DNA of 64,000 nucleotides from Promethearchaeota archaeon (GCA_048940925.1 JBHLOC010000001.1:96001-160000), one strand, 5' to 3'. Shown: positions 1 to 64,000, counted from the stretch's first letter. A program made the numbers and translations. The notes: generated by a model not told the origin, from the sequence alone.

Positions 1-845
1 TCTAGTGGTTCAAGCTCTTTACCGATTACTGATGGATTGAAAAAGCATTCAGGCGCTAAAAATCTTTCTACACCGACATTTATGGTCTCTCCATCAGGTA
101 GCATGTAACTTTTTTCCATTCCAGCAACTTTCTTACTCAACATCATCTCTTTCTCTGGATCAATAGCAACATAGCAAAGTTTTTCCTTTATATCTCTCAC
201 AATTTGCTTTTCAGCTGATGTTGTAAAAGAATATCCTTTTTGTCTGAGTAATCGTTGTAAATAAGTTGTTATGTCTCTACCCGCAAGATCAATTCTCTGG
301 ATAGCATGACTTAAGGCGAATCCTTCGAAGATTGGCACAACGTGGGATACTCCATCACCAATATCTATAACACATCCGGTAGTACGACCAGAAGCATAGA
401 GAGATAAAACTGCCTGCATTGCAACATAAAGTGCAGGAGTGTTAAAAGTTTCAAACATAATTTCGGCCATTTTTTCACGGTTGGGACGCGGATTTAATGG
501 TGCTTCTGTTAAAAGTACAGGATGTTCACTTGGATCGATTCTTAGATCCGTGTAGAATGTATAGTGCCAGATTTTCTCCATGGCAGTCCAATCTTCTATA
601 ATACCGTGCTCAACTGGGAACATGAGTTTTAGAACACCTTTAAGCTGCATAGCTTCTTCCCCAATATAATATTCCCGCGTATAATGTTCAACATCTGTCA
701 TAATAGATTCATATTTAGGATAACCAATAAGAGTAGGAAAGACTGAACGAGGTTGATCTTCTCCGGCAAAACCATTTTTTGAAATACCAGTACCATTGTC
801 TACGACTAATGCTTTTGCATTCAGAAAGCTTTCTTCTTCTGCCAT
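1..845 (-). CDS. Asgard actin (Lokiactin), 3' end runs off the window
   Basis: Manual translation of the minus strand from ATG 845: [37 protein letters not shown]...[10 protein letters not shown]...[25 protein letters not shown]...[14 protein letters not shown]...[21 protein letters not shown]. These are eukaryotic-actin signature motifs. Confidence 0.98.
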
Positions 846-1374
846 ATTTTATTATCAGCCTATATTTTTAATTTTGATTTATTTGGATTTTATTTTTAGA
901 TGTATATTTTATATTACATGTGGTAATTTTAATTTTTATGTTTTATCAAAAAATTGTATTTTTAAAGAACAATTAATGTGTAAAATACAAAATTTAATAA
1001 TCTAATAAATTATGTATTTATAAATTTTTTTAAACCTTAAAGAAAATATATTGTTTAAAGAAGCGATGTATAAACGAAATTAAAATTTATAGTTATTTCA
1101 GATTTGCAAATAAGTCTATAATAGATATAATTTAATTCCATTTAATAAAGGTTTTATAACAAATTGTTATCAAAAATTTAGAATTTGCAAAAGATTGTTA
1201 TAAAAAAAGGTAAATCTAAGAACTAAAACTGAAGGAATAAAGTTGTTGGAGATATTTAATTAAATTGAATTATTTTTTATTATTAGGCTGTTATATTAGT
1301 ATACAGTTTAATTTTAATGGATTTAATATTAAATATTTCTCAATTTAGTTTGATTTAACTTTCATTCTTCTCAA

Positions 1375-2817
1375 ATGCTTTCTAATCCCGATTATATAAA
1401 AGAAAATTTAGAACAAATTGGATTAAAAGAGAGTTTAGCTCTTTTAAAAGAGCTTATTAATAGCTCAAATGATCCTAAGATAAGAAAAAAGTCAATAAAA
1501 CTTTTTGGTATAATTGATAATTGTAAAAATTTTAAATTTTTAGAACAGCTATTCCTCTCCGATGAAGATCTCCATATTAAAATGATTGCAGGAAATATTT
1601 TAAGGGATAAGTATTCAGATAAGAAAAAGCTTATAACTCTCTTAGAATATACATTAAAAAAAATAATTAATGTTGAACAGAAAATTTATGCAATATATTC
1701 TTTAAAGTCAATTGATAATTATAAAACTCGAAATATTTTAATCGAATACCTGAAGGATTTTATAAAAAATAAGTTTAAGGATAAGATTAACCAGTTTCCT
1801 GAAGAGATCTTTAGATTTAATTGTAATAATACTATTCCTGACAATTTTATTGAGGTGTGTATTAATTTAGTATTAAGTGATTATTATAAAAACAAATGTG
1901 GATTTCTTGTTACCATAAGGAAAGGAAAGATAATATCATTAAATTGTGAGAGTTCGAATATTAAGAATTTACTAGAAATTAAGGGATTAGTATATCTATG
2001 GCATTTAGAACATCTTATATTGCAAAGAAATAATATAAGAAGTTGTCACAATTTACATCTTTTAAACAACTTAAAAACTTTAGATTTGTCTTATAATAAA
2101 ATAGAAAAGATAGAAAATCTAAATAATCTAAACGATTTAGAAGTTTTAGATTTATCAAATAACAAAATTAAGATAATAGTAAACTTAGAATCTTTAAAAG
2201 AGTTAAAAAAACTATCTTTAAATAATAATTTAATTAAAGAAATTGATAATTTGAATTCTTTAGTCTCTCTTGAAGATTTAAACCTAAGTCATAATATGAT
2301 AAAAGATATAAGAAATTTAGAGCATTTAGCGAAGTTAAAAAGGCTAAATCTTTCATTTAACCATATAGAAAAGATTATGGGGCTTAGTAAATTAAATAAT
2401 TTATTATGGTTATATCTTAATGATAATAGAATTTCTCAAATTGAAGTATTAATGAGCGCTGATAAATTAAAGGGATTATATCTTTCAAATAATAGCATAA
2501 AAAAAATTGAATTTCTTGACAATTTAATAAATTTAAAGAAATTAGACCTCTCTAATAATGAGATTAAAAAAATAGAAGGATTAGATCATTTGGCTGAATT
2601 ACAAGAACTCTATTTAGATGGTAATAATATAAAAGAACTGGAAGGTTTTGATGGTTTAAAAAATTTAATCATTTTTCATATTGGGAGAAATAATTTATCA
2701 AAATTTAGAAATGAAAGTATAAAAAATTTAACCAATTTGAATTTTCTATTTCTGAATGAAAATCCTTTAGATATGGAGAGTTGGGATCAATATAAAAAGA
2801 GGTTTAGATTCCCTTAA
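1375..2817 (+). CDS. N-terminal HEAT-like repeats plus about 12-13 SDS22-type 22-aa leucine-rich repeats
   Basis: Repeated LxxLxLsxNxIxxIexL units; helical HEAT-like N-terminus (DPKIRKKSIKLFG, DEDLHIKMIAGNIL). Confidence 0.9.
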   Translation: MLSNPDYIKENLEQIGLKESLALLKELINSSNDPKIRKKSIKLFGIIDNCKNFKFLEQLFLSDEDLHIKMIAGNILRDKYSDKKKLITLLEYTLKKIINVEQKIYAIYSLKSIDNYKTRNILIEYLKDFIKNKFKDKINQFPEEIFRFNCNNTIPDNFIEVCINLVLSDYYKNKCGFLVTIRKGKIISLNCESSNIKNLLEIKGLVYLWHLEHLILQRNNIRSCHNLHLLNNLKTLDLSYNKIEKIENLNNLNDLEVLDLSNNKIKIIVNLESLKELKKLSLNNNLIKEIDNLNSLVSLEDLNLSHNMIKDIRNLEHLAKLKRLNLSFNHIEKIMGLSKLNNLLWLYLNDNRISQIEVLMSADKLKGLYLSNNSIKKIEFLDNLINLKKLDLSNNEIKKIEGLDHLAELQELYLDGNNIKELEGFDGLKNLIIFHIGRNNLSKFRNESIKNLTNLNFLFLNENPLDMESWDQYKKRFRFP

Positions 2818-2829
2818 GTATCTGGAATA

Positions 2830-3402
2830 TCATAACTCTATTTTTTGATTCAAAAAGTCATCAATCCAGAGTTCCATTAGAATTTCATCAAAAAAGGTAG
2901 AGTTCATATAAAATTGGTTTACTCGTGTCCCAACGATTTTAAAGCCTAACTTTTTATATAGATATATTGCTCTCTCATTAGTTGAAAGACAACTTAATAT
3001 GATTTTTTCCTTGTTATTTAATTTTTTAGATTCTTTAATTGCTAAGGAAATTAATTCTCGACCAATGCCAAAATCTCGATATTTTTTTTTTACAATAATA
3101 CCTAAGACACCTACATGATTAGCAGCATCCCACTCGGAATTTGAAATTTCACATTGTCCAACTATATTAAACGGAGGTTTTAAGTTAGAATTTTCCGCTA
3201 TAATGCAAATTTCATTATTTTTTTTAATATTATGAAACCATGAATCCTTTTCAATTTGAGTTCTAACAGGAAATAGAACTGGTAGATATAAACCCTCATC
3301 TATTACTTCATTAAAATTGTTCCAAATCCCCTCTACATCTGATTTTTTTAAATGTCTTATGATTATTTCTTCCCCTGTTCTAAGGGTTAAAACCTTCCTC
3401 AT
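2830..3402 (-). CDS. GNAT family N-acetyltransferase
   Basis: VKKKYRDFGIGRELI (acetyl-CoA motif A) and NERAIYLYKKLGF. Confidence 0.9.
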   Translation of the reverse strand: MRKVLTLRTGEEIIIRHLKKSDVEGIWNNFNEVIDEGLYLPVLFPVRTQIEKDSWFHNIKKNNEICIIAENSNLKPPFNIVGQCEISNSEWDAANHVGVLGIIVKKKYRDFGIGRELISLAIKESKKLNNKEKIILSCLSTNERAIYLYKKLGFKIVGTRVNQFYMNSTFFDEILMELWIDDFLNQKIEL

Positions 3403-3429
3403 TATTTAAATATAAATTTTTATAATTAT

Positions 3430-3876
3430 ATGCCTTATGGTAATATTATGAAAAATAAAAATGATCAGTTGGTAGACAAAGAAGATGAGGAAAAAGAAGA
3501 AGTACGAAAACAACCAGTTGCAAAAGATCTAGTGCAACTTAAACATGTAGAAGTGAAAAAACAAGAATTAAGTCCAGAGACAAGAGATCTTGCACAGACT
3601 TTAAAGGAACGATTTATAGAACATGATCAATTTGAAAGACTCTCTAATGATGAGCTTACGATCCTTGAATCTTTCATGGACAAAAGATTATTTTTAGAAA
3701 GAATTGCAATTATAGCCAACCAGTCAAGAATACCCTTAGGAATCCCTGGTTTTAAAAAAGCAGAATTAGAAGATATTATTGAAGGTTTAATCTCAAAAGG
3801 ATATCTAGAATCACAAATGGTGGGTGAAAAACCAGTTTATTTTTTAACTGAACGAGGAAAGTATCGCATTCAGTAA
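3430..3876 (+). CDS. Hypothetical protein with C-terminal winged helix and charged N-terminus (start may be 3448)
   Basis: LEDIIEGLISKGYL...VYFLTERG is a typical wHTH wing. Confidence 0.65.
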   Translation: MPYGNIMKNKNDQLVDKEDEEKEEVRKQPVAKDLVQLKHVEVKKQELSPETRDLAQTLKERFIEHDQFERLSNDELTILESFMDKRLFLERIAIIANQSRIPLGIPGFKKAELEDIIEGLISKGYLESQMVGEKPVYFLTERGKYRIQ

Positions 3877-3935
3877 TATTATGAATATATTTTTCTTTTT
3901 CACTTTAAATAGTTATGAGATATAATTTCTTTTGA

Positions 3936-4253
3936 TTAATCTTTTTTTAATATTAACTTATTTATAGGAATATCCTGGTATTCTCCACTAGGATTTTCCC
4001 TTCTAATAGTTAAAGGTAAGATTTTTGATTTTAATTCTAATTGAGCAATTTTAATTGGATCTATCATATCCACTGGTTTCTCCACTAGAATAGGTGCCCC
4101 AAATGATATTTGTAAAGCCCTAGCTCCTACAATCCTCGCTTTTTCATATCTAGTTAAAAATATGGGTCCAATCTTAACGAATTCTCTTACTTTTTTATAG
4201 AGTTTACGCAATTCTCGAGATTCTAAAAAACTAGACATGGTTGACTTAACCAT
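3936..4253 (-). CDS. rpo6: RNA polymerase subunit Rpo6 (RpoK)
   Basis: LTRYEKARIVGARALQIS.GAP...DPIKIA..EL....LPLTIRR. Confidence 0.96.
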   Translation of the reverse strand: MVKSTMSSFLESRELRKLYKKVREFVKIGPIFLTRYEKARIVGARALQISFGAPILVEKPVDMIDPIKIAQLELKSKILPLTIRRENPSGEYQDIPINKLILKKD

Positions 4254-4433
4254 AAAATAAGTAATTAGTGGATAAAATGTAAAATATCATATAACTTTTT
4301 CGATTTTTAAAGGCTATGAGGTACATACGTGAGGAGGGAACATACCAAACTAAAATAAATTTTTGGAATTCTAAATTCTCAAGCTTAGGTATTTTGAAAT
4401 TTTCTATTCTTACATTTTTAACAGAATTGAAAA

Positions 4434-4537
4434 TGCGCAAGGGGGGATTCGAACCCCCGACCCTCGTTATCTGTGAATCATTTTACACAGAAATACACGG
4501 TGTGAGCGTGTCGTTATAGCCACTAAACCACTCGCGC
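4434..4537 (-). tRNA. tRNA-Val(CAC) with a 31-nt intron (4463-4493) at position 44/45
   Basis: Minus strand reads GCGCGAG TG GTTT AGTGGCTA TAAC G ACACG CTCACAC CGTGT A[31 nt]GGTC GGGGG TTCGAAT CCCCC CTTGCGC A. Removing the insert gives a 73-nt cloverleaf with an AGGTC variable loop. Confidence 0.9.
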
Positions 4538-4727
4538 TTACTGATATTAACATTAATGACTAATATGAAATAAATTTTACTTTGGAAAATTAATAAAAAT
4601 TCTTTATTAAATTATTAGTAAATTAATTTAAGAATCTAAGAATTTTTTAAAGATCCAATAAAGTCTGTTGCTTTAAATAGATTTCTCAAATTATTTTATA
4701 ATGAACCGAAATAGAATGAGAGATGTT

Positions 4728-4732
4728 GGTGA
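4728..4732 (+). promoter_or_regulatory. Putative Shine-Dalgarno (GGTGA) for hef
   Basis: Archaeal SD core 5 nt before the first sense codon (GTC, 4738) of the extended hef frame. Confidence 0.5.
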
Positions 4733-4737
4733 TTTAA

Positions 4738-7038
4738 GTCTCATTAGAAAATGATTTTATTACACATCCATTAGTAAAGAATAATATAATCTCGCGACGA
4801 AAATATCAAGAAAATATTTTTATAAATTGCCTTGATAAAAATTGTTTAGTTGTTATCCCTACAGGTTTAGGGAAAACTATTATTGCTTTAATGGTAACAG
4901 TTCAAAGAATAACTGATATACCGGATTCTAAAATCATTTTTTTAGCCCCAACAAAACCTTTAGTAGAGCAACATTATAACTCTTTCTTAAGTTTAACTAA
5001 GATTAATCCGGATGAATTAGTATCAGTAACAGGCACTATATCTCCAGTGAAACGAAAATTATTATGGAAAAAGCTCCGAGTGGCTTTTATGACACCCCAA
5101 GTATTACAAAATGATATTATATCTGAAAATTATTCCATAAAAGACACCTCTTTAATCATTTTTGATGAGTGCCATAGAGCTGTTGGTGATTATGCTTATT
5201 GTTTTATTGCCAAAAAATATATTGAAAGTGCAAAAGCACCTCAAATATTAGGTTTAACAGCAAGTCCAGGTTCTACTCAGGAAAAAATTAATGAAATAAA
5301 AGAAAATCTATTTATTAACCATGTAGAAATAAGAACTGAAAATGATGTTGATGTTAAACCTTATATCCAAAATGTAGACAATCACTGGATAAAGGTTAAG
5401 CTACCTATAGAATTTATTGAAATTAAAAAAATTTTAGAAGAAAAACTAAAAACTATTTATAAATGGTTAAAAGAGAAGGAATTACTTAATTCTTATGATA
5501 TTAACAAAGTAACAAGGAAAGATCTTTTACAGCTTAATACAGTCATTAATAGAAAGATTTCATACCTAAGGGATGACAATGAGAAGTTTGAGATGTTTTA
5601 CGCTAAGAAACTACAAGCTAATGCTATCCGAATCTCACATATGCTTGAACTTCTTGAAACTCAGGGAATTAATGCCCTAAAGGATTATATTGTGAAAAAT
5701 GAAGAAAAAGTAAAAAAAAATTTGGCTAATAAATCTTTAAAAGAATTATTTATAGATAAAGATATCAAACGTGTCATAGAACTCACATATCAATTCCAAT
5801 TAAATGGAATAATTCATCCAAAACTTGAGAAATTAAAAAAAATTCTAAAAACTCAACTTAAAGAAAACCTTAACTCAAAAATTTTAGTTTTCTGTCATTT
5901 TAGAGATTCAGTGAAGAATATTGTAAGATTTTTTGAGGATGATGAGGTAATAAAAGCTCATAAATTTGTAGGGCAAGCAAAAAAAGGTTCTGATAAAGGT
6001 TTAACTCAGAAGGAGCAAATTAAGCTCCTAGAAGAATTTAAAAAAGGGAGATATAATACCCTTATAGGAACAAGTGTTGCTGAGGAAGGATTGGATATCG
6101 CAGAATGTGATTTAGTTGTTTTTTATGATGTAGTTCCAAGTGCAATACGAGCAATTCAACGCCGAGGTCGTACTGGTCGTAAAAGAGAGGGAAAAGTGTA
6201 TGTCTTAATGGCAGAAGATACAAGGGATGAGGGATATTACTGGGCAGAAAAGGTTAAAGAAAGAAATATGAGAGATAGTTTAGGAAAATTAAAGCAATTG
6301 GAACCATCAGATAAATCAGGACAATCAAACATTTTGGATTTTGTTGAAAAAGAACGTGACATAATGTTAAATCTAAAAATTGATGATGCTCATAAGTACA
6401 AAATAATATGTGATAATCGAGAGACAGCATCGTCGGTAGTTAGAACTCTTTCATTAATGGGCGTTAATTTAACATTAGAGCAATTAACTGTTGGAGATTA
6501 TGTGATTTCAAAAAGAGTAGCTATAGAGAGAAAGACAGCTCAAGATTTTAACGATTCAATAAAAGATGGGAGATTATTCAATGAGTTATTGGCCCTTAAT
6601 GATCATTTTGAAAGATCTATTTTAATTTTAGAAGGTGATCCCTTTAATGAATCTACAATTAACGAAAATGCATTATATGGAGCAATTACTACAATTATTC
6701 TAAATTTGGGCATAAATGTATATAAAACAAAGAATTCTGAAGAAACTGCTCTTTTTTTATATCAACTTGCTAAAAAAGAACAGTCAGAATCTAAAAAAAA
6801 GATTTCCATTCGGTTTGATAAAGCACCTATTGAAACTTCCCGCCTTTTGGAATATATTGTCGCTGGAATTCCGAGTGTGAATAATCTTCGAGCTAAAAAT
6901 TTATTGAATGAATTTAAAACTTTACAAAAATTATTTTTAGCTGATATTCCAGATTTAATTAAAATTGAGAAAATTGGCAAAAAAATAGCTCAAGAGATTT
7001 ATAAAATTAGTAGATATGAATATAAACCCAATCAATAA
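4738..7038 (+). CDS. hef: Hef (FANCM/XPF-like SF2 helicase + ERCC4 nuclease + HhH); true start lies upstream of the ORF-track start at 4891
   Basis: In-frame upstream sequence FITHPLVKNNIISRRKYQ...PTGLGKT (Q motif and Walker A); DECH, TAS, QRRGRTGR; nuclease motifs GDY and ERKT..D. Confidence 0.93.
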   Translation, partial: VSLENDFITHPLVKNNIISRRKYQENIFINCLDKNCLVVIPTGLGKTIIALMVTVQRITDIPDSKIIFLAPTKPLVEQHYNSFLSLTKINPDELVSVTGTISPVKRKLLWKKLRVAFMTPQVLQNDIISENYSIKDTSLIIFDECHRAVGDYAYCFIAKKYIESAKAPQILGLTASPGSTQEKINEIKENLFINHVEIRTENDVDVKPYIQNVDNHWIKVKLPIEFIEIKKILEEKLKTIYKWLKEKELLNSYDINKVTRKDLLQLNTVINRKISYLRDDNEKFEMFYAKKLQANAIRISHMLELLETQGINALKDYIVKNEEKVKKNLANKSLKELFIDKDIKRVIELTYQFQLNGIIHPKLEKLKKILKTQLKENLNSKILVFCHFRDSVKNIVRFFEDDEVIKAHKFVGQAKKGSDKGLTQKEQIKLLEEFKKGRYNTLIGTSVAEEGLDIAECDLVVFYDVVPSAIRAIQRRGRTGRKREGKVYVLMAEDTRDEGYYWAEKVKERNMRDSLGKLKQLEPSDKSGQSNILDFVEKERDIMLNLKIDDAHKYKIICDNRETASSVVRTLSLMGVNLTLEQLTVGDYVISKRVAIERKTAQDFNDSIKDGRLFNELLALNDHFERSILILEGDPFNESTINENALYGAITTIILNLGINVYKTKNSEETALFLYQLAKKEQSESKKKISIRFDKAPIETSRLLEYIVAGIPSVNNLRAKNLLNEFKTLQKLFLADIPDLIKIEKIGKKIAQEIYKISRYEYKPNQ

Positions 7039-7123
7039 AAAAGATTTTTAACCATTTCAATAATTAATAATATTATTGAATTTATTGAGATATAATTTTC
7101 TTATATAATTTTAAAACAGTGTT

Positions 7124-7705
7124 ATGATAAAATTTAAAGTTGTTGTTGCTGGGGCTAAAAATGTAGGTAAAACAAGTTTAATTCGTCGCTATGCAACAGG
7201 TAAATTTGAAATTTCTACATTATCAACTATAGGCGTTGATTTTGAAACGAAAAAAGTAATGGTTGATAATACAGAAATGCTTCTAAATATTTGGGATTTT
7301 GCTGGTGAGAAAAAATTCAGACTTTTATTCCCATCGTATGTAGCTGGTGCTTCTGGTGCTTTAATGTTATACGATGTGTCTAATAGAGAATCTTTAAATG
7401 ATCTTTATGATTGGATAAACGTTATCTCATCTGTTCCAAATGCTCCTAAAACAAAGATCTTGATTGAAGCTAAGATTGATTTAAAGAGAAAAATACAAAG
7501 AAAAGAAGCTTTAGAAATATTTAAAAAATTTAAATTTCAAGGAGAGATAATTGGAACATCCGCAAAAACCGGTGAAAATGTTGAAAAAGCTTTTGAAATG
7601 TTGGGAAGAGAAATTCTTAAGAATTCATTAAAAAAATGCCCAAATTGTGGAAAATTATATCCATTGGAATTAAAATTTTGTCAGTACTGTGGATCAAAAA
7701 ACTGA
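7124..7705 (+). CDS. Rab-like Ras-superfamily small GTPase with C-terminal zinc ribbon
   Basis: G1 GAKNVGKT, TIGVDF, WDFAGE, AKID, SAK; C-terminal CPNC...CQYC. Confidence 0.92.
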   Translation: MIKFKVVVAGAKNVGKTSLIRRYATGKFEISTLSTIGVDFETKKVMVDNTEMLLNIWDFAGEKKFRLLFPSYVAGASGALMLYDVSNRESLNDLYDWINVISSVPNAPKTKILIEAKIDLKRKIQRKEALEIFKKFKFQGEIIGTSAKTGENVEKAFEMLGREILKNSLKKCPNCGKLYPLELKFCQYCGSKN

Positions 7706-7868
7706 TTAACAATTTTAATAGGCTAGTCAAAACTATATTTTTTTTCCCTATCACATAATAATTTGATTAATTCTTCTGTTTGAAATTTCTAAAAAAGAGT
7801 CAATCTTAAAGAAAACTTTATTTAAAAAAGTAAATAAGAAGATATATACTGACACACAACTATGAGTT

Positions 7869-8951
7869 TTGAAAATGTTCTACGATATACATAAAGATAT
7901 TGAAGAGATTGAATCCCGATTAAAACAGGATAATATTTCTTTTGATGGGAAAACAATTTTAGTTACGGGAGGTGCAGGTTTTCTTGGTTCTTGGATTTGT
8001 GATGTTTTAGTTAAGCAAAAAGCATACTGTATATGTTTAGATAATTTAACTTCGGGACAACCTGAAAATATCTTACATCTTATGGAAAAAGACAATTTTC
8101 ACTTTATTAATCATGATATTTCATACCCTATATACTTTGGTTTTTCTTATCATCCCCTTGGAATATGTATTGGTGATATTAAAAAAATAGATATCGTTAT
8201 GCACATGGCAAGTAGAGCTTCTCCGTTTGAGTTTACAAAAGAACCAATTTCGATTCTTAGAAGTAATACATTAGGAACATTGAATTCTTTAGGGATTGCA
8301 AAATTCCATAACGCTATCTTTTTCTATACAAGTACATCAGAAGTCTATGGAAATCCGCCAAAAGAAGCAATTCCCACTCCAGAAACTTATTTTGGACATG
8401 TTAATCCAGTTGGTCCAAGAAGTTGTTATGATGAATCTAAAAGGGCTGGAGAAGCATTCATTAAAGCCTACGAACTTCAACACCTTTTAAGAACAAAAAT
8501 AGTAAGGATTTTTAATACTTCTGGACCTAGAATACGACATGGGTCTGAATTTGGCAGGGTGATTCCTAATTTTATTTATCAAGCTATAAATGATGAGGAT
8601 ATTACTATATTTGGAGATGGATCACAAACAAGATCTTTTATTTATGTGGTTGATGAGATTGAGGGGATATTAAAAATGGTCTATAATGACAAAGCAATTG
8701 GCGAGGTAATTAATTTAGGGAATAATAAGGAATATACCATATTGCAATTAGCTGAAATTATAAAAGAATTAACAAATTCAAATTCAAAAATAGTATTTAA
8801 AGCTTTACCTGTTGATGATCCAGTGCGTCGATGCCCAGTTATAAATAAGGCAAAAGAACTATTAAATTGGGAGCCAAAAACACCACTAGAGGAAGGATTA
8901 AAAAAAACAATCGCATGGTTCAAGGATAATGGAGAAAATAACGAAAGATAA
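7869..8951 (+). CDS. UDP-glucuronate decarboxylase-like extended SDR (UXS family)
   Basis: TGGAGFLG, ASRASP, STSEVYG, GPRSCYDESKR, GDGSQTRSF, DDPVRR. Confidence 0.88.
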   Translation: MKMFYDIHKDIEEIESRLKQDNISFDGKTILVTGGAGFLGSWICDVLVKQKAYCICLDNLTSGQPENILHLMEKDNFHFINHDISYPIYFGFSYHPLGICIGDIKKIDIVMHMASRASPFEFTKEPISILRSNTLGTLNSLGIAKFHNAIFFYTSTSEVYGNPPKEAIPTPETYFGHVNPVGPRSCYDESKRAGEAFIKAYELQHLLRTKIVRIFNTSGPRIRHGSEFGRVIPNFIYQAINDEDITIFGDGSQTRSFIYVVDEIEGILKMVYNDKAIGEVINLGNNKEYTILQLAEIIKELTNSNSKIVFKALPVDDPVRRCPVINKAKELLNWEPKTPLEEGLKKTIAWFKDNGENNER

Positions 8952-9453
8952 AGAAAAAACCAAAAAAAGTATAAGTAATAAGCATTTTGATTTATTACTT
9001 AAGATTTCTTTAATTCTGGGAATAATAATTGTTTCAGGATTTATAGTTTACTATGCTTTTCATCCTGAACCTGGATATGTTACGTTAGGGATATTAAATG
9101 AAAACAGACGAGCAGAAGACTATCCAACTAAAGCATCTATTAATGAGACTGTTTTTTTTTATATCTCTGTTGGTAACCACTTGAATAAAGACTTTTCATT
9201 TCAAATTAGAATTAAAAAAGGTGACAATAATACTATATTATCTAGATCTATAGAGTCAAATGGTACATTAGTTTTTATAGTCGGCAATTTTACATTAAAA
9301 AATAAGGAAAACTGGATTTCTGAACAACTAAACATCTCCTTTTCAGAAATAGGTACAAATCAGTTAATAATTGCTGAATTATGGCAAATTATTAAGGCAA
9401 GTCAAATAAATTTCTATAATAACGTATATCTTAGGTTAAATATTACTTCTTAA
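8929..9453 (+). CDS. DUF1616-like membrane-anchored protein
   Basis: One transmembrane helix, then GILNENRRAEDYP...VGNH, ending in VYLRLNIT. Confidence 0.65.
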   Translation: MEKITKDKEKTKKSISNKHFDLLLKISLILGIIIVSGFIVYYAFHPEPGYVTLGILNENRRAEDYPTKASINETVFFYISVGNHLNKDFSFQIRIKKGDNNTILSRSIESNGTLVFIVGNFTLKNKENWISEQLNISFSEIGTNQLIIAELWQIIKASQINFYNNVYLRLNITS

Positions 9454-9510
9454 TTCATTTGATATCTTATTTGCTTTCTGTGAATCTCTTTTCTTTATAT
9501 TACTACTTCT

Positions 9511-10887
9511 TCAGTTTGCTCCACCTATTATAGGCACTTCTTTTATTTTAACATAAGGAGCTTGAAATGAACCATAAATTTTTAATTCTTTAGAAACAGC
9601 ATCTATTTTTTGAAATAAATCGATTAGATTTATACCTAACATAGTTTCATTTAAAGGATTCTTGATTTCTCCATTTTTAACTATATTTCCATGAAGTATC
9701 AAACCAGAAAAATCACCAGTAGTTATATTAGGTGAGTCTCCTGTATAATCCAAAATAATTGCTTCTTTTAAATCTCCGATTATTTCCTTAATACTTGTAT
9801 CACCACTTTTCATTATGAAATTTGATATTCCAATAGAGGGAATAGAACTATAGGAATTTCGAGATGCATTACCCGTACTTTCAACAGATTCTTTTCCAGC
9901 AGTATAACTATTATGTAATAATCCTGTTTTTAGTAATTTCCCTTCAATGAAGATTTTTTTATTTTTACATGGGACTCCTTCAGCATCAAAGATGGAAGAC
10001 CCAATTGCTCCATCAATTAATCCATTATCTTCAATATTTAAATGTCGTGAACCAATTATTTCATTTCTTTTGTCAAAGAGAAAACTTCGTTTATGTTGAA
10101 AAGTTTCTGCATTTAAAGCTGAAGCTATTGGTCTTAATATCAAATTTATTGTGCCTTTAGGCGTTAAAACTAAAGGAACTTTAACACTGCTTATTTTTTT
10201 GCGATTCAGATTTTTTTTCGCATCTCTTAAAGCCTTTTTTGCTGTTTCAGCAGGATTTATGTTTTCAAGAGTTCTTTCTGATTGCCATTCATACCCAAAT
10301 GAAGTTTCTTTACTTATTTTATCTTTAACAATAATATGTGAAGAAATTGAGCAGCTTGTATCCTTTCCTGATACCTCTAAACCATTAGAATTAAAAATGT
10401 AAGTTTTTGAATAATTTGCTATAAAACTGCCTGTTTGGGATATTGCAAACTCATCCTCTTCACAAACATCTATTATATCTTTAATATAATTCATTGAATC
10501 TTCTATTTGTAAATTCTTTATGTTTTTATCAAATAAGTTCTTAATAACTGGATATTTTTTTACAGAATGAGGTAAATTCTGAAAATCAGGATCTTCTGTC
10601 CCAGCTCTCATCATCTTGATTGAAAAATCTACAATCTTCTCTACTGCTTTTTTCTCAATTTTATTAGTAAAAGCAAATCCCAATGAACCTATTTTATTGA
10701 TAACTCTAACTGAGAAGCCATAATCTTCTCCAATTTCACTATTTTTTATTGAATTCTCTTCAATTTCAATATTAACATATCTATTTTTCTCAAAATACAT
10801 CTCTGCGCATTTAATCTCTGAGATATTTTTACTAATTAATTCCAAACCATACTTTGCTAGTTGATATGGGTCTGACATCTGTTCCAT
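9511..10887 (-). CDS. pmbA: PmbA/TldE family protein
   Basis: FDAEG, TGNASR, TGDFS; no HExxxH; adjacent to tldD. Confidence 0.88.
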   Translation of the reverse strand: MEQMSDPYQLAKYGLELISKNISEIKCAEMYFEKNRYVNIEIEENSIKNSEIGEDYGFSVRVINKIGSLGFAFTNKIEKKAVEKIVDFSIKMMRAGTEDPDFQNLPHSVKKYPVIKNLFDKNIKNLQIEDSMNYIKDIIDVCEEDEFAISQTGSFIANYSKTYIFNSNGLEVSGKDTSCSISSHIIVKDKISKETSFGYEWQSERTLENINPAETAKKALRDAKKNLNRKKISSVKVPLVLTPKGTINLILRPIASALNAETFQHKRSFLFDKRNEIIGSRHLNIEDNGLIDGAIGSSIFDAEGVPCKNKKIFIEGKLLKTGLLHNSYTAGKESVESTGNASRNSYSSIPSIGISNFIMKSGDTSIKEIIGDLKEAIILDYTGDSPNITTGDFSGLILHGNIVKNGEIKNPLNETMLGINLIDLFQKIDAVSKELKIYGSFQAPYVKIKEVPIIGGAN

Positions 10888-12339
10888 TTAGTTTAAACCC
10901 CCAACTGTAACATCTTCTATACGTATATATGGTCCACCATCGCATACTCTTACACTTTGGCCTCCTTTTCCACACATACCATCAGAGTAATTAAAAGATC
11001 GTTTATTACCTATTGCTGAAATGTTATTAAGAGCCTCAAGAATCATTCCTGCGAGTGAGACATCTCTCATCAGTTCTTGCTTTTCACCATTTTTAATCTT
11101 ATACGAAAATTTACATTTGAATTGAAAATTTCCTGTTGATGGGTCTGTGTAACCATATTGAAAATCTTCACAAAGAATCCCATTTTTAGTATCTTCAATT
11201 ATCTCCTCAACATTCCAATCTTTTGGCTCTAAAAATGTAAAACCCATTCTAACTTGGGGTCTAGATGAATTTGAAGAAGCTCTTCCATGTCCATTCGGCA
11301 TTACGTTCATTCTGGAAGATGTTTCTAAATTATGGAGAAAATTTTGTAATTCCCCATTTTTGATAATTATAGTTTTTTGGGATGGAATTCCTTCATCGTC
11401 TATATAATAGCTTCCAAATAATTCATAAGGTAAATTGAATTTTTTCCCTTGGCCCATAGTAGGATTATCGATAAATGTAACCTCTTCAGAAGCAATTTTT
11501 TCACCAAGTTTATCTTTTAATATACTCTCATCGTTTAAGACTAGATCTGCTTCACATGCATGACCAAATGCTTCATGCATTATGGTTCCTGTTAATTTGG
11601 GATCGGTTATAATGGTAAATTTACCTCCAATTGGCGATTGTGCCTTTAGTAAATCAATAGCTTCTTGGGCAGTGTTTAGACTCAAATTTTCAGCTTTGTC
11701 TGTCTGAGTTATTTCAAAACCTCCAATTCCTCCTGCCGAATTTATGGACCTTTGAAGAATTCCCTTCTCTTGGGCATAAACAGAACAAAATATCCTAATA
11801 AAGGATAAATCTTGTGATATATTACTTCCATAAGAATTAATAAACTTATTTAGAGTATGACCATCGAAATAGATAGTATGGGTATTTTTTACTTTGGATG
11901 AATATTCAGCAGCAGTTTTTTCGTGATCTTTTACAAGTTTAATTTTATCTTTAATGTCAACATCTTCTAATTTCTTCTTACAATCGATTTTAAAATTATG
12001 AATTAAGGGATTTTGAAACTTGATTTTAAATTTATTTTTACAAAGAGATTCTGATAACCTGGCTAGTTTTATAACTTTAATAAATCCATCAGTTATAGTC
12101 TTATTATTTAGATCTTTTAAAACATAAAACCCCCAACCTCCATTATAAAAAGCTCTTAACCCACATTCAGTTATTTCATAAGAGGAAATTTCTTTACTTC
12201 TTTGATCTGTGAAATCTAAGGTGATTCCTCGAATTACACCCGCTCTAATATCCCAATAATCAATTTTATCTTTAGCTATATTATCTAAATCTTCAATTAA
12301 TTTTTCATCTATCTCTGTTAGATTATCAGTTATCTCCAT
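10888..12339 (-). CDS. tldD: TldD metalloprotease
   Basis: HEAFGHACEAD, DDEG, NGHGRA, RM, CGKGGQ..V..GGP. Confidence 0.92.
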   Translation of the reverse strand: MEITDNLTEIDEKLIEDLDNIAKDKIDYWDIRAGVIRGITLDFTDQRSKEISSYEITECGLRAFYNGGWGFYVLKDLNNKTITDGFIKVIKLARLSESLCKNKFKIKFQNPLIHNFKIDCKKKLEDVDIKDKIKLVKDHEKTAAEYSSKVKNTHTIYFDGHTLNKFINSYGSNISQDLSFIRIFCSVYAQEKGILQRSINSAGGIGGFEITQTDKAENLSLNTAQEAIDLLKAQSPIGGKFTIITDPKLTGTIMHEAFGHACEADLVLNDESILKDKLGEKIASEEVTFIDNPTMGQGKKFNLPYELFGSYYIDDEGIPSQKTIIIKNGELQNFLHNLETSSRMNVMPNGHGRASSNSSRPQVRMGFTFLEPKDWNVEEIIEDTKNGILCEDFQYGYTDPSTGNFQFKCKFSYKIKNGEKQELMRDVSLAGMILEALNNISAIGNKRSFNYSDGMCGKGGQSVRVCDGGPYIRIEDVTVGGLN

Positions 12340-12486
12340 TTTAATTTTTTTTTCAATTTAATGTTTATTTATAAAGGAATAGTATATTGCTTAATAATTT
12401 ACCATTAAAGAATTGTGGAAGAAAAGCTAAATACTTTTGTTTTTTAAACTAATGTCTAAATTGCTCCTCAAATTCAAAATAATAAA

Positions 12487-12684
12487 TTAAATTTTATTCT
12501 TAAGTTGTTTAATAACTGTGATAGCACCATTCATAGAGCAAACCTTAGAGAATTTAGAGGCATTTTTAAATAAGAAAGAATGATTGCATTTCCAGCATTT
12601 CTTTACCTTAATTTTTCGATTTGTATAATACCATTCACCGCAATGGGAGCATCTAAAAAAGAAGTAATTTTGCCCAATACTCAT
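12487..12684 (-). CDS. Small zinc-ribbon protein (DUF1922-like)
   Basis: FRCSHCG...KKCWKCN. Confidence 0.65.
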   Translation of the reverse strand: MSIGQNYFFFRCSHCGEWYYTNRKIKVKKCWKCNHSFLFKNASKFSKVCSMNGAITVIKQLKNKI

Positions 12685-12879
12685 ACAACAATTAAAAAAT
12701 TAACTTAATGATATATTTCATAGCGGTCAAAAAATTTTCTAATTTTTTTATTAAGTGATTAAATGAAATGATAAGAGATGTTTAAACTGTATTGAAATTA
12801 TTTTTTCTCTAATAAAATAAGATATATGTTTTGATGAATCATTATGGTACGTATTAATTAAAAGAAGATGTGAGATAAT

Positions 12880-14238
12880 ATGGAGCATAAATTTGTTCAC
12901 CCTATAGAAACACGTTATCGAACTGATATAGCAAATTTATTCACTGAGGAAAAGAAACTAGAAAATTGGTTAAAAGTGGAAGCTGCATTAGCTCGAGTGC
13001 ACGCAGATTTAGGAAATTTCCCTGAAAAACTTGCTAAGGAGATCTCTAGAAAAGCTAATACTGATTATGTAAAATTAGAAAGAGTAAAACAAATTGATCT
13101 TGAAATTCATCATGATTTAATGGCGATGGTTAAAGCTTTGTCAGAACAATGTGAGGGCGATGCTGGGAAATATGTTCATCTTGGGGCTACTAGCTACGAT
13201 ATTGAAGATACAGCTACAGCTTTACAGTTAAGAGAAGCCTTATTTTATATTAAAGATTCATTAAAGGACTTATTAGGTGAATTAATAAAGATTACTGAAA
13301 AAAAAAAGAGAAAAGTCTGTATTGGGAGAACACATGGACAACATGCCGTTCCTACTACATATGGTATGAGATTTGGCGTGTGGGCATATGAAATAGATAG
13401 GCATCTTGATAGAATTGCTGAAGTATTAACCCGTATATCATTTGGTAAAATGTCAGGAGCAGTTGGAACGATGGCGAGCTTTGATAATAAAGGAATTCAA
13501 ATACAAGAAAAAGTAATGGAGACTCTTAACTTAAATCCTGTACTGATTGCAAATCAAATAGTTCAAAGAGATAGACATGCTGAAGTAATTTTTTTAACCG
13601 CGTTAATTGGACAGTCTTTAGCAAAAATCGCAAGAGAAAACAGAATTTTACAAAGAAATGAAATAGCAGAAATGTTTGAACCTTTCAAAAAAGATCAAGT
13701 GGGGAGTTCAACCATGCCTCACAAAAGAAATCCACATAAATCAGAACGAATTTGTAGTTTGGCAAGAGTTTTGAAGTCTAATGTCATTCCTGCTTTAGAT
13801 AACATTGTGTTAGAAGATGAAAGGGATATAACAAATTCAGCATCGGAAAGAGTAATATTTGCTGAAAGTTTCATATTGTTGGATTATATGATTAAACAAT
13901 TAACTCAAAATCTTAAGGGAATTGAGTTCAATGAAAATAAAATCGAGGAGAATCTTAATCTTACTAAAGGTGCATGCTTAACTGAAAAAGCAATGATTGA
14001 ATTAGTAAATAAAGGAATAGGAAGGCAAGAGGGACATGAACTCTTAAGACAAGCTGCTATAAAAGCAAGAAATGAAAATAGATTTATGAAAGATATTTTA
14101 TTTGAGAATGAAAAAATTAAAAGCTCTTTTTCAAAAGAAGAATTAGACGAATTGTTCAATCCATATAACTATATTGGAAAAGCAGTTGAGCAAGCTGAAA
14201 ATTTAATTAATAATTTAAAAGTGAAATATAAATTTTAG
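12880..14238 (+). CDS. purB: Adenylosuccinate lyase
   Basis: GSSTMPHKRNP signature, GRTHGQHA, HLGATS. Confidence 0.97.
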   Translation: MEHKFVHPIETRYRTDIANLFTEEKKLENWLKVEAALARVHADLGNFPEKLAKEISRKANTDYVKLERVKQIDLEIHHDLMAMVKALSEQCEGDAGKYVHLGATSYDIEDTATALQLREALFYIKDSLKDLLGELIKITEKKKRKVCIGRTHGQHAVPTTYGMRFGVWAYEIDRHLDRIAEVLTRISFGKMSGAVGTMASFDNKGIQIQEKVMETLNLNPVLIANQIVQRDRHAEVIFLTALIGQSLAKIARENRILQRNEIAEMFEPFKKDQVGSSTMPHKRNPHKSERICSLARVLKSNVIPALDNIVLEDERDITNSASERVIFAESFILLDYMIKQLTQNLKGIEFNENKIEENLNLTKGACLTEKAMIELVNKGIGRQEGHELLRQAAIKARNENRFMKDILFENEKIKSSFSKEELDELFNPYNYIGKAVEQAENLINNLKVKYKF

Positions 14239-14243
14239 TTGAA

Positions 14244-15428
14244 ATGATGAACGAAAACGATAATATATATTCTCGATTAGGAGTCTCATCTAAAAAAGAG
14301 GATGTTCATAAGGCAATTGAAAAACTTGATAGAGGACTTTTTCCTGAATCATTTTGTAAGATTGTAGAAGATGTAAGTGGGAGGAGAGATTATTGTTCCA
14401 TCTTTCATTCAGATGGAGCTGGAACAAAATCAAGTTTAGCTTATATGTATTATAGAGAAACTGGGGATATAGACATTTTTAGAGGAATTGTTCGAGATGC
14501 TATGATTATGAATATTGATGACATATTATGTGTGGGGGCAACAGGGAATATGTTTTTATCTAATAATCTTGGAAGGAATAGTAAATTTATTTCTGGCGAA
14601 GTTATAGCAACAATTATAGATGAATATTATGCGTATAGTAAGAAATTGGGTGAACTAGGTTTAAACGTCATTATGTGTGGCGGTGAAACTGCAGATATTG
14701 GAGATGTGGTCAAAACTGTTATAGTAGATGCTTCTGTATTCACAAGTATGAAAAGGATAGATGTGATTGATGCAAAAAATATTAAAAGCAATGATGTGAT
14801 TATTGGATTGGCGAGTTTTGGTAAAGCATCATATGAGGAGGAATTTAATAGTGGAATTGGAAGCAATGGATTAACATTAGCAAGACATGGCATTCTCTCT
14901 CATGAATATTTTAAGAAATATCCCGAATGTTATGATCGAAATCTTGATGAAAAATATGTATTTTTTGGTAAATATAAGTTAACAGATAAGATAAAAGGTA
15001 TCAATTTATCCGTAGGAAAAGCATTATTATCACCAACGAGAACATATAGTCCGATTATAACCACAATTTTAGAAAAGCATAAAAAAGAAATCCATGGAAT
15101 AGTACATAATACAGGAGGTGGGCAAATTAAGGACTTAAATTATGGTAAAGGCATAGTATATGTCAAAAATAATTTATTTTCTCTTCCAAAAATTTTTGAA
15201 GTTATACAAAATTCTTCCGAAACTCAGTGGAAAGAAATGTATAGTGTATTTAATATGGGGCATAGAATGGAATTATTTTGTGAAGAAACAATTGCCAAAG
15301 ATATTCAAAGAATAGCTAAAAAGTTCAATATAGAGTCAAAAGTTATAGGTCATTGCGAAAAATCACCATTTAAGAATAAAAATTTTGTTGAAATAAATTC
15401 TGAATTTGGTTCTTTCAAATATACATAG
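14244..15428 (+). CDS. purM: AIR synthase (PurM family, divergent subtype)
   Basis: DGAGTKS, MNIDD, GGETAD, SNGLTLAR, LLSPTRTY, HNTGGG, FNMG. Confidence 0.88.
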   Translation: MMNENDNIYSRLGVSSKKEDVHKAIEKLDRGLFPESFCKIVEDVSGRRDYCSIFHSDGAGTKSSLAYMYYRETGDIDIFRGIVRDAMIMNIDDILCVGATGNMFLSNNLGRNSKFISGEVIATIIDEYYAYSKKLGELGLNVIMCGGETADIGDVVKTVIVDASVFTSMKRIDVIDAKNIKSNDVIIGLASFGKASYEEEFNSGIGSNGLTLARHGILSHEYFKKYPECYDRNLDEKYVFFGKYKLTDKIKGINLSVGKALLSPTRTYSPIITTILEKHKKEIHGIVHNTGGGQIKDLNYGKGIVYVKNNLFSLPKIFEVIQNSSETQWKEMYSVFNMGHRMELFCEETIAKDIQRIAKKFNIESKVIGHCEKSPFKNKNFVEINSEFGSFKYT

Positions 15429-15439
15429 CAAAATAGAAG

Positions 15440-16402
15440 ATGACAGAACATTTTGATGTTATTTGTATAGGAGCAGCTTTAGTTGATATTGTTGCTCAAG
15501 TTGAGCGACATCCTGTAGAAGATGATGAGGTTTTTGTATCAAATCTAACTTTATTTTCAGGAGGAGCTGCTGCTAATACAGCATGTGCTTGCGCCAAATT
15601 AGGTTCGTCGACGGCTTTCTTAGGCAAAATGGGTTTGGAAGACTCATTTGGAAGTAAGATCATCCAAGATTTTAAGGAATCTCGAGTATCTACTGAGTTA
15701 ATAAAATATTCTAAAGATAGAATGACAGGTTGTGCGTATATAATTTTAAATAGAGAAGGAGATCGGAGAATTTATGCATATAGTGGAGCAGCTAATTACT
15801 TATCAAAAAAGGATATTATAGAAAAAGAATTGATACAGACTAAAGTTATTTTCTTAAGTAGTCTGAAAAATCTTGCACCATTTATAAAAGCCGCAAAAAT
15901 TGGTAGACAATATAAAATTCCAGTTATTTTAAATCCTGGCATGTTAATAATTGAGCAAGGTTTTGAAAATATCATAAAATTGTTAGAAAATGTCGATATT
16001 CTAATATTATCTCAAAGAGAATTTATAACCCTTATGAAAATTAAAAAAAATCAATTTAATTCTAAAGAAATTGAAATGCAAATTAAAAACCTTACCAATT
16101 TAGGAATTAAGGCTATTGTAATAACAAAAGGAGCGAGAGGGGCATCATTATTTACTCCATTTAATTCTAAATTAATTCCAGCACCTACAGTTGAGGATGT
16201 AATTGATACAACAGGTGCTGGAGATGCTTTTTCCGCGGGATTTATTTATGGGTTTTTAAAAAGCTTAAAGTATGATTTTAATAATCTTATTTATAGTATA
16301 AGAATTGGTAACTATGTTGCAGGAAAATGTATTCAAAAGTTGGGAGCTAGAAATGGTATTCCCAATTTTAATGAATTAAAAGAAGCTATTGCAAATTTTT
16401 AA
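15440..16402 (+). CDS. PfkB-family carbohydrate/nucleoside kinase
   Basis: GGAAANTA and DTTGAGDAF signatures. Confidence 0.92.
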   Translation: MTEHFDVICIGAALVDIVAQVERHPVEDDEVFVSNLTLFSGGAAANTACACAKLGSSTAFLGKMGLEDSFGSKIIQDFKESRVSTELIKYSKDRMTGCAYIILNREGDRRIYAYSGAANYLSKKDIIEKELIQTKVIFLSSLKNLAPFIKAAKIGRQYKIPVILNPGMLIIEQGFENIIKLLENVDILILSQREFITLMKIKKNQFNSKEIEMQIKNLTNLGIKAIVITKGARGASLFTPFNSKLIPAPTVEDVIDTTGAGDAFSAGFIYGFLKSLKYDFNNLIYSIRIGNYVAGKCIQKLGARNGIPNFNELKEAIANF

Positions 16403-16462
16403 ATAACAAAGTTTATAATTTTTCAATTTTATAATTTGTTATTCAAATTTAAGTGAACATTT

Positions 16463-17530
16463 ATGGTATCTAGAGTATATTCGGGAAAGAAAAAAATTGC
16501 AGTAGATAGATTGAGGTTTTTTATACGTGAGGTTTCGCTTATGTTTATATTTATATTCTTGCTTTTATTAATCCCTCTATTTGTAATTCCGTTATTTATA
16601 AACGAAGAATCTTTTTTGTATGGTATTTTTATTTATGGTTTCAGAGCGGTCTTCATCTTCTTTGGTATTCCCCTCATTTTATATTTATCAAATTTAATAT
16701 TTGAGTCTCAACAAATAATTATTGAAGAAGACATCTCGCCTTGGATGGGGCATTTACGATTATATAAAATGACGAAAAAAAATTATAAATACCAAATTTT
16801 ATACGGGTTATTAATATTCTTTTTAGTTTTTCTTCCTCTCGATTTTTTAGGATATCTATTCATCCCTAAAATGATTGAATATCAAGCATTGGCTTTTAGT
16901 CTAAAAAAGACTGATATTTATCTATCATCTAATGATTATTTTATATTTTTAATTTCTGTGATTATTATACAGTTTTCAGTAGCTATAGCTGAAGAATCAA
17001 TTGCTAGGGGTCTTATAGCTAAAAGAGGAAGTGAATATTTTTTTACAATGTCAGCAGTGATGATTTCATCAATTTTTTGGGGGTTACAGCATTTCGCATA
17101 TTTTCTTGATCCTGTTAGTAGAGCGTACCCTTTATGGTATCCGCTCATTTGGTTTTTACAAGCGATTATAATTGGAATAGTTCTCTCGTTATTGGTGGTA
17201 AGAAAAAAGTGGATTTTTCCTGCTATAATTGCCCATACATTAAATAATATAGTTTCTGCTCATACAATCTGGAGTTTTTTACAGGGAAATGATTTTGTTC
17301 TTGTTGCACTTTATCTTTATTGTCCGTTATTTGCCATTGGTATTGGATTCTTAATATGGCAATTTCCCCAGATAAAAGATGGAGTTAATACAGGATTTCA
17401 AACTTTTAAAACATATTTTAAAAAGGATGAAGCTAGCGAGAGAACTAAAGGAGACAAATATTTCCGTTACTTTATTGATATTATAATGAGCTGTCTAATT
17501 TTTTTAATGAGTATGTTAGTTGCTATATAG
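16463..17530 (+). CDS. CPBP (Rce1/Abi, type II CAAX protease-like) intramembrane metalloprotease
   Basis: EESIARG, FWGLQH and AHTLNN motifs; multiple transmembrane helices. Confidence 0.88.
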   Translation: MVSRVYSGKKKIAVDRLRFFIREVSLMFIFIFLLLLIPLFVIPLFINEESFLYGIFIYGFRAVFIFFGIPLILYLSNLIFESQQIIIEEDISPWMGHLRLYKMTKKNYKYQILYGLLIFFLVFLPLDFLGYLFIPKMIEYQALAFSLKKTDIYLSSNDYFIFLISVIIIQFSVAIAEESIARGLIAKRGSEYFFTMSAVMISSIFWGLQHFAYFLDPVSRAYPLWYPLIWFLQAIIIGIVLSLLVVRKKWIFPAIIAHTLNNIVSAHTIWSFLQGNDFVLVALYLYCPLFAIGIGFLIWQFPQIKDGVNTGFQTFKTYFKKDEASERTKGDKYFRYFIDIIMSCLIFLMSMLVAI

Positions 17531-17545
17531 CGGTGTGTAATTTAA

Positions 17546-18058
17546 ATGAAAATCGGAATTATTGCAGACACCCATTTTAATGATGATGACAATAAAATAA
17601 ATGAATTTATCACAAAGTTGAAAATTGCTTTTAAAGACGTTGATGAGATAATTCATGCTGGTGATGTTTGTTCTCAACAATTTCTCAATGAATTAAAGAA
17701 AATAGCTCCGACTCGATGTGTAAAAGGAAATTTAGATGATATTAAAGGTTTAGAAGATTTCATTGAATTCACAGTAGGGCTTTATAATATAGGAGTGATC
17801 CATAAGTTGCCTGAGAATGTTGAAGAATTTGCAAAGAAACATAATTTAAACATATTAATTCACGGACATACCCATAGACCACTTATAAAGGGAACAGAAT
17901 ATAATGTCCTTCTTTTAAATCCAGGTTCACCAACAAAACCAAAAACACCATTAAAAAAACCGGGATTTAGAACACCTATAGCAAGACCAAGCGTGATGAC
18001 TTTGAATATTGATGAGAATAATATATTATCAACATTTATTATAAATCTAAAGCTTTAG
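17546..18058 (+). CDS. YfcE/MJ0936/Vps29-family metallophosphoesterase
   Basis: ADTH, HAGD, GNLD, GHTH, NPGS. Confidence 0.9.
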   Translation: MKIGIIADTHFNDDDNKINEFITKLKIAFKDVDEIIHAGDVCSQQFLNELKKIAPTRCVKGNLDDIKGLEDFIEFTVGLYNIGVIHKLPENVEEFAKKHNLNILIHGHTHRPLIKGTEYNVLLLNPGSPTKPKTPLKKPGFRTPIARPSVMTLNIDENNILSTFIINLKL

Positions 18059-18281
18059 AGAATTTTTGATATTTTAAATTTTTATTATGAAAAATTATTT
18101 GATATTATAGGAGTGAAAAAATGAGATATTTTGATTATTCTACTTCAAATAATTTTAAATATTATTTAACTCATATTATTAATACAAGGAAATTTTATGC
18201 TAAAGAATCTAAATTTAAGAATATTAATATAAAATTATATTGAATTTTCGTTTAAGATATTTGTAAATTAATCATATAAGA

Positions 18282-18689
18282 GTGTGCGTTAATTTGGTTA
18301 GTAGACTCGGATTAGTACTGAAAGAACTTAATGATAATGGAAATTTTCGCGCATCGCTTTTTGCAACATCAGCAGGTTTGGTATTAGCTTTCCAAAAAGA
18401 AGAAAATATTGATGAGCGTGCAATAGCAGCTATGGGTTCTTTACTAAGCGATGCAGCATACAAAGCCGCAGAAGAAATAGGTTTATCAGAAGTTAAGAGT
18501 ATGAAGATTAAGTATAAAGAAGACTATATAATAATGAGAAATATAATTATTAATCCTACTACCCAATTCCTTTTAGCAGTTTTAACAAAGTTACCTGAAT
18601 CTGAAGAAATTGAGAAATATGTGGATCAACTTCTAGATTGGGCTGAGGAAAATAGTAAAACTGATCTAGAGAAGCTTTCCTCTCTTTAA
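18282..18689 (+). CDS. Roadblock/LC7 domain protein (start may be TTG 18294)
   Basis: L.LVLKEL...ASLFATSAGLVLA....DERAIAAM.SLL..AA.KA..EIG pattern. Confidence 0.8.
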   Translation: MCVNLVSRLGLVLKELNDNGNFRASLFATSAGLVLAFQKEENIDERAIAAMGSLLSDAAYKAAEEIGLSEVKSMKIKYKEDYIIMRNIIINPTTQFLLAVLTKLPESEEIEKYVDQLLDWAEENSKTDLEKLSSL

Positions 18690-18818
18690 GAATAATAGTC
18701 TCTCATTTTTTATTTAACATTTAAATATTCTTTATTATTTTCTGTCATCAAGACTACTCGTTTTAAAATATAACCATTAAATTCATAAATTGGTCTTAAA
18801 TTTGTATTAAATAGGAAA

Positions 18819-19856
18819 ATGAAAGCTGCTTTTTTTAATAAACATGGGGATTTAGATCAAATCCAGATAGGAGAACTTGATGCGCCTAAAATAGGACCAA
18901 ATGAGGTGCTAATTAATGCAAAATATTCTGCATTGAATCATGTAGATATTTTTCTTGTTAGAGGATGGCCTGGTTTAAAGCTTAATATGCCTCATATATT
19001 AGGTGCTGATGGGAGTGGTATTGTAAAAGAAGTAGGATCAGCTGTAACAACAGTCTCTAAAGGTGATAAAGTAACTATAAATCCCGGTTTAAGTTGTGGT
19101 AAATGCAGTATGTGTTTAACAGGGCAACAAGTATTTTGTAAATATTTTTCAATTAAAAGTGAACATGAATGGGGTACTTTTGCAGAATATTTTAAAATTC
19201 CAGAAATAAATGTTTTGAAAATTCCTGAAAATTATAAGTTTGAAAAGGCAGCTGCTGCCCCACTCACCTTTTTAACAGCTTATAGGATGCTAAAAACCCA
19301 AGCAAATGTCCAACCAGGCGAGTTTGTTTTTATTCACGGAATAAGTGGAGGAGTTTCATCTGCAGCTGCCCAAATAGCAAAGTTTTTTGGAGCGATTGTT
19401 ATAGCAACAACCAGCACTGAAGTAAAAGTCGAAAAAGCAAAAAGATTAGGGGCAGATTATATTATAAATTACAATGAAATGGGAGATTATACTAAATATG
19501 TGTATGATGAGTTAACAAAAAGGCATGGAATAGATGTTGTGATAGACAATGTTGGTCAGGCAACTTTTCAGACCAGTCTCAGGTTATTAAGACCAGGTGG
19601 TCGCTTAATTACGTGTGGTGCAACAACAGGTCCATTATCTAAGATACAGATAAACAATATTTTTTGGAAGCATTTAGAAATAAAAGGATCCACTATGAGT
19701 AATCAGGGTGAATTTAGGGAGGTCATGGAATTGATTTTTCAGCAAAAAATAAGTCCAATTATAGATAAAATTTTTCCATTAGAAAAGGCAATGGAAGCTG
19801 AAAAATATTTATCCGCAGCAAAACAATTTGGAAAAATCTTACTTAAAATCTCTTAA
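18819..19856 (+). CDS. Zinc-binding MDR dehydrogenase / quinone oxidoreductase-like
   Basis: ALNHVD, PHILGADG, structural Zn site CGKCSMC...C, GISGGV, FGKILL. Confidence 0.9.
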   Translation: MKAAFFNKHGDLDQIQIGELDAPKIGPNEVLINAKYSALNHVDIFLVRGWPGLKLNMPHILGADGSGIVKEVGSAVTTVSKGDKVTINPGLSCGKCSMCLTGQQVFCKYFSIKSEHEWGTFAEYFKIPEINVLKIPENYKFEKAAAAPLTFLTAYRMLKTQANVQPGEFVFIHGISGGVSSAAAQIAKFFGAIVIATTSTEVKVEKAKRLGADYIINYNEMGDYTKYVYDELTKRHGIDVVIDNVGQATFQTSLRLLRPGGRLITCGATTGPLSKIQINNIFWKHLEIKGSTMSNQGEFREVMELIFQQKISPIIDKIFPLEKAMEAEKYLSAAKQFGKILLKIS

Positions 19857-20491
19857 TCAAATGAATGATAGAATTCGATAATTATATTGGCAACTTGTTC
19901 TTCATAACCCCAATAAAAATGATCTGCACCCTCGATAATCTTACTTTCTTTTGGATTTAAGTAGAAATTAAAGTTTTCATAGAAATTTTCATAATTAGCT
20001 ACAGTATCATGATTTCCTTGAATGAATAGTTTTCTTTTTGAAGTTTGAGATAATTTTTTATATTTTGCTCCCATAAAGGCCCATGGAAAAGATATGGAGA
20101 TGAAACCAATTATCTTATCTGAATAATTTACTGTTGCACACCCTACTGCAGCACCATATGAATAACCACAAATAATGATTTTCTCACATTTTTTATTATT
20201 AATCAAAAAATCTATACAACTCTTAACATCACTTAATTCTCCTTTACCATTTGAATGATTTCCTGAAGATTCGCCAACTCCTCTAAAATTAAATCTTAAA
20301 CAAGAGATATTGTTGTTGATTAATTTGTTAAATACCGCAGATACTATATTATTATACATAGTGCCACCATATTGTGGATGAGGGTGACATATTAAAACAG
20401 TTGGCTTAGTAGTATGAGATGTTGATTGAAAATATTCCGCTTCAAGCTTAATTTCATAATTATCAATGAATAGTTTATCAATGCTTACCAT
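19853..20491 (-). CDS. Alpha/beta hydrolase (COG2945-like)
   Basis: CHPHPQYGGTMYN, RFNFRGVG, GYSYG, GADHF. Confidence 0.9.
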   Translation of the reverse strand: MVSIDKLFIDNYEIKLEAEYFQSTSHTTKPTVLICHPHPQYGGTMYNNIVSAVFNKLINNNISCLRFNFRGVGESSGNHSNGKGELSDVKSCIDFLINNKKCEKIIICGYSYGAAVGCATVNYSDKIIGFISISFPWAFMGAKYKKLSQTSKRKLFIQGNHDTVANYENFYENFNFYLNPKESKIIEGADHFYWGYEEQVANIIIEFYHSFD

Positions 20492-20537
20492 AATTTTATT
20501 TAATTTTTAACCTATAATAATTATACTATAGATATTT

Positions 20538-21398
20538 GTGCGAAAAATGAGTTATAATAAAATTATTATTGAGAAAAAATTACGTGAGTTTTTAGAAGAA
20601 GATTGTAATTTTGCTGATGTTAGTTCTGGATGTATTCCTCCTAATGTAGAAGTATCAGCTAAAATTTTTGCAAAAAGTAATGGTTATGTTTCTGGACTTG
20701 AAGAATTGAAACTTTTATTCGAAATATTAGGGATTTCAGTGAACTTAATAAAAAATGACGGTGAAGCATTAAAAGAAGGAGATATCATAGCAGAATTAAA
20801 TGGAAATGCAAGAGAGATTTTACTTGGTGAAAGGGTGGCGCTTAATTTAATTACACATATGAGTAAAATAACGTCAACAGCAAAAAAGTTCGTTAAAATA
20901 ATAAAAAACTCAGGAAAAAACGTAAAAGTCGCTTGTACTCGTAAAACAACACCAGGTATCCGTATTTTTGAAAAAAAAGCAGTGGAACTTGCTAAAGCTG
21001 ATACTCATAGATTTTCACTTGATGAAATATTATTGAAAGATACTCATTTGAAGTATTATAATGGAGATGTGGAATTTCTTCTAAAAAATATAGATAAAAA
21101 AGTGAGTTTTGTAAAGAAAATCGAAATTGAAGTAGAAAAAGTGAGTGATGTGTTAATTGCAGCTAAGAATGGAGCAGATATAATTATGCTAGATAATTTT
21201 AGTCCTGATAAGGTGGCAGATGCTATTAATTTGATAAAAGAGCATAATTTGAGAGATAAAGTAATTATTGAGGTATCAGGAGGAATATCAGAAGATAACA
21301 TAGTTGACTATTTAATCGCAGAACCAGACATTATTAGTTTAGGTTTATTAACCCAGAATCCTACTGAATTTGTAGATTTTTCACTTAGGTTTGATTAG
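20538..21398 (+). CDS. nadC: Nicotinate-nucleotide diphosphorylase (QPRTase)
   Basis: ERVALN, TRKTTPG, LLKDTH, IEIEV, IMLDN, SGGI. Confidence 0.92.
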   Translation: MRKMSYNKIIIEKKLREFLEEDCNFADVSSGCIPPNVEVSAKIFAKSNGYVSGLEELKLLFEILGISVNLIKNDGEALKEGDIIAELNGNAREILLGERVALNLITHMSKITSTAKKFVKIIKNSGKNVKVACTRKTTPGIRIFEKKAVELAKADTHRFSLDEILLKDTHLKYYNGDVEFLLKNIDKKVSFVKKIEIEVEKVSDVLIAAKNGADIIMLDNFSPDKVADAINLIKEHNLRDKVIIEVSGGISEDNIVDYLIAEPDIISLGLLTQNPTEFVDFSLRFD

Positions 21399-21405
21399 AA
21401 TTTAT

Positions 21406-21798
21406 TTAGTCAATGATAATTTCTCGAATTGAACATATTACATCCTTAATCTCAGCTAGTTTTTTATAAACGTCCTTAATTACTTCTATTTCACCCACTA
21501 AAAGAATAATTTCGATCTTTTTTTCTGCAATTCGCCAATCTGTTATGGTTTTAATAATCTGGTGAAATTGAGAATATATATTTGAAATTTGATCTATTAT
21601 TATGTCTTTAAATGGATAGACTAAACTAATAGTCATTATTTTATATCCCTCTAAATTCTCGAATTCTTCATGTTTTTCAATAAAACTTACAATTGAATCT
21701 CTTAAAGCTTCACTTTTAGAAGAAAAACCACTAAAATTTCGAACTTTTTCAAATCTTTCTAGTAGATCATCGGTTAATTGTAATGAGATTATTGGCAT
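21406..21798 (-). CDS. NikR-like ribbon-helix-helix + ACT regulator
   Basis: IISLQL..DLLERF......GFSSKSEALRD RHH domain; C-terminal ACT-like domain. Confidence 0.8.
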   Translation of the reverse strand: MPIISLQLTDDLLERFEKVRNFSGFSSKSEALRDSIVSFIEKHEEFENLEGYKIMTISLVYPFKDIIIDQISNIYSQFHQIIKTITDWRIAEKKIEIILLVGEIEVIKDVYKKLAEIKDVICSIREIIID

Positions 21799-21874
21799 AA
21801 TAACTCCTCTATTAGTTTTTTTAATTGAATATTTATTTTCACTCTAATTATAATAATGCTTTTTATTTTTATTT

Positions 21875-22714
21875 TTAAATAAAATTTTTGACAAAATCAA
21901 TACTTTGAATTAAGTGTTTAGATGAGGATAATTCGATAATCAATGCATCATTATAGCTGTATTGATGTATTAAACTAAATATTTCATTGAAATCGACTTT
22001 TCCGGTTCCTAAAGGGGGATGAGTATCTGTTTCTTTACTAAAATTATCTACTATATGAATATTTCGTATTTTTTTATACATTTTTTCCCATAATAGTTTA
22101 ACATCTCCATCTGTTGTGTAAAAATGACTAGAATCATAAGTGAAATATAATTCCGAGCGATTTATTGTATTAAAGAAACTTTCTATTTCATTTTCATCTA
22201 ATAACATATAATTCCTACGGGGCATATTCTCAATACAGAGATCTATTTCCATTGTGTTAGTATAATCTAATAAAATATTAACTGCATTTACTAAATTGGT
22301 TTTATTAAATTCCCTTAAAGGTTTAACTAAGAAGTCTCCAAATCCTGGATGAATTGTTAAAATTTTTGCACCTAATTTATTACATATTTTAGCGGTTTCG
22401 ACATAAGATTTAATGGATGCTTCTGAAATGAGTTTATTATTAGAACATAAGTTTACACTAATAAAAGGCCCATGAACTTGTATTTTTAATGAATAAGACC
22501 TTATCAAATCAATAAACTGCTGCAAATTATTACTTTTTAATATTAATGGAGGTTCGATTACTATTTCAACTATATTAATATTATTATTTTCTGCAAATTT
22601 AAGACTCTCATCTGTAGCTTTGATTAATAAGTCATTTAAGCTTGTAAAATTACCTGAAATTCCGAGATCTATAAGATGTCCAAGAGAACTAATTCCTATT
22701 TCCAAACTTTTCAC
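21875..22714 (-). CDS. Sugar-phosphate isomerase/epimerase (xylose isomerase-like TIM barrel)
   Basis: HPG, IENM, YDSSH, HIVD, HPPLGTG, IIE. Confidence 0.85.
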   Translation of the reverse strand: MKSLEIGISSLGHLIDLGISGNFTSLNDLLIKATDESLKFAENNNINIVEIVIEPPLILKSNNLQQFIDLIRSYSLKIQVHGPFISVNLCSNNKLISEASIKSYVETAKICNKLGAKILTIHPGFGDFLVKPLREFNKTNLVNAVNILLDYTNTMEIDLCIENMPRRNYMLLDENEIESFFNTINRSELYFTYDSSHFYTTDGDVKLLWEKMYKKIRNIHIVDNFSKETDTHPPLGTGKVDFNEIFSLIHQYSYNDALIIELSSSKHLIQSIDFVKNFI

Positions 22715-22743
22715 ATGTTTTTACTTATACAGAATTTTTTATA

Positions 22744-23427
22744 TTAAATATTTTTCTTTCGCATACTTCGAGGATAATTAGCAAATAAGCTGTTATGCAG
22801 TTTTTCAAATCTTGTAAGATGTATTTCTGGAATTTGTTTTGGTTCTCCTATCTGTAAAGCACCCCAGTAAATTTTTGCTAATTTTTCCACAAGTTCTGCG
22901 AATTTTACTGCATGATCTATAGATTTTCCGCATACTATTACTCCATGGTTTTCTAATAAGGCAGCATTTTTAATTCCTAAAGCATTAAGGGCTACCTCAC
23001 CTATTTCTTCTGTGTGAGCCTTTCCAAACCTAGATACATCAACAGAGCCTCCTATAAAAATATACATTTCCTCCATTATTAGCGGAATACTTTTTTGGAC
23101 AATTGATAGCATTGTTGCATAAGTTGAATGAGTATGAATTATTGCTTGTACTTTTGGTCTTGATTTGTAAATAGCAATATGCATTTTTACTTCTGTTGAA
23201 GGTAATTTACCACTACTTAAAGGAGTACCATCAAAACCCATATGGACGATTTCATCTTCCTTTAATGTAGTATATTGGTTAAATGACGGAGTGATGAAAA
23301 GCTCCTCTTTTTTACCATTTCTTATACTGACATTACCTTCTCCAGCTTCTACTAAACCTTTTGCAAAAATAGATTTTGCTGCTTCAACTACTTCTAACCG
23401 AAGTTGTTCTTCTTTATTCGTTGACAT
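22744..23427 (-). CDS. Class II aldolase (L-fuculose-1-phosphate aldolase family)
   Basis: GNVS, ITPS, PSTE, HTHS, NHG. Confidence 0.9.
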   Translation of the reverse strand: MSTNKEEQLRLEVVEAAKSIFAKGLVEAGEGNVSIRNGKKEELFITPSFNQYTTLKEDEIVHMGFDGTPLSSGKLPSTEVKMHIAIYKSRPKVQAIIHTHSTYATMLSIVQKSIPLIMEEMYIFIGGSVDVSRFGKAHTEEIGEVALNALGIKNAALLENHGVIVCGKSIDHAVKFAELVEKLAKIYWGALQIGEPKQIPEIHLTRFEKLHNSLFANYPRSMRKKNI

Positions 23428-23599
23428 AGTATAAATAATTAAGAGTATATTTTAAATATTGTAAGTATTTTTTTTAAGAAAAGAACAATCAATTCATATC
23501 TATTTGAAAATTTTTTTCAGTCCCATTTTTTAAATTAAGATAATATATATCATAACTAGCATAAATTATATCTCTCTTTAGTAAAAATTTTTCTCAACA

Positions 23600-24697
23600 A
23601 TGACAAGATTGATAATTCATTGTGATTTGGATTGTTTTTTTGCTGCAGTCGAAGTAAGAGATAATCCAAAATATAGAGGAAAGCCTGTTATCATTGGAGC
23701 CGACCCAAAAGAAGGTAATGGGCGAGGTGTTGTATCAACTTGTTCATATGAGGCAAGAGTATTTGGTATTCATTCAGGAATGCCCATTTCTCATGCATAT
23801 CAAAGATGCTCTCAAGGGATTTATTTAAGGCCTAATGGTGAAAAATATAGAAAAGTGTCTAAACAGGTTATGCAAATATTAAATAAATATTCAGATACTT
23901 TCCAACAGGCGGGAATTGATGAAGCATATTTGGAATTTACAGAAATCTGCTCAAATTTTAAAGAAGTCAAAAATATTGCTGAAAATATACAAAATAATAT
24001 CCATAAAAACTTAGGGATTACAATTTCAATAGGATGTGCACCAACAAAATCTTTAGCAAAAATTGCATCTGATTGTAATAAACCAAAAGGAATAACCATT
24101 TTTACACCAAATAATTTTAAAGATAAATTAAAAGATTTAGAGATTACAAAAATCCCGGGTATAGGCAAAAAATCTAAAAAATATCTTTATAAGAAGAATA
24201 TTAGGAAGATAGGGGATATACTCAAATTTTCTCTTCAAAAATTTAGAGATCTATTTGGTAAAAATGGAGAATGGATTTGGAAAGTTGTGAATGGTTTTGA
24301 TAATAGGAAGGTACGGGAATTTGATGATGGAAGGAAGTCCATTAGTGCAGAACGAACATTTTTTGCAGACACAGATGATTTTCAAGAGGTATTATCAAAA
24401 TTGGAAGATATTAATAATAAGATACATAAATCGGTTGTAAAAAATAATATAACTTACAAAACTATAACATTGAAAATTAGATTCAAAGGCTATTTGACAT
24501 ATACTCGTTCAAAAACACTTTCCTATCATACCCAGGACAAAAATATTGTAATGGATGAAATTTTAAAGTTATATAAAGAATTCTCAAATAATAAAAAAAA
24601 GATAAGGTTAGTTGGGATTAAATTGTCAAATCTGGAATTGAATATAAAATCTCGTCAAACAAATCTTCTAAGTTTTGCTTCTGTTTCTATTGCCTAA
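23600..24697 (+). CDS. dinB: Y-family DNA polymerase IV
   Basis: HCDLDCFFAAVE, SYEAR, GIDEAY, AKIASD..KP.G, IRLVG. Confidence 0.95.
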   Translation: MTRLIIHCDLDCFFAAVEVRDNPKYRGKPVIIGADPKEGNGRGVVSTCSYEARVFGIHSGMPISHAYQRCSQGIYLRPNGEKYRKVSKQVMQILNKYSDTFQQAGIDEAYLEFTEICSNFKEVKNIAENIQNNIHKNLGITISIGCAPTKSLAKIASDCNKPKGITIFTPNNFKDKLKDLEITKIPGIGKKSKKYLYKKNIRKIGDILKFSLQKFRDLFGKNGEWIWKVVNGFDNRKVREFDDGRKSISAERTFFADTDDFQEVLSKLEDINNKIHKSVVKNNITYKTITLKIRFKGYLTYTRSKTLSYHTQDKNIVMDEILKLYKEFSNNKKKIRLVGIKLSNLELNIKSRQTNLLSFASVSIA

Positions 24698-26771
24698 TTA
24701 TGTCTTTTATTTCAAATAAATAATTTTCCAATGAAGAAGTACTTATATTGATACCTGGTGTTTGCTTTGACTTTCTTAATAAATCTGATTCAAAATTATA
24801 TTCATTTAAAAGCCATAACAATTTATATAATTCGATTTTTTTTCTAAAATCATTATTAACTTTATGATATTTTGAATAAGCATCATAAAAAGCATTAAAA
24901 AATGAGGGAATATTCAAGTGTTTTAAAATCCAATATTCTATTTTAACAAAATCTTGAGCTCTGTGTCCTATACACCATTTATCAAAACCTACAAACCCGT
25001 TAGTTTGAATGGCACCTAATTCTTCTTTGACTATAATATTTTGACTTTGAAAATCATTATATAGTAAAACATACTCGTGATCCTCTTCAATTAATGTCCT
25101 ATTATTATTGAAGAATGCCCAAATTTGATCACTAACATCTATTCCATTTTTTTTTGCTTCTTGAATTTTATTTTCTAATTCATTAGTAAAAAAATCAGAA
25201 GAGATGGCTTTTCTCTTGCCCCCAATATCCCTTATATTACTATAATAAGAGTCAAATTTTATGTTATGTAAATGTCCTAAATGTTCTCCTAAATTGGCAA
25301 ATAAATTTAGAAATCTGCTGGTATTTAAGTTTTTTCCCTCATTTAAATACTGATTTACAAGTTGAAATAGAGGTTTTCCTCTAATATAATCTTGCACTGA
25401 GAAAATATAAGGGATTATTTGTTTCGTTTCATCGTAGAAAATTAAGTTACTTACTGGAATAATTGTAGGTTTTTCTTTCTTGAATATGTAAGATCCTGTT
25501 TTTTTACTAATTATTTGCTTTACCTTTTCTCCTAGATCATGCTCTTCAGGAGTAAGAGTCTTATCTAAAAAAGGAAATAAGAGTTTCTCTTTGATTATAT
25601 TTTCTATTTGAGGATATCCATTTGTTCTAAATCTGAAAACTAATTTACTATTTTCAAAAACAACTTTATAAAGTGTATTTATATCAGCTTTATAAGGTCC
25701 TTTTATTTTTTTTACTTTTCCTTGCTTGACTAGAATATCAATATTAGAAAATGTTTGAATAATATCATGGAATTGATATATATCTTTTTTACCTAATGAG
25801 TAAAGGTGATATATATGTTTTTGATTAACTAAATAATTCACAGTAGCTTCGATTCTTTCTTTAACTATAGAATCAAAATCTTCTTGTGCTCTATTTGTAA
25901 TAGTACTAATATATTCCTTAGAATTTGATATCAAGTCTTTATATAGATATAAAAATGCATATTTTAGACTTAAACATTCAGAGTCTTCAATTTGCTTGAA
26001 ATAAATTTTATTTCTAATATCATTAATTTGCTCTTGTAGTTGAAGAAGTTCTAAGATATTATCCTCTAGGGCATATTTTAATAATTTAGAAAACATATTA
26101 ACCAAATTACTTATTTTAGAAACAATTCCACTATATTTTCTTTGTTCTATTGGAATTAATTGGAAAAATACTTGAGAATTTTCCTCCATTCCACACCAAA
26201 CTGAAAAATTTTCATTTAATATTTGAATAAAAGATTTACAATTCTTGATATTATTAAAAGAATCGTTCAATCCTCTTAGATTGGAAAATTTTAATAATTT
26301 GGTAATTAAATTTGGTGTAATATCATTTCCAATGTATATACTTGGATTATTATGGATATATATCGGACTTTTTGGATTAATTGAACTTAAAATATTTTCA
26401 AAATAGGATTTAATTTCTTGAGTATCTAATTTTTTAGTGGTTGGAGGTGTAATCATAAAATTAAGAACAGGAAATTTTTTTGCTAATATCTCTATCTGAT
26501 TTATAATATCTTCTACATCATTACCATATATTCCAGTAATAATTGGAGTTTTTTTTTTAGTAATTTCAATTGATAACTCAATAAGTTTAATTATTTCTTC
26601 AATTTTATCAGAAAATAGCTGCCTTTCTCCTAGATTTCCAAAAAGAAGAAGTGAATTAATATCATTTGTAAGGATGTGACGGATTAATAATGAATTTAAT
26701 TCTTTATCAATTTCATAATCTTTATTATAGAAGGATAGTGTGTTACAGATAACTCCATTAACAGATGTCAT
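24687..26771 (-). CDS. DapA/NanA-like TIM barrel fused to an APH/choline-kinase-like domain, both degenerate
   Basis: N-terminal half: GNLGE, IHNNP, GLNDS. C-terminal half: QDYIRGKPL, LGHLH, LLYNDFQSQNI, GFVGFD. Confidence 0.75.
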   Translation of the reverse strand: MTSVNGVICNTLSFYNKDYEIDKELNSLLIRHILTNDINSLLLFGNLGERQLFSDKIEEIIKLIELSIEITKKKTPIITGIYGNDVEDIINQIEILAKKFPVLNFMITPPTTKKLDTQEIKSYFENILSSINPKSPIYIHNNPSIYIGNDITPNLITKLLKFSNLRGLNDSFNNIKNCKSFIQILNENFSVWCGMEENSQVFFQLIPIEQRKYSGIVSKISNLVNMFSKLLKYALEDNILELLQLQEQINDIRNKIYFKQIEDSECLSLKYAFLYLYKDLISNSKEYISTITNRAQEDFDSIVKERIEATVNYLVNQKHIYHLYSLGKKDIYQFHDIIQTFSNIDILVKQGKVKKIKGPYKADINTLYKVVFENSKLVFRFRTNGYPQIENIIKEKLLFPFLDKTLTPEEHDLGEKVKQIISKKTGSYIFKKEKPTIIPVSNLIFYDETKQIIPYIFSVQDYIRGKPLFQLVNQYLNEGKNLNTSRFLNLFANLGEHLGHLHNIKFDSYYSNIRDIGGKRKAISSDFFTNELENKIQEAKKNGIDVSDQIWAFFNNNRTLIEEDHEYVLLYNDFQSQNIIVKEELGAIQTNGFVGFDKWCIGHRAQDFVKIEYWILKHLNIPSFFNAFYDAYSKYHKVNNDFRKKIELYKLLWLLNEYNFESDLLRKSKQTPGINISTSSLENYLFEIKDIIRQ

Positions 26772-26779
26772 TCTTATGT

Positions 26780-26785
26780 CCTCCT
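26780..26785 (-). promoter_or_regulatory. Shine-Dalgarno AGGAGG of the DapA-kinase fusion gene
   Basis: cctcct on the plus strand, 8 nt before the ATG at 26771. Confidence 0.6.
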
Positions 26786-26978
26786 TATATAAAAAACCGT
26801 GACTTCTAATTTCTTAGGTCTACTAATTGTTTAGATTCTGGATATTCTTATAGAATAATATGATTTTTAATGGACTTAAAATTTTATAATTTTCTTATTA
26901 AATAATCACGTATATAATTTAAATTAATTCGAAAGATTGATGTAATAGTGGTTTGAAATTTTTTTTTATATAGAAAAT

Positions 26979-27689
26979 GTGAAATTACCTTTAATTTCTA
27001 GTGGTACTTCGCCTTTTATAGGAGCAGGTCAATTTGGATTCAATGCATTTGATTGGCGAAGAAAATTTTTAAATAATCCAGATGCAATAATAGAGATTTT
27101 GGAAACAGGTTACCAATATGGAGCAAGAGGTGTAGAAGCAATTCCATTAGGAAAAATTATGGAAGCTTGTTGTATAATGAGTGAAATTCATAATGATTAT
27201 ATTATTACAGGATCTACATACCCTGAAAAAAACTCTGGTATTGAAGCTTTAATTAAAGCTGAGGCAAAAATAATATTCGTGCATGGGATGATAGCTGACA
27301 AGAAAGGAAGAGAATTGTCAAATCTACTGGATGATATTGTTTCTCAAGGAATAATTCCTGGTATTGCTACCCATGAACCAATTTCTACAATAAATTATGT
27401 TATTGATAAAAAGTTGAATGTAAAGGTGTTCCTGATTCCTTTTAATGCGTCTGGTGCTTTTATGGGGGATTTAAGGGGTCTAGAACAAATTGTTGATAAT
27501 ACAAGTAATTATTATTTTATTGGTATGAAAACTTTAGCTGCTGGGAATCTGGAGCCCGCTGAAGCTTTTGATTACATTGCAGAACATAATATTTGTGCTG
27601 TTACAATAGGAATGGTTACAAAGGAGGAGGCTAAGATTTCTACGCAAATTGCATTACAAGCATTAACTTCAAAAAATAATCGTTTTTAA
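26979..27689 (+). CDS. Conserved hypothetical protein, aldo/keto-reductase-like TIM barrel
   Basis: GTSPFIGAGQFG, PGIATH.P, GMKTLAAG, VTIGM. Confidence 0.6.
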   Translation: MKLPLISSGTSPFIGAGQFGFNAFDWRRKFLNNPDAIIEILETGYQYGARGVEAIPLGKIMEACCIMSEIHNDYIITGSTYPEKNSGIEALIKAEAKIIFVHGMIADKKGRELSNLLDDIVSQGIIPGIATHEPISTINYVIDKKLNVKVFLIPFNASGAFMGDLRGLEQIVDNTSNYYFIGMKTLAAGNLEPAEAFDYIAEHNICAVTIGMVTKEEAKISTQIALQALTSKNNRF

Positions 27690-27698
27690 TTGTTATGA

Positions 27699-29387
27699 TT
27701 AAATTTTTTTAGATTCCTTGAAAATATCAAAAATCTCCATTTCATAATCAATCGTATCTTCAGGTAGGAGATTTGGATCTTTTACTAATTTTGCTAGATA
27801 ATAAGTTTTAGCTCCTCTTTCAAGATATTGTAAAACTGTATATGCTCCTTCAAGGTGGCTTCCACAGCACAGGTTGCCATGGTTAGCAAGCAATACGGCG
27901 TTCCGCTCCTCTAAAGCTGTGATAACACTTTCCGCTAATTCTTCACTTCCGGCTTCTCCATAAGCAGCACACAAAACTTCTCCTCCTATATAAGGTACTA
28001 ATTCTTCCATTATTGGAGGTACTGAAAGATTTAGCGCACTAAGTACTGTTGAAAACATGCTATGAGCATGAATTATGGCATTTACATCTTCTCTTTCTTT
28101 GTATAATCTTAGATGCATTTTTTTTTCTACAGAAGGATTCTTTTCACCCTCTAATACTTTACCCTCCATATTTATAATAAGGATATCATCAGGTTTCATC
28201 TCTTCATATTTTACATTGCTTGGGGTGATTAATACTATCTCTTTATTGTTATATTTCATTCTAAAGCTAACATTTCCAGCAGATCCAATTACATGTCCTT
28301 CATTTAGTAATTTTTTACAAAGTGTAACAATTTCTGCTCTCTTCTGATTAATACTCATATCAGATATGATATCTATTTTCCTTTTAGCTTTAATTACTTC
28401 GGGATTTAAAATATTTCTTGGTATTTCATCATTTAACCACAATTTTATATCTTCTAATAACATTCTAGATTGACGTTCTATGATTTCTATGGTATTTCCA
28501 CCTATATGAGGGGTCACAATAACATTATCCAATTCTAAAAATTCATTATCTTCGTCAATAGGTTCCATTGGGAAAACATCAAGAGCTGCTCCCGCAATTT
28601 TTTTTTGTTTTAAAGCTTGATATAATGCATCATAATCAATAAGGCTTCCTTTAGCTGTGTTTACTATATACGCTTTTTTTTTCATCAAATCTAAACGTTT
28701 TTTGTTAATAAGATTATCATTATCATCAGTAGCTTTTGCGTGTATTGTTATAAAATCAGAATCTTTCATTAAGTAATCTATATCTACTTTCTCACCATAA
28801 TCTTCAGTACTTTCATCTGGAATATAAGGATCATAAATAAGAAAATTAACTCCAAAAGGTTTTAATCTGTCAGCAACTCTGCGTCCAATCTGCCCGAAAC
28901 CAATTATTCCTATAGTTTTTCCTTTTAATTCTACTCCTTCAAATTGATTAAAGTATTTAACCCAATCTTCAAAATCTATAACTTGAAAATTTTTCGAATG
29001 GAGCACTCTATCAATTATCGAGAAATTTCTAGCTAAAGAAAGTATGAATCCTACCGCAGCTTCAGCAACAGCTTCAACATTTCTTAATGGCGTATTTAAT
29101 ACTGGTATATTATTTTTAGTAGCCGTTTTTAAATCAATATTGAATGGATCTCCTCTACAGGATACGACTAGCTTTAGTTTTGTTTGATTAAAAATTTCTG
29201 GTTTTTTAATATCATCTATTTCGGTAATAAAAATATCATAGTTTTTTAATTTTTCAATAAGTTCTTTTATATCAAAATATATAATTCCCGTTTCTCTCCA
29301 GGGTTCGTAGGTAATTTCCATTAATTTTTTTAATTCATTCAAACATTTTTCTGTAATATTTGCTGTTATTAGAGATTTCATTAGCAT
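27699..29387 (-). CDS. D-2-hydroxyacid dehydrogenase (YoaD/SerA2 type) fused to a class II aldolase
   Basis: CRGDP.NID, NTPLRN, GFGQIG, NTAKG, DVF.MEP, TPHIGG; then GNVS, TPS, PSVE, HAHS, NHG. Confidence 0.9.
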   Translation of the reverse strand: MLMKSLITANITEKCLNELKKLMEITYEPWRETGIIYFDIKELIEKLKNYDIFITEIDDIKKPEIFNQTKLKLVVSCRGDPFNIDLKTATKNNIPVLNTPLRNVEAVAEAAVGFILSLARNFSIIDRVLHSKNFQVIDFEDWVKYFNQFEGVELKGKTIGIIGFGQIGRRVADRLKPFGVNFLIYDPYIPDESTEDYGEKVDIDYLMKDSDFITIHAKATDDNDNLINKKRLDLMKKKAYIVNTAKGSLIDYDALYQALKQKKIAGAALDVFPMEPIDEDNEFLELDNVIVTPHIGGNTIEIIERQSRMLLEDIKLWLNDEIPRNILNPEVIKAKRKIDIISDMSINQKRAEIVTLCKKLLNEGHVIGSAGNVSFRMKYNNKEIVLITPSNVKYEEMKPDDILIINMEGKVLEGEKNPSVEKKMHLRLYKEREDVNAIIHAHSMFSTVLSALNLSVPPIMEELVPYIGGEVLCAAYGEAGSEELAESVITALEERNAVLLANHGNLCCGSHLEGAYTVLQYLERGAKTYYLAKLVKDPNLLPEDTIDYEMEIFDIFKESKKI

Positions 29388-29487
29388 ATTTCCTTTTTAA
29401 TTTATTAGTTCTCTATTATTATTTACAATATTAATGATGTAGATTTAAAATTAATACTTAAATGTTATAATTTAATGAAGAATATGC

Positions 29488-29847
29488 TTAGAACATTAAA
29501 CTTCGAAGCTTCATTAAGGTTCGTATATTACCCTCAATTATTTTGACTTTACCATCAGAATAAGCTTTAACTGCACCTAACTTTTTATTAAATAAATTAA
29601 TCATTACTTCTTCACCCGTAAATTCAATTTTAACTTTTGCAGTATCATCTCCTGTCTTATCTTTTATTTCAATCCCTTGATCTTTATTGATAAGGATAAG
29701 GATTTTTCTGTTGGTATCCATAAATGATACTTGGATGGGTTCTTCATAATTAGCTAATTTTCTTCTTATTTTTTCGTTGTTGTTATAACGTTTTTTAATT
29801 TCTTCTAAGCAATTATTTATTGTTAAAATTTGTGACATAATTTTCAC
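29488..29847 (-). CDS. SCP2 sterol/lipid-binding domain protein
   Basis: C-terminal LGAVKAYSDGKVKI.EGNI..LMKL SCP2 signature. Confidence 0.75.
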   Translation of the reverse strand: MKIMSQILTINNCLEEIKKRYNNNEKIRRKLANYEEPIQVSFMDTNRKILILINKDQGIEIKDKTGDDTAKVKIEFTGEEVMINLFNKKLGAVKAYSDGKVKIIEGNIRTLMKLRSLMF

Positions 29848-30064
29848 ATTATCTTTATCATTCGTGAACCAATTTTAAATTATTATTTTTAAATATCATA
29901 TATGAAGAAAATCTAATAAAGCATCCCTCTATTGATTTTAAAAGCAGGTGTTTTGTACTAATAATATTTTGAATATTGAAAATAAGTTTTAATTAAGTTA
30001 AACAAATATAATATTAAAGATTTTAAGCAAAATTTTTTAATTAAAAATATAGTATTGAATACTT

Positions 30065-30844
30065 TTGAAAATAAATGAATTATTTTTTGAATTATCAAAT
30101 GAAGAGAGATTTAAGATATTTAAATCTCTATTTAATGAAAGTAAACGTCATAATCAAATAGAAAAAGAGTTGGGTATTCGAGGATCTGAAGTTTCCCGTC
30201 ATTTAAAGAGACTTATAAAGGAAGATTTAGTTGAAAAAGATATCTATAATAAATATGATATTACTAATATAGGTAGAATTTTCCTGCAGATATTAGATCT
30301 CCTTAAAATATTTTTAAAGTTTAAAAATTATTTTAATAGTCATAATGTTTATGAACTCCCATTCTATGTAACTCTGCAGCTAGGGGATTTAAAAACTCTT
30401 AAAATTAACAAAGGTACTATGCAAAATATAGAATTATGGGCACAATTGATTAAAGATTCAGAAAAGTTTATATTAGCGATTTCAGATCAATTTCAAGATT
30501 CAATTCTACCTATAGTAGAAAAGAAGATAAATAATATTTCAATTAATATCCGGGCAATAATAGATGAAACTGTTTTAAAATCAAAAGGCTATGAGAAATT
30601 AGAAGATCGCCATGCTTTTTATCGAAAGTTAAATATAGCAGAGAATATTAAAGTTTTGACTCACATTGATTTCTCTCTTTTAGTTTCTGATAAAGGAGCC
30701 ATTATATTTTTGAAAAGAGAAGGAAAAATTGACTACAGTGAATGTTTATATGATGATATTGAAACTTTTATTAATTGGGCAATCAACCTATTTGAATGGT
30801 ATTGGAAAAAAGGTAAAGATATAAAACCTTTTATAAAGAAATGA
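30065..30844 (+). CDS. Archaeal wHTH transcriptional regulator (ArsR-like HTH + DUF1724-like domain)
   Basis: LSNEERFKI...EVSRHLKRL...LVEK...YDITNIG; C-terminal WA..LFEWYW. Confidence 0.8.
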   Translation: MKINELFFELSNEERFKIFKSLFNESKRHNQIEKELGIRGSEVSRHLKRLIKEDLVEKDIYNKYDITNIGRIFLQILDLLKIFLKFKNYFNSHNVYELPFYVTLQLGDLKTLKINKGTMQNIELWAQLIKDSEKFILAISDQFQDSILPIVEKKINNISINIRAIIDETVLKSKGYEKLEDRHAFYRKLNIAENIKVLTHIDFSLLVSDKGAIIFLKREGKIDYSECLYDDIETFINWAINLFEWYWKKGKDIKPFIKK

Positions 30845-30853
30845 AATAACTAG

Positions 30854-32362
30854 TTATAAATAATCTAATTTCTTTTTCAAATTTTTCCACTCCGTATAAA
30901 TCTTGTTGTAATCCTCCGCAATAGAAGAATTAGCCAAATGTTTTTCAAAATTTATTAACTCATTTACAATAGTTTTATAATTAGAATATAATTTCAAACC
31001 TACTAATACATTCATAGCACATCCTATAAATGCTGATTCTTTAATGACGGGGACATATAATTCTTTATTCAAAATATTTGTTAAAATAGTACAAATCTCC
31101 TTTGATTTAGTTAAACCCCCCGATGTAAATATTTTCACAGTTGAATCGGTAAAGTTATATAAAGCTTGAACGTTTTCTAATACTCCAAAACAAATATTTT
31201 CAATACAGCTCCTAGCAAAATTTTGTATTTTTGGTAAATCTTCACCAATCATACTGGGGGGCTGAAAAACAAAAATTCCCCTCTTAATTGAAGTCATATC
31301 TTTAAAAGTCATAAATTCAGGTCCTAAGAAAGCATATGTTGAACCCGCTCCAGGTTTACTATTATGTAAGTAAGTATCCATTAAGTCATTACCATTTACT
31401 AAGTTGCTATGTAGAAATGCATCTTTAAACCAATCATAAACTCTACCTGCACTTCCCGTATTTGCCTCAATTAGCCATTTATCATCTATGATGTGGCATT
31501 CTGTCCAAAAGTTTAACTCAGTGTCAAATATAGGTTTATTTACAACTAAATGAACTGGTGCTGTTGTGCCTAAAGTTATCCCTATATTTCCATTTTCAAT
31601 TACACCCATACCTATTAAATTTGCTTGAGTATCCCCACAACCTTTAACGACGGGAATTTCAGTTTGTTTTAAACCATATTCCTTAATTAGTTCTGACTTT
31701 AAATTTCCTATAACAGTTCCAGGGTTCACAATTTCAGGAAATAAATCATTATTAAAATTAAATGCATTGATAATTTCTGAACTCCATATTTTTTTATTTA
31801 CATCAAATAGCTGAGATTCACCGACAGATGTATAATCAGAATAACATTTTCCTGTAAGTTTATATCCAATCCAATCATCAAGCATCAAAATTTTACTAAT
31901 TTGTTTAAATTTATCTTCCCTCTCTTCTTGAAACCATAATAAACGAGCTAATATAAACATAACAGAAGGATTATGCCCTGTAATTTTAAAAAGTTCCTCT
32001 TCAGAGAAGTGATCTTCTATAAGATAGGCAGAATCAATACCTCTAATATCTGTATTAGGACCTCCATAGATTTCATGACCTGCTTTATCTAAGAAAATGG
32101 CAGCCATCCTTTGTCCACATGAAGATATTCCAAGTAATCTTTCTAATTTTCCCCTTTTTAATACTTCTTTAATACCGCTATTAATTTTTTTCCATATACT
32201 AGTCATATCAAATGATTTTGCAAATCCATCGATATCTTCATTAATTATTTCATAAGGATGAAATGAAGAGTTTTCTAATTCTAAATTTTCTGTAACCAAT
32301 CCTACTTTTATATTGTTGGAAGATATATCAATTGTTAGGATTTTATTATCAGAATTCTCCAT
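30854..32362 (-). CDS. FGGY carbohydrate kinase, YoaC/LsrK-like
   Basis: QR....LDK.G..IYGGPNTDIRG, LLWF, SQLFD, GDTQ, GTT, SGG..KS; atypical first motif DISSN. Confidence 0.85.
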   Translation of the reverse strand: MENSDNKILTIDISSNNIKVGLVTENLELENSSFHPYEIINEDIDGFAKSFDMTSIWKKINSGIKEVLKRGKLERLLGISSCGQRMAAIFLDKAGHEIYGGPNTDIRGIDSAYLIEDHFSEEELFKITGHNPSVMFILARLLWFQEEREDKFKQISKILMLDDWIGYKLTGKCYSDYTSVGESQLFDVNKKIWSSEIINAFNFNNDLFPEIVNPGTVIGNLKSELIKEYGLKQTEIPVVKGCGDTQANLIGMGVIENGNIGITLGTTAPVHLVVNKPIFDTELNFWTECHIIDDKWLIEANTGSAGRVYDWFKDAFLHSNLVNGNDLMDTYLHNSKPGAGSTYAFLGPEFMTFKDMTSIKRGIFVFQPPSMIGEDLPKIQNFARSCIENICFGVLENVQALYNFTDSTVKIFTSGGLTKSKEICTILTNILNKELYVPVIKESAFIGCAMNVLVGLKLYSNYKTIVNELINFEKHLANSSIAEDYNKIYTEWKNLKKKLDYL

Positions 32363-32472
32363 TTAATAGCTCTTCCTTATCTTCTCTTTACTCTATTTAT
32401 CTAAATTAAATGATAAAATATTTTTTTAAAGATTATTAACTTCCTTTTCTTAAGAATAAGATTATGCTATTT

Positions 32473-33102
32473 TCATAAATATTTCCTAACTACTTCTCCT
32501 CTTGGTGTCTTCTCTTCAAATAATATTGCTTGAAAAGAATAAATTCGAGTGTCTTTTTTTCTCCAAGCGTCTGGCGGTAACCAAGCTTTTGAGCATGTAT
32601 GTGAAAGAAATGTTTCTACATCCCATTTTCTGTCATGATCAACAGGTACTTGGGGAAGAAGTAAACCTCTTCTCATTCCTCTCTCAGCTATAAGTCCATC
32701 TCTCCCAATTACAATTTTATTAAGATACTCATTGGTATTTTCCACTTCAATTAATTTTGGTGGTGTTAATATCGATAATTCAATTACAATATTATCCATT
32801 TCTTCTAGTGATACAGAGGGGAATCGAGGATCTTCTATTGCTGAGCTTATGGATACTCTATGTATAACTTCATACAAAGAATATATAGGTTCAATATATC
32901 CAATACAACCTCTTAGAGGATTGCCAGTAACATTATTTTTATTTAAAGTGACAAATGCACCATATTTACCTTGAAATTTTTGTTTTATTTCTTCAGGTAT
33001 CGGAATTTTTCTATTGTTTTCAAGAAAGAATTCAATATTTTTTCGAGCAAAATCAATTAATAATTGACCGTCTTCTAAACTAAATTCATCACTTTCAATC
33101 AT
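32473..33102 (-). CDS. AMMECR1 domain protein (TIGR00296)
   Basis: GAFVTL, LRGCIG, DPRF, GRDGL, GLLLPQV. Confidence 0.93.
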   Translation of the reverse strand: MIESDEFSLEDGQLLIDFARKNIEFFLENNRKIPIPEEIKQKFQGKYGAFVTLNKNNVTGNPLRGCIGYIEPIYSLYEVIHRVSISSAIEDPRFPSVSLEEMDNIVIELSILTPPKLIEVENTNEYLNKIVIGRDGLIAERGMRRGLLLPQVPVDHDRKWDVETFLSHTCSKAWLPPDAWRKKDTRIYSFQAILFEEKTPRGEVVRKYL

Positions 33103-33162
33103 AATATAATTCTTATCTTACAGTTTTGTTATATATAATTATTTAGTCTTAGCATATATACT

Positions 33163-34557
33163 TTATAATTTTCTATATATTATTCGTCCATTTGGGTTAA
33201 TATTATCAGAATTAATTTCAATTCCCTTTAAAAATACTTTCCAAATCTGAACTATCGTTTTAAAATTTTCAAATGGAGAGAATTTTGCTCTCGTATTAAA
33301 TTTGTTAGATTTTATTTTATATTCCGATATTTTATCAACAATTAATAAATCTGCATCGTAACCTTTTTTGATAAATCCCTTGTTTTTTAAATTAAAAATT
33401 TTGGCAGGATTCTCAGATGAGGCTTTAACAAAATTCTCTAATGGAAGTTCGAAATTAAATACTTTATCGAGTAATAATAAGGGATATGTCTCAAAACCGG
33501 GGAAACCTGATGGTGCTTTAAGATATTCTACTGATTTTTCTTCTAATGTATGCGGTGAGTGGTCAGTGCCAATCAATTGTATTTTCCCTTCTTTCAACTC
33601 ATTAAATAAAAATTTAGGATGTTCTTCTGTTCTTAAGGGAGGTAATACTTTTCCATAATTATCATTTGTTAAATTAAGGTTATTTGACAATAGTAGATGA
33701 TGGGGGGTGACTTCAAAAGTTATCCTTAAGTTTTCATTTGAATTTAATGCTCTCTGGATATTTAAATAACTTTCTATACAACTTACATGACAAAAATGAA
33801 CAATTGGATATTTTTTTGTATTTAATTTCTTTATATTAATGATGTTCTCATAGTTTTGAATTATAAACGTAATATAATTTTCCTCAGTATGAACTGGATT
33901 TAATTGCTCATGTAATTCTAATATTGGTTGTTTTTGAGTTTTGAATTTTTCAAGAATATGCTCTCTTTCAGTAATAGAGAGAGGAAATGCAGCATGAATA
34001 AATATAGGGATTTGGTATTTAGAAGAAATTAAGAGGATTTTTTGAATATTAGCATTATCATTCCAATCAATGTCATTTAAAGGACTAAGGGGATAAATCT
34101 TAAATCCTATAACACCTAAATTAATAATTTTTTCGATTTCAGCTTCATCTATGTCTTTAGGGACTCCTGCTATAAATCCAACATCTATATAAATATTTTT
34201 TTTTGCTTTTATAATCCATAATTTTACTTGTTCTTCAGTAATAGCAGGTGGTTTGGTGTTTGGCATATTGAATACTGTTGTTATTCCTGAATTTGCTGCT
34301 GCCAATGTTCCAGTTAAAAATGTTTCTTTTTCTTTTTGGTCCATATCTCTCAAATGAGAATGAATATCAATTATACCTGGTAAGACTAATTTATTTAGAC
34401 AATCAATCTCTTTACCATCTTGGTTTTTTTTAACTAACTCTTTAAATTCTTGTGCGTTAGGCATAAATTTGATTTGATTTATAATACCATCATTGATGAG
34501 AATAGCTCCAATATGAATTAAACCCTTAGAATAAACTCTCGCATTTTTTAAAATCAT
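33163..34557 (-). CDS. pyrC: Dihydroorotase family amidohydrolase
   Basis: PGIIDIHSHLRD, MPNT.P, HVS, EVTPHH, PPLR, GTDHSPH, ADL. Confidence 0.85.
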   Translation of the reverse strand: MILKNARVYSKGLIHIGAILINDGIINQIKFMPNAQEFKELVKKNQDGKEIDCLNKLVLPGIIDIHSHLRDMDQKEKETFLTGTLAAANSGITTVFNMPNTKPPAITEEQVKLWIIKAKKNIYIDVGFIAGVPKDIDEAEIEKIINLGVIGFKIYPLSPLNDIDWNDNANIQKILLISSKYQIPIFIHAAFPLSITEREHILEKFKTQKQPILELHEQLNPVHTEENYITFIIQNYENIINIKKLNTKKYPIVHFCHVSCIESYLNIQRALNSNENLRITFEVTPHHLLLSNNLNLTNDNYGKVLPPLRTEEHPKFLFNELKEGKIQLIGTDHSPHTLEEKSVEYLKAPSGFPGFETYPLLLLDKVFNFELPLENFVKASSENPAKIFNLKNKGFIKKGYDADLLIVDKISEYKIKSNKFNTRAKFSPFENFKTIVQIWKVFLKGIEINSDNINPNGRIIYRKL

Positions 34558-34566
34558 AGCTATGTT

Positions 34567-35229
34567 TTAATATTTTAGATTTGTTTGTTGGTCCTTATGA
34601 AAATTTAAATACAGAATTATGTTTTCTATTCTTTTCACTTTTGGAATGGATAATCTCCTTATATTTTTTAAGGTTGTGAATAATTCTAAAAATTCTGTAT
34701 TTTCATTTAAAAAATTATAAGTCGAAATTATATAAAAATCATTATCCAAAATGGCGAAGAAGTCCTTATCTAAAGAAATGATATCTAGTTTTTTATTGTT
34801 TTTTTTAAAATTATCTAAAAGAAGATAATACGTTCCCATATTATTGGAAAAAAAAGAATTCATAAACATGATATCATCAGAATATTTTTTTATATATATT
34901 CCAGGAGTTGACTTTTCCCATCTTTCATATTCTGGAGAGTTGATCTGTTTAGCTTTATTTAAGGCCTTACCTAAAAGTAATGCTTGAGATCTTTCATCAG
35001 GACCTAAATATCTTAATTCCTTTCCTTTAAATTTAATTATAATATGTTCTCTTTCAAAATATAAATATAGATTATTATCTTTTCTGATAGAATAAGATAA
35101 ACAGAAGGCTTCTCTAATACATGAACATAATTCGTAAATTAAAATAGGAATAGTTCCTTTATCAATTTCCTTTTTACTAAAGTAGGTAATCTTTTTTATT
35201 AGAAGGAGAAAATTAACCAATTTAATCAA
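34567..35229 (-). CDS. TrmY-like SPOUT protein with degenerate C-terminal half
   Basis: LCSCI.EAF.LS..IRKD, ELRYLGPDERS.A.LL.KAL, STPGI match the TrmY N-terminal half. Confidence 0.65.
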   Translation of the reverse strand: MIKLVNFLLLIKKITYFSKKEIDKGTIPILIYELCSCIREAFCLSYSIRKDNNLYLYFEREHIIIKFKGKELRYLGPDERSQALLLGKALNKAKQINSPEYERWEKSTPGIYIKKYSDDIMFMNSFFSNNMGTYYLLLDNFKKNNKKLDIISLDKDFFAILDNDFYIISTYNFLNENTEFLELFTTLKNIRRLSIPKVKRIENIILYLNFHKDQQTNLKY

Positions 35230-35251
35230 ATAATAGTTTCTAATTATTATT

Positions 35252-36625
35252 CTAAAATTTCCCCAATTTTTTCATAAAGTTTGCTGCCGCTTTTCCCCCA
35301 GGGAATCCCGGCAATCCTGGGACTATTTTCCCTTTTTTCTGCATTTGAAGGAATCTTCGCATAAATTTTTTCATTTGTGAATATTGTTCAAGCATCCGAT
35401 TAATTACTGCATATTCTGTCCCACTTCCAATAGCAATTCTTCTTTTTCGTGTTTTTTTAATGATTTTGGGGTTGATCTTCTCATCATGTGTCATCGAGTC
35501 TAGCACTATTCGCCATTTTTCTAGATTTCTCTCAGCATCTTCCTTTAAAACATCAGGGATATTACCACCCCCCATCATAGATAAAATCTGTTCGAATTTA
35601 CCAACTTTCTTTATGTTCTTAAGTTGTACATATAAATCTTCGAGAGTAAATTTCCCCATTATCATCCTTCTGACAGTTTCATCATCTGGAACGAGTTCTG
35701 CTTCTTGTACTTTTTGAACTAAACTTTCTATATCAGGTATACCAAGTAAAGTGCCTACAAATTTAGAGGATTCAAATTCTTCGAAATTTTCTATTTTTTC
35801 TCCTGTCCCTATAAAACGGATACCCACATTTGCTGCTGCGCAAGCCGATAAGGCACCACCACCTTTTGCAGTTCCATCTAATTTAGTGACGATGATTGAA
35901 CCTAAATTAGTAGTCTGAGCAAAAGCTTCTGCTTGTTTAAATGCTTGTTGACCTAAAGTGCCATCTATTACTAAAATGATTTCATTAGGTTTTAATTTTT
36001 CTTCAAGAATTGACATTTCTTTCATTAATTCTTTTTCTTCTTTATGTCTACCTGCAGTATCTGCGATAATTAGGTCATTTCCATCGTTTATTGCTCTTTT
36101 TGTTTCTTGAATAGCTATTTTAATAGCATTTTTTTCATTAGGATTACCATAACACTTTATTCCCACTTGCTCTGATAATTGAACAAGCTGTTCATAAGCT
36201 CCAGGACGCCAAGTATCAGTAGTTAGAGTAGCAACATTAAATCCTTTACTTCTATAAAATTTAGCTAATTTCGCAACTGTAGTTGTCTTACCTGAACCTT
36301 GAATGCCTACAAGTAGAATTACGTTCTTCTTACCTGGTTTAATACGTATAGGAGCTGGCTTCCCTCCTAAAAGTTTGATTAATTCATCATGTACTAATTT
36401 TATTACAAAATCTTTCCTTCTTGCTTTTTGAAGTTTTGTATTTGTGGCATCCTTTCTAATATTTTCTGTCATCTGGAAAACTAATTCCACTTTCACATCC
36501 GAACTAAGTAAACTTCGTTGTAAATCCTGAATAAGTACATTTATTGCATCCTTATCTACAATTGGAAGGCGTCTAATTTTTCGAATTGCATTATCCAAAG
36601 ATCTACCAAGTTGTGATAAAACCAT
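35252..36625 (-). CDS. srp54: Signal recognition particle protein SRP54
   Basis: GIQGSGKTT, DTWRPGA, DTAGR, TKLDG.AKGGG, M-domain SMT..E...P, RIA.GSG. Confidence 0.97.
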   Translation of the reverse strand: MVLSQLGRSLDNAIRKIRRLPIVDKDAINVLIQDLQRSLLSSDVKVELVFQMTENIRKDATNTKLQKARRKDFVIKLVHDELIKLLGGKPAPIRIKPGKKNVILLVGIQGSGKTTTVAKLAKFYRSKGFNVATLTTDTWRPGAYEQLVQLSEQVGIKCYGNPNEKNAIKIAIQETKRAINDGNDLIIADTAGRHKEEKELMKEMSILEEKLKPNEIILVIDGTLGQQAFKQAEAFAQTTNLGSIIVTKLDGTAKGGGALSACAAANVGIRFIGTGEKIENFEEFESSKFVGTLLGIPDIESLVQKVQEAELVPDDETVRRMIMGKFTLEDLYVQLKNIKKVGKFEQILSMMGGGNIPDVLKEDAERNLEKWRIVLDSMTHDEKINPKIIKKTRKRRIAIGSGTEYAVINRMLEQYSQMKKFMRRFLQMQKKGKIVPGLPGFPGGKAAANFMKKLGKF

Positions 36626-36777
36626 TAAATTCCAGCTTAAGATGTAGTTAAAATATTTGAGATTATACTCAAAAACTAAAATTTTTTTTTAAATAAATAT
36701 ATTATATAATAAATTAAAAGAAATGTCAAAATTAAAAATATTTGGATAAAAATTGATAAACTAAGGTGGAAAAATAG

Positions 36778-37206
36778 GTGTCTATAAGAAGAACAGAGAT
36801 ACAAAAGTTGAAATCAGGGCAATATATTATGGTTGATGAAGAACCCTGCATTATTAAAAGTACTGAGCGTTCTAAGAGTGGAAAACATGGTCATGCGAAA
36901 GTAAGAGTTGTTTGTGTTGGTATGTTTGATAATAATAAAAGATCATTAACATTTCCTAGTGGTTCGATGGTAGAAATACCTGAAATTATCAAAGGAAATG
37001 CTCAAATTAATTTTATAGAAGATGCTTCGATCAATATAATGGATCTAGAATCTTATGAATCAATTGATGTTGATTGGCCCGCTGATGAGACACTAATGAG
37101 GAAATTAAAAGATCTTCAAACAAATCCTGATAAAATTTCAGCTACTCAAGTAGAATATTGGCAATTAGCTGGTAAAACACTTATTAATAGAGTTTTTACA
37201 AATTAG
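36778..37206 (+). CDS. eif5a: Translation factor aIF-5A
   Basis: SKSGKHGHAK hypusination motif. Confidence 0.96.
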   Translation: MSIRRTEIQKLKSGQYIMVDEEPCIIKSTERSKSGKHGHAKVRVVCVGMFDNNKRSLTFPSGSMVEIPEIIKGNAQINFIEDASINIMDLESYESIDVDWPADETLMRKLKDLQTNPDKISATQVEYWQLAGKTLINRVFTN

Positions 37207-37326
37207 GCACATATAAATTATATTACGGTTTCATAAGTCATTAAATTTATTTTTTAAACAATTATTTATTTTTGTTATAACTAATATTTAATTAGTTAGG
37301 ATCTTATTAAAGAATGGCATAAAACC

Positions 37327-38223
37327 ATGGAAAAAAAACCTATTGCTATAGCTTGCAGATTAGATTCTGAAAGAGCAATTAAAGTAGCAAAGAGAATATT
37401 TGAATTTTTAATTCAAAAAGGGGAAGTAGTTTATTTAGAAACGAGAATCGCTCCTAAAATATTCCCCCATAATGCTATGGATTTAGCAGAAATGACCACG
37501 GAGAATATTAAATTTATTGTTATAATAGGTGGTGATGGATCAATATTAAGAGTTGCAAGTGGCTTATCTCAAAAAGACCCACCGCCTATTTTGGGAGTTA
37601 ATGTTGGTTCGATAGGTTTTTTAGACGAATCTAATGAAAGAACTATATTTAGAGATTTAAAAGCCGCTTTAAATGGTGAATATGAGTGTGAAATATGCTC
37701 GAAAATTACAGCTTATATCCTAAAAAACTCTGAAGAAGTAAAACTTAGTAATGCATTGAATGAAGTATTAATTGTATCCTCTAAAAGCTCTAAGGTTTTG
37801 CAAGTCTCAATTATAATTAACGGTACCTTTTTAAATCGATCCTATTTAGATGGGATCATAATTTCTACTTCTACTGGCTCCACAGCCTATAATTTAAGTG
37901 CCGGAGGAGCAATAGTCAATCCAAATTTAGATATAATGCAAATAACTCCTTTAAATAGTTTTGCTAGATCCGGATTAAAACCAATAATAGTCCCAATAGA
38001 CTCTGAAATAGAGATCCAGCTTTTAAGACCACGTTTAAATGCTAAAATTGTCATAGATGGTCAAAGGACTTTTAAAAAAATTCCTCCTAATACTAAAATT
38101 AAAATCCGTAAATCAAACTCTCAAACAAAATTCATTCGATTTAATAGAAGTTATTATTCTCGTTTGAGGAAGAAAATTATAGGAACCTTGAGAGTACCTC
38201 TTGATGATTCACCTGAAGAATGA
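37327..38223 (+). CDS. nadK: NAD(+) kinase
   Basis: GGDGS, GFL, NE, DGIIIST.TGSTAYNLSAGG. Confidence 0.95.
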   Translation: MEKKPIAIACRLDSERAIKVAKRIFEFLIQKGEVVYLETRIAPKIFPHNAMDLAEMTTENIKFIVIIGGDGSILRVASGLSQKDPPPILGVNVGSIGFLDESNERTIFRDLKAALNGEYECEICSKITAYILKNSEEVKLSNALNEVLIVSSKSSKVLQVSIIINGTFLNRSYLDGIIISTSTGSTAYNLSAGGAIVNPNLDIMQITPLNSFARSGLKPIIVPIDSEIEIQLLRPRLNAKIVIDGQRTFKKIPPNTKIKIRKSNSQTKFIRFNRSYYSRLRKKIIGTLRVPLDDSPEE

Positions 38224-38227
38224 TAAT

Positions 38228-38773
38228 ATGAAAGATGAATATTTAATAGCTGTTTTTGATACAAACATATTCCTTACGGGAATTGATTTTAATATATTCA
38301 AAAACATAATATATACTACTCCAAGTGTAATTGAAGAAGTAGAAGCTAGTAAATACATGGAAAAAAATAGAAGTATCTTAAATAGGATTTATGCTGCAAT
38401 TGAAAGTAAAAAATTACGTATAAAAACTCCTGATCTTAAATTTGTGCAAGATGTAAATAAAAAATCCAAAATAACAGGTGATTTAAATGCATTATCTAAA
38501 GTTGATAAAGAACTAATAGCCTTAACATTGGAGTTAATTGAGAATTATCCTCAACAAGTTAAGCTTTATACTAATGATTATTCAATTGAGAATGTATGTT
38601 CTGGATTTGAAATACCCTTTTCATCATTATATAAAGAAGGTATTGAGAAAAAGATAATATGGGAAGTTTTTTGTCCGAATTGTAGAACCATTTACAAAGC
38701 TGAAGATTTTAAAAAAGTTTGTGAAAATTGTGGTCTTAAACTAAAAAGACGTCCAAAAAATAAAATCATGTAA
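38228..38773 (+). CDS. nob1: Nob1 PIN endonuclease with zinc ribbon (ORF-track start 38201; ATG 38228 more likely)
   Basis: FDTN, TTPSVIEE, TGD...LS.VD, TNDYSIEN, CPNC...CENCG. Confidence 0.9.
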   Translation: MKDEYLIAVFDTNIFLTGIDFNIFKNIIYTTPSVIEEVEASKYMEKNRSILNRIYAAIESKKLRIKTPDLKFVQDVNKKSKITGDLNALSKVDKELIALTLELIENYPQQVKLYTNDYSIENVCSGFEIPFSSLYKEGIEKKIIWEVFCPNCRTIYKAEDFKKVCENCGLKLKRRPKNKIM

Positions 38774-38842
38774 TAGTGGAAGTTATATAAGTTGTATGAT
38801 ATAATATAATGGCTAAAGCAAAAAAAGGATATGTAAGAGAAA

Positions 38843-39898
38843 ATGGGTGTAAAAATCGGAGAACTAGTAAAGGAAGTTAAAAGAACCATCACATTTGAAA
38901 ATCTTTTTAAAAAAAATATAGCAATTGATGCATTTAATACGATTTATCAATTTTTAGCAATAATTCGCCAAAGAGATGGTACTCCATTGAAGGATTATCA
39001 AGGAAATATAACTTCTCACCTATCTGGTTTGTTCTATAGGAATATAAACTTCTTGGAGCATCACATTAAACCTATTTATGTATTTGATGGTGAACCTTCA
39101 GAATTAAAACTAGAAACAATAAGAGAACGGAAAAAAATTAAAGAAGATGCTACTAAAAAAATGATTGAAGCTCAAGATGCTGAAGATTTTGCCCAAGCTA
39201 AAAAATTTGCCCAATTTACTTCAAAATTAGATGCTGGAATGATTGAAGAGAGTAAGAAATTGATAAAACATATGGGAATTCCAATAGTACAAGCAAGCTC
39301 TGAAGGAGAAGCTCAGGCAGCTTACATGGTTGATCGAGGGGATGCTTGGGCATGTGCTTCTCAAGATTATGATACTTTATTATTTGGTGGTAAACGTTTA
39401 GTTCGTAATTTTGCCATTAGCAGGAGTAAAAAAGTAAAAGAAACTACTGTTACTTTAGATATTGAATATGTCTCGTTAGCCAAATTTCTGAAAAACCTTG
39501 ATATCACTCGAGAACAATTAATAGAGATGGGAGTGTTAATAGGTACAGATTTCTTCTCTGGTGTTAAAGGTATTGGTCAAAAAATAGCTTTAGATCTAAT
39601 AAAGAAACATGGCTCTATAGAAAATATTATGAAGAGTGAGGTTAAAGTTGGAGGGAAGGTGATTTCTTTAGATTTGGAGATAGTTGAAAGTATTAAAAAT
39701 ATCTTTCTACATCCTGATATTAGTAAGGATTATCATATAACAAAATCTAAAGGAATTGACTTAGAAAAAATAGAAGAATTATTAATAGAACAACACAATT
39801 TCTCAAAGCAGAGGGTAGAAAATGCTTTAGAAAGATTGAGGAAATTAAAAGATAGTAAAGTTCAAGTTTCATTGGATAATTATTTCAAAAGAAATTGA
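38843..39898 (+). CDS. fen: Flap endonuclease 1
   Basis: MGV, YQFL.IIRQ.DG.PL, TSHLSG, EGEAQAA, SQDYD, GTD, C-terminal PIP box QVSLDNYF. Confidence 0.97.
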   Translation: MGVKIGELVKEVKRTITFENLFKKNIAIDAFNTIYQFLAIIRQRDGTPLKDYQGNITSHLSGLFYRNINFLEHHIKPIYVFDGEPSELKLETIRERKKIKEDATKKMIEAQDAEDFAQAKKFAQFTSKLDAGMIEESKKLIKHMGIPIVQASSEGEAQAAYMVDRGDAWACASQDYDTLLFGGKRLVRNFAISRSKKVKETTVTLDIEYVSLAKFLKNLDITREQLIEMGVLIGTDFFSGVKGIGQKIALDLIKKHGSIENIMKSEVKVGGKVISLDLEIVESIKNIFLHPDISKDYHITKSKGIDLEKIEELLIEQHNFSKQRVENALERLRKLKDSKVQVSLDNYFKRN

Positions 39899-39987
39899 AC
39901 TAGTATTAAAGAAAAAAAGCAAAAATTTTTACAAAATTAATTTTTTTAAATATTAAATAATGATAATTTGCAAATTACAGAATTAAT

Positions 39988-42231
39988 ATGTCAGTGAAGG
40001 ACAATAAAGATAAAGATTTTGATGATCAAGGCGACACTAATATCTCTAATGTAACCCTACGTGTTCAAAAAGCGAAGAAAAGAGATATTGGGCGAAATAT
40101 TATTCGAATTGATCCAAATACTATGGAAAAGTTAAATATTCAAACTGGTGACGTTATTGAAGTTATCGGTAAGAAACAAAGTGCTGGAATCGCTTGGCCA
40201 AGTTATCCTCAAGATAACGGTTTAGGGATAGTACGTGTAGATTCCAGATTGCAAAAAAATACTGGAACGCGGATTGATGATACCCTTGAAATTCGTAAAG
40301 TTAAAGCAGAAGTAGCTCAGAATGTTGTTCTCGCACCATCAAGTGTAAAAATACGAAATAATCCAAGATTTGAAAGTTTTGTTAAAAGAAAACTAAATAA
40401 TTATCCTATTACTGTTGATGATTATATTTTTATTTCTATAGGTATCAGTAGAGAAATTACTTTCAAAGTTATTAATGTGAGACCTAATGGAGTTTGTATT
40501 ATAAAACAAGAGACTGTGCTTAATATTAGTGATAAGGTTACTGAGGATATCGAAACAGGAGCAGATTATATAACTTATGAAGATGTTGGAGGATTAGATA
40601 GAGAAATTCAAAGAGTGAGGGAGATGGTCGAATTACCATTACGTCATCCATCTTTATTTAAACGTTTAGGTATTGATCCTCCAAAAGGTGTTCTATTAAG
40701 AGGGCCTCCTGGTTGTGGAAAAACATTATTGGCAAGAGCTGTAGCAAATGAAAGTGAAGCTCATTTTATTTCGATTAATGGGCCAGAAGTTATGAGTAAA
40801 TTTTATGGAGAATCCGAAAAAAAATTACGTAAGCTTTTTGTGGAGGCAGATGAAAAAAGCCCATCAATTATTTTCATAGATGAAATAGATGCAATTGCAC
40901 CAAAGAGAGAAACTGTTACAGGAGAAGTCGAACGTAGAGTTGTAGCTCAATTGTTAGCATTAATGGATGGGTTACATGGGAGAGGAAAAGTTATTGTTAT
41001 TGGTGCTACCAATCGACCAAACAGTTTAGATCCCGCTTTAAGAAGGCCTGGAAGGTTTGATCGTGAAATTGAGATAAAGGTTCCAAATGAGAAAGGAAGA
41101 TTAGAAATTTTTCAGATACATACTCGAAATATGCCACTTGATAAAAAAATATCCTTAAAGGAATACGCACAAATAACTCATGGATTTGTAGGAGCTGATA
41201 TTTCTGCTGTATGCCGAGAAGCTGCAATGTCTGCATTACGAAGATATTTGCCTAAAATAGATTTAGAGTCAGAAATTATTGATCCAGAATTACTTGAGCA
41301 AATTGAAGTGAATAAAAACGATTTTAACGAAGCATTAAAAGAAGTTTTACCTTCTGGAATAAGAGAAGTGTTTGTAGAAGTACCAAATGTGAAATGGGAT
41401 CAAGTAGGGGGATTAGATGAATTAAAACAGAAATTGATCGAAGCGGTAGAATGGCCATTATCTCATCCAACAATATTTAGTCGAATGGGAATAAGCCCTC
41501 CCAAAGGAATTTTGCTTTATGGACCTCCAGGATGCGGTAAAACTTTATTAGCAAGAGCAGTAGCAACTGAAAGTAAAGCTAATTTTATTTCAATAAAAGG
41601 ACCAGAACTTCTATCAAAGTGGGTAGGAGAAAGTGAAAAGGCAATAAGAGAAGTATTTCGTAAAGCCAAAATGGCAGCTCCTTGTATCATCTTTTTTGAT
41701 GAATTTGATTCAATAGCTCCAAGCAGAGGTCGTCATACTACAGATTCTGGAGTATCTGAAAAAGTACTTTCTCAATTCTTAACAGAGTTGGATGGATTAG
41801 AAATAAACAAGGATATTGTAGTAATTGCTGCAACAAATCGTCCCGATATTTTGGATCCAGCTTTAATACGACCCGGGAGGATTGATAGAATATTATTAGT
41901 TCCATCTCCCGATGAAAAAGGAAGATTAGAGATATTAAAAATATTTACAAAAAATATGCCTTTAGCTAATAATCTAAAATTAGAATCGTTGAAGGAGTTA
42001 ATAGAGGGCTTTTCTGGAGCAGATATTGAAACGCTATGTCGTGAAGCTGCTATGATTGCATTACGAGAGAATATTAGAGCTAGAAAAGTATCATTGGATC
42101 ACTTTAAAGAAGCTAGAGAACTAGTGTATCCTACTTTAAGCACAGAAATAATTAATTGGTATGAAAAATTTGGTGAAAAACTTAAAATTAGGAGAATAGA
42201 AGAATCAAAGGAAGATAGGTTGTTTGTATGA
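39988..42231 (+). CDS. cdc48: Cdc48/VCP/p97 AAA+ ATPase
   Basis: N domain plus two AAA modules (GPPGCGKT twice, DEID/DEFD, RPGRFD/RPGRID). Confidence 0.97.
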
Positions 42232-42306
42232 AATCCAAAAGATTATTTAGAAATTAAAAATTTTATAGTTTAGTTAATCATTCTCTAATCCTTAATTGTC
42301 ATATTT

Positions 42307-42311
42307 GGTGA
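42307..42311 (+). promoter_or_regulatory. Putative Shine-Dalgarno (GGTGA) for the unannotated wHTH ORF
   Basis: 6 nt before ATA at 42318; its TGA is the in-frame upstream stop. Confidence 0.5.
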
Positions 42312-42317
42312 AGAAAT

Positions 42318-42590
42318 ATAGAATCCCATCGCTGGAATAAAAAACCCATAGTTAATTCAATAATCGATATACTTATTAAAAATAAGGGAGAAATTCTGGA
42401 TAAAAGACTTGAAGAACTATTAAAAAAGGAATTTCCTTTTGTTAACTCCTTGATTTTAGAAGAGATATTTATGAAATTAGAGAGTATGAATATTATTAAC
42501 GTTTTTCGAGTCTCAAAAAATAAGAATATGGTTGTTCTAAAAAAAAATAACCAATCCATCAGAAATGATGTGATAACTGATCTAACTTAA
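42318..42590 (+). CDS. Unannotated 90-aa winged-helix protein downstream of cdc48, probable ATA start
   Basis: Manual translation: (M)ESHRWNKKPIVNSIIDILIKNKGEILDKRLEELLKKEFPFVNSLILEEIFMKLESMNIINVFRVSKNKNMVVLKKNNQSIRNDVITDLT*. Confidence 0.72.
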   Translation: MESHRWNKKPIVNSIIDILIKNKGEILDKRLEELLKKEFPFVNSLILEEIFMKLESMNIINVFRVSKNKNMVVLKKNNQSIRNDVITDLT

Positions 42591-44099
42591 AGTCTTTTTC
42601 TGCCAATCAATACAGACTTGGGCCAAAGAAAGTTCTTCGGTATTTGATCGAAATTTCCTTTCTCTTATATCTATAAATACAGGATAATTTACCACAGCTC
42701 CCATCAATAACATTTCTCCAACACCCAAACTAGATATCATACTAGCATATTCTTTCGTTATAGATTCAGAACTATCCATAAGATGTTTCAAATCATATGG
42801 ATTTTTTATGTTTAAAATCATCTTAGAATTACACTGGGATAGAGCTGTTGTGCTTAATCTTTTTGGTCTTTGACTTATTAAGCATAAACAAGCCATGAAT
42901 TTTCTTCCTTCTCTTGCTACCATTTCAATAATTGGTTTAGAAATAGCCTTAGATTGAGCTGTTTCAGGACAGAATTGGTGTGCCTCTTCGATAATTAACA
43001 AAAATGGTGGAATTTTATTTAATCTCCGTAGGTTAAATAAACGATTACTTATATAATCTAAAATAATTTGTTTTTTTCTAATACTAATTTCTTTTTGGAG
43101 ATTGAAGATGGTTATCTCTTGGTTAGTTATAATCTTATCTAATTCAGGATTTTCTTGACACCCAAATAAAGTTAAGCGCTCCAACTCTGATATCCAGCCT
43201 ATTAAGGCTTGTTTTGTATTTTTATTTCCGTCAGGTTCATTTTCAATTGACTCAATAATATCATTTAAAGTATAATGATTCTTTTTCTCCTTTTTTAATC
43301 TTTTGATATATTTTGTCAATTCCCTTACTTGAACATTTGAGATTAGATCTTGATATTTTTTATATGAATAAGGAGAGATTTTTGGCACAGCTATCTGCAA
43401 ATATGAGACATCATATATCTTAACTTTATTCTTTAATGTCGGTATATTCTGCAGATAAGAATATTCTCCATGAACATCAAATAATATTATAGCGGGTGTT
43501 CCACATTCTTCTTTTCTTGTAAGCAATTCCTCAATAAGAATTGAAGTGAGATAACTTTTTCCACCTCCTGAAATTGAAAGTATTGCAAAATGTTTGTTTA
43601 GCAAACGATTCATATTAATTTTAGCTTCTGCATTAATCACCTTAACTGTCCCTAAATTTAATCCAAATTCCGTGTCAAACCCAATAAATTTATTTAAAAC
43701 ATCTTCATCAACAACATATACCTCTCTCCCAGGACTAGCGGGATAGGTCATTCTTTTAATTTTTTCAAGTTCAATTTTATTTTTATCCTTGAATATTATA
43801 ACGCCCAAGCATTTTACAATAGCTATAGCAAATTCAAAATCATCGCTTGGAAAAAGTCCTTTTAAAATATTAGGATTACTTTTATTATAGGCTTTTATTG
43901 TCAAAGCATCAGTAAAATATTCATTTAGTAGTAGTATTTTTTCAATAATTCCAATCAAATATCCTTCAATAGAGTTTGTGTAAACAAATAAACCTTTTTG
44001 CACGAACGTTCCTTCTTTTCTTCTATTAATAACAAAAGGAAAATGTGATACATCAGGTAATTGTAAGTAATTAAATATAGTTCCTACTTTAGTTGCCAT
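42582..44099 (-). CDS. HerA/FtsK-like ATPase (DUF87)
   Basis: HFAILSISGGGKS, FDVHGEY, IIEEAH, REGRKF, SQRP, SQCN. Confidence 0.9.
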   Translation of the reverse strand: MATKVGTIFNYLQLPDVSHFPFVINRRKEGTFVQKGLFVYTNSIEGYLIGIIEKILLLNEYFTDALTIKAYNKSNPNILKGLFPSDDFEFAIAIVKCLGVIIFKDKNKIELEKIKRMTYPASPGREVYVVDEDVLNKFIGFDTEFGLNLGTVKVINAEAKINMNRLLNKHFAILSISGGGKSYLTSILIEELLTRKEECGTPAIILFDVHGEYSYLQNIPTLKNKVKIYDVSYLQIAVPKISPYSYKKYQDLISNVQVRELTKYIKRLKKEKKNHYTLNDIIESIENEPDGNKNTKQALIGWISELERLTLFGCQENPELDKIITNQEITIFNLQKEISIRKKQIILDYISNRLFNLRRLNKIPPFLLIIEEAHQFCPETAQSKAISKPIIEMVAREGRKFMACLCLISQRPKRLSTTALSQCNSKMILNIKNPYDLKHLMDSSESITKEYASMISSLGVGEMLLMGAVVNYPVFIDIRERKFRSNTEELSLAQVCIDWQKKTLS

Positions 44100-44235
44100 A
44101 AAATTAAATCAGTAAAAAAAATTGATTAAATATCTAATTTGAATTTATTAAACGATAGATTTACATAAAAAAAGAATAAGAGCACAAAATTTCTAATTTA
44201 ATCAAAAAATTCGAAGATATTGTTAAAGTTGCTAA

Positions 44236-44871
44236 TTAATATGTTTTTTTCTGTTCCTCTTGATCAATTTTCTCTATCGCTCCTATTAGCCTCAAGAGTA
44301 AATAATATCCATTCTTCCAGAAATATATAAAGAACAACGAAGTTAAGACTACAATGAAAAGAGAAATGCCGACAAATAATACCCAAGGTCCTGTACTTCC
44401 AAATATTTCTGCCAAAGACGAGGACCCACCTGAAGAAACAGTAACAACATCTTGTACAATTGCAAATATGACTCCTATAATAATTGCAATTAAACTGATT
44501 AGTAAACCTCCTGCAGCAATTTTTACATCAGTACGATTTTTATACTTTTCCTCAAGTTCTCGTTTTTTATATATAAACTTAATTAAAGATCGTGTGGATT
44601 TCTTAAATAATCCAAAGAAGAAAATCAACAAGAAAAATAAACCGGCTAAAAGCCCTGCTATAATGGCTATTTGATATCCTAAACTAAGATTCAAAAATTG
44701 TTCTAATTTACCAGTACGCCCAATAAAAAGGTCTGCAAATGTCCATACAATTCCTCCTAAGCTTACTATACTAGCAATGACAATCAAAATGTAAAAGATT
44801 GATGCTATTAGTTTTTGAATTTTACTATACTCTCTATCTATAATTGAAGAATTATTTTCCATTTTTTTCAC
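44236..44871 (-). CDS. Hypothetical 4-TM membrane protein with internal two-fold repeat
   Basis: Two units of TM-loop-TM-amphipathic helix, ending FKKSTRSLIKFI and WKNGYYLLLRLI. Confidence 0.65.
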   Translation of the reverse strand: MKKMENNSSIIDREYSKIQKLIASIFYILIVIASIVSLGGIVWTFADLFIGRTGKLEQFLNLSLGYQIAIIAGLLAGLFFLLIFFFGLFKKSTRSLIKFIYKKRELEEKYKNRTDVKIAAGGLLISLIAIIIGVIFAIVQDVVTVSSGGSSSLAEIFGSTGPWVLFVGISLFIVVLTSLFFIYFWKNGYYLLLRLIGAIEKIDQEEQKKTY

Positions 44872-45041
44872 ATTTAATATTTTTATTGTATTATGTTGAT
44901 TTGTACTATTTCTGTGTTCTTCTCTGTTGTTTTCAGTATTATAAAAGGAATTTTCCTCCCTATAATACCAAGTAATTTTAATTATGGAAAAAATAACATT
45001 TAAAATATATAAAATTGCGTATTATGAGGAAAATTCTAATA

Positions 45042-46577
45042 TTATTCAGATTTTGTATGTAAGATCATATCATCAAATTTCTTATATAAACTTTTATTGT
45101 TCAAACAATTATACATTTCATAAGAGAATTTATAGAATTTCTCATATATTTTGTGACGATCACTGTTAGGAAGCCATTTTTTTTCGATTTTGCATAAACT
45201 TTTAGCAGCTTTTCCGATATCTGAAAAAATTCCTGCTCCTGATGCCGCTAAAATTGCAGCTCCTAATGAAGTTGATTCTTCTACGACATTTCGAACACAT
45301 GTAATTCCTAATACATCAGCATAAATCTGATTCCAAAAATCAGAGCGAGACCCTCCACCAGTTAGCATTAATTCTTTTGGTTCAATTCCCAATTCTTTAA
45401 AAACTTCAAAATTTTTTCTTATTTCATAGGCTACTCCCTCAAATACAGCCCTATATAGATCCTTACGCTCATGACCTAACGCTAAACCAAAAATAGTACC
45501 TTTTGCATGGGGATTCCAATGAGGTGCTCCAGCACCAACAAAATGGGGTATAAGGAGCAATCCATTTGCTCCAATAGGCGATTTTTCTGCTTCAGCGGAG
45601 ATTAAATCATAAGGATCTTGACCCTCTTGAGCAGCAATGCATTCTGCATATCCTAATTGATCTCGAAACCACCTAAGTACAGCTCCTGTTGTAAAAATGC
45701 TAGCCTCTTGTACCCAAGTCCCTGGAACTGCATGACAACTGCATAAGACTCGTAATTCTGGATCAAATTTCGGTTGGGACAGATATGCTAAAATAAAACT
45801 GCCAGTTCCCGTAGTGCACTTTAATTCTCCAGGAGACACAACTCCCACACCTAAGGCTGCAGATTGCTGATCTCCTGCTCCAGTTATAACTAATGTCTTT
45901 TTATCGAATAGAGTTTCCTCAGTTACTATTTCACCTATATCAACTCCGCTTTCTAGAATACCTGGCATTTTATCCAAATCAATTTCCAATTCAGATGCAA
46001 TTTCCTCAGAATATGCTAATTTATTAATATCAAATAACATCGTTCTACTCAAATTACTATGATCACTCACAAATTTTCCCGTTAGTTTATAAAGAATATA
46101 ATCTGATACTAACAAAAATTTATGAGTCTTCTGGTAGATGTCTGGCTTTTTATCTTTGAACCAAAGAATTTTAGGTGCCGAAAAATATGGGTCAATTGTT
46201 AAGCCTGTTGTGTTGTATATTTTATCCACACCTACTTGTTTCTTAATAAAGTCGACTTGCTCCGTAGTTCGACGATCTTGCCAGACGAGCGCATTATACA
46301 GTGGATTTCCTTGATGATCTACAGGTACAATAGTCTCTCGCTGATTAGTAACAGAAAGGCTCACAATCTCTGTCTTATCAATTCCACTCTTTTTAATTGC
46401 TCTTTCTATTGTTATTTTAAGTGAATTCCACCATATATTTGCATCCTGCTCGACATATGACGGTGAAGGATAAAAGCTTTGCCACTCTTGGTAATCACTG
46501 GCAATTATTGTACCAGTTAAATCAAAAATAAATGTCCTACAACCAGTAGTTCCTAAATCTAAAGCAGCAACAAACAT
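45042..46577 (-). CDS. FGGY kinase, xylulokinase-like
   Basis: DLGTT, TNQRET, WQDRR, GAGDQQ, GTG, GAGAP, GGGSRS. Confidence 0.92.
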   Translation of the reverse strand: MFVAALDLGTTGCRTFIFDLTGTIIASDYQEWQSFYPSPSYVEQDANIWWNSLKITIERAIKKSGIDKTEIVSLSVTNQRETIVPVDHQGNPLYNALVWQDRRTTEQVDFIKKQVGVDKIYNTTGLTIDPYFSAPKILWFKDKKPDIYQKTHKFLLVSDYILYKLTGKFVSDHSNLSRTMLFDINKLAYSEEIASELEIDLDKMPGILESGVDIGEIVTEETLFDKKTLVITGAGDQQSAALGVGVVSPGELKCTTGTGSFILAYLSQPKFDPELRVLCSCHAVPGTWVQEASIFTTGAVLRWFRDQLGYAECIAAQEGQDPYDLISAEAEKSPIGANGLLLIPHFVGAGAPHWNPHAKGTIFGLALGHERKDLYRAVFEGVAYEIRKNFEVFKELGIEPKELMLTGGGSRSDFWNQIYADVLGITCVRNVVEESTSLGAAILAASGAGIFSDIGKAAKSLCKIEKKWLPNSDRHKIYEKFYKFSYEMYNCLNNKSLYKKFDDMILHTKSE

Positions 46578-46661
46578 TTCTATTTAATCTCTTAATAATT
46601 GAATTCGATATTAAAATTAAGGTTATAAGTCTTAATAAAGTTCATCGTTCATAATTAAAGA

Positions 46662-47342
46662 TTATTTATTCTTTTTATAGCCACAACGCGGACATACTAA
46701 TTGCCCAAAGCCAACTCTAAAATCTAACCCTGATAGGTCCATTAATAATTCATTACAAATTGGACACCTAGGTTCATAATTGGGAAACCAATTTCCTGAA
46801 ATATTAGGTTGCGTTTTTAACATCTCAATAAATTTAATTCTATCATATTGGTCTTTGCTTAATTGGAAAAGCTGTTGTTCTTGGGCTATAGATTTCCCTT
46901 TAGGAGTAAGTATCATTAAAAATTTTATTTTTGATGGATTATTTAACAAAGTGAGTGTTCTTAGTATTGCTTCTTTACCATGCTCCGAAAATAATTTAGC
47001 TAATTCTGGTGGGGCAATACCAACCAATATTCCTTGCTCTTTTTCTTTTTGAAATAAAAACTGAAACATTCGATTTTGAACATCAAAAGCCCATAAGAAG
47101 TTCCAATTTTGAATATCATAATCATTATTAGAGGGACCCACTATTCTTTTTATGCTCTGAATCCAAGAGTAATGATGATTTTTATTTACATTTGAACTAA
47201 GGTCGTCAAAAAAGATGGGTTCTATAACAGGATACGTTTTAAAAATACTCTTCATTGACATAACTCGTATTTTAGTTAATTCACCTGTTTTAAGATTATC
47301 CCAAGTATCAGTTAATGCGAATATAGTAAAAAAATCAGTCAT
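46662..47342 (-). CDS. Hypothetical protein with C-terminal zinc ribbon
   Basis: CPICNE...CPRCGY; remainder unrecognised. Confidence 0.65.
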   Translation of the reverse strand: MTDFFTIFALTDTWDNLKTGELTKIRVMSMKSIFKTYPVIEPIFFDDLSSNVNKNHHYSWIQSIKRIVGPSNNDYDIQNWNFLWAFDVQNRMFQFLFQKEKEQGILVGIAPPELAKLFSEHGKEAILRTLTLLNNPSKIKFLMILTPKGKSIAQEQQLFQLSKDQYDRIKFIEMLKTQPNISGNWFPNYEPRCPICNELLMDLSGLDFRVGFGQLVCPRCGYKKNK

Positions 47343-47429
47343 ATAATACCTATAGAGTCAATTAATAAAAAATCTCTTATTATGTATAATTGAAAATATT
47401 TAAAGTCAGCATTAAATATTATATTTGGT

Positions 47430-48581
47430 ATGAATACAATTTGGGATACTAAAGCTGATGCCGTCAATAAAGGAGACAAATTAAGAAATGTTTATCCTAT
47501 ACATGATAAGACTGAAGTGGATGAATTCGGTTTTACGCATTATGTATTCAGTAAGAACTTGTTTAATAATCCCTGGTATAATATCCCTGAAAACGACTTA
47601 GAATTGTTTAAAAAATTTTTGGAGGGAGGATCAAGAGCATATCCTTCCGATGGCAAAATTCCGTGTGATATTGTTGCAGGAGAGGCAAGGAAAATAATTA
47701 ATAGAATAGTTGATATTTCGAAAGAACCTAGTAATGTGTATTATAATGATGCTTGTGAAACACTAAAGGATGGAAAATTTGGGTTAGTTCGTGGAACTCT
47801 GAAATTATATTTAGCAAAATATACGACTAGAGATTGGAGAAGAAAGAGATTCACTGATGATATCGATTTTTGGACTTTTCAAATTCATTTATTAGACCAT
47901 GTATTAAGAAAACTGGGGTGGATTAAGAATAAAGAAACGGGGGAATGGGAGAAGAAAGTGGAATGGACTAATCCCGATACTGGTGAAGTAAGACATGAAG
48001 CACTTTGTGCGGCAAATAATTTGAATCAATTACTCGATTTTGGAGCTGGTAGTTACTTAGAGGGAACAAAGCTAGGAGAGATTTTTAATAAAAAAATAAA
48101 AAGAGGTCACGATGTAGATCTAAGTGATATAATTAATGTAGCCTTGCATAATGATGGTTTATCAGGTAAAAATGTGGAAGAATGGAATGATGCTTGGGTT
48201 TCTTTTGATGCAGCGACTAATACTAGGAGCACTAGAATTACTTCAAACCTAATTAGTCTGTGTAGATATTCATTAGGTATTGCTGATCATTTAGAAAAAG
48301 TTAGTAATGCTATAAGTAAATATCATGAGAGAATCCTTGATATAAATGAGTATCCTGATGAGAGTTTAGAAAAAATATGTAAAATGTCAATTCATTGGAT
48401 GAAATATTTGAAAAAAAATGGTCCTAATGAAACAAGAAATATGATACATGAATTTTTAGTTGAGCAGAAAGATGAAAAGAAACTACATGCCAAGAATCTA
48501 AGGAAATTTACAGATAAAGTTTTAAATTTACTAAATTCAAAATACGAATATCTTAAAGTTAAATTTGAAATTGAATCCTAG
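47430..48581 (+). CDS. Hypothetical protein, putative Pol-beta-fold nucleotidyltransferase (AbiEii-like)
   Basis: VRGTLKLYL...RKRFTDDIDF and KKIKRGHDVDLSDI resemble the G..A...R.T.DID and K...R...D..D motifs. Confidence 0.5.
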   Translation: MNTIWDTKADAVNKGDKLRNVYPIHDKTEVDEFGFTHYVFSKNLFNNPWYNIPENDLELFKKFLEGGSRAYPSDGKIPCDIVAGEARKIINRIVDISKEPSNVYYNDACETLKDGKFGLVRGTLKLYLAKYTTRDWRRKRFTDDIDFWTFQIHLLDHVLRKLGWIKNKETGEWEKKVEWTNPDTGEVRHEALCAANNLNQLLDFGAGSYLEGTKLGEIFNKKIKRGHDVDLSDIINVALHNDGLSGKNVEEWNDAWVSFDAATNTRSTRITSNLISLCRYSLGIADHLEKVSNAISKYHERILDINEYPDESLEKICKMSIHWMKYLKKNGPNETRNMIHEFLVEQKDEKKLHAKNLRKFTDKVLNLLNSKYEYLKVKFEIES

Positions 48582-48617
48582 AAACAAAGTATTATTAATT
48601 AAAAAAGAAAAAAAGTT

Positions 48618-49889
48618 CTATTTAGTTGGAATTTCTTGCTTGATCTCACGTAATTCTTCAAGATTGGACTCTTTTATTTTTAAAAACCGAGTTTGAGTAA
48701 CTCCATGAAGTAGCCAAAATCCAATCATAGCAATAAAACACAAAATTCCAGCAAAATACCATACCCAATTAGGACCTATATTATCTAATACTAATCCAGC
48801 GAGATAAACTCCAAATAAATTTGGAATTGCCCAATGGAAACCATAAGCAGCCATATACCGCCCTCGTTTATCTTCTGGTGCAAAACGTGCTGCTGTAGTC
48901 TGTCCAGTAGGCATGGCAATCATTTCACCTATGGTGATAATTACCATAGCAACGAAGAATAAGTATGGTTCAGAGATAAAGCCATACATCCCAAAACCAA
49001 TCATATAAAAGAATGTTCCAAGAGTTATCATTTTTAAAGGATTATACTTTGAAATCCTTCTACTTATCCAGAATTGAAAGCACACCACCATTGCTGCATT
49101 CATACTCAACAATAGAGCATAACCCTGTGCTGGAAACCCATGGAATGTCCATAAGAATACTGATAATGTTGTATTCATTTGCATGTATACTAATACTGTT
49201 AGCGCTGAAACTGAGAGGAATAATACGTATACCCAATCCTTTAATACATCTTTATATCCAATTATAGATTTCATCATTGTTTCTTCTGGTTCATTATCCT
49301 GCTTTTGAGGCTTAGTCTCAGGAATAGTAATAAATACTATAATAGCTGTAATTATACTACTGATAGCATCTGCAATAAATACCAACATGTAGGATTGTTC
49401 TACTAAAAAACCACCAAGTAAAGGTCCAATCGTTGCTGAAAGATTAACAGCCACTCGTAGTATTCCAAATCCTTCTGCTCGTTTTTCAGGGGGAAGTAAG
49501 TCTGCTACCATAGCTTGTCTTGCTGGACCTCCAAAATTACCAAATGTACCTAAAAATGCAGCGATAATGTAGAAGAGAATAAGATCATTAACTAATCCCA
49601 TTATTACACTTCCCATACCACTTATTACTAAACCTATCAGGGCAATTGTTCGACGACCAAATTTATCCGCAAATGCTCCTCCGACAATCCCTCCAATTAT
49701 ATTTCCCGCCGAGAATATTGAAAATAATATTCCAACTTCGGTCATCCCGACGCCAAAATGAATAGTAATATATAACGAGAAAAAAGGAAATAATAAAAAA
49801 CCTCCCAAACGATCAATAAAAGTAGCTAATGTCAATACTTTAAATGTATTAGGAAATTCCCTATATGTTCGTTTAATTTTTGTGAACAT
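48618..49889 (-). CDS. MFS transporter (MdtH-like), paralog A
   Basis: 12 hydrophobic helices; GAFADKFGRR motif A. Confidence 0.92.
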   Translation of the reverse strand: MFTKIKRTYREFPNTFKVLTLATFIDRLGGFLLFPFFSLYITIHFGVGMTEVGILFSIFSAGNIIGGIVGGAFADKFGRRTIALIGLVISGMGSVIMGLVNDLILFYIIAAFLGTFGNFGGPARQAMVADLLPPEKRAEGFGILRVAVNLSATIGPLLGGFLVEQSYMLVFIADAISSIITAIIVFITIPETKPQKQDNEPEETMMKSIIGYKDVLKDWVYVLFLSVSALTVLVYMQMNTTLSVFLWTFHGFPAQGYALLLSMNAAMVVCFQFWISRRISKYNPLKMITLGTFFYMIGFGMYGFISEPYLFFVAMVIITIGEMIAMPTGQTTAARFAPEDKRGRYMAAYGFHWAIPNLFGVYLAGLVLDNIGPNWVWYFAGILCFIAMIGFWLLHGVTQTRFLKIKESNLEELREIKQEIPTK

Positions 49890-50150
49890 GATTAGATGCT
49901 TTAATTGAGAGTTAATTATAATTTAATATTACTATAAAATTACTTTAATGAGTCTAAAATGTTAATGATATTTATAGTTATGAATGTTGAAATACATTTG
50001 AACCTATTTTTAATTTTTCCTAATAAAGTAATTTTAGTAACTTTAATTTTTAAGAAATTCTTCGTGAAAGATGCGTTTCACGATCATGGATGAATTGTTT
50101 TATTCTAAAATTATGTATTAATTAACGATGAGAAAAAAAAGTAAAAGTTC

Positions 50151-51419
50151 TTATTCGATAGAAGGAATAGCCATTTCGACCAATTCTTCTTTGAAAGGTT
50201 CTTTTTCTTTCGAAAACCGATCTTTAGTAATCCAAAAAAGTAACCAAAACCCAATAATTGAAATCAGAGATAGAAATCCAGCGAAATACCATACCCAGTT
50301 TGGTCCAATATACTCCATAACTATTCCTGCAACTAAAACTCCAAACAGATTTGGAATCATCCACTGAAAAGCATACATAGCCATATACCTTCCGCGTTTA
50401 TCTTCTGAAGCAAATGTTGCTGCGACACTTTGACCAAGAGGGAATACAATACATTCACCTACTGTGATAATGCCCATAGCAACAAAAAACAGATATGGCT
50501 CAGAAATAAAACCATACATCCCAAAACCAATCATAAGAAAAATCGTTCCAAAAGCCATCATTTTCATCGGACTATATTTTGAAATCTTCCTAGTTATCCA
50601 GAATTGAAAAATCACTACTATTAGCGCATTCATACTTAGCAATAGGGCAAATCCTTGTACGGGGAACCCATGAACATCTCTTAAGAATACTGAAAGTGTA
50701 CTATTCATTTGCATATACACTAAAACCGTTATAGCTGACACTATAATAAATATCATAAATTTCCAGTCCTTTATTACTTCTTTATATCCTATTAGGGTTT
50801 TCATGACCGTTTCTTTTGAGGTGTCATCCTGAGTTTGAGGCTTGGTCTCTGGAATAACAATGAACACAATAATAGCTGTAATAATACTGCTTACTGCATC
50901 TGAAATAAATAATAAAAAATAGGATCTGGTTGCTATAAATCCACCTAAAAGAGGACCAATCACGGCTGAGAGATTAAAAGCTACTCGTAGGATTCCAAAT
51001 CCTTCGGTTTGTTTTTCTTTTGGAAGTAAATCCGCCACCATTGCTTGTCGTGCAGGACCTCCAAAATTGCCTATCAAACCTAGAAATGCTGCAAGTAGAT
51101 AAAAAGTATTTAAATTATTAGCTAATCCCATTAAGATACTTCCTATCCCGCTTACAATTAAACCAATTAATACCATTGCACGACGCCCATATTTATCAGC
51201 TAAGGCTCCTCCAATTATACCACCACATATATTTCCCATAGAGAAGATTGAAAATAGGTATCCTACTTCAATCATTCCTACACCAAAACGTTCAGTTATA
51301 TACAATGCATAAAAAGGATATAATAAGAAGCTTCCTAACATATCAATGAAAGTAGCAAGAGTTAGCACCTTAAATGTCGTAGGATATTCATTATATACCT
51401 TTTTAATTTTACTGAACAT
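50151..51419 (-). CDS. MFS transporter (MdtH-like), paralog B
   Basis: GALADKYGRR; colinear with and highly similar to 48618-49889. Confidence 0.92.
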   Translation of the reverse strand: MFSKIKKVYNEYPTTFKVLTLATFIDMLGSFLLYPFYALYITERFGVGMIEVGYLFSIFSMGNICGGIIGGALADKYGRRAMVLIGLIVSGIGSILMGLANNLNTFYLLAAFLGLIGNFGGPARQAMVADLLPKEKQTEGFGILRVAFNLSAVIGPLLGGFIATRSYFLLFISDAVSSIITAIIVFIVIPETKPQTQDDTSKETVMKTLIGYKEVIKDWKFMIFIIVSAITVLVYMQMNSTLSVFLRDVHGFPVQGFALLLSMNALIVVIFQFWITRKISKYSPMKMMAFGTIFLMIGFGMYGFISEPYLFFVAMGIITVGECIVFPLGQSVAATFASEDKRGRYMAMYAFQWMIPNLFGVLVAGIVMEYIGPNWVWYFAGFLSLISIIGFWLLFWITKDRFSKEKEPFKEELVEMAIPSIE

Positions 51420-51674
51420 AGTTAAGTCATCTGTTTAATAATTCAAGATCGTAAAACATAGAATGTTATTTTTAAAACATTTTCCAAAATATTAACAATA
51501 AAATCTACTATATGGTGGGTAAAATAAGTAAATTTGAATATTTATAGTTTAAAAAGTTGAACTTCATAGGAACCTTTGAACTATAAAAAAAGAAAGAATA
51601 ATAAAATTAAAACAAATTAGTATTTTTATTAAATTTATGATGAATTAATCCTTTAATAAACTAAAAAGTGAATT

Positions 51675-52925
51675 TTGAAAATGTATGATTATTTGTTAAC
51701 CCAGGAAAATCAAACTTTTAGAGAAGAAGTTCGCGAGTTTGTAAAAAATTCAGTTCCACCTTCTTTGTTGAAGAAAATGGATAAAGATGAGATTCAGTAT
51801 CCCTCAGATTGGTTGAAAGCTTTAGCGAAACAAAATCTAATTGGGATTAGATTCCCCAAAGAATATGGCGGTAGAGGTTTGAATTGGGAAAGTGAAATCA
51901 TTGCTCAAGAAGAAATAGGAGTATTAGGGAGCTCCCTTGCATGCTTGTTTTCATTACCAAGTATTTGTGGAGAAGCTCTAAACATGTTTGGCACAGAAAA
52001 CCAAAAGCAGAAATACCTTAAACCTATGTGTGAAGGAAAGAAATTTACGGCTGAAGCTTTAACAGAACCAAGAGGAGGATCAGATTTCTTTGGAGCAACG
52101 TGTACAGCAACTAAAGATGGAAATTATTATATTTTAAATGGAGAAAAACGATTTGTTGTTGGTGCGGAAGGTGCTGATTTCTTCTTAGTTTATGCTAAGA
52201 CTAATTTAGATCCTAAAGCAGATCCTCATAAAGCTTTAAGCTTATTTATAGTCGATAGAACAGAAGGTGTTAATACAGAATATTTATATAATTTACTTGG
52301 TACTAGAGGTGGTGGGGCCGGGAGAATTAGATTTGTTGATGTTAAAGTTCCAAAAGAAAATGTAGTTCTTGAGGAAGGTGCTGGTGGAAAAATCTTTTAT
52401 CAAATGATGGTTCCTGAGCGATTAACTACTGCATCAGGTTTTATAGGGCTTGCTCGTGCTTGTTTACGAATAGCGACAAAATATAGTACAAAAAGAAAAG
52501 CATTTGGACAACCGATCAGAAATTTTCAAGGAGTTAGCTTTTTAATAACTGATAGTATCACACTTTTAGACGCAGTAAGAGCTATTGTTTATAATACTGC
52601 TAGAAGTATCGATGCAGGAGCTCCAGCTGCGCTTCAAAGGCGATTAGTATCTGAATCAAAGAGGTTTTCAACGAAATCGTGTTGGAAAATAATAAATAAT
52701 TCGATGCAAGTTTTGGGAGGTATTGGTTATACAACAGTTTATCCAATAGAAAGATTACTCCGCGATGCCAGAATAGGTGAAATTTGGACGGGAACAACGG
52801 AAATAATGAATTTAATAATCCAACATGAGTATTATAAGGAAATTGTAAGTGATAAATGGCTTGGTCGTGATGTAGAAAGAGATGGTATTGATGCTAACCA
52901 TGAAGAAGAAAAACATTATGGTTAA
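51675..52925 (+). CDS. Acyl-CoA dehydrogenase
   Basis: ALTEPRGGSD, LNGEKRF, RKAFGQPI..FQ, QVLGGIGY, RDARI..IW.GT.EI. Confidence 0.95.
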   Translation: MKMYDYLLTQENQTFREEVREFVKNSVPPSLLKKMDKDEIQYPSDWLKALAKQNLIGIRFPKEYGGRGLNWESEIIAQEEIGVLGSSLACLFSLPSICGEALNMFGTENQKQKYLKPMCEGKKFTAEALTEPRGGSDFFGATCTATKDGNYYILNGEKRFVVGAEGADFFLVYAKTNLDPKADPHKALSLFIVDRTEGVNTEYLYNLLGTRGGGAGRIRFVDVKVPKENVVLEEGAGGKIFYQMMVPERLTTASGFIGLARACLRIATKYSTKRKAFGQPIRNFQGVSFLITDSITLLDAVRAIVYNTARSIDAGAPAALQRRLVSESKRFSTKSCWKIINNSMQVLGGIGYTTVYPIERLLRDARIGEIWTGTTEIMNLIIQHEYYKEIVSDKWLGRDVERDGIDANHEEEKHYG

Positions 52926-53003
52926 ATTGTCATAATGAAATTAAAGAAAAAATTTTTTTATTAAAATTTTATTTAGAACATATTCACCATAAAGAGAGTC
53001 CTA

Positions 53004-54224
53004 ATGAATAGAGATATTATAACCACTTTAAATCTTTCGGTTGTCACGTTTCTTGTATTATTAGGATTGAGTATTATCGCTCCAATATTACCTTATTATG
53101 CCGAGTCTTTTAATGTGAATTACACACTAGTTGGACTTGTTGTGGCGGCATTTGGGATAGCTCGTATGTTTATTGATTTACCTGCAGGATTTTTGGCTCA
53201 AAGATATAAAAAAAAGAGCTTAATGCTTTTTGGATTGATACTTGTATCCTTTTCCTCAATCATGGCAGGACTAGCCCAAAATTATTGGATCTTACTAATT
53301 GCTCGGTTTATTGAAGGATTTGGTTCTGCAATTTATGTAACAACTGCTACTATATTTATTGCATTGGTAGCTAGCCCAGAGAGACGAGGATTTTTAATGA
53401 GTATTTATTCCGGATTTTTATTATTAGGAGCAATTTTTGGACCGAGTTTTGGTGGTTTTATAGCGAATTCTTATGGTATTAATGTCCCATTTTTTGTCTA
53501 CGCTATTATATCTGCTAGTGGGATTATCCCAACTCTCATTTTACCTAATGTAAATAATTCGAATGATGATGGAAATATCAAGATACAGGAACTTTATCAA
53601 CAAGCATGGTATAGTTTAAAAGATCCAAAATTTATACCAGTACTTCCATCAATTTTTTCATTGTTCTTTATACGAACGGGAGTGAGAAGTACACTTGTAC
53701 CTCTTTTTTCCGAAAATGATCTTGGTTTAAATGAATTCCATATTGGCATACTACTAACTTTAGCGGGTATTGCAACCGCTATTACAATGGTACTTATAGG
53801 TTTAGTTTCAGATAAAATAGGACGCCGTACACCATTACTACTATCTCTTATTATTTCTGCTCCAATAACTCTATGGCTTGCTTTTACAACAAATTTTATT
53901 TATATTTCATTAGTTATGTTTATTTATGGAGCTATAATTGGATTATCGGGTCCAATTGCAGCTTACGTTACAGATATTGCTCCTAAAGATAAGCTTGAGA
54001 TTTATATGGGAGTGTATAGGACGATTGGAGACATAGGTTTCGTAATTGGACCATTGTTAATGGGATTTGTCGTAGATCTTACTATGTTTACTACTATGAG
54101 GGGAGGATCTCTTATAGAAGTGGTAGGATGGCCACCTTTCGCGGTAGCCGCTTGTATAATGCTTTTAACAGGATTAATTCTTCTTAAAGCACCTGATCTT
54201 AGGCAGAAGGATTTAATTACTTAA
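53004..54224 (+). CDS. MFS transporter (DHA1-like)
   Basis: 12 TMs; ARFIEGFG, GP..GG, SDKIGRR. Confidence 0.92.
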   Translation: MNRDIITTLNLSVVTFLVLLGLSIIAPILPYYAESFNVNYTLVGLVVAAFGIARMFIDLPAGFLAQRYKKKSLMLFGLILVSFSSIMAGLAQNYWILLIARFIEGFGSAIYVTTATIFIALVASPERRGFLMSIYSGFLLLGAIFGPSFGGFIANSYGINVPFFVYAIISASGIIPTLILPNVNNSNDDGNIKIQELYQQAWYSLKDPKFIPVLPSIFSLFFIRTGVRSTLVPLFSENDLGLNEFHIGILLTLAGIATAITMVLIGLVSDKIGRRTPLLLSLIISAPITLWLAFTTNFIYISLVMFIYGAIIGLSGPIAAYVTDIAPKDKLEIYMGVYRTIGDIGFVIGPLLMGFVVDLTMFTTMRGGSLIEVVGWPPFAVAACIMLLTGLILLKAPDLRQKDLIT

Positions 54225-54254
54225 TTTTTTTCTTTCATCATAAAATATTCTTAT

Positions 54255-54653
54255 GATTCATATTTGAATCCGAGGGCAAATGATCCAAAATTTTCTCTTA
54301 CCTTTTTTTCGCTTTGTTTATATAATCTTATTTCCAGCTCAATATACACTATTTTATAGCTTTTAAAATTAATCTTTAATTTCGGTAAATTTTTGGTAGG
54401 AAATCACGTTTTATGCAATATATTTCGATTTTGATTTGATAACTAGCGAATATTTACTAATAAATCCAATCCATTTTAAATTTTAATAGAAGACATTAGG
54501 ATAAGTGAAAATTAGACTAACCCAAGGGAAATAAGGGATTTAATAACCCAATATGAACATTATAAGGAATTTTAAAGGAAGAAATGGTAAGGACAAGATA
54601 TTCAAAATGAAGCTATCGATAGTGAGGCAAAAATAGAAAAACATTACGGATAA
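54255..54653 (+). pseudogene. Decayed acyl-CoA dehydrogenase paralog
   Basis: 54486-54653 translates IEDIRISEN*TNPREIRDLITQYEHYKEF*RKKW*GQDIQNEAIDSEAKIEKHYG*, gaplessly colinear with the last 55 aa of the ACAD at 51675-52925. Additional weaker matching fragments at about 54392 and 54255. Confidence 0.85.
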
Positions 54654-54711
54654 AGAATAATTGATATATAAAATAAAAAAAAGGTATAAAGGATTTTTTG
54701 GCTAATATTTA

Positions 54712-55959
54712 TTATTTGAACGAAGATATTATTCCTAAGTTTGAATCTAATAAATTTCCTAAACAAAAATAAATATTGCTTTTACTATCAATAAAAAATG
54801 AACCGACGGTTCCTACTTCCATTGGGTCTCCTGTTGTAAAACTTCTTGAAATTTGTGTATCTGTGTAAATTTTGAATAATTCCTCAATATCTATATTTCC
54901 ATCTTGACAATAATTAAGACATAATTCAGAAACTCTATAATATCGTTCTAAATATTTCAAAGGATAAATCATAAACGTTCTGAATGACTCATTTTCGTAG
55001 ATGTTTGCATCAAAAGTATAGCTTCCTCTTTTAATTCTCTCCAACGAATATGAATTAGGAATTGCTTCTATTGCTAACATAGTTCTTCTATTTCTTATAA
55101 TATAATTCCATCCTAATGTAAAGTTATTAGAAATAATAATGTCTTTTGCTTGTTTAACAAATTTAGTGTTTTCTAATGCATTTCTGTATATAATTGAGAG
55201 AGGGACACCTGAACATCCATAATTAAAGACTTCAATTAAATTTACAGAAATAGAAAGTCCCCATTTATTTATTCCACCCATAGCCAACATACTACCCATT
55301 CTAAATGAGAAAACTTTTTTGTTATTCATCTTCGTATAAACCCACGATACCGTAGGCATCATTAAGAGAGTAAGGTCAATTGTTTGTCCAAAAATTGTTT
55401 TCTTATTAGTATGAGATCCTATTGCAGTACAACCTCCCGCAATTAATGATGATTGTGGATAACCTGAAAGTGTTGGGATAATTTTTCCGTAGTAAATATC
55501 CCAAAAACAATTTTGGACTAGGACATCAATAAAATCAATTGAAATTTCGTAAATTTCACCCATAAATGGAATATTTACAACATCTATAGCATCAGCTATT
55601 CCATGCATTTCATATAGATATTCTTCAGGTATATATGGGAGATAATCCATTGTATAATACAACGCTAGATCATATGAAAGTCCTATTTCCTGAGCTTGGA
55701 GTATTATCATAAGTTTCATCCAAGCGATATGAAAAGCCAGGTTTTTACCTTCTAAAAATCCAAGGGTATAATAATTATCTGCTTCCACATATAAATAAGG
55801 TTGATTATTAGAAAATCTCCATTCAGCATAATTACTTTCAATATCATCTTTTGTACAGGCGTTAGCAAACGTTACAAATTCTGAACAAAAAGTTATTCCC
55901 AGAATGAATAGTAATAGAACTGATTTTTTTTTTGATTGCATTATTCTTATACCTAACAA
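54712..55959 (-). CDS. Secreted Ntn-hydrolase (peptidase C45 / acid ceramidase-like); start may be 55941
   Basis: Signal-peptide-like N-terminus; LG..EG, EMHGIADA; nucleophile GCTAIG; GQTID; GINKWGL. Confidence 0.8.
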   Translation of the reverse strand: MLGIRIMQSKKKSVLLLFILGITFCSEFVTFANACTKDDIESNYAEWRFSNNQPYLYVEADNYYTLGFLEGKNLAFHIAWMKLMIILQAQEIGLSYDLALYYTMDYLPYIPEEYLYEMHGIADAIDVVNIPFMGEIYEISIDFIDVLVQNCFWDIYYGKIIPTLSGYPQSSLIAGGCTAIGSHTNKKTIFGQTIDLTLLMMPTVSWVYTKMNNKKVFSFRMGSMLAMGGINKWGLSISVNLIEVFNYGCSGVPLSIIYRNALENTKFVKQAKDIIISNNFTLGWNYIIRNRRTMLAIEAIPNSYSLERIKRGSYTFDANIYENESFRTFMIYPLKYLERYYRVSELCLNYCQDGNIDIEELFKIYTDTQISRSFTTGDPMEVGTVGSFFIDSKSNIYFCLGNLLDSNLGIISSFK

Positions 55960-56044
55960 AATGATTTGTAATAATATTTCTTAATTAAGAGATTTAAATC
56001 CCATGTATTCTCTTCTTATCAATTAAGAATAACTTATAAAAGAT

Positions 56045-56305
56045 TTATTTTAAAGCCTTCACTTTGAAATAATCAATAGTAATAGTATGCTTTGTCTCAA
56101 TAATATCTCCAATTATCAACACTTTTTGATTTAAAAAATTATGCAATACAGGATCTTTTTCCCACATATGGGTCTTTTTTCTTACAAGGACTTCTGTCCA
56201 TCTGCTTTTGTAATCATCCAATGGTGTAATGAAATATTCGGGTCCTTCCGATCTTGTACCCTTTCCTTTTATCACGGCATAAAGAGTTCCTCTAATCTCA
56301 TTCAT
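56045..56305 (-). CDS. Small hypothetical protein, possibly OB-fold
   Basis: G.L...KGTRSEG.EYFI...DPVL..F.NQKV.I.G; beta-rich; co-oriented with the pfk gene. Confidence 0.6.
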   Translation of the reverse strand: MNEIRGTLYAVIKGKGTRSEGPEYFITPLDDYKSRWTEVLVRKKTHMWEKDPVLHNFLNQKVLIIGDIIETKHTITIDYFKVKALK

Positions 56306-56404
56306 GGTTTAAATAATTATTTTATATATGTATTAATGATAATATAACAGAAAGTTTAAGGAAAATAACTAACCTCAACATTCTATGTAATTAATTATTA
56401 TGTT

Positions 56405-57559
56405 TTATTTTTGTTTAGATAAATAGCGGATTTTTACTAAAAGATCTCTTAATTCCATTTTATCATTCTCTGGAGTTAAATATTTCTTTTTAACTCCTTC
56501 TGATAGTGGAACTGTTTTAATTTTATTTCCTTGTAAAGATACCATATTCCCAAATTTACCTTCCAATACTAGTTTCATCGCTGCTAAGCCAAATCTTAAA
56601 CCAAGTATTCTATCGAAAGAGTTGGGATGTCCAGCACGCATGGTATGTCCAAGAACTACACTACGACATTCGAAATCGATATCATTTTTTTTAAATTCTT
56701 CTTTTAAGTCATCTCTTAAATTTAATTCCTCAACAATTATTTGAGATATTCCTAATTTAGCTAATAATGGATTCCCAAATACATCTTTAGGTAATTTATC
56801 AATTGTATCTTTCGATATTGTCTTAAAATCTCGATTTAAAGACTCAAAGCTTGGATAAGCGCCTTCTGATGTAGCAATTATATGATACTTATAACCCGCT
56901 TTAACTCTTTTTTTCAAAATCTCTATTACATCTCTGTCTAAATCAAAAGGAGTTTCAGGAATTAAAACTATATCAGCACCAGCTGAAATTCCACTATACA
57001 TTGTTAGAAAACCAGCATCTCTTCCCATAATCTCTACTATAAACACTCTTTGATGAGAATGTGCTGTAGTTGTTAAATTATCAAGTGTATCTGAGGCTAA
57101 TTGAACAGCACTCCAAAAACCAAATGTATAATGCGTTCCTGCCAGGTCATTATCTATAGTTTTTGGGACACCAACTACATTAGCTTTAGTAAATTTATAC
57201 ATAGAATCTGCGACTCCTAGAGTATCATCCCCTCCAATAACTATTAGGGCTTCAATTCCTAATTTTTCATATTGCTTGGTTAATTCTTTTGCCTTTTCTT
57301 CCTTTGAACTTACTCCCTTAAATGGGTTAGTCCTACTAGTATATAGGATAGTTCCACCGACTGTATGTAAGTCATCATGTTGTGCTATATCAAGTGGAAT
57401 TGTTTGATTTTCTATAAATCCTTTCCAACCTTTTAATATTCCAACACAATCAATCTCTGCATCATAAGCTTTAAGCATTATCCCATATATAACTGAATTC
57501 AAACCTGGACAATCTCCCCCTCCTGTTAAAATTCCAACTTTTTTTATTCGATTTACCAT
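56405..57559 (-). CDS. pfp: PfkA-family 6-phosphofructokinase, PPi-dependent signature
   Basis: GGDCPGLN, GGDD, PKTIDND, EIMGRDAG, LGH..R.G. Confidence 0.88.
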   Translation of the reverse strand: MVNRIKKVGILTGGGDCPGLNSVIYGIMLKAYDAEIDCVGILKGWKGFIENQTIPLDIAQHDDLHTVGGTILYTSRTNPFKGVSSKEEKAKELTKQYEKLGIEALIVIGGDDTLGVADSMYKFTKANVVGVPKTIDNDLAGTHYTFGFWSAVQLASDTLDNLTTTAHSHQRVFIVEIMGRDAGFLTMYSGISAGADIVLIPETPFDLDRDVIEILKKRVKAGYKYHIIATSEGAYPSFESLNRDFKTISKDTIDKLPKDVFGNPLLAKLGISQIIVEELNLRDDLKEEFKKNDIDFECRSVVLGHTMRAGHPNSFDRILGLRFGLAAMKLVLEGKFGNMVSLQGNKIKTVPLSEGVKKKYLTPENDKMELRDLLVKIRYLSKQK

Positions 57560-57639
57560 ATTAATTTACACTTTAAATCTCATGAAGTAATAACAAGTTA
57601 TTTTATAATTAAGAATCATAATTATTTTATATTTTATAT

Positions 57640-58209
57640 TTAATCTATTTTCGTTTCCTTAATTTTCTCAAATCTATATTTTGACTCTTCCCAGGGAATG
57701 ATATAACTTCCTCCTTGGGTGTCTGTTATTTTTAAACTAAATTTAAATTTACCATCAATAGCTAGCTTTAAATTACGAATTAGATCGTCAATTTCACTCT
57801 TTTCTGGATCATTTTCTTCAAGATTATTTCTATAAATTAAAAGCGCATTTTCAAATCGGAGTAATATACCTTCTACATTTGTATAATAAAAATCTGCTCT
57901 CGGACCAGGTTGGACTGTTAATTCTAATTCTGGAATTTCTAATTTACCCATTGGTGAACGATAGACTTTAGATTTAAGATCATCTTCATTTGTTATTTGT
58001 AAAGTCATAATCCCTGGTTTCATGTTTGTTGTTAGAGGGATAATATCATTTTTATGAAAATTACAAGCGTTACATTCAAATTTTAATATAAGCATTTTAT
58101 CCCCATCTGGAAGTTTATAAATACTCTTTATAATATCTATGGTTCCATCTTTACATGAAGGACATTTATAAGAATAAATTACTTCACTAATTCTGTTATC
58201 ATTAGACAT
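57640..58209 (-). CDS. ZPR1 zinc finger protein (archaeal single-module type)
   Basis: CPSC...CNACNF, IPELEL.V.PG, TNVEG.L, D..G.SYI. Confidence 0.9.
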   Translation of the reverse strand: MSNDNRISEVIYSYKCPSCKDGTIDIIKSIYKLPDGDKMLILKFECNACNFHKNDIIPLTTNMKPGIMTLQITNEDDLKSKVYRSPMGKLEIPELELTVQPGPRADFYYTNVEGILLRFENALLIYRNNLEENDPEKSEIDDLIRNLKLAIDGKFKFSLKITDTQGGSYIIPWEESKYRFEKIKETKID

Positions 58210-58441
58210 ATAAATATTTCCTATTTTTTTTAAACAAAATAAATATAGAATTATTGTATTATTTCTTAAAATTGGTCTGAAATAATATTTCCTTGAAAAT
58301 AAATTAATTATTATAACAATTATTAATATAAATTCTATATTACTGTTTCATATTGCAGTTAAATAAGTAAAATCAATAGAACTTTTATTCATTGTGCCTT
58401 TATTGGACATATTGCATTCAATACAAATTAAGTATAGATAG

Positions 58442-59029
58442 TTGAATAAATTGTCAGACAACCAAAAGATTGTAGAAATAGCTATGCATTGTAGGGGGGG
58501 TCAAACCTGTATTACAGCAAGCCAATTATTGGCGGAAATGGCATTTGAAGAGGGATTCCAAGACACAATAGCTATCCCTATAATAGGAGCTGAACGAAGA
58601 GGTGCTCCAATACAGGCTTTTACGAAAATTTCTAAGAGTAAGGCTATTAAAACATATGATAGTGTAATTGATCCAGATTATATATTTATATTTGATAAGT
58701 CTTTATTAGAAATACCCCAGATAAAGGCTACAATAAAGGAGGGTGTAAATTTATTAATTAATAGTGCAGATCCAATTGATTCAAGTGATTTCCCGAATAA
58801 TTTGAAGATCTTTAATGTAGATGCTACTGGTATTTGTATTAAACATGATTTTATGCATGCAAGTGGGCCAATTTTGAATATTCCGATGTTAGGAGCCTTT
58901 GGTAAGATAACAGGGTATTATAACCTTAAAACAATGGAAAAAGTCATTAAAAAAGAATTTGGAGAAAATAGATTAGAAAAAAATATGAGCGTAGCAAGAG
59001 ACGCTTATGAATCTGTAAGAGAGATGTAG
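58442..59029 (+). CDS. porG: Pyruvate/2-oxoacid:ferredoxin oxidoreductase gamma subunit
   Basis: H.RGGQ, GAERRGAP, N..MLGA. Confidence 0.9.
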   Translation: MNKLSDNQKIVEIAMHCRGGQTCITASQLLAEMAFEEGFQDTIAIPIIGAERRGAPIQAFTKISKSKAIKTYDSVIDPDYIFIFDKSLLEIPQIKATIKEGVNLLINSADPIDSSDFPNNLKIFNVDATGICIKHDFMHASGPILNIPMLGAFGKITGYYNLKTMEKVIKKEFGENRLEKNMSVARDAYESVREM

Positions 59030-59031
59030 TT

Positions 59032-59379
59032 ATGTCTGAATCAGAAAAATGGAAAAAAATTAATAAATCTGTTAAAGAACGTCCTAAAGTTCAAGAATAC
59101 AAGAATTGGAAAGAATTACCGCCTATTCCAATTTCATTACCTATTGATGGAAATATTGGTGAAACAGGTGATTGGAGAACTTTTAGACCAATTATTAAAG
59201 AAGGATGTAATAAATGTGGTATATGTTGGATGTATTGTCCAGAAGGTGTAATCCAAAGGAAAGAAAATGGAGAATTTGAGATTGATTTATTATATTGTAA
59301 AGGTTGTGGTATATGTGCTAAGGAATGTCCAACAAATAATATAGAAATGGTTAGAGAGAGTGATATAAAAGATGGTTGA
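59032..59379 (+). CDS. porD: Pyruvate/2-oxoacid:ferredoxin oxidoreductase delta subunit (2x[4Fe-4S])
   Basis: TGDWRTFRP, C..C..C...CP, YCKGCGICAKECP. Confidence 0.92.
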   Translation: MSESEKWKKINKSVKERPKVQEYKNWKELPPIPISLPIDGNIGETGDWRTFRPIIKEGCNKCGICWMYCPEGVIQRKENGEFEIDLLYCKGCGICAKECPTNNIEMVRESDIKDG

Positions 59380-60628
59380 AATTCAGGAAAATTTTATACA
59401 AAAGAGAGAAACTATCATAATAAAAGGAAATGTAGCAGCTGCATATGCTGCAAAATCAGCACGAGTTCAGGTCATTAGTGCATATCCAATAACTCCACAA
59501 ACTACAGTAGTTGAAAAACTTTCTGAATTTGTGGATAATGGAGAAATGCCTGGCACAGAATATATAAAAATGGAATCTGAACATAGCGTTTTTGCTGCTG
59601 TAGTTGGTGCTAGTAAAGCAGGAACTCGAACTTTTACTGCTACCTCAGGTCAAGGTATTTTTTATGCTCATGAAATGATTCACTGGGCTGCAGGAGCAAG
59701 ATTACCAATAATAGTTGCTATAGCATCTCGAGGTCCTGCCCCTCCCTGGAATATTTGGGCTGATTTCACTGATGTGATAAGTCAACGTGATACTGGATGG
59801 ATGAATTGTTTTTGCGCAGAACATCAAGAAATATATGACGAAATTTTAATGTCATATAAACTATGTGAAGATCCTAATATTCTTCTACCTAAGTTTGTAT
59901 CTTATGGAGGCTTTATTCTTTCCCATACCTCAAAACCAGTGATTCTCGAAGATCAAGATCTTGTAGATAAATTTTTGCCACCATTACCAAGTGAGGAAGG
60001 TTGGCCACATATCTGGATGGATCCAAAGAGACCAATGATGTTTGGTAATCTTATCATGCCTTCAAGTTTTTATTATGAATTTAGATTAAAAATTCATGAC
60101 GCATTGATACGAGCAAAAGAAAAAATTAAAAAGGTTGCTAAAGAATTTGAGAAAACTTTTGGGAGGAGTTATGGTAATGGATTAATTCAACAACATGAAA
60201 TGGATGATGCGGATGTAGGGGTAATTATTTATGGAGATTTAGCTTTACAAATGGAACAAGCAATAGATGATTTAAGAGAAGAAGGATATAAAGTTGGAAT
60301 GGTAAAATTAAGACATTTCAGACCCTTTCCAACAGAAGATATTATTGAAGTTGCAAAAAAAGTAAAGCTTCTTGGAGTAATTGATAGGGCAACTGCATTT
60401 GGTAGTCAGACTGGAGGTCCTGTAAGTTGTGAAGTTAAAGGAGTATTGCACGAAACCAAGGGAACAGCAACTGTATTACCGATTATTAATGGTTTAGGGG
60501 GTAGGGAAGTTTCACTTGAACAACAAAAAAATCAAATTATAAATTTGGTAAAATATGCTGAAACTGGAGAACTTCCAAAAGATGTGATTCATGGAACTCT
60601 CTGGGATGGTTTATTGGAGGTTGAATAA
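59372..60628 (+). CDS. porA: Pyruvate/2-oxoacid:ferredoxin oxidoreductase alpha subunit
   Basis: AYPITPQT, ESEH, TATSGQG, FRPFP, GLGGR. Confidence 0.93.
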   Translation: MVEIQENFIQKRETIIIKGNVAAAYAAKSARVQVISAYPITPQTTVVEKLSEFVDNGEMPGTEYIKMESEHSVFAAVVGASKAGTRTFTATSGQGIFYAHEMIHWAAGARLPIIVAIASRGPAPPWNIWADFTDVISQRDTGWMNCFCAEHQEIYDEILMSYKLCEDPNILLPKFVSYGGFILSHTSKPVILEDQDLVDKFLPPLPSEEGWPHIWMDPKRPMMFGNLIMPSSFYYEFRLKIHDALIRAKEKIKKVAKEFEKTFGRSYGNGLIQQHEMDDADVGVIIYGDLALQMEQAIDDLREEGYKVGMVKLRHFRPFPTEDIIEVAKKVKLLGVIDRATAFGSQTGGPVSCEVKGVLHETKGTATVLPIINGLGGREVSLEQQKNQIINLVKYAETGELPKDVIHGTLWDGLLEVE

Positions 60629-60632
60629 AGAA

Positions 60633-61574
60633 ATGGTAAAATTAAAAGAAGCTATAGAATCTTACCAGGAAGAATATTTTCTTCCAGGGAATTCTTGTTG
60701 TGCAGGATGCGGTTTGGAAATAGCTCTCCGATGGGCAATGAAGGCGCTGGGACCTAATACTGCTCTTATAACTCCAGCTTCTTGCTTAAATGTCGTAGTA
60801 GGATTATGGCCTAAGACAGCACCAAATTTTCCATTTACAAATATGGCTTTTGCAGCGGGTGCGGCTGCCGCAACCGGTATGTCTGCTGCTTTTAAAGCAA
60901 AAGCATATAGATTTCCTGGTAAAGGTTGGGATGAGATGACGACAATTACATTCGCAGGAGATGGTGGTACTGCTGATATTGGAATTCAAGGTTTAAGTGG
61001 AGCAGCAGAAAGAAATTCTGATCAAATTTATGTGTGTTATGACAATGAAGCATATATGAATACAGGAATTCAAAGATCTTCAAGTACACCACATGGAGCA
61101 TGGACAAGTACAACCACTAAGGGGAAAGATCGCTTTAAGAAGAATCTCCCTGCAATTATGGTCGCTCACGATATGCCTTATGTAGCAACTTGTTCTATTA
61201 GTGAGCCACTTGATTTATTTGATAAATTCAAAAAAGCTAAATCGATTAAAGGTTGTAGATATATCCATATTATGGCTCCTTGTTGTACAGGATGGGGATT
61301 TAATTCTGAAGATACAATAGAAATAGCTCGATTAGCTGTGAAAACAGGATCATGGATTTTATATGAAGTAGAAAATGGAATAATGACATTGTCAAAAGCG
61401 AGTAAATCATTAAAAAACCCTTCTAAAAGAACTCCACTAATAGATTATCTTTCAAAACAGAAAAGATTTGCAAATATTTCAGAAAAAGATTTAATTGAAC
61501 TTCAAGAATATCTGGATCATACATGGAAACGCCTTGAAGCTGATTTAAGTTGTCAAGAACAATATCCAAAATAG
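60633..61574 (+). CDS. porB: Pyruvate/2-oxoacid:ferredoxin oxidoreductase beta subunit (ATG 60633 after GGAGG preferred over 60591)
   Basis: CAGCG, TPP motif GDGG...DNEAYMNTGIQRS, APC.TGW. Confidence 0.93.
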   Translation: MVKLKEAIESYQEEYFLPGNSCCAGCGLEIALRWAMKALGPNTALITPASCLNVVVGLWPKTAPNFPFTNMAFAAGAAAATGMSAAFKAKAYRFPGKGWDEMTTITFAGDGGTADIGIQGLSGAAERNSDQIYVCYDNEAYMNTGIQRSSSTPHGAWTSTTTKGKDRFKKNLPAIMVAHDMPYVATCSISEPLDLFDKFKKAKSIKGCRYIHIMAPCCTGWGFNSEDTIEIARLAVKTGSWILYEVENGIMTLSKASKSLKNPSKRTPLIDYLSKQKRFANISEKDLIELQEYLDHTWKRLEADLSCQEQYPK

Positions 61575-61931
61575 TTTACAAATCCATTCATACTGTACTT
61601 TTTATGGTTAATATTTCCAGTTCAAAATTAACTTGTTTTCATAAATATTCCTAAAGAGAAAGAGAAAAAGGAGAATTAAATATAGAATAATTAAAAAAAA
61701 TATTATCTCTTAAAAATTTGAAATTTAGTTGGATAAAATTTTGCTTATAAAAAGGTATTAAGTTCCCAATAAAATAGTTACGAAGATATAAAAATTGATA
61801 AAACAACATTATAAACACGAGTAAGTATAAAAATTTGTATTATTTTTCTAATAAATACATTTAATTTTTAAATGAAAAAATAACGAAAAAAAATCTTATT
61901 TTATAATAAGCAAAAAAAAAAATTTTTATTC

Positions 61932-62591
61932 ATGGGATTTTTAGTTAAACTGGCAGGAAAACAATTAAAAGATATTAAAACTTATTTACAAATTGCTGTT
62001 GATTTTATAATTCAAGGAAAAGTAATTAGTTTCCCCACTGACAGTGTGTATGGAATAGGAGGGGATCCTCAAAATTTAGATTTAATAAACAGAATCTATA
62101 ATATTAAATTTCGTGAGAGATCAAAGGCATTATTACTTTTGGTTTCAGACTTCGATGAAGCTATAAAAATTGCTGAATTCAATAATACAGCGAAAAAACT
62201 GGCGAATCATTATTGGCCAGGGCAATTAACCTTAATACTAAAAAAAAAAGACCCATGTATTATTCCTCCAGAAGTAACTGCCTTTCAAAACACGATAGGC
62301 CTACGAGTTCCTGAAAATGAAATAATTTTGCATATATTAAAACTTTTAAAAACAAAAGGACATTTTGGAGGGATTATAGGTACTTCAGCTAATTATGCCG
62401 GAGAACCACCATCTATAAGTGGAGAAGAAGTAACAAAAAAGATATTAAGTCCCATAGATTTAATTATTGATAGTGGAAAATCAAAATCAAGACTTCCAAC
62501 TACGATCGTTGATTGCACTTCTGATGCAATTAAGTTTTTACGAATTGGAAAGATTTCAGAAGAAGAGATTATCGATTTTTTATCAAAGTGA
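61932..62591 (+). CDS. tsaC: L-threonylcarbamoyladenylate synthase (YrdC domain only)
   Basis: FPTDSVYG, IK.R, WPG.LT, GLRVP, TSAN, PTTIVD, LR.G. Confidence 0.92.
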   Translation: MGFLVKLAGKQLKDIKTYLQIAVDFIIQGKVISFPTDSVYGIGGDPQNLDLINRIYNIKFRERSKALLLLVSDFDEAIKIAEFNNTAKKLANHYWPGQLTLILKKKDPCIIPPEVTAFQNTIGLRVPENEIILHILKLLKTKGHFGGIIGTSANYAGEPPSISGEEVTKKILSPIDLIIDSGKSKSRLPTTIVDCTSDAIKFLRIGKISEEEIIDFLSK

Positions 62592-62605
62592 AAAAGAGGG
62601 CATAA

Positions 62606-63121
62606 ATGAAGAATTTTAATCTACTAATCTCAACTTCTCGATATAATGAAACAAACGCAAAATCAGAATTGTGGTTTATTTTATTAATATGCGGGGATAA
62701 TTATCCAATAATATCAAGATTAACTCATTCAGGTTTAATAGCAGCATTAACTAATTTTAATGCTAAAAATATTATAAGAAAAATAAAAAAAATAAAAGAA
62801 AATGATCCTAATTTTTTCCAATTTATTCTTAAAGTAGTGCCTATTGATTTTGTATGCGAAAGTAATACTAAATTTATAGTTAAGCTAATACAGGAAAATT
62901 ATAAAGATTTCATTAAAGATGAAGAAACATATAAGATAGTATTAAAACGGAGGAAACACGAGAAAATAGAAAGAAATCATCTTATTGAGCAAATAGCTGG
63001 GAAATTAAGTAATAAAGTAGTGCTTGAAAATCCTGATAAAATTATTAGAATAGAAATATTAGGAAATTTTAGTGGTATCTCTTTTATTGAAAAGGATGGA
63101 ATTTTTAAGGTAAATAATTAA
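62606..63121 (+). CDS. THUMP domain protein (Tan1-like)
   Basis: FNLLIST, LKVVPID, KRR, V.LENPD.IIRIEI. Confidence 0.88.
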   Translation: MKNFNLLISTSRYNETNAKSELWFILLICGDNYPIISRLTHSGLIAALTNFNAKNIIRKIKKIKENDPNFFQFILKVVPIDFVCESNTKFIVKLIQENYKDFIKDEETYKIVLKRRKHEKIERNHLIEQIAGKLSNKVVLENPDKIIRIEILGNFSGISFIEKDGIFKVNN

Positions 63122-63132
63122 AATACTTATGC

Positions 63133-63837
63133 TTATCTAATTTTTATTTTTTCTATATTCAAAAGAGCCATCTTTTCACATATTAAGTCGTATAAAGCTA
63201 AAGCTGTTGAACCTAAATCAATATTTGTGTTTTTTTTTTCACCTAATTTAATTCCATAAGAGTTTAGAATAGAAAAAAATTGTTTATCAGAAATATCATA
63301 AAATTCTTTGATTGCAATTAGCTTTTCATGAGACAATGAGTTTACCGCAAGGTCAATTTCTTTTACTTTAAGTAGACTTATTATTTCAGAATTTATTTTT
63401 TCAATATTATTAGATTGTGAAATAATACAAAATAATAAATCTCCCTTTCTCAAATCCTTAATATTTATCCCAAAAGTCTCAATTCCTTTAATAATTTGAC
63501 GATTTGCTGATAAATATAATAAAATTTCAATATTTTTTTTATTTGAAATATTAGTATTATAATAGAAAGCCTTTTGCATATAATAACAGGCTGTGAAAAG
63601 ATGATTCTCATTTAAAAGATACTCATTTTTAACAAATTGGATTATTGAACCTTTATAAGTATTTTGGAGTGATTGTGTTAGTTCAAATAGATGGTATAAG
63701 GCATCTTCTTCATTATCTATTCTAAAAAATGTTAAGAATTGACTCAAATTGAAATTAATTTGATTAATTCCTACAAAATAGCTTAAATTGATTTCTTTGA
63801 TGTTAAATCTCTTTGTTATCACACTGGTAGTCTCCAA
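63133..63837 (-). CDS. cgi121: KEOPS subunit Cgi121
   Basis: H...A......AF....NIS....IEILLYLSANRQI.K.I..FG; C-terminal EKMALL. Confidence 0.85.
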   Translation of the reverse strand: METTSVITKRFNIKEINLSYFVGINQINFNLSQFLTFFRIDNEEDALYHLFELTQSLQNTYKGSIIQFVKNEYLLNENHLFTACYYMQKAFYYNTNISNKKNIEILLYLSANRQIIKGIETFGINIKDLRKGDLLFCIISQSNNIEKINSEIISLLKVKEIDLAVNSLSHEKLIAIKEFYDISDKQFFSILNSYGIKLGEKKNTNIDLGSTALALYDLICEKMALLNIEKIKIR

Positions 63838-64000
63838 TTTAAAAATTCAGGTAAATTGGCGAAATACACTTTGAATAAAATTAAAAATATTAAAAATAAT
63901 AACAAGTATATTGTAAATAACCAATCTCTAAGTGAATAATTAATAGAATAATAATAGGAACGTTGTTTTTCGCTACCAAATGCTCTGGATTCGAGTGCTT
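63819..64000 (-). CDS. ecfT: ECF transporter T component, 3' end only
   Basis: Manual translation ALESRAFGSEKQRSYY....LRDW followed by a TM helix, ending WRLPV* (AxExRxF motif). Overlaps the cgi121 start by 19 nt. Confidence 0.8.
   Translation of the reverse strand, partial: ALESRAFGSEKQRSYYYSINYSLRDWLFTIYLLLFLIFLILFKVYFANLPEFLNWRLPV

Follow-up and report, generated by a model that had tools for sequence, protein, structure and literature searches.

Among the described systems closest to the locus reported here is the DHAP shunt, or 5-deoxyribose disposal (DrdK-DrdI-DrdA; MtnK or MtnP, MtnA, Ald2; PMC6079011). L-fucose and L-rhamnose catabolism (FucK-FucA, RhaB-RhaD) likewise employs an FGGY kinase and a class II DHAP aldolase, followed by disposal of the aldehyde. 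The locus also encodes a member of the 2-hydroxyacid dehydrogenase (2HADH) superfamily, in which the substrate carboxylate is bound by Arg230 and the backbone amides of Val72-Gly73 (PMC6303947). For the ribosylhopane/bacteriohopanetetrol (BHT) part of hopanoid metabolism, no enzyme is known (PMC12583986). We found no published study of a gene module that combines these parts with an SCP2 protein. Here, we describe such a module from an Asgard archaeon and its bacterial counterparts and propose a route that it may serve.

Results

The window analysed is a stretch of 64,000 nucleotides from a Promethearchaeota archaeon (GCA_048940925.1 JBHLOC010000001.1:96001-160000), and the locus occupies positions 27699-32362. 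All four genes listed in the initial annotation, i.e. a dehydrogenase-aldolase fusion, an SCP2 protein upstream of it, an FGGY kinase, and a divergent winged-helix regulator, are present at their positions. The fusion (27699-29387, minus strand) encodes 562 aa, or 560 aa from the second Met according to one source. Its dehydrogenase domain (DH; aa 1-335, 28383-29387) belongs to a divergent 2HADH subfamily by Pfam and NCBIfam matches (Pfam 2-Hacid_dh_C, 194 bits, and 2-Hacid_dh, 49 bits, over aa 6-328) and carries the NAD-type Asp186. Its aldolase domain (ALD; aa 345-562, 27699-28355) is of the class II, metal-dependent, DHAP type (Pfam Aldolase_II, 164 bits over aa 352-530). The SCP2 gene (29488-29847, minus strand; Pfam SCP2) lies 100 nt upstream of the fusion. 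It is followed by the divergent regulator (30065-30844, plus strand), which has ArsR-type HTH and FilR1-middle domains (Pfam and NCBIfam), and by the FGGY kinase (30854-32362, minus strand; Pfam FGGY_N and FGGY_C). Homologs of the regulator are found only in the close relatives L031 and L032 among the 20 Asgard loci inspected, and in L033 and L034 the SCP2 gene is directly preceded by the kinase gene without an intervening regulator. The regulator is a lineage-specific insertion between SCP2 and kinase and not a conserved part of the module. A stand-alone class II aldolase and an isomerase-like gene are located 4 kb from the module, and an aldehyde:ferredoxin oxidoreductase (AOR) is encoded elsewhere in the genome, outside the module operon.

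The module is not an orphan, as had been assumed in the initial annotation. An ortholog of the DH is present in approximately 99 of the 201 Asgard genomes sampled, about half, and the module is found in several bacterial phyla. DH, FGGY kinase, and ALD (the triad) occur together in every one of the 20 Asgard loci inspected, with SCP2 in 16 of them, and also in bacterial operons. In unfused Asgard operons the order is SCP2-DH-FGGY-ALD-AOR; an AOR gene follows the aldolase in 8/20 loci and stands directly after ALD in three bacterial loci as well. Three types of fusion were found, DH-ALD, FGGY-DH, and a four-domain FGGY-DH-SCP2-ALD protein of ~1,300 aa in some bacteria. A four-domain homolog annotated as 'NAD(P)-dependent oxidoreductase' occurs in Mycobacterium kansasii and M. 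persicum, which lends indirect support to the putative resemblance of the DH to YoaD of B. subtilis and SerA2 of M. tuberculosis suggested in the initial annotation. These bacterial fusions overturn the earlier assertion that the enzymes are only neighbours in bacteria. They strengthen, together with the co-occurrence in Asgards and bacteria revealed by the neighbourhood survey that had been called for, the claim that the genes form one functional module. The gene set is real and widely conserved, and its co-occurrence is beyond chance.

Other neighbours are more variable. Two acyl-CoA synthetase genes and an ABC-2 exporter adjoin the operon in L042 and L041, aldo/keto reductase genes are found beside 4/20 Asgard loci, one bacterial operon (L052) lies within an F420 (cofD-cofC) cluster, and another radical-SAM gene is present in six bacterial loci. 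The neighbourhoods inspected hold no recurring sugar transporter or glycosidase, and OtnI-type isomerases and DUF1537 kinases are absent from the operons. A system for the uptake of a bulky lipid was not identified. In the 20 Asgard loci, the neighbours of which are partly annotated, the recurrent partners of the aldolase are the FGGY kinase and the DH. An MtnK/DrdK-type kinase and MtnA/DrdI-type isomerase were not seen with the aldolase in this partly annotated set, and the sole APH-type kinase domain near it is a DHDPS-APH fusion beside five f1 loci.

Judged by its sequence, the DH is a distinct subfamily and not an ordinary 2-hydroxyacid dehydrogenase. Both Pfam domains score above their gathering thresholds, the catalytic residues H294 and E275 are conserved, and the subfamily has its own hallmarks (E56, D58, R78, R102-N103, R120, E153, and H294). 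The elements for carboxylate binding are not retained: the Gly73 site is Asp in the window and Asp/Asn/Thr across the subfamily, and the window has Lys at the Arg230 site. This Lys, in the motif NTAKG, had been noted earlier and is indeed present, as it is in 119/119 of the closest fusions matching the motif, but it is lineage-specific and not a family trait. Arg stands at this site in most of the Asgard orthologs and in every one of the 76 long fusions, and D/T/E/S/G in the bacterial forms linked to hopanoid genes. The score against the SerA equivalog (NCBIfam TIGR01327) is 235 bits, short of the cut-off of 454. In the DH tree, the triad dehydrogenases fall into two clades (support 95 and 98), the joint split of which from ordinary 2HADHs is supported at only 67%. 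The Asgard forms branch as the sister clade of the bacterial ones, with ~40% identity between the two, so function may have diverged.

The aldolase looks active. Across 65 aldolase sequences, the three metal-binding His residues (H92, H94, and H155) do not vary, nor do Glu73, Asn29, and Ser71, such that the metal and phosphate sites are of the FucA type. The nearest solved structure is that of DrdA, the 5-deoxyribulose-1-P aldolase (6BTD), at ~50% identity. By analogy with DrdA, which cleaves 5-substituted 5-deoxy-D-ribulose-1-P of 3R,4R configuration, the domain would fit the stereochemistry proposed below. The best FucA model gives 188 bits against a cut-off of 264, scores for the NCBIfam L-ribulose-5-P 4-epimerase subfamily are near the FucA scores, and OtnC (3-oxo-tetronate 4-phosphate decarboxylase, NF043034) gives 114 bits against 250. 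The site of Tyr113, a residue contributed by the neighbouring subunit in FucA, is Glu in the window and Glu/Asp in all members. An acidic residue at this position is a feature of the AraD epimerase, and an epimerase activity is thus conceivable; the metal-site acid is Glu, the residue of FucA, where AraD has Asp.

The kinase is a member of the FGGY family (FGGY_N 136 bits, FGGY_C 47 bits) closest to LsrK (209 vs 528 bits) and XylB (191 vs 380 bits), though far below both NCBIfam equivalog cut-offs; the fuculokinase model gives 98 vs 471 bits. The motifs GDTQ, with the catalytic Asp, GTTAP, and GGLTKS are kept. The N-terminal P-loop is altered, with DISS in place of DxGT, which counts against the reading that we favour.

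The SCP2 assignment is supported by a Pfam score of 33 bits (cut-off 21.3) and by an AF2 model (pLDDT 86) with the alpha/beta fold of the family, whose 43 top Foldseek matches, those with E up to 1e-3, are SCP2 domains. The best of these are from alkylsulfatases, sterol carrier proteins, and UbiJ, and on the strength of the model the SCP2 fold is confirmed. In four loci (L037-L040) the protein has N-terminal hydrophobic, TM-like helices. A hydrophobic polyol had been put forward as the substrate on account of this gene. Its presence in most Asgard loci, the TM-like helices, and its incorporation into the bacterial four-domain enzymes speak for that idea, and the SCP2, a predicted lipid carrier, suggests such a substrate.

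A more specific hint comes from uncultured bacteria in which the triad is directly behind hopanoid genes (hpnA-like, shc, and hpnD/C/E), with hpnH and hpnG nearby. Of 80 metagenome loci, 46 carry a shc, hpnC, hpnD, hpnE, or hpnA-like gene, mostly directly upstream of the DH, and an HpnH equivalog, an HpnG-like gene, and an FPP synthase are found in the same bacterial clusters. Among 201 Chloroflexota genomes, the triad is present in three, all of which (3/3) have HpnH and Shc, compared to 34/201 overall. No hopanoid neighbours were seen in one derived bacterial subclade (24 loci), and no Shc was found in nine Actinomycetota carriers checked. The window's genome has neither Shc nor HpnH. Given such hosts, the hopanoid link holds for one bacterial clade only.

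Discussion

We consider it about an even bet that the module is a catabolic tail-clipping route for a hydrophobic compound whose polyol end has four or more carbons and a configuration like that of D-ribitol. SCP2 would hold the lipid portion of this substrate, and the FGGY kinase would phosphorylate the terminal primary hydroxyl of the lipid-linked polyol. The NAD-dependent DH would then oxidise the neighbouring secondary hydroxyl by SerA-like chemistry beside the CH2-O-P group, giving a 1-phospho-2-ketose end. This would be cut between C3 and C4 by the fused aldolase into DHAP and an aldehyde three carbons shorter. Finally, AOR would oxidise the aldehyde to an acid with reduction of ferredoxin, and so pull the unfavourable cleavage. 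The sequences establish the domain families, the catalytic residues, the conservation, the synteny, and the fusions, from which we infer what the substrate is, in which order kinase and dehydrogenase act, and what SCP2 does. The outline of redox, phosphorylation, and aldol cleavage to DHAP and an aldehyde had been proposed at the outset, and the AOR genes behind the aldolase support it. The alkylglycerols that were then also considered do not suit this chemistry, as alkyl-DHAP is without a C4 hydroxyl for retro-aldol cleavage.

A soluble substrate is an unlikely alternative. The module would then serve to recover or break down a small 5-deoxy-pentose or polyol, such as 5-deoxyribose/5-deoxyribitol (radical-SAM waste), methylthioribose derivatives, pentitols, or 6-deoxy-hexitols. 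This would amount to a modified form of the DHAP shunt or of the fucose/rhamnose routes, with kinase and dehydrogenase replacing kinase and isomerase. Its products, DHAP and acetaldehyde, glycolaldehyde, or lactaldehyde, are compatible with the likeness of ALD to DrdA and with oxidation by AOR, since AOR enzymes accept small aldehydes. The aldo/keto reductases could make the polyol from an aldose, and radical-SAM enzymes abound in the bacterial neighbourhoods (HpnH, the F420 cluster of L052, and another such gene in six loci). However, this leaves unexplained the conserved SCP2, its TM-like helices, and its fusion between DH and ALD, as well as the tight placement behind hpnE/hpnC/shc and not beside SAM-recycling genes. 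Sugar transporters and glycosidases do not recur, and the separate aldolase and isomerase-like gene nearby could handle ordinary sugar phosphates. We note that AOR is equally compatible with a small aldehyde such as acetaldehyde.

The embedding of the module in biosynthetic hopanoid clusters, the acidic residue at the Tyr113 site, and the epimerase-like scores would also suit a tailoring function. A phosphorylated polyol tail would then have stereocentres inverted by the DH and the aldolase-family domain, either through oxidation followed by re-reduction at C34 or through retro-aldol cleavage and re-addition in the manner of AraD. Bacteria would obtain BHT stereoisomers or other modified side chains, and the Asgard enzymes would act likewise on some endogenous compound. 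We regard this as improbable: AOR directly after ALD, in Asgard operons and three bacterial loci, argues for a released aldehyde, the metal-site acid is of the FucA kind, and the Asgard host makes no hopanoids. Slightly less probable still is a tetronate-like route in which the DH oxidises a phospho-hydroxy-acid that an OtnC-like enzyme decarboxylates to DHAP. It draws on the superfamily of the DH, which includes SerA and PdxB with their phospho-hydroxy-acid substrates, and on the OtnC score, but that score is far under its cut-off and under the FucA-type scores, the carboxylate-binding elements are lost, OtnI-type isomerase and DUF1537 kinase are missing from the operons, and AOR would have no role.

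Within the tail-clipping route, the leading candidate substrate, though a tentative one, is BHT (5-hopanyl-5-deoxy-D-ribitol), cleavage of which would yield DHAP and C32 hopanal and then C32 hopanoic acid. As the window's genome is without Shc and HpnH, hopanoid use by Asgards would mean scavenging of a foreign lipid. It is conceivable, if rather doubtful, that Asgard archaea and some bacteria that do not produce hopanoids feed on bacterial hopanoids, with SCP2 extracting BHT, C33-C35 cut off as DHAP, and the C32 hopanal that is left being oxidised by AOR to C32 hopanoic acid. Recent sediments are dominated by C32 hopanoic acids and hopanols, for which abiotic or unknown diagenesis is the usual explanation; if the proposal is true, they would have an enzymatic origin. 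In hopanoid producers, the triad would remodel or turn over the cell's own C35 hopanoids.

Compared with the DHAP shunt, the module would have in common the cleavage by a class II aldolase of a 5-substituted 5-deoxy-D-ribulose-1-phosphate end into DHAP and an aldehyde, and 5'-deoxyadenosine and 5-deoxyribose have hopanyl analogues in adenosylhopane and ribosylhopane. It differs in having an FGGY kinase and a 2HADH dehydrogenase instead of an APH-type kinase (acting on aldose C1) and an MtnA-type isomerase, in the addition of SCP2 and AOR, and in a predicted substrate that is a lipid-linked polyol and not an aldose. Relative to fucose and rhamnose catabolism, it is without a FucI or RhaA isomerase and adds the dehydrogenase and SCP2; its equivalog scores fall short (FucA 188/264, fuculokinase 98/471 bits) and Glu replaces Tyr113. 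The DH resembles SerA of type IIIH (PDB 1wwk), and the 2HADH family at large (PMC6303947), in its fold, its NAD site, and its catalytic His and Glu. It also keeps an Arg of the beta4-alpha4 loop, which in SerA is a substrate contact, and both enzymes would oxidise a CHOH beside a CH2-O-P group. The DH differs in a VEGD motif in place of the RS phosphate motif, in Asp/Asn/Thr at the Gly73 site, and in the variable Arg230 site. The bacterial four-domain proteins have the same four parts as the module and the DH hallmarks E56, D58, R78, R102-N103, and H294. In them, all parts are joined in a single chain and the Arg230 site is occupied by Arg, whereas the window distributes these parts over three genes (kinase, SCP2, and DH-ALD) and has Lys.

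Results

The window DNA is Asgard, of low GC content (~28%), and carries every gene listed in the initial annotation as stated there, with the domains confirmed by profile matches. The fused gene (27699-29387, minus strand) encodes 562 aa, with a complete D-2-hydroxyacid-dehydrogenase (DH) fold at aa 6-328 and a class II aldolase (ALD) domain at aa 352-530. Upstream on the same strand lies the gene for a 119-aa SCP2 protein (29488-29847), followed by a divergent ArsR-HTH/FilR1 regulator gene (30065-30844) and, convergent with the latter, the FGGY kinase gene (30854-32362). No enzyme of the window module reached an NCBIfam equivalog cut-off: the fusion scored 235 of 454 bits against PGDH and 188 of 264 bits against FucA, and the kinase 209 of 528 bits against LsrK and 191 of 380 bits against XylB. 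A model of SCP2 (pLDDT 86) matches the SCP2 domains of alkylsulfatases, sterol carrier proteins and UbiJ.

A convergent ORF of 236 aa (26979-27689, plus strand) immediately follows the fusion; it is without a match in Pfam, NCBIfam or PDB sequences and is kept at 64-65% identity in the Asgard loci L031 and L032. A 694-aa DHDPS-like::APH-kinase-like fusion (24687-26771, minus strand) also adjoins the module and recurs in this position in the fetched loci L031, L032, L034 and L051; since MtnK and DrdK have the APH fold, this fusion may be functionally tied to the module. Another class II aldolase, which stands alone (22744-23427, minus strand; 227 aa, 34-40% identity to the fused aldolase domain), sits beside a xylose-isomerase-like TIM-barrel protein (21875-22714, minus strand) that matches MJ1311 best among PDB entries, then IolI and ketose epimerases. 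This pair, kept beside the PolIV gene in L031-L034 and L040 (aldolase only in L051), may be a separate sugar-phosphate module.

The module had been called an orphan, a description that must be abandoned: ortholog-level DH matches (E of 2e-73 or lower, counted from the match table) occur in 99 of 201 sampled Asgard genomes, at least 35 of them with the DH-ALD fusion, and DH, FGGY and ALD are found together in all 20 fetched Asgard loci. The best 120 database relatives of the fusion are from Asgard MAGs (~560 aa, 66-84% identity). Distribution is patchy, since three genomes of the same genus lack the DH ortholog. By clustering, SCP2 is present in 16 of the 20 loci, and unfused operons read SCP2-DH-FGGY-ALD. 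In four loci (L037-L040), SCP2 has an N-terminal extension of ~160 aa and looks membrane-anchored because of the two hydrophobic helices that the extension contains. An aldehyde:ferredoxin oxidoreductase (AOR) gene is present in 8 of the 20 loci, adjoining the operon in most of these, and the window genome has 16 AOR paralogs elsewhere. Among annotated neighbours are aldo/keto reductases (4/20), MFS carriers, a group-3 hydrogenase-like set, two acyl-CoA synthetases, an ABC-2 exporter and an NfnB/GltD-like protein. The Asgard locus L042 has two acyl-CoA synthetase genes ahead of the operon and a second SCP2 gene with a further aldolase copy just past the AOR gene (12659-13807). In two genomes of the same family, the fused gene contains one in-frame TAA (G083:C2:106529-108247 and G174:C1:64350-66068), which could mean that the gene is broken or that the sequence contains an error.

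In a FastTree phylogeny of 120 DH sequences, a quick and non-bootstrapped analysis, the fused DHs group in one clade (97) lying within the unfused Asgard forms, which suggests a single fusion event. Outgroups were reused from a first contig scan with generic 2-hydroxyacid-dehydrogenase (2HADH) patterns, which had returned mostly unrelated dehydrogenases. The Asgard DHs form a sister clade to the bacterial ones, and function would hence be transferred from one to the other by inference. Residues E56, D58, R78, R102-N103, R120, E153, D270 and H294 are invariant in Asgard, bacterial and four-domain forms alike. The substrate carboxylate is normally bound in 2HADHs by the backbone amides of Val72-Gly73 (PMC6303947); the DH loop reads R-G-D-P at this position, and binding of a 2-hydroxy-carboxylate appears unlikely from the sequence. 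R78 corresponds to the Arg of the beta4-alpha4 loop that touches substrate in SerA types I and III (PMC6303947) and is retained, and Asp186 suggests NAD as the cofactor. The Lys noted in place of the usual substrate Arg (NTAKG) is real, occurring at the Arg230 site in 119/119 motif-matching sequences of the window's clade, but it is lineage-specific: most other Asgard forms and 76/76 long fusions have Arg at the site, and the bacterial clade linked to hopanoid genes has D/T/E/S/G.

The aldolase keeps Asn29, Ser71, Glu73 and three His in 65/65 sequences, in which the Tyr113 site is acidic. The kinase retains GDTQ, GTTAP and GGLTKS, with DISS replacing DxGT in the window's clade.

Larger fusions were found in 76 matching proteins of 1,011-1,478 aa, all but a few of which combine FGGY, DH, SCP2 and ALD. 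Named sources of four-domain proteins are Mycobacterium kansasii (in the order FGGY-DH-SCP2-ALD), M. persicum, Myxococcota and Pseudomonadota. Such Rosetta-stone fusions show a joint action of the four parts, with SCP2 among them. In several Actinomycetota, FGGY is fused to DH in proteins of ~900 aa (e.g. L136:8405-11077 and L218-L224); no aldolase was detected within ~8 kb of these, and no squalene-hopene cyclase in their genomes.

The generic scan gave one full bacterial trio, cofD-cofC-DH-FGGY-ALD in a Dehalococcoidia locus (L052), and two loci with DH and FGGY genes only (L053 and L055). In L052 (5255-10177) translational coupling joins the trio to cofD-cofC, and cofE, Fno and a PNPOx-like gene follow downstream. 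In two other Chloroflexota, the trio follows hpnA-like, shc, ispG, hpnD, hpnC and hpnE genes or is flanked by dxs and an hpnA-like gene. Scanning metagenomes with patterns specific to the subfamily returned 80 loci, many on short contigs, so that the tallies are lower bounds: at least 80 for DH, 65 for FGGY, 33 for ALD, 26 for a small PF25653/PF19906-like protein, 25 for Shc, 21 for HpnC, 18 for HpnE and 10 for HpnA-like proteins. Hopanoid genes, one or more per locus, occur in 46 of these 80 and in most cases immediately precede DH. Further recurrent bacterial neighbours emerged from clustering: an HpnH equivalog (423 bits), an HpnG-like phosphorylase, FPP synthase, nucleoside hydrolase and DUF116. 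The DUF116 protein (~150 aa) lies between shc and DH in 12 loci (L150, L151, L162, L164, L166, L167, L169-L171, L174, L181 and L182). Among 201 sampled Chloroflexota, the trio is present in 3 genomes, all with both HpnH and Shc, and HpnH in 34 (including the unpublished G243, G350 and G378); the hypergeometric p for the trio/HpnH overlap is ~0.005, for genomes that are non-independent. In the DH tree, hopanoid-linked loci are scattered across the base of the bacterial clade, and a derived subclade (n=24) has housekeeping neighbours and no hopanoid link.

A bacterial protein of ~123 aa is encoded after ALD (in loci L137-L216, e.g. L139:12891-13265, and at L052:10062-10562 and L132:11094-11462). 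It has a match to PF25653 (HMG-CoA_red_N) and is similar to the C-glycoside deglycosidase beta subunit (PF19906). We rejected its identification as SCP2, given this PF25653/PF19906-like beta-sandwich; it is possibly an accessory subunit, in the position occupied by SCP2 in Asgards.

Discussion

We propose that SCP2 would hold a hydrophobic compound ending in -CHOH-CHOH-CHOH-CH2OH, the terminal hydroxyl of which would be phosphorylated by the kinase and the next carbon oxidised by DH, the order of these two steps being provisional. Cleavage by the aldolase would then yield DHAP and an aldehyde. Aldol cleavage is thermodynamically unfavourable (PMC6079011), hence the coupling of an aldehyde-removing enzyme to the module; AOR would oxidise the released aldehyde.

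Bacteriohopanetetrol (BHT) is 5-hopanyl-5-deoxy-D-ribitol and fits this route, with a C32 aldehyde as the predicted product. Shc and HpnH were not found in the window's genome, where an endogenous Asgard HpnH was rejected (best radical-SAM candidate 63 bits, cut-off 225), nor Shc in the nine Actinomycetota carriers examined, so that in these organisms the module would have to use a hopanoid taken up from outside or a different lipid polyol. The F420 context of L052 is left unexplained by a hopanoid substrate. A role in F420/2-phospho-L-lactate supply, suggested by that operon, was set aside because it draws on a single locus, in a genome with shc and hpnH elsewhere. Ribityl chains of flavin or F420 were discarded on stereochemical reasoning alone, as cleavage from the free end needs an L-erythro aldolase. 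On balance, we regard cleavage of lipid-polyol tails in general as an evenly poised reading, and BHT as a tentative, less-than-even candidate for the Asgard substrate.

The module occurs in about half of the sampled Asgard genomes and in several bacterial phyla, yet we found no paper on it. For YoaDC there is a 2009 guess at function (PMC2885750); no literature was found on the function of Rv0727c-0729, nor any paper on enzymes of hopanoid side-chain breakdown. No enzyme has yet been assigned to the step from ribosylhopane to BHT (PMC12583986). If correct, our proposal would describe a new means of obtaining DHAP (as carbon for central metabolism), NADH and reduced ferredoxin from membrane lipids by using their polar tails, with a bearing on the diet of sediment-dwelling relatives of eukaryotes, and a new, non-carboxylate substrate class for one branch of the 2HADHs. 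An old geochemical question would also become directly testable, namely which organisms shorten the side chains of bacteriohopanepolyols and by what means.

The proposed chemistry has counterparts in known systems. DH would oxidise a CHOH next to CH2-O-phosphate, as SerA does, the difference being that its substrate would be a polyol phosphate. Among solved structures, DrdA comes nearest to the aldolase; it is the 5-deoxyribulose-1-phosphate aldolase in 5-deoxyribose disposal. Oxidised BHT 35-phosphate is a 5-substituted 5-deoxy-D-ribulose-1-P of 3R,4R configuration, which is the configuration handled by DrdA and FucA. Finally, the predicted C32 aldehyde has the same carbon skeleton as bishomohopan-32-ol, the product of the chemical (periodate/borohydride) Rohmer degradation of BHT (PMC12583986).
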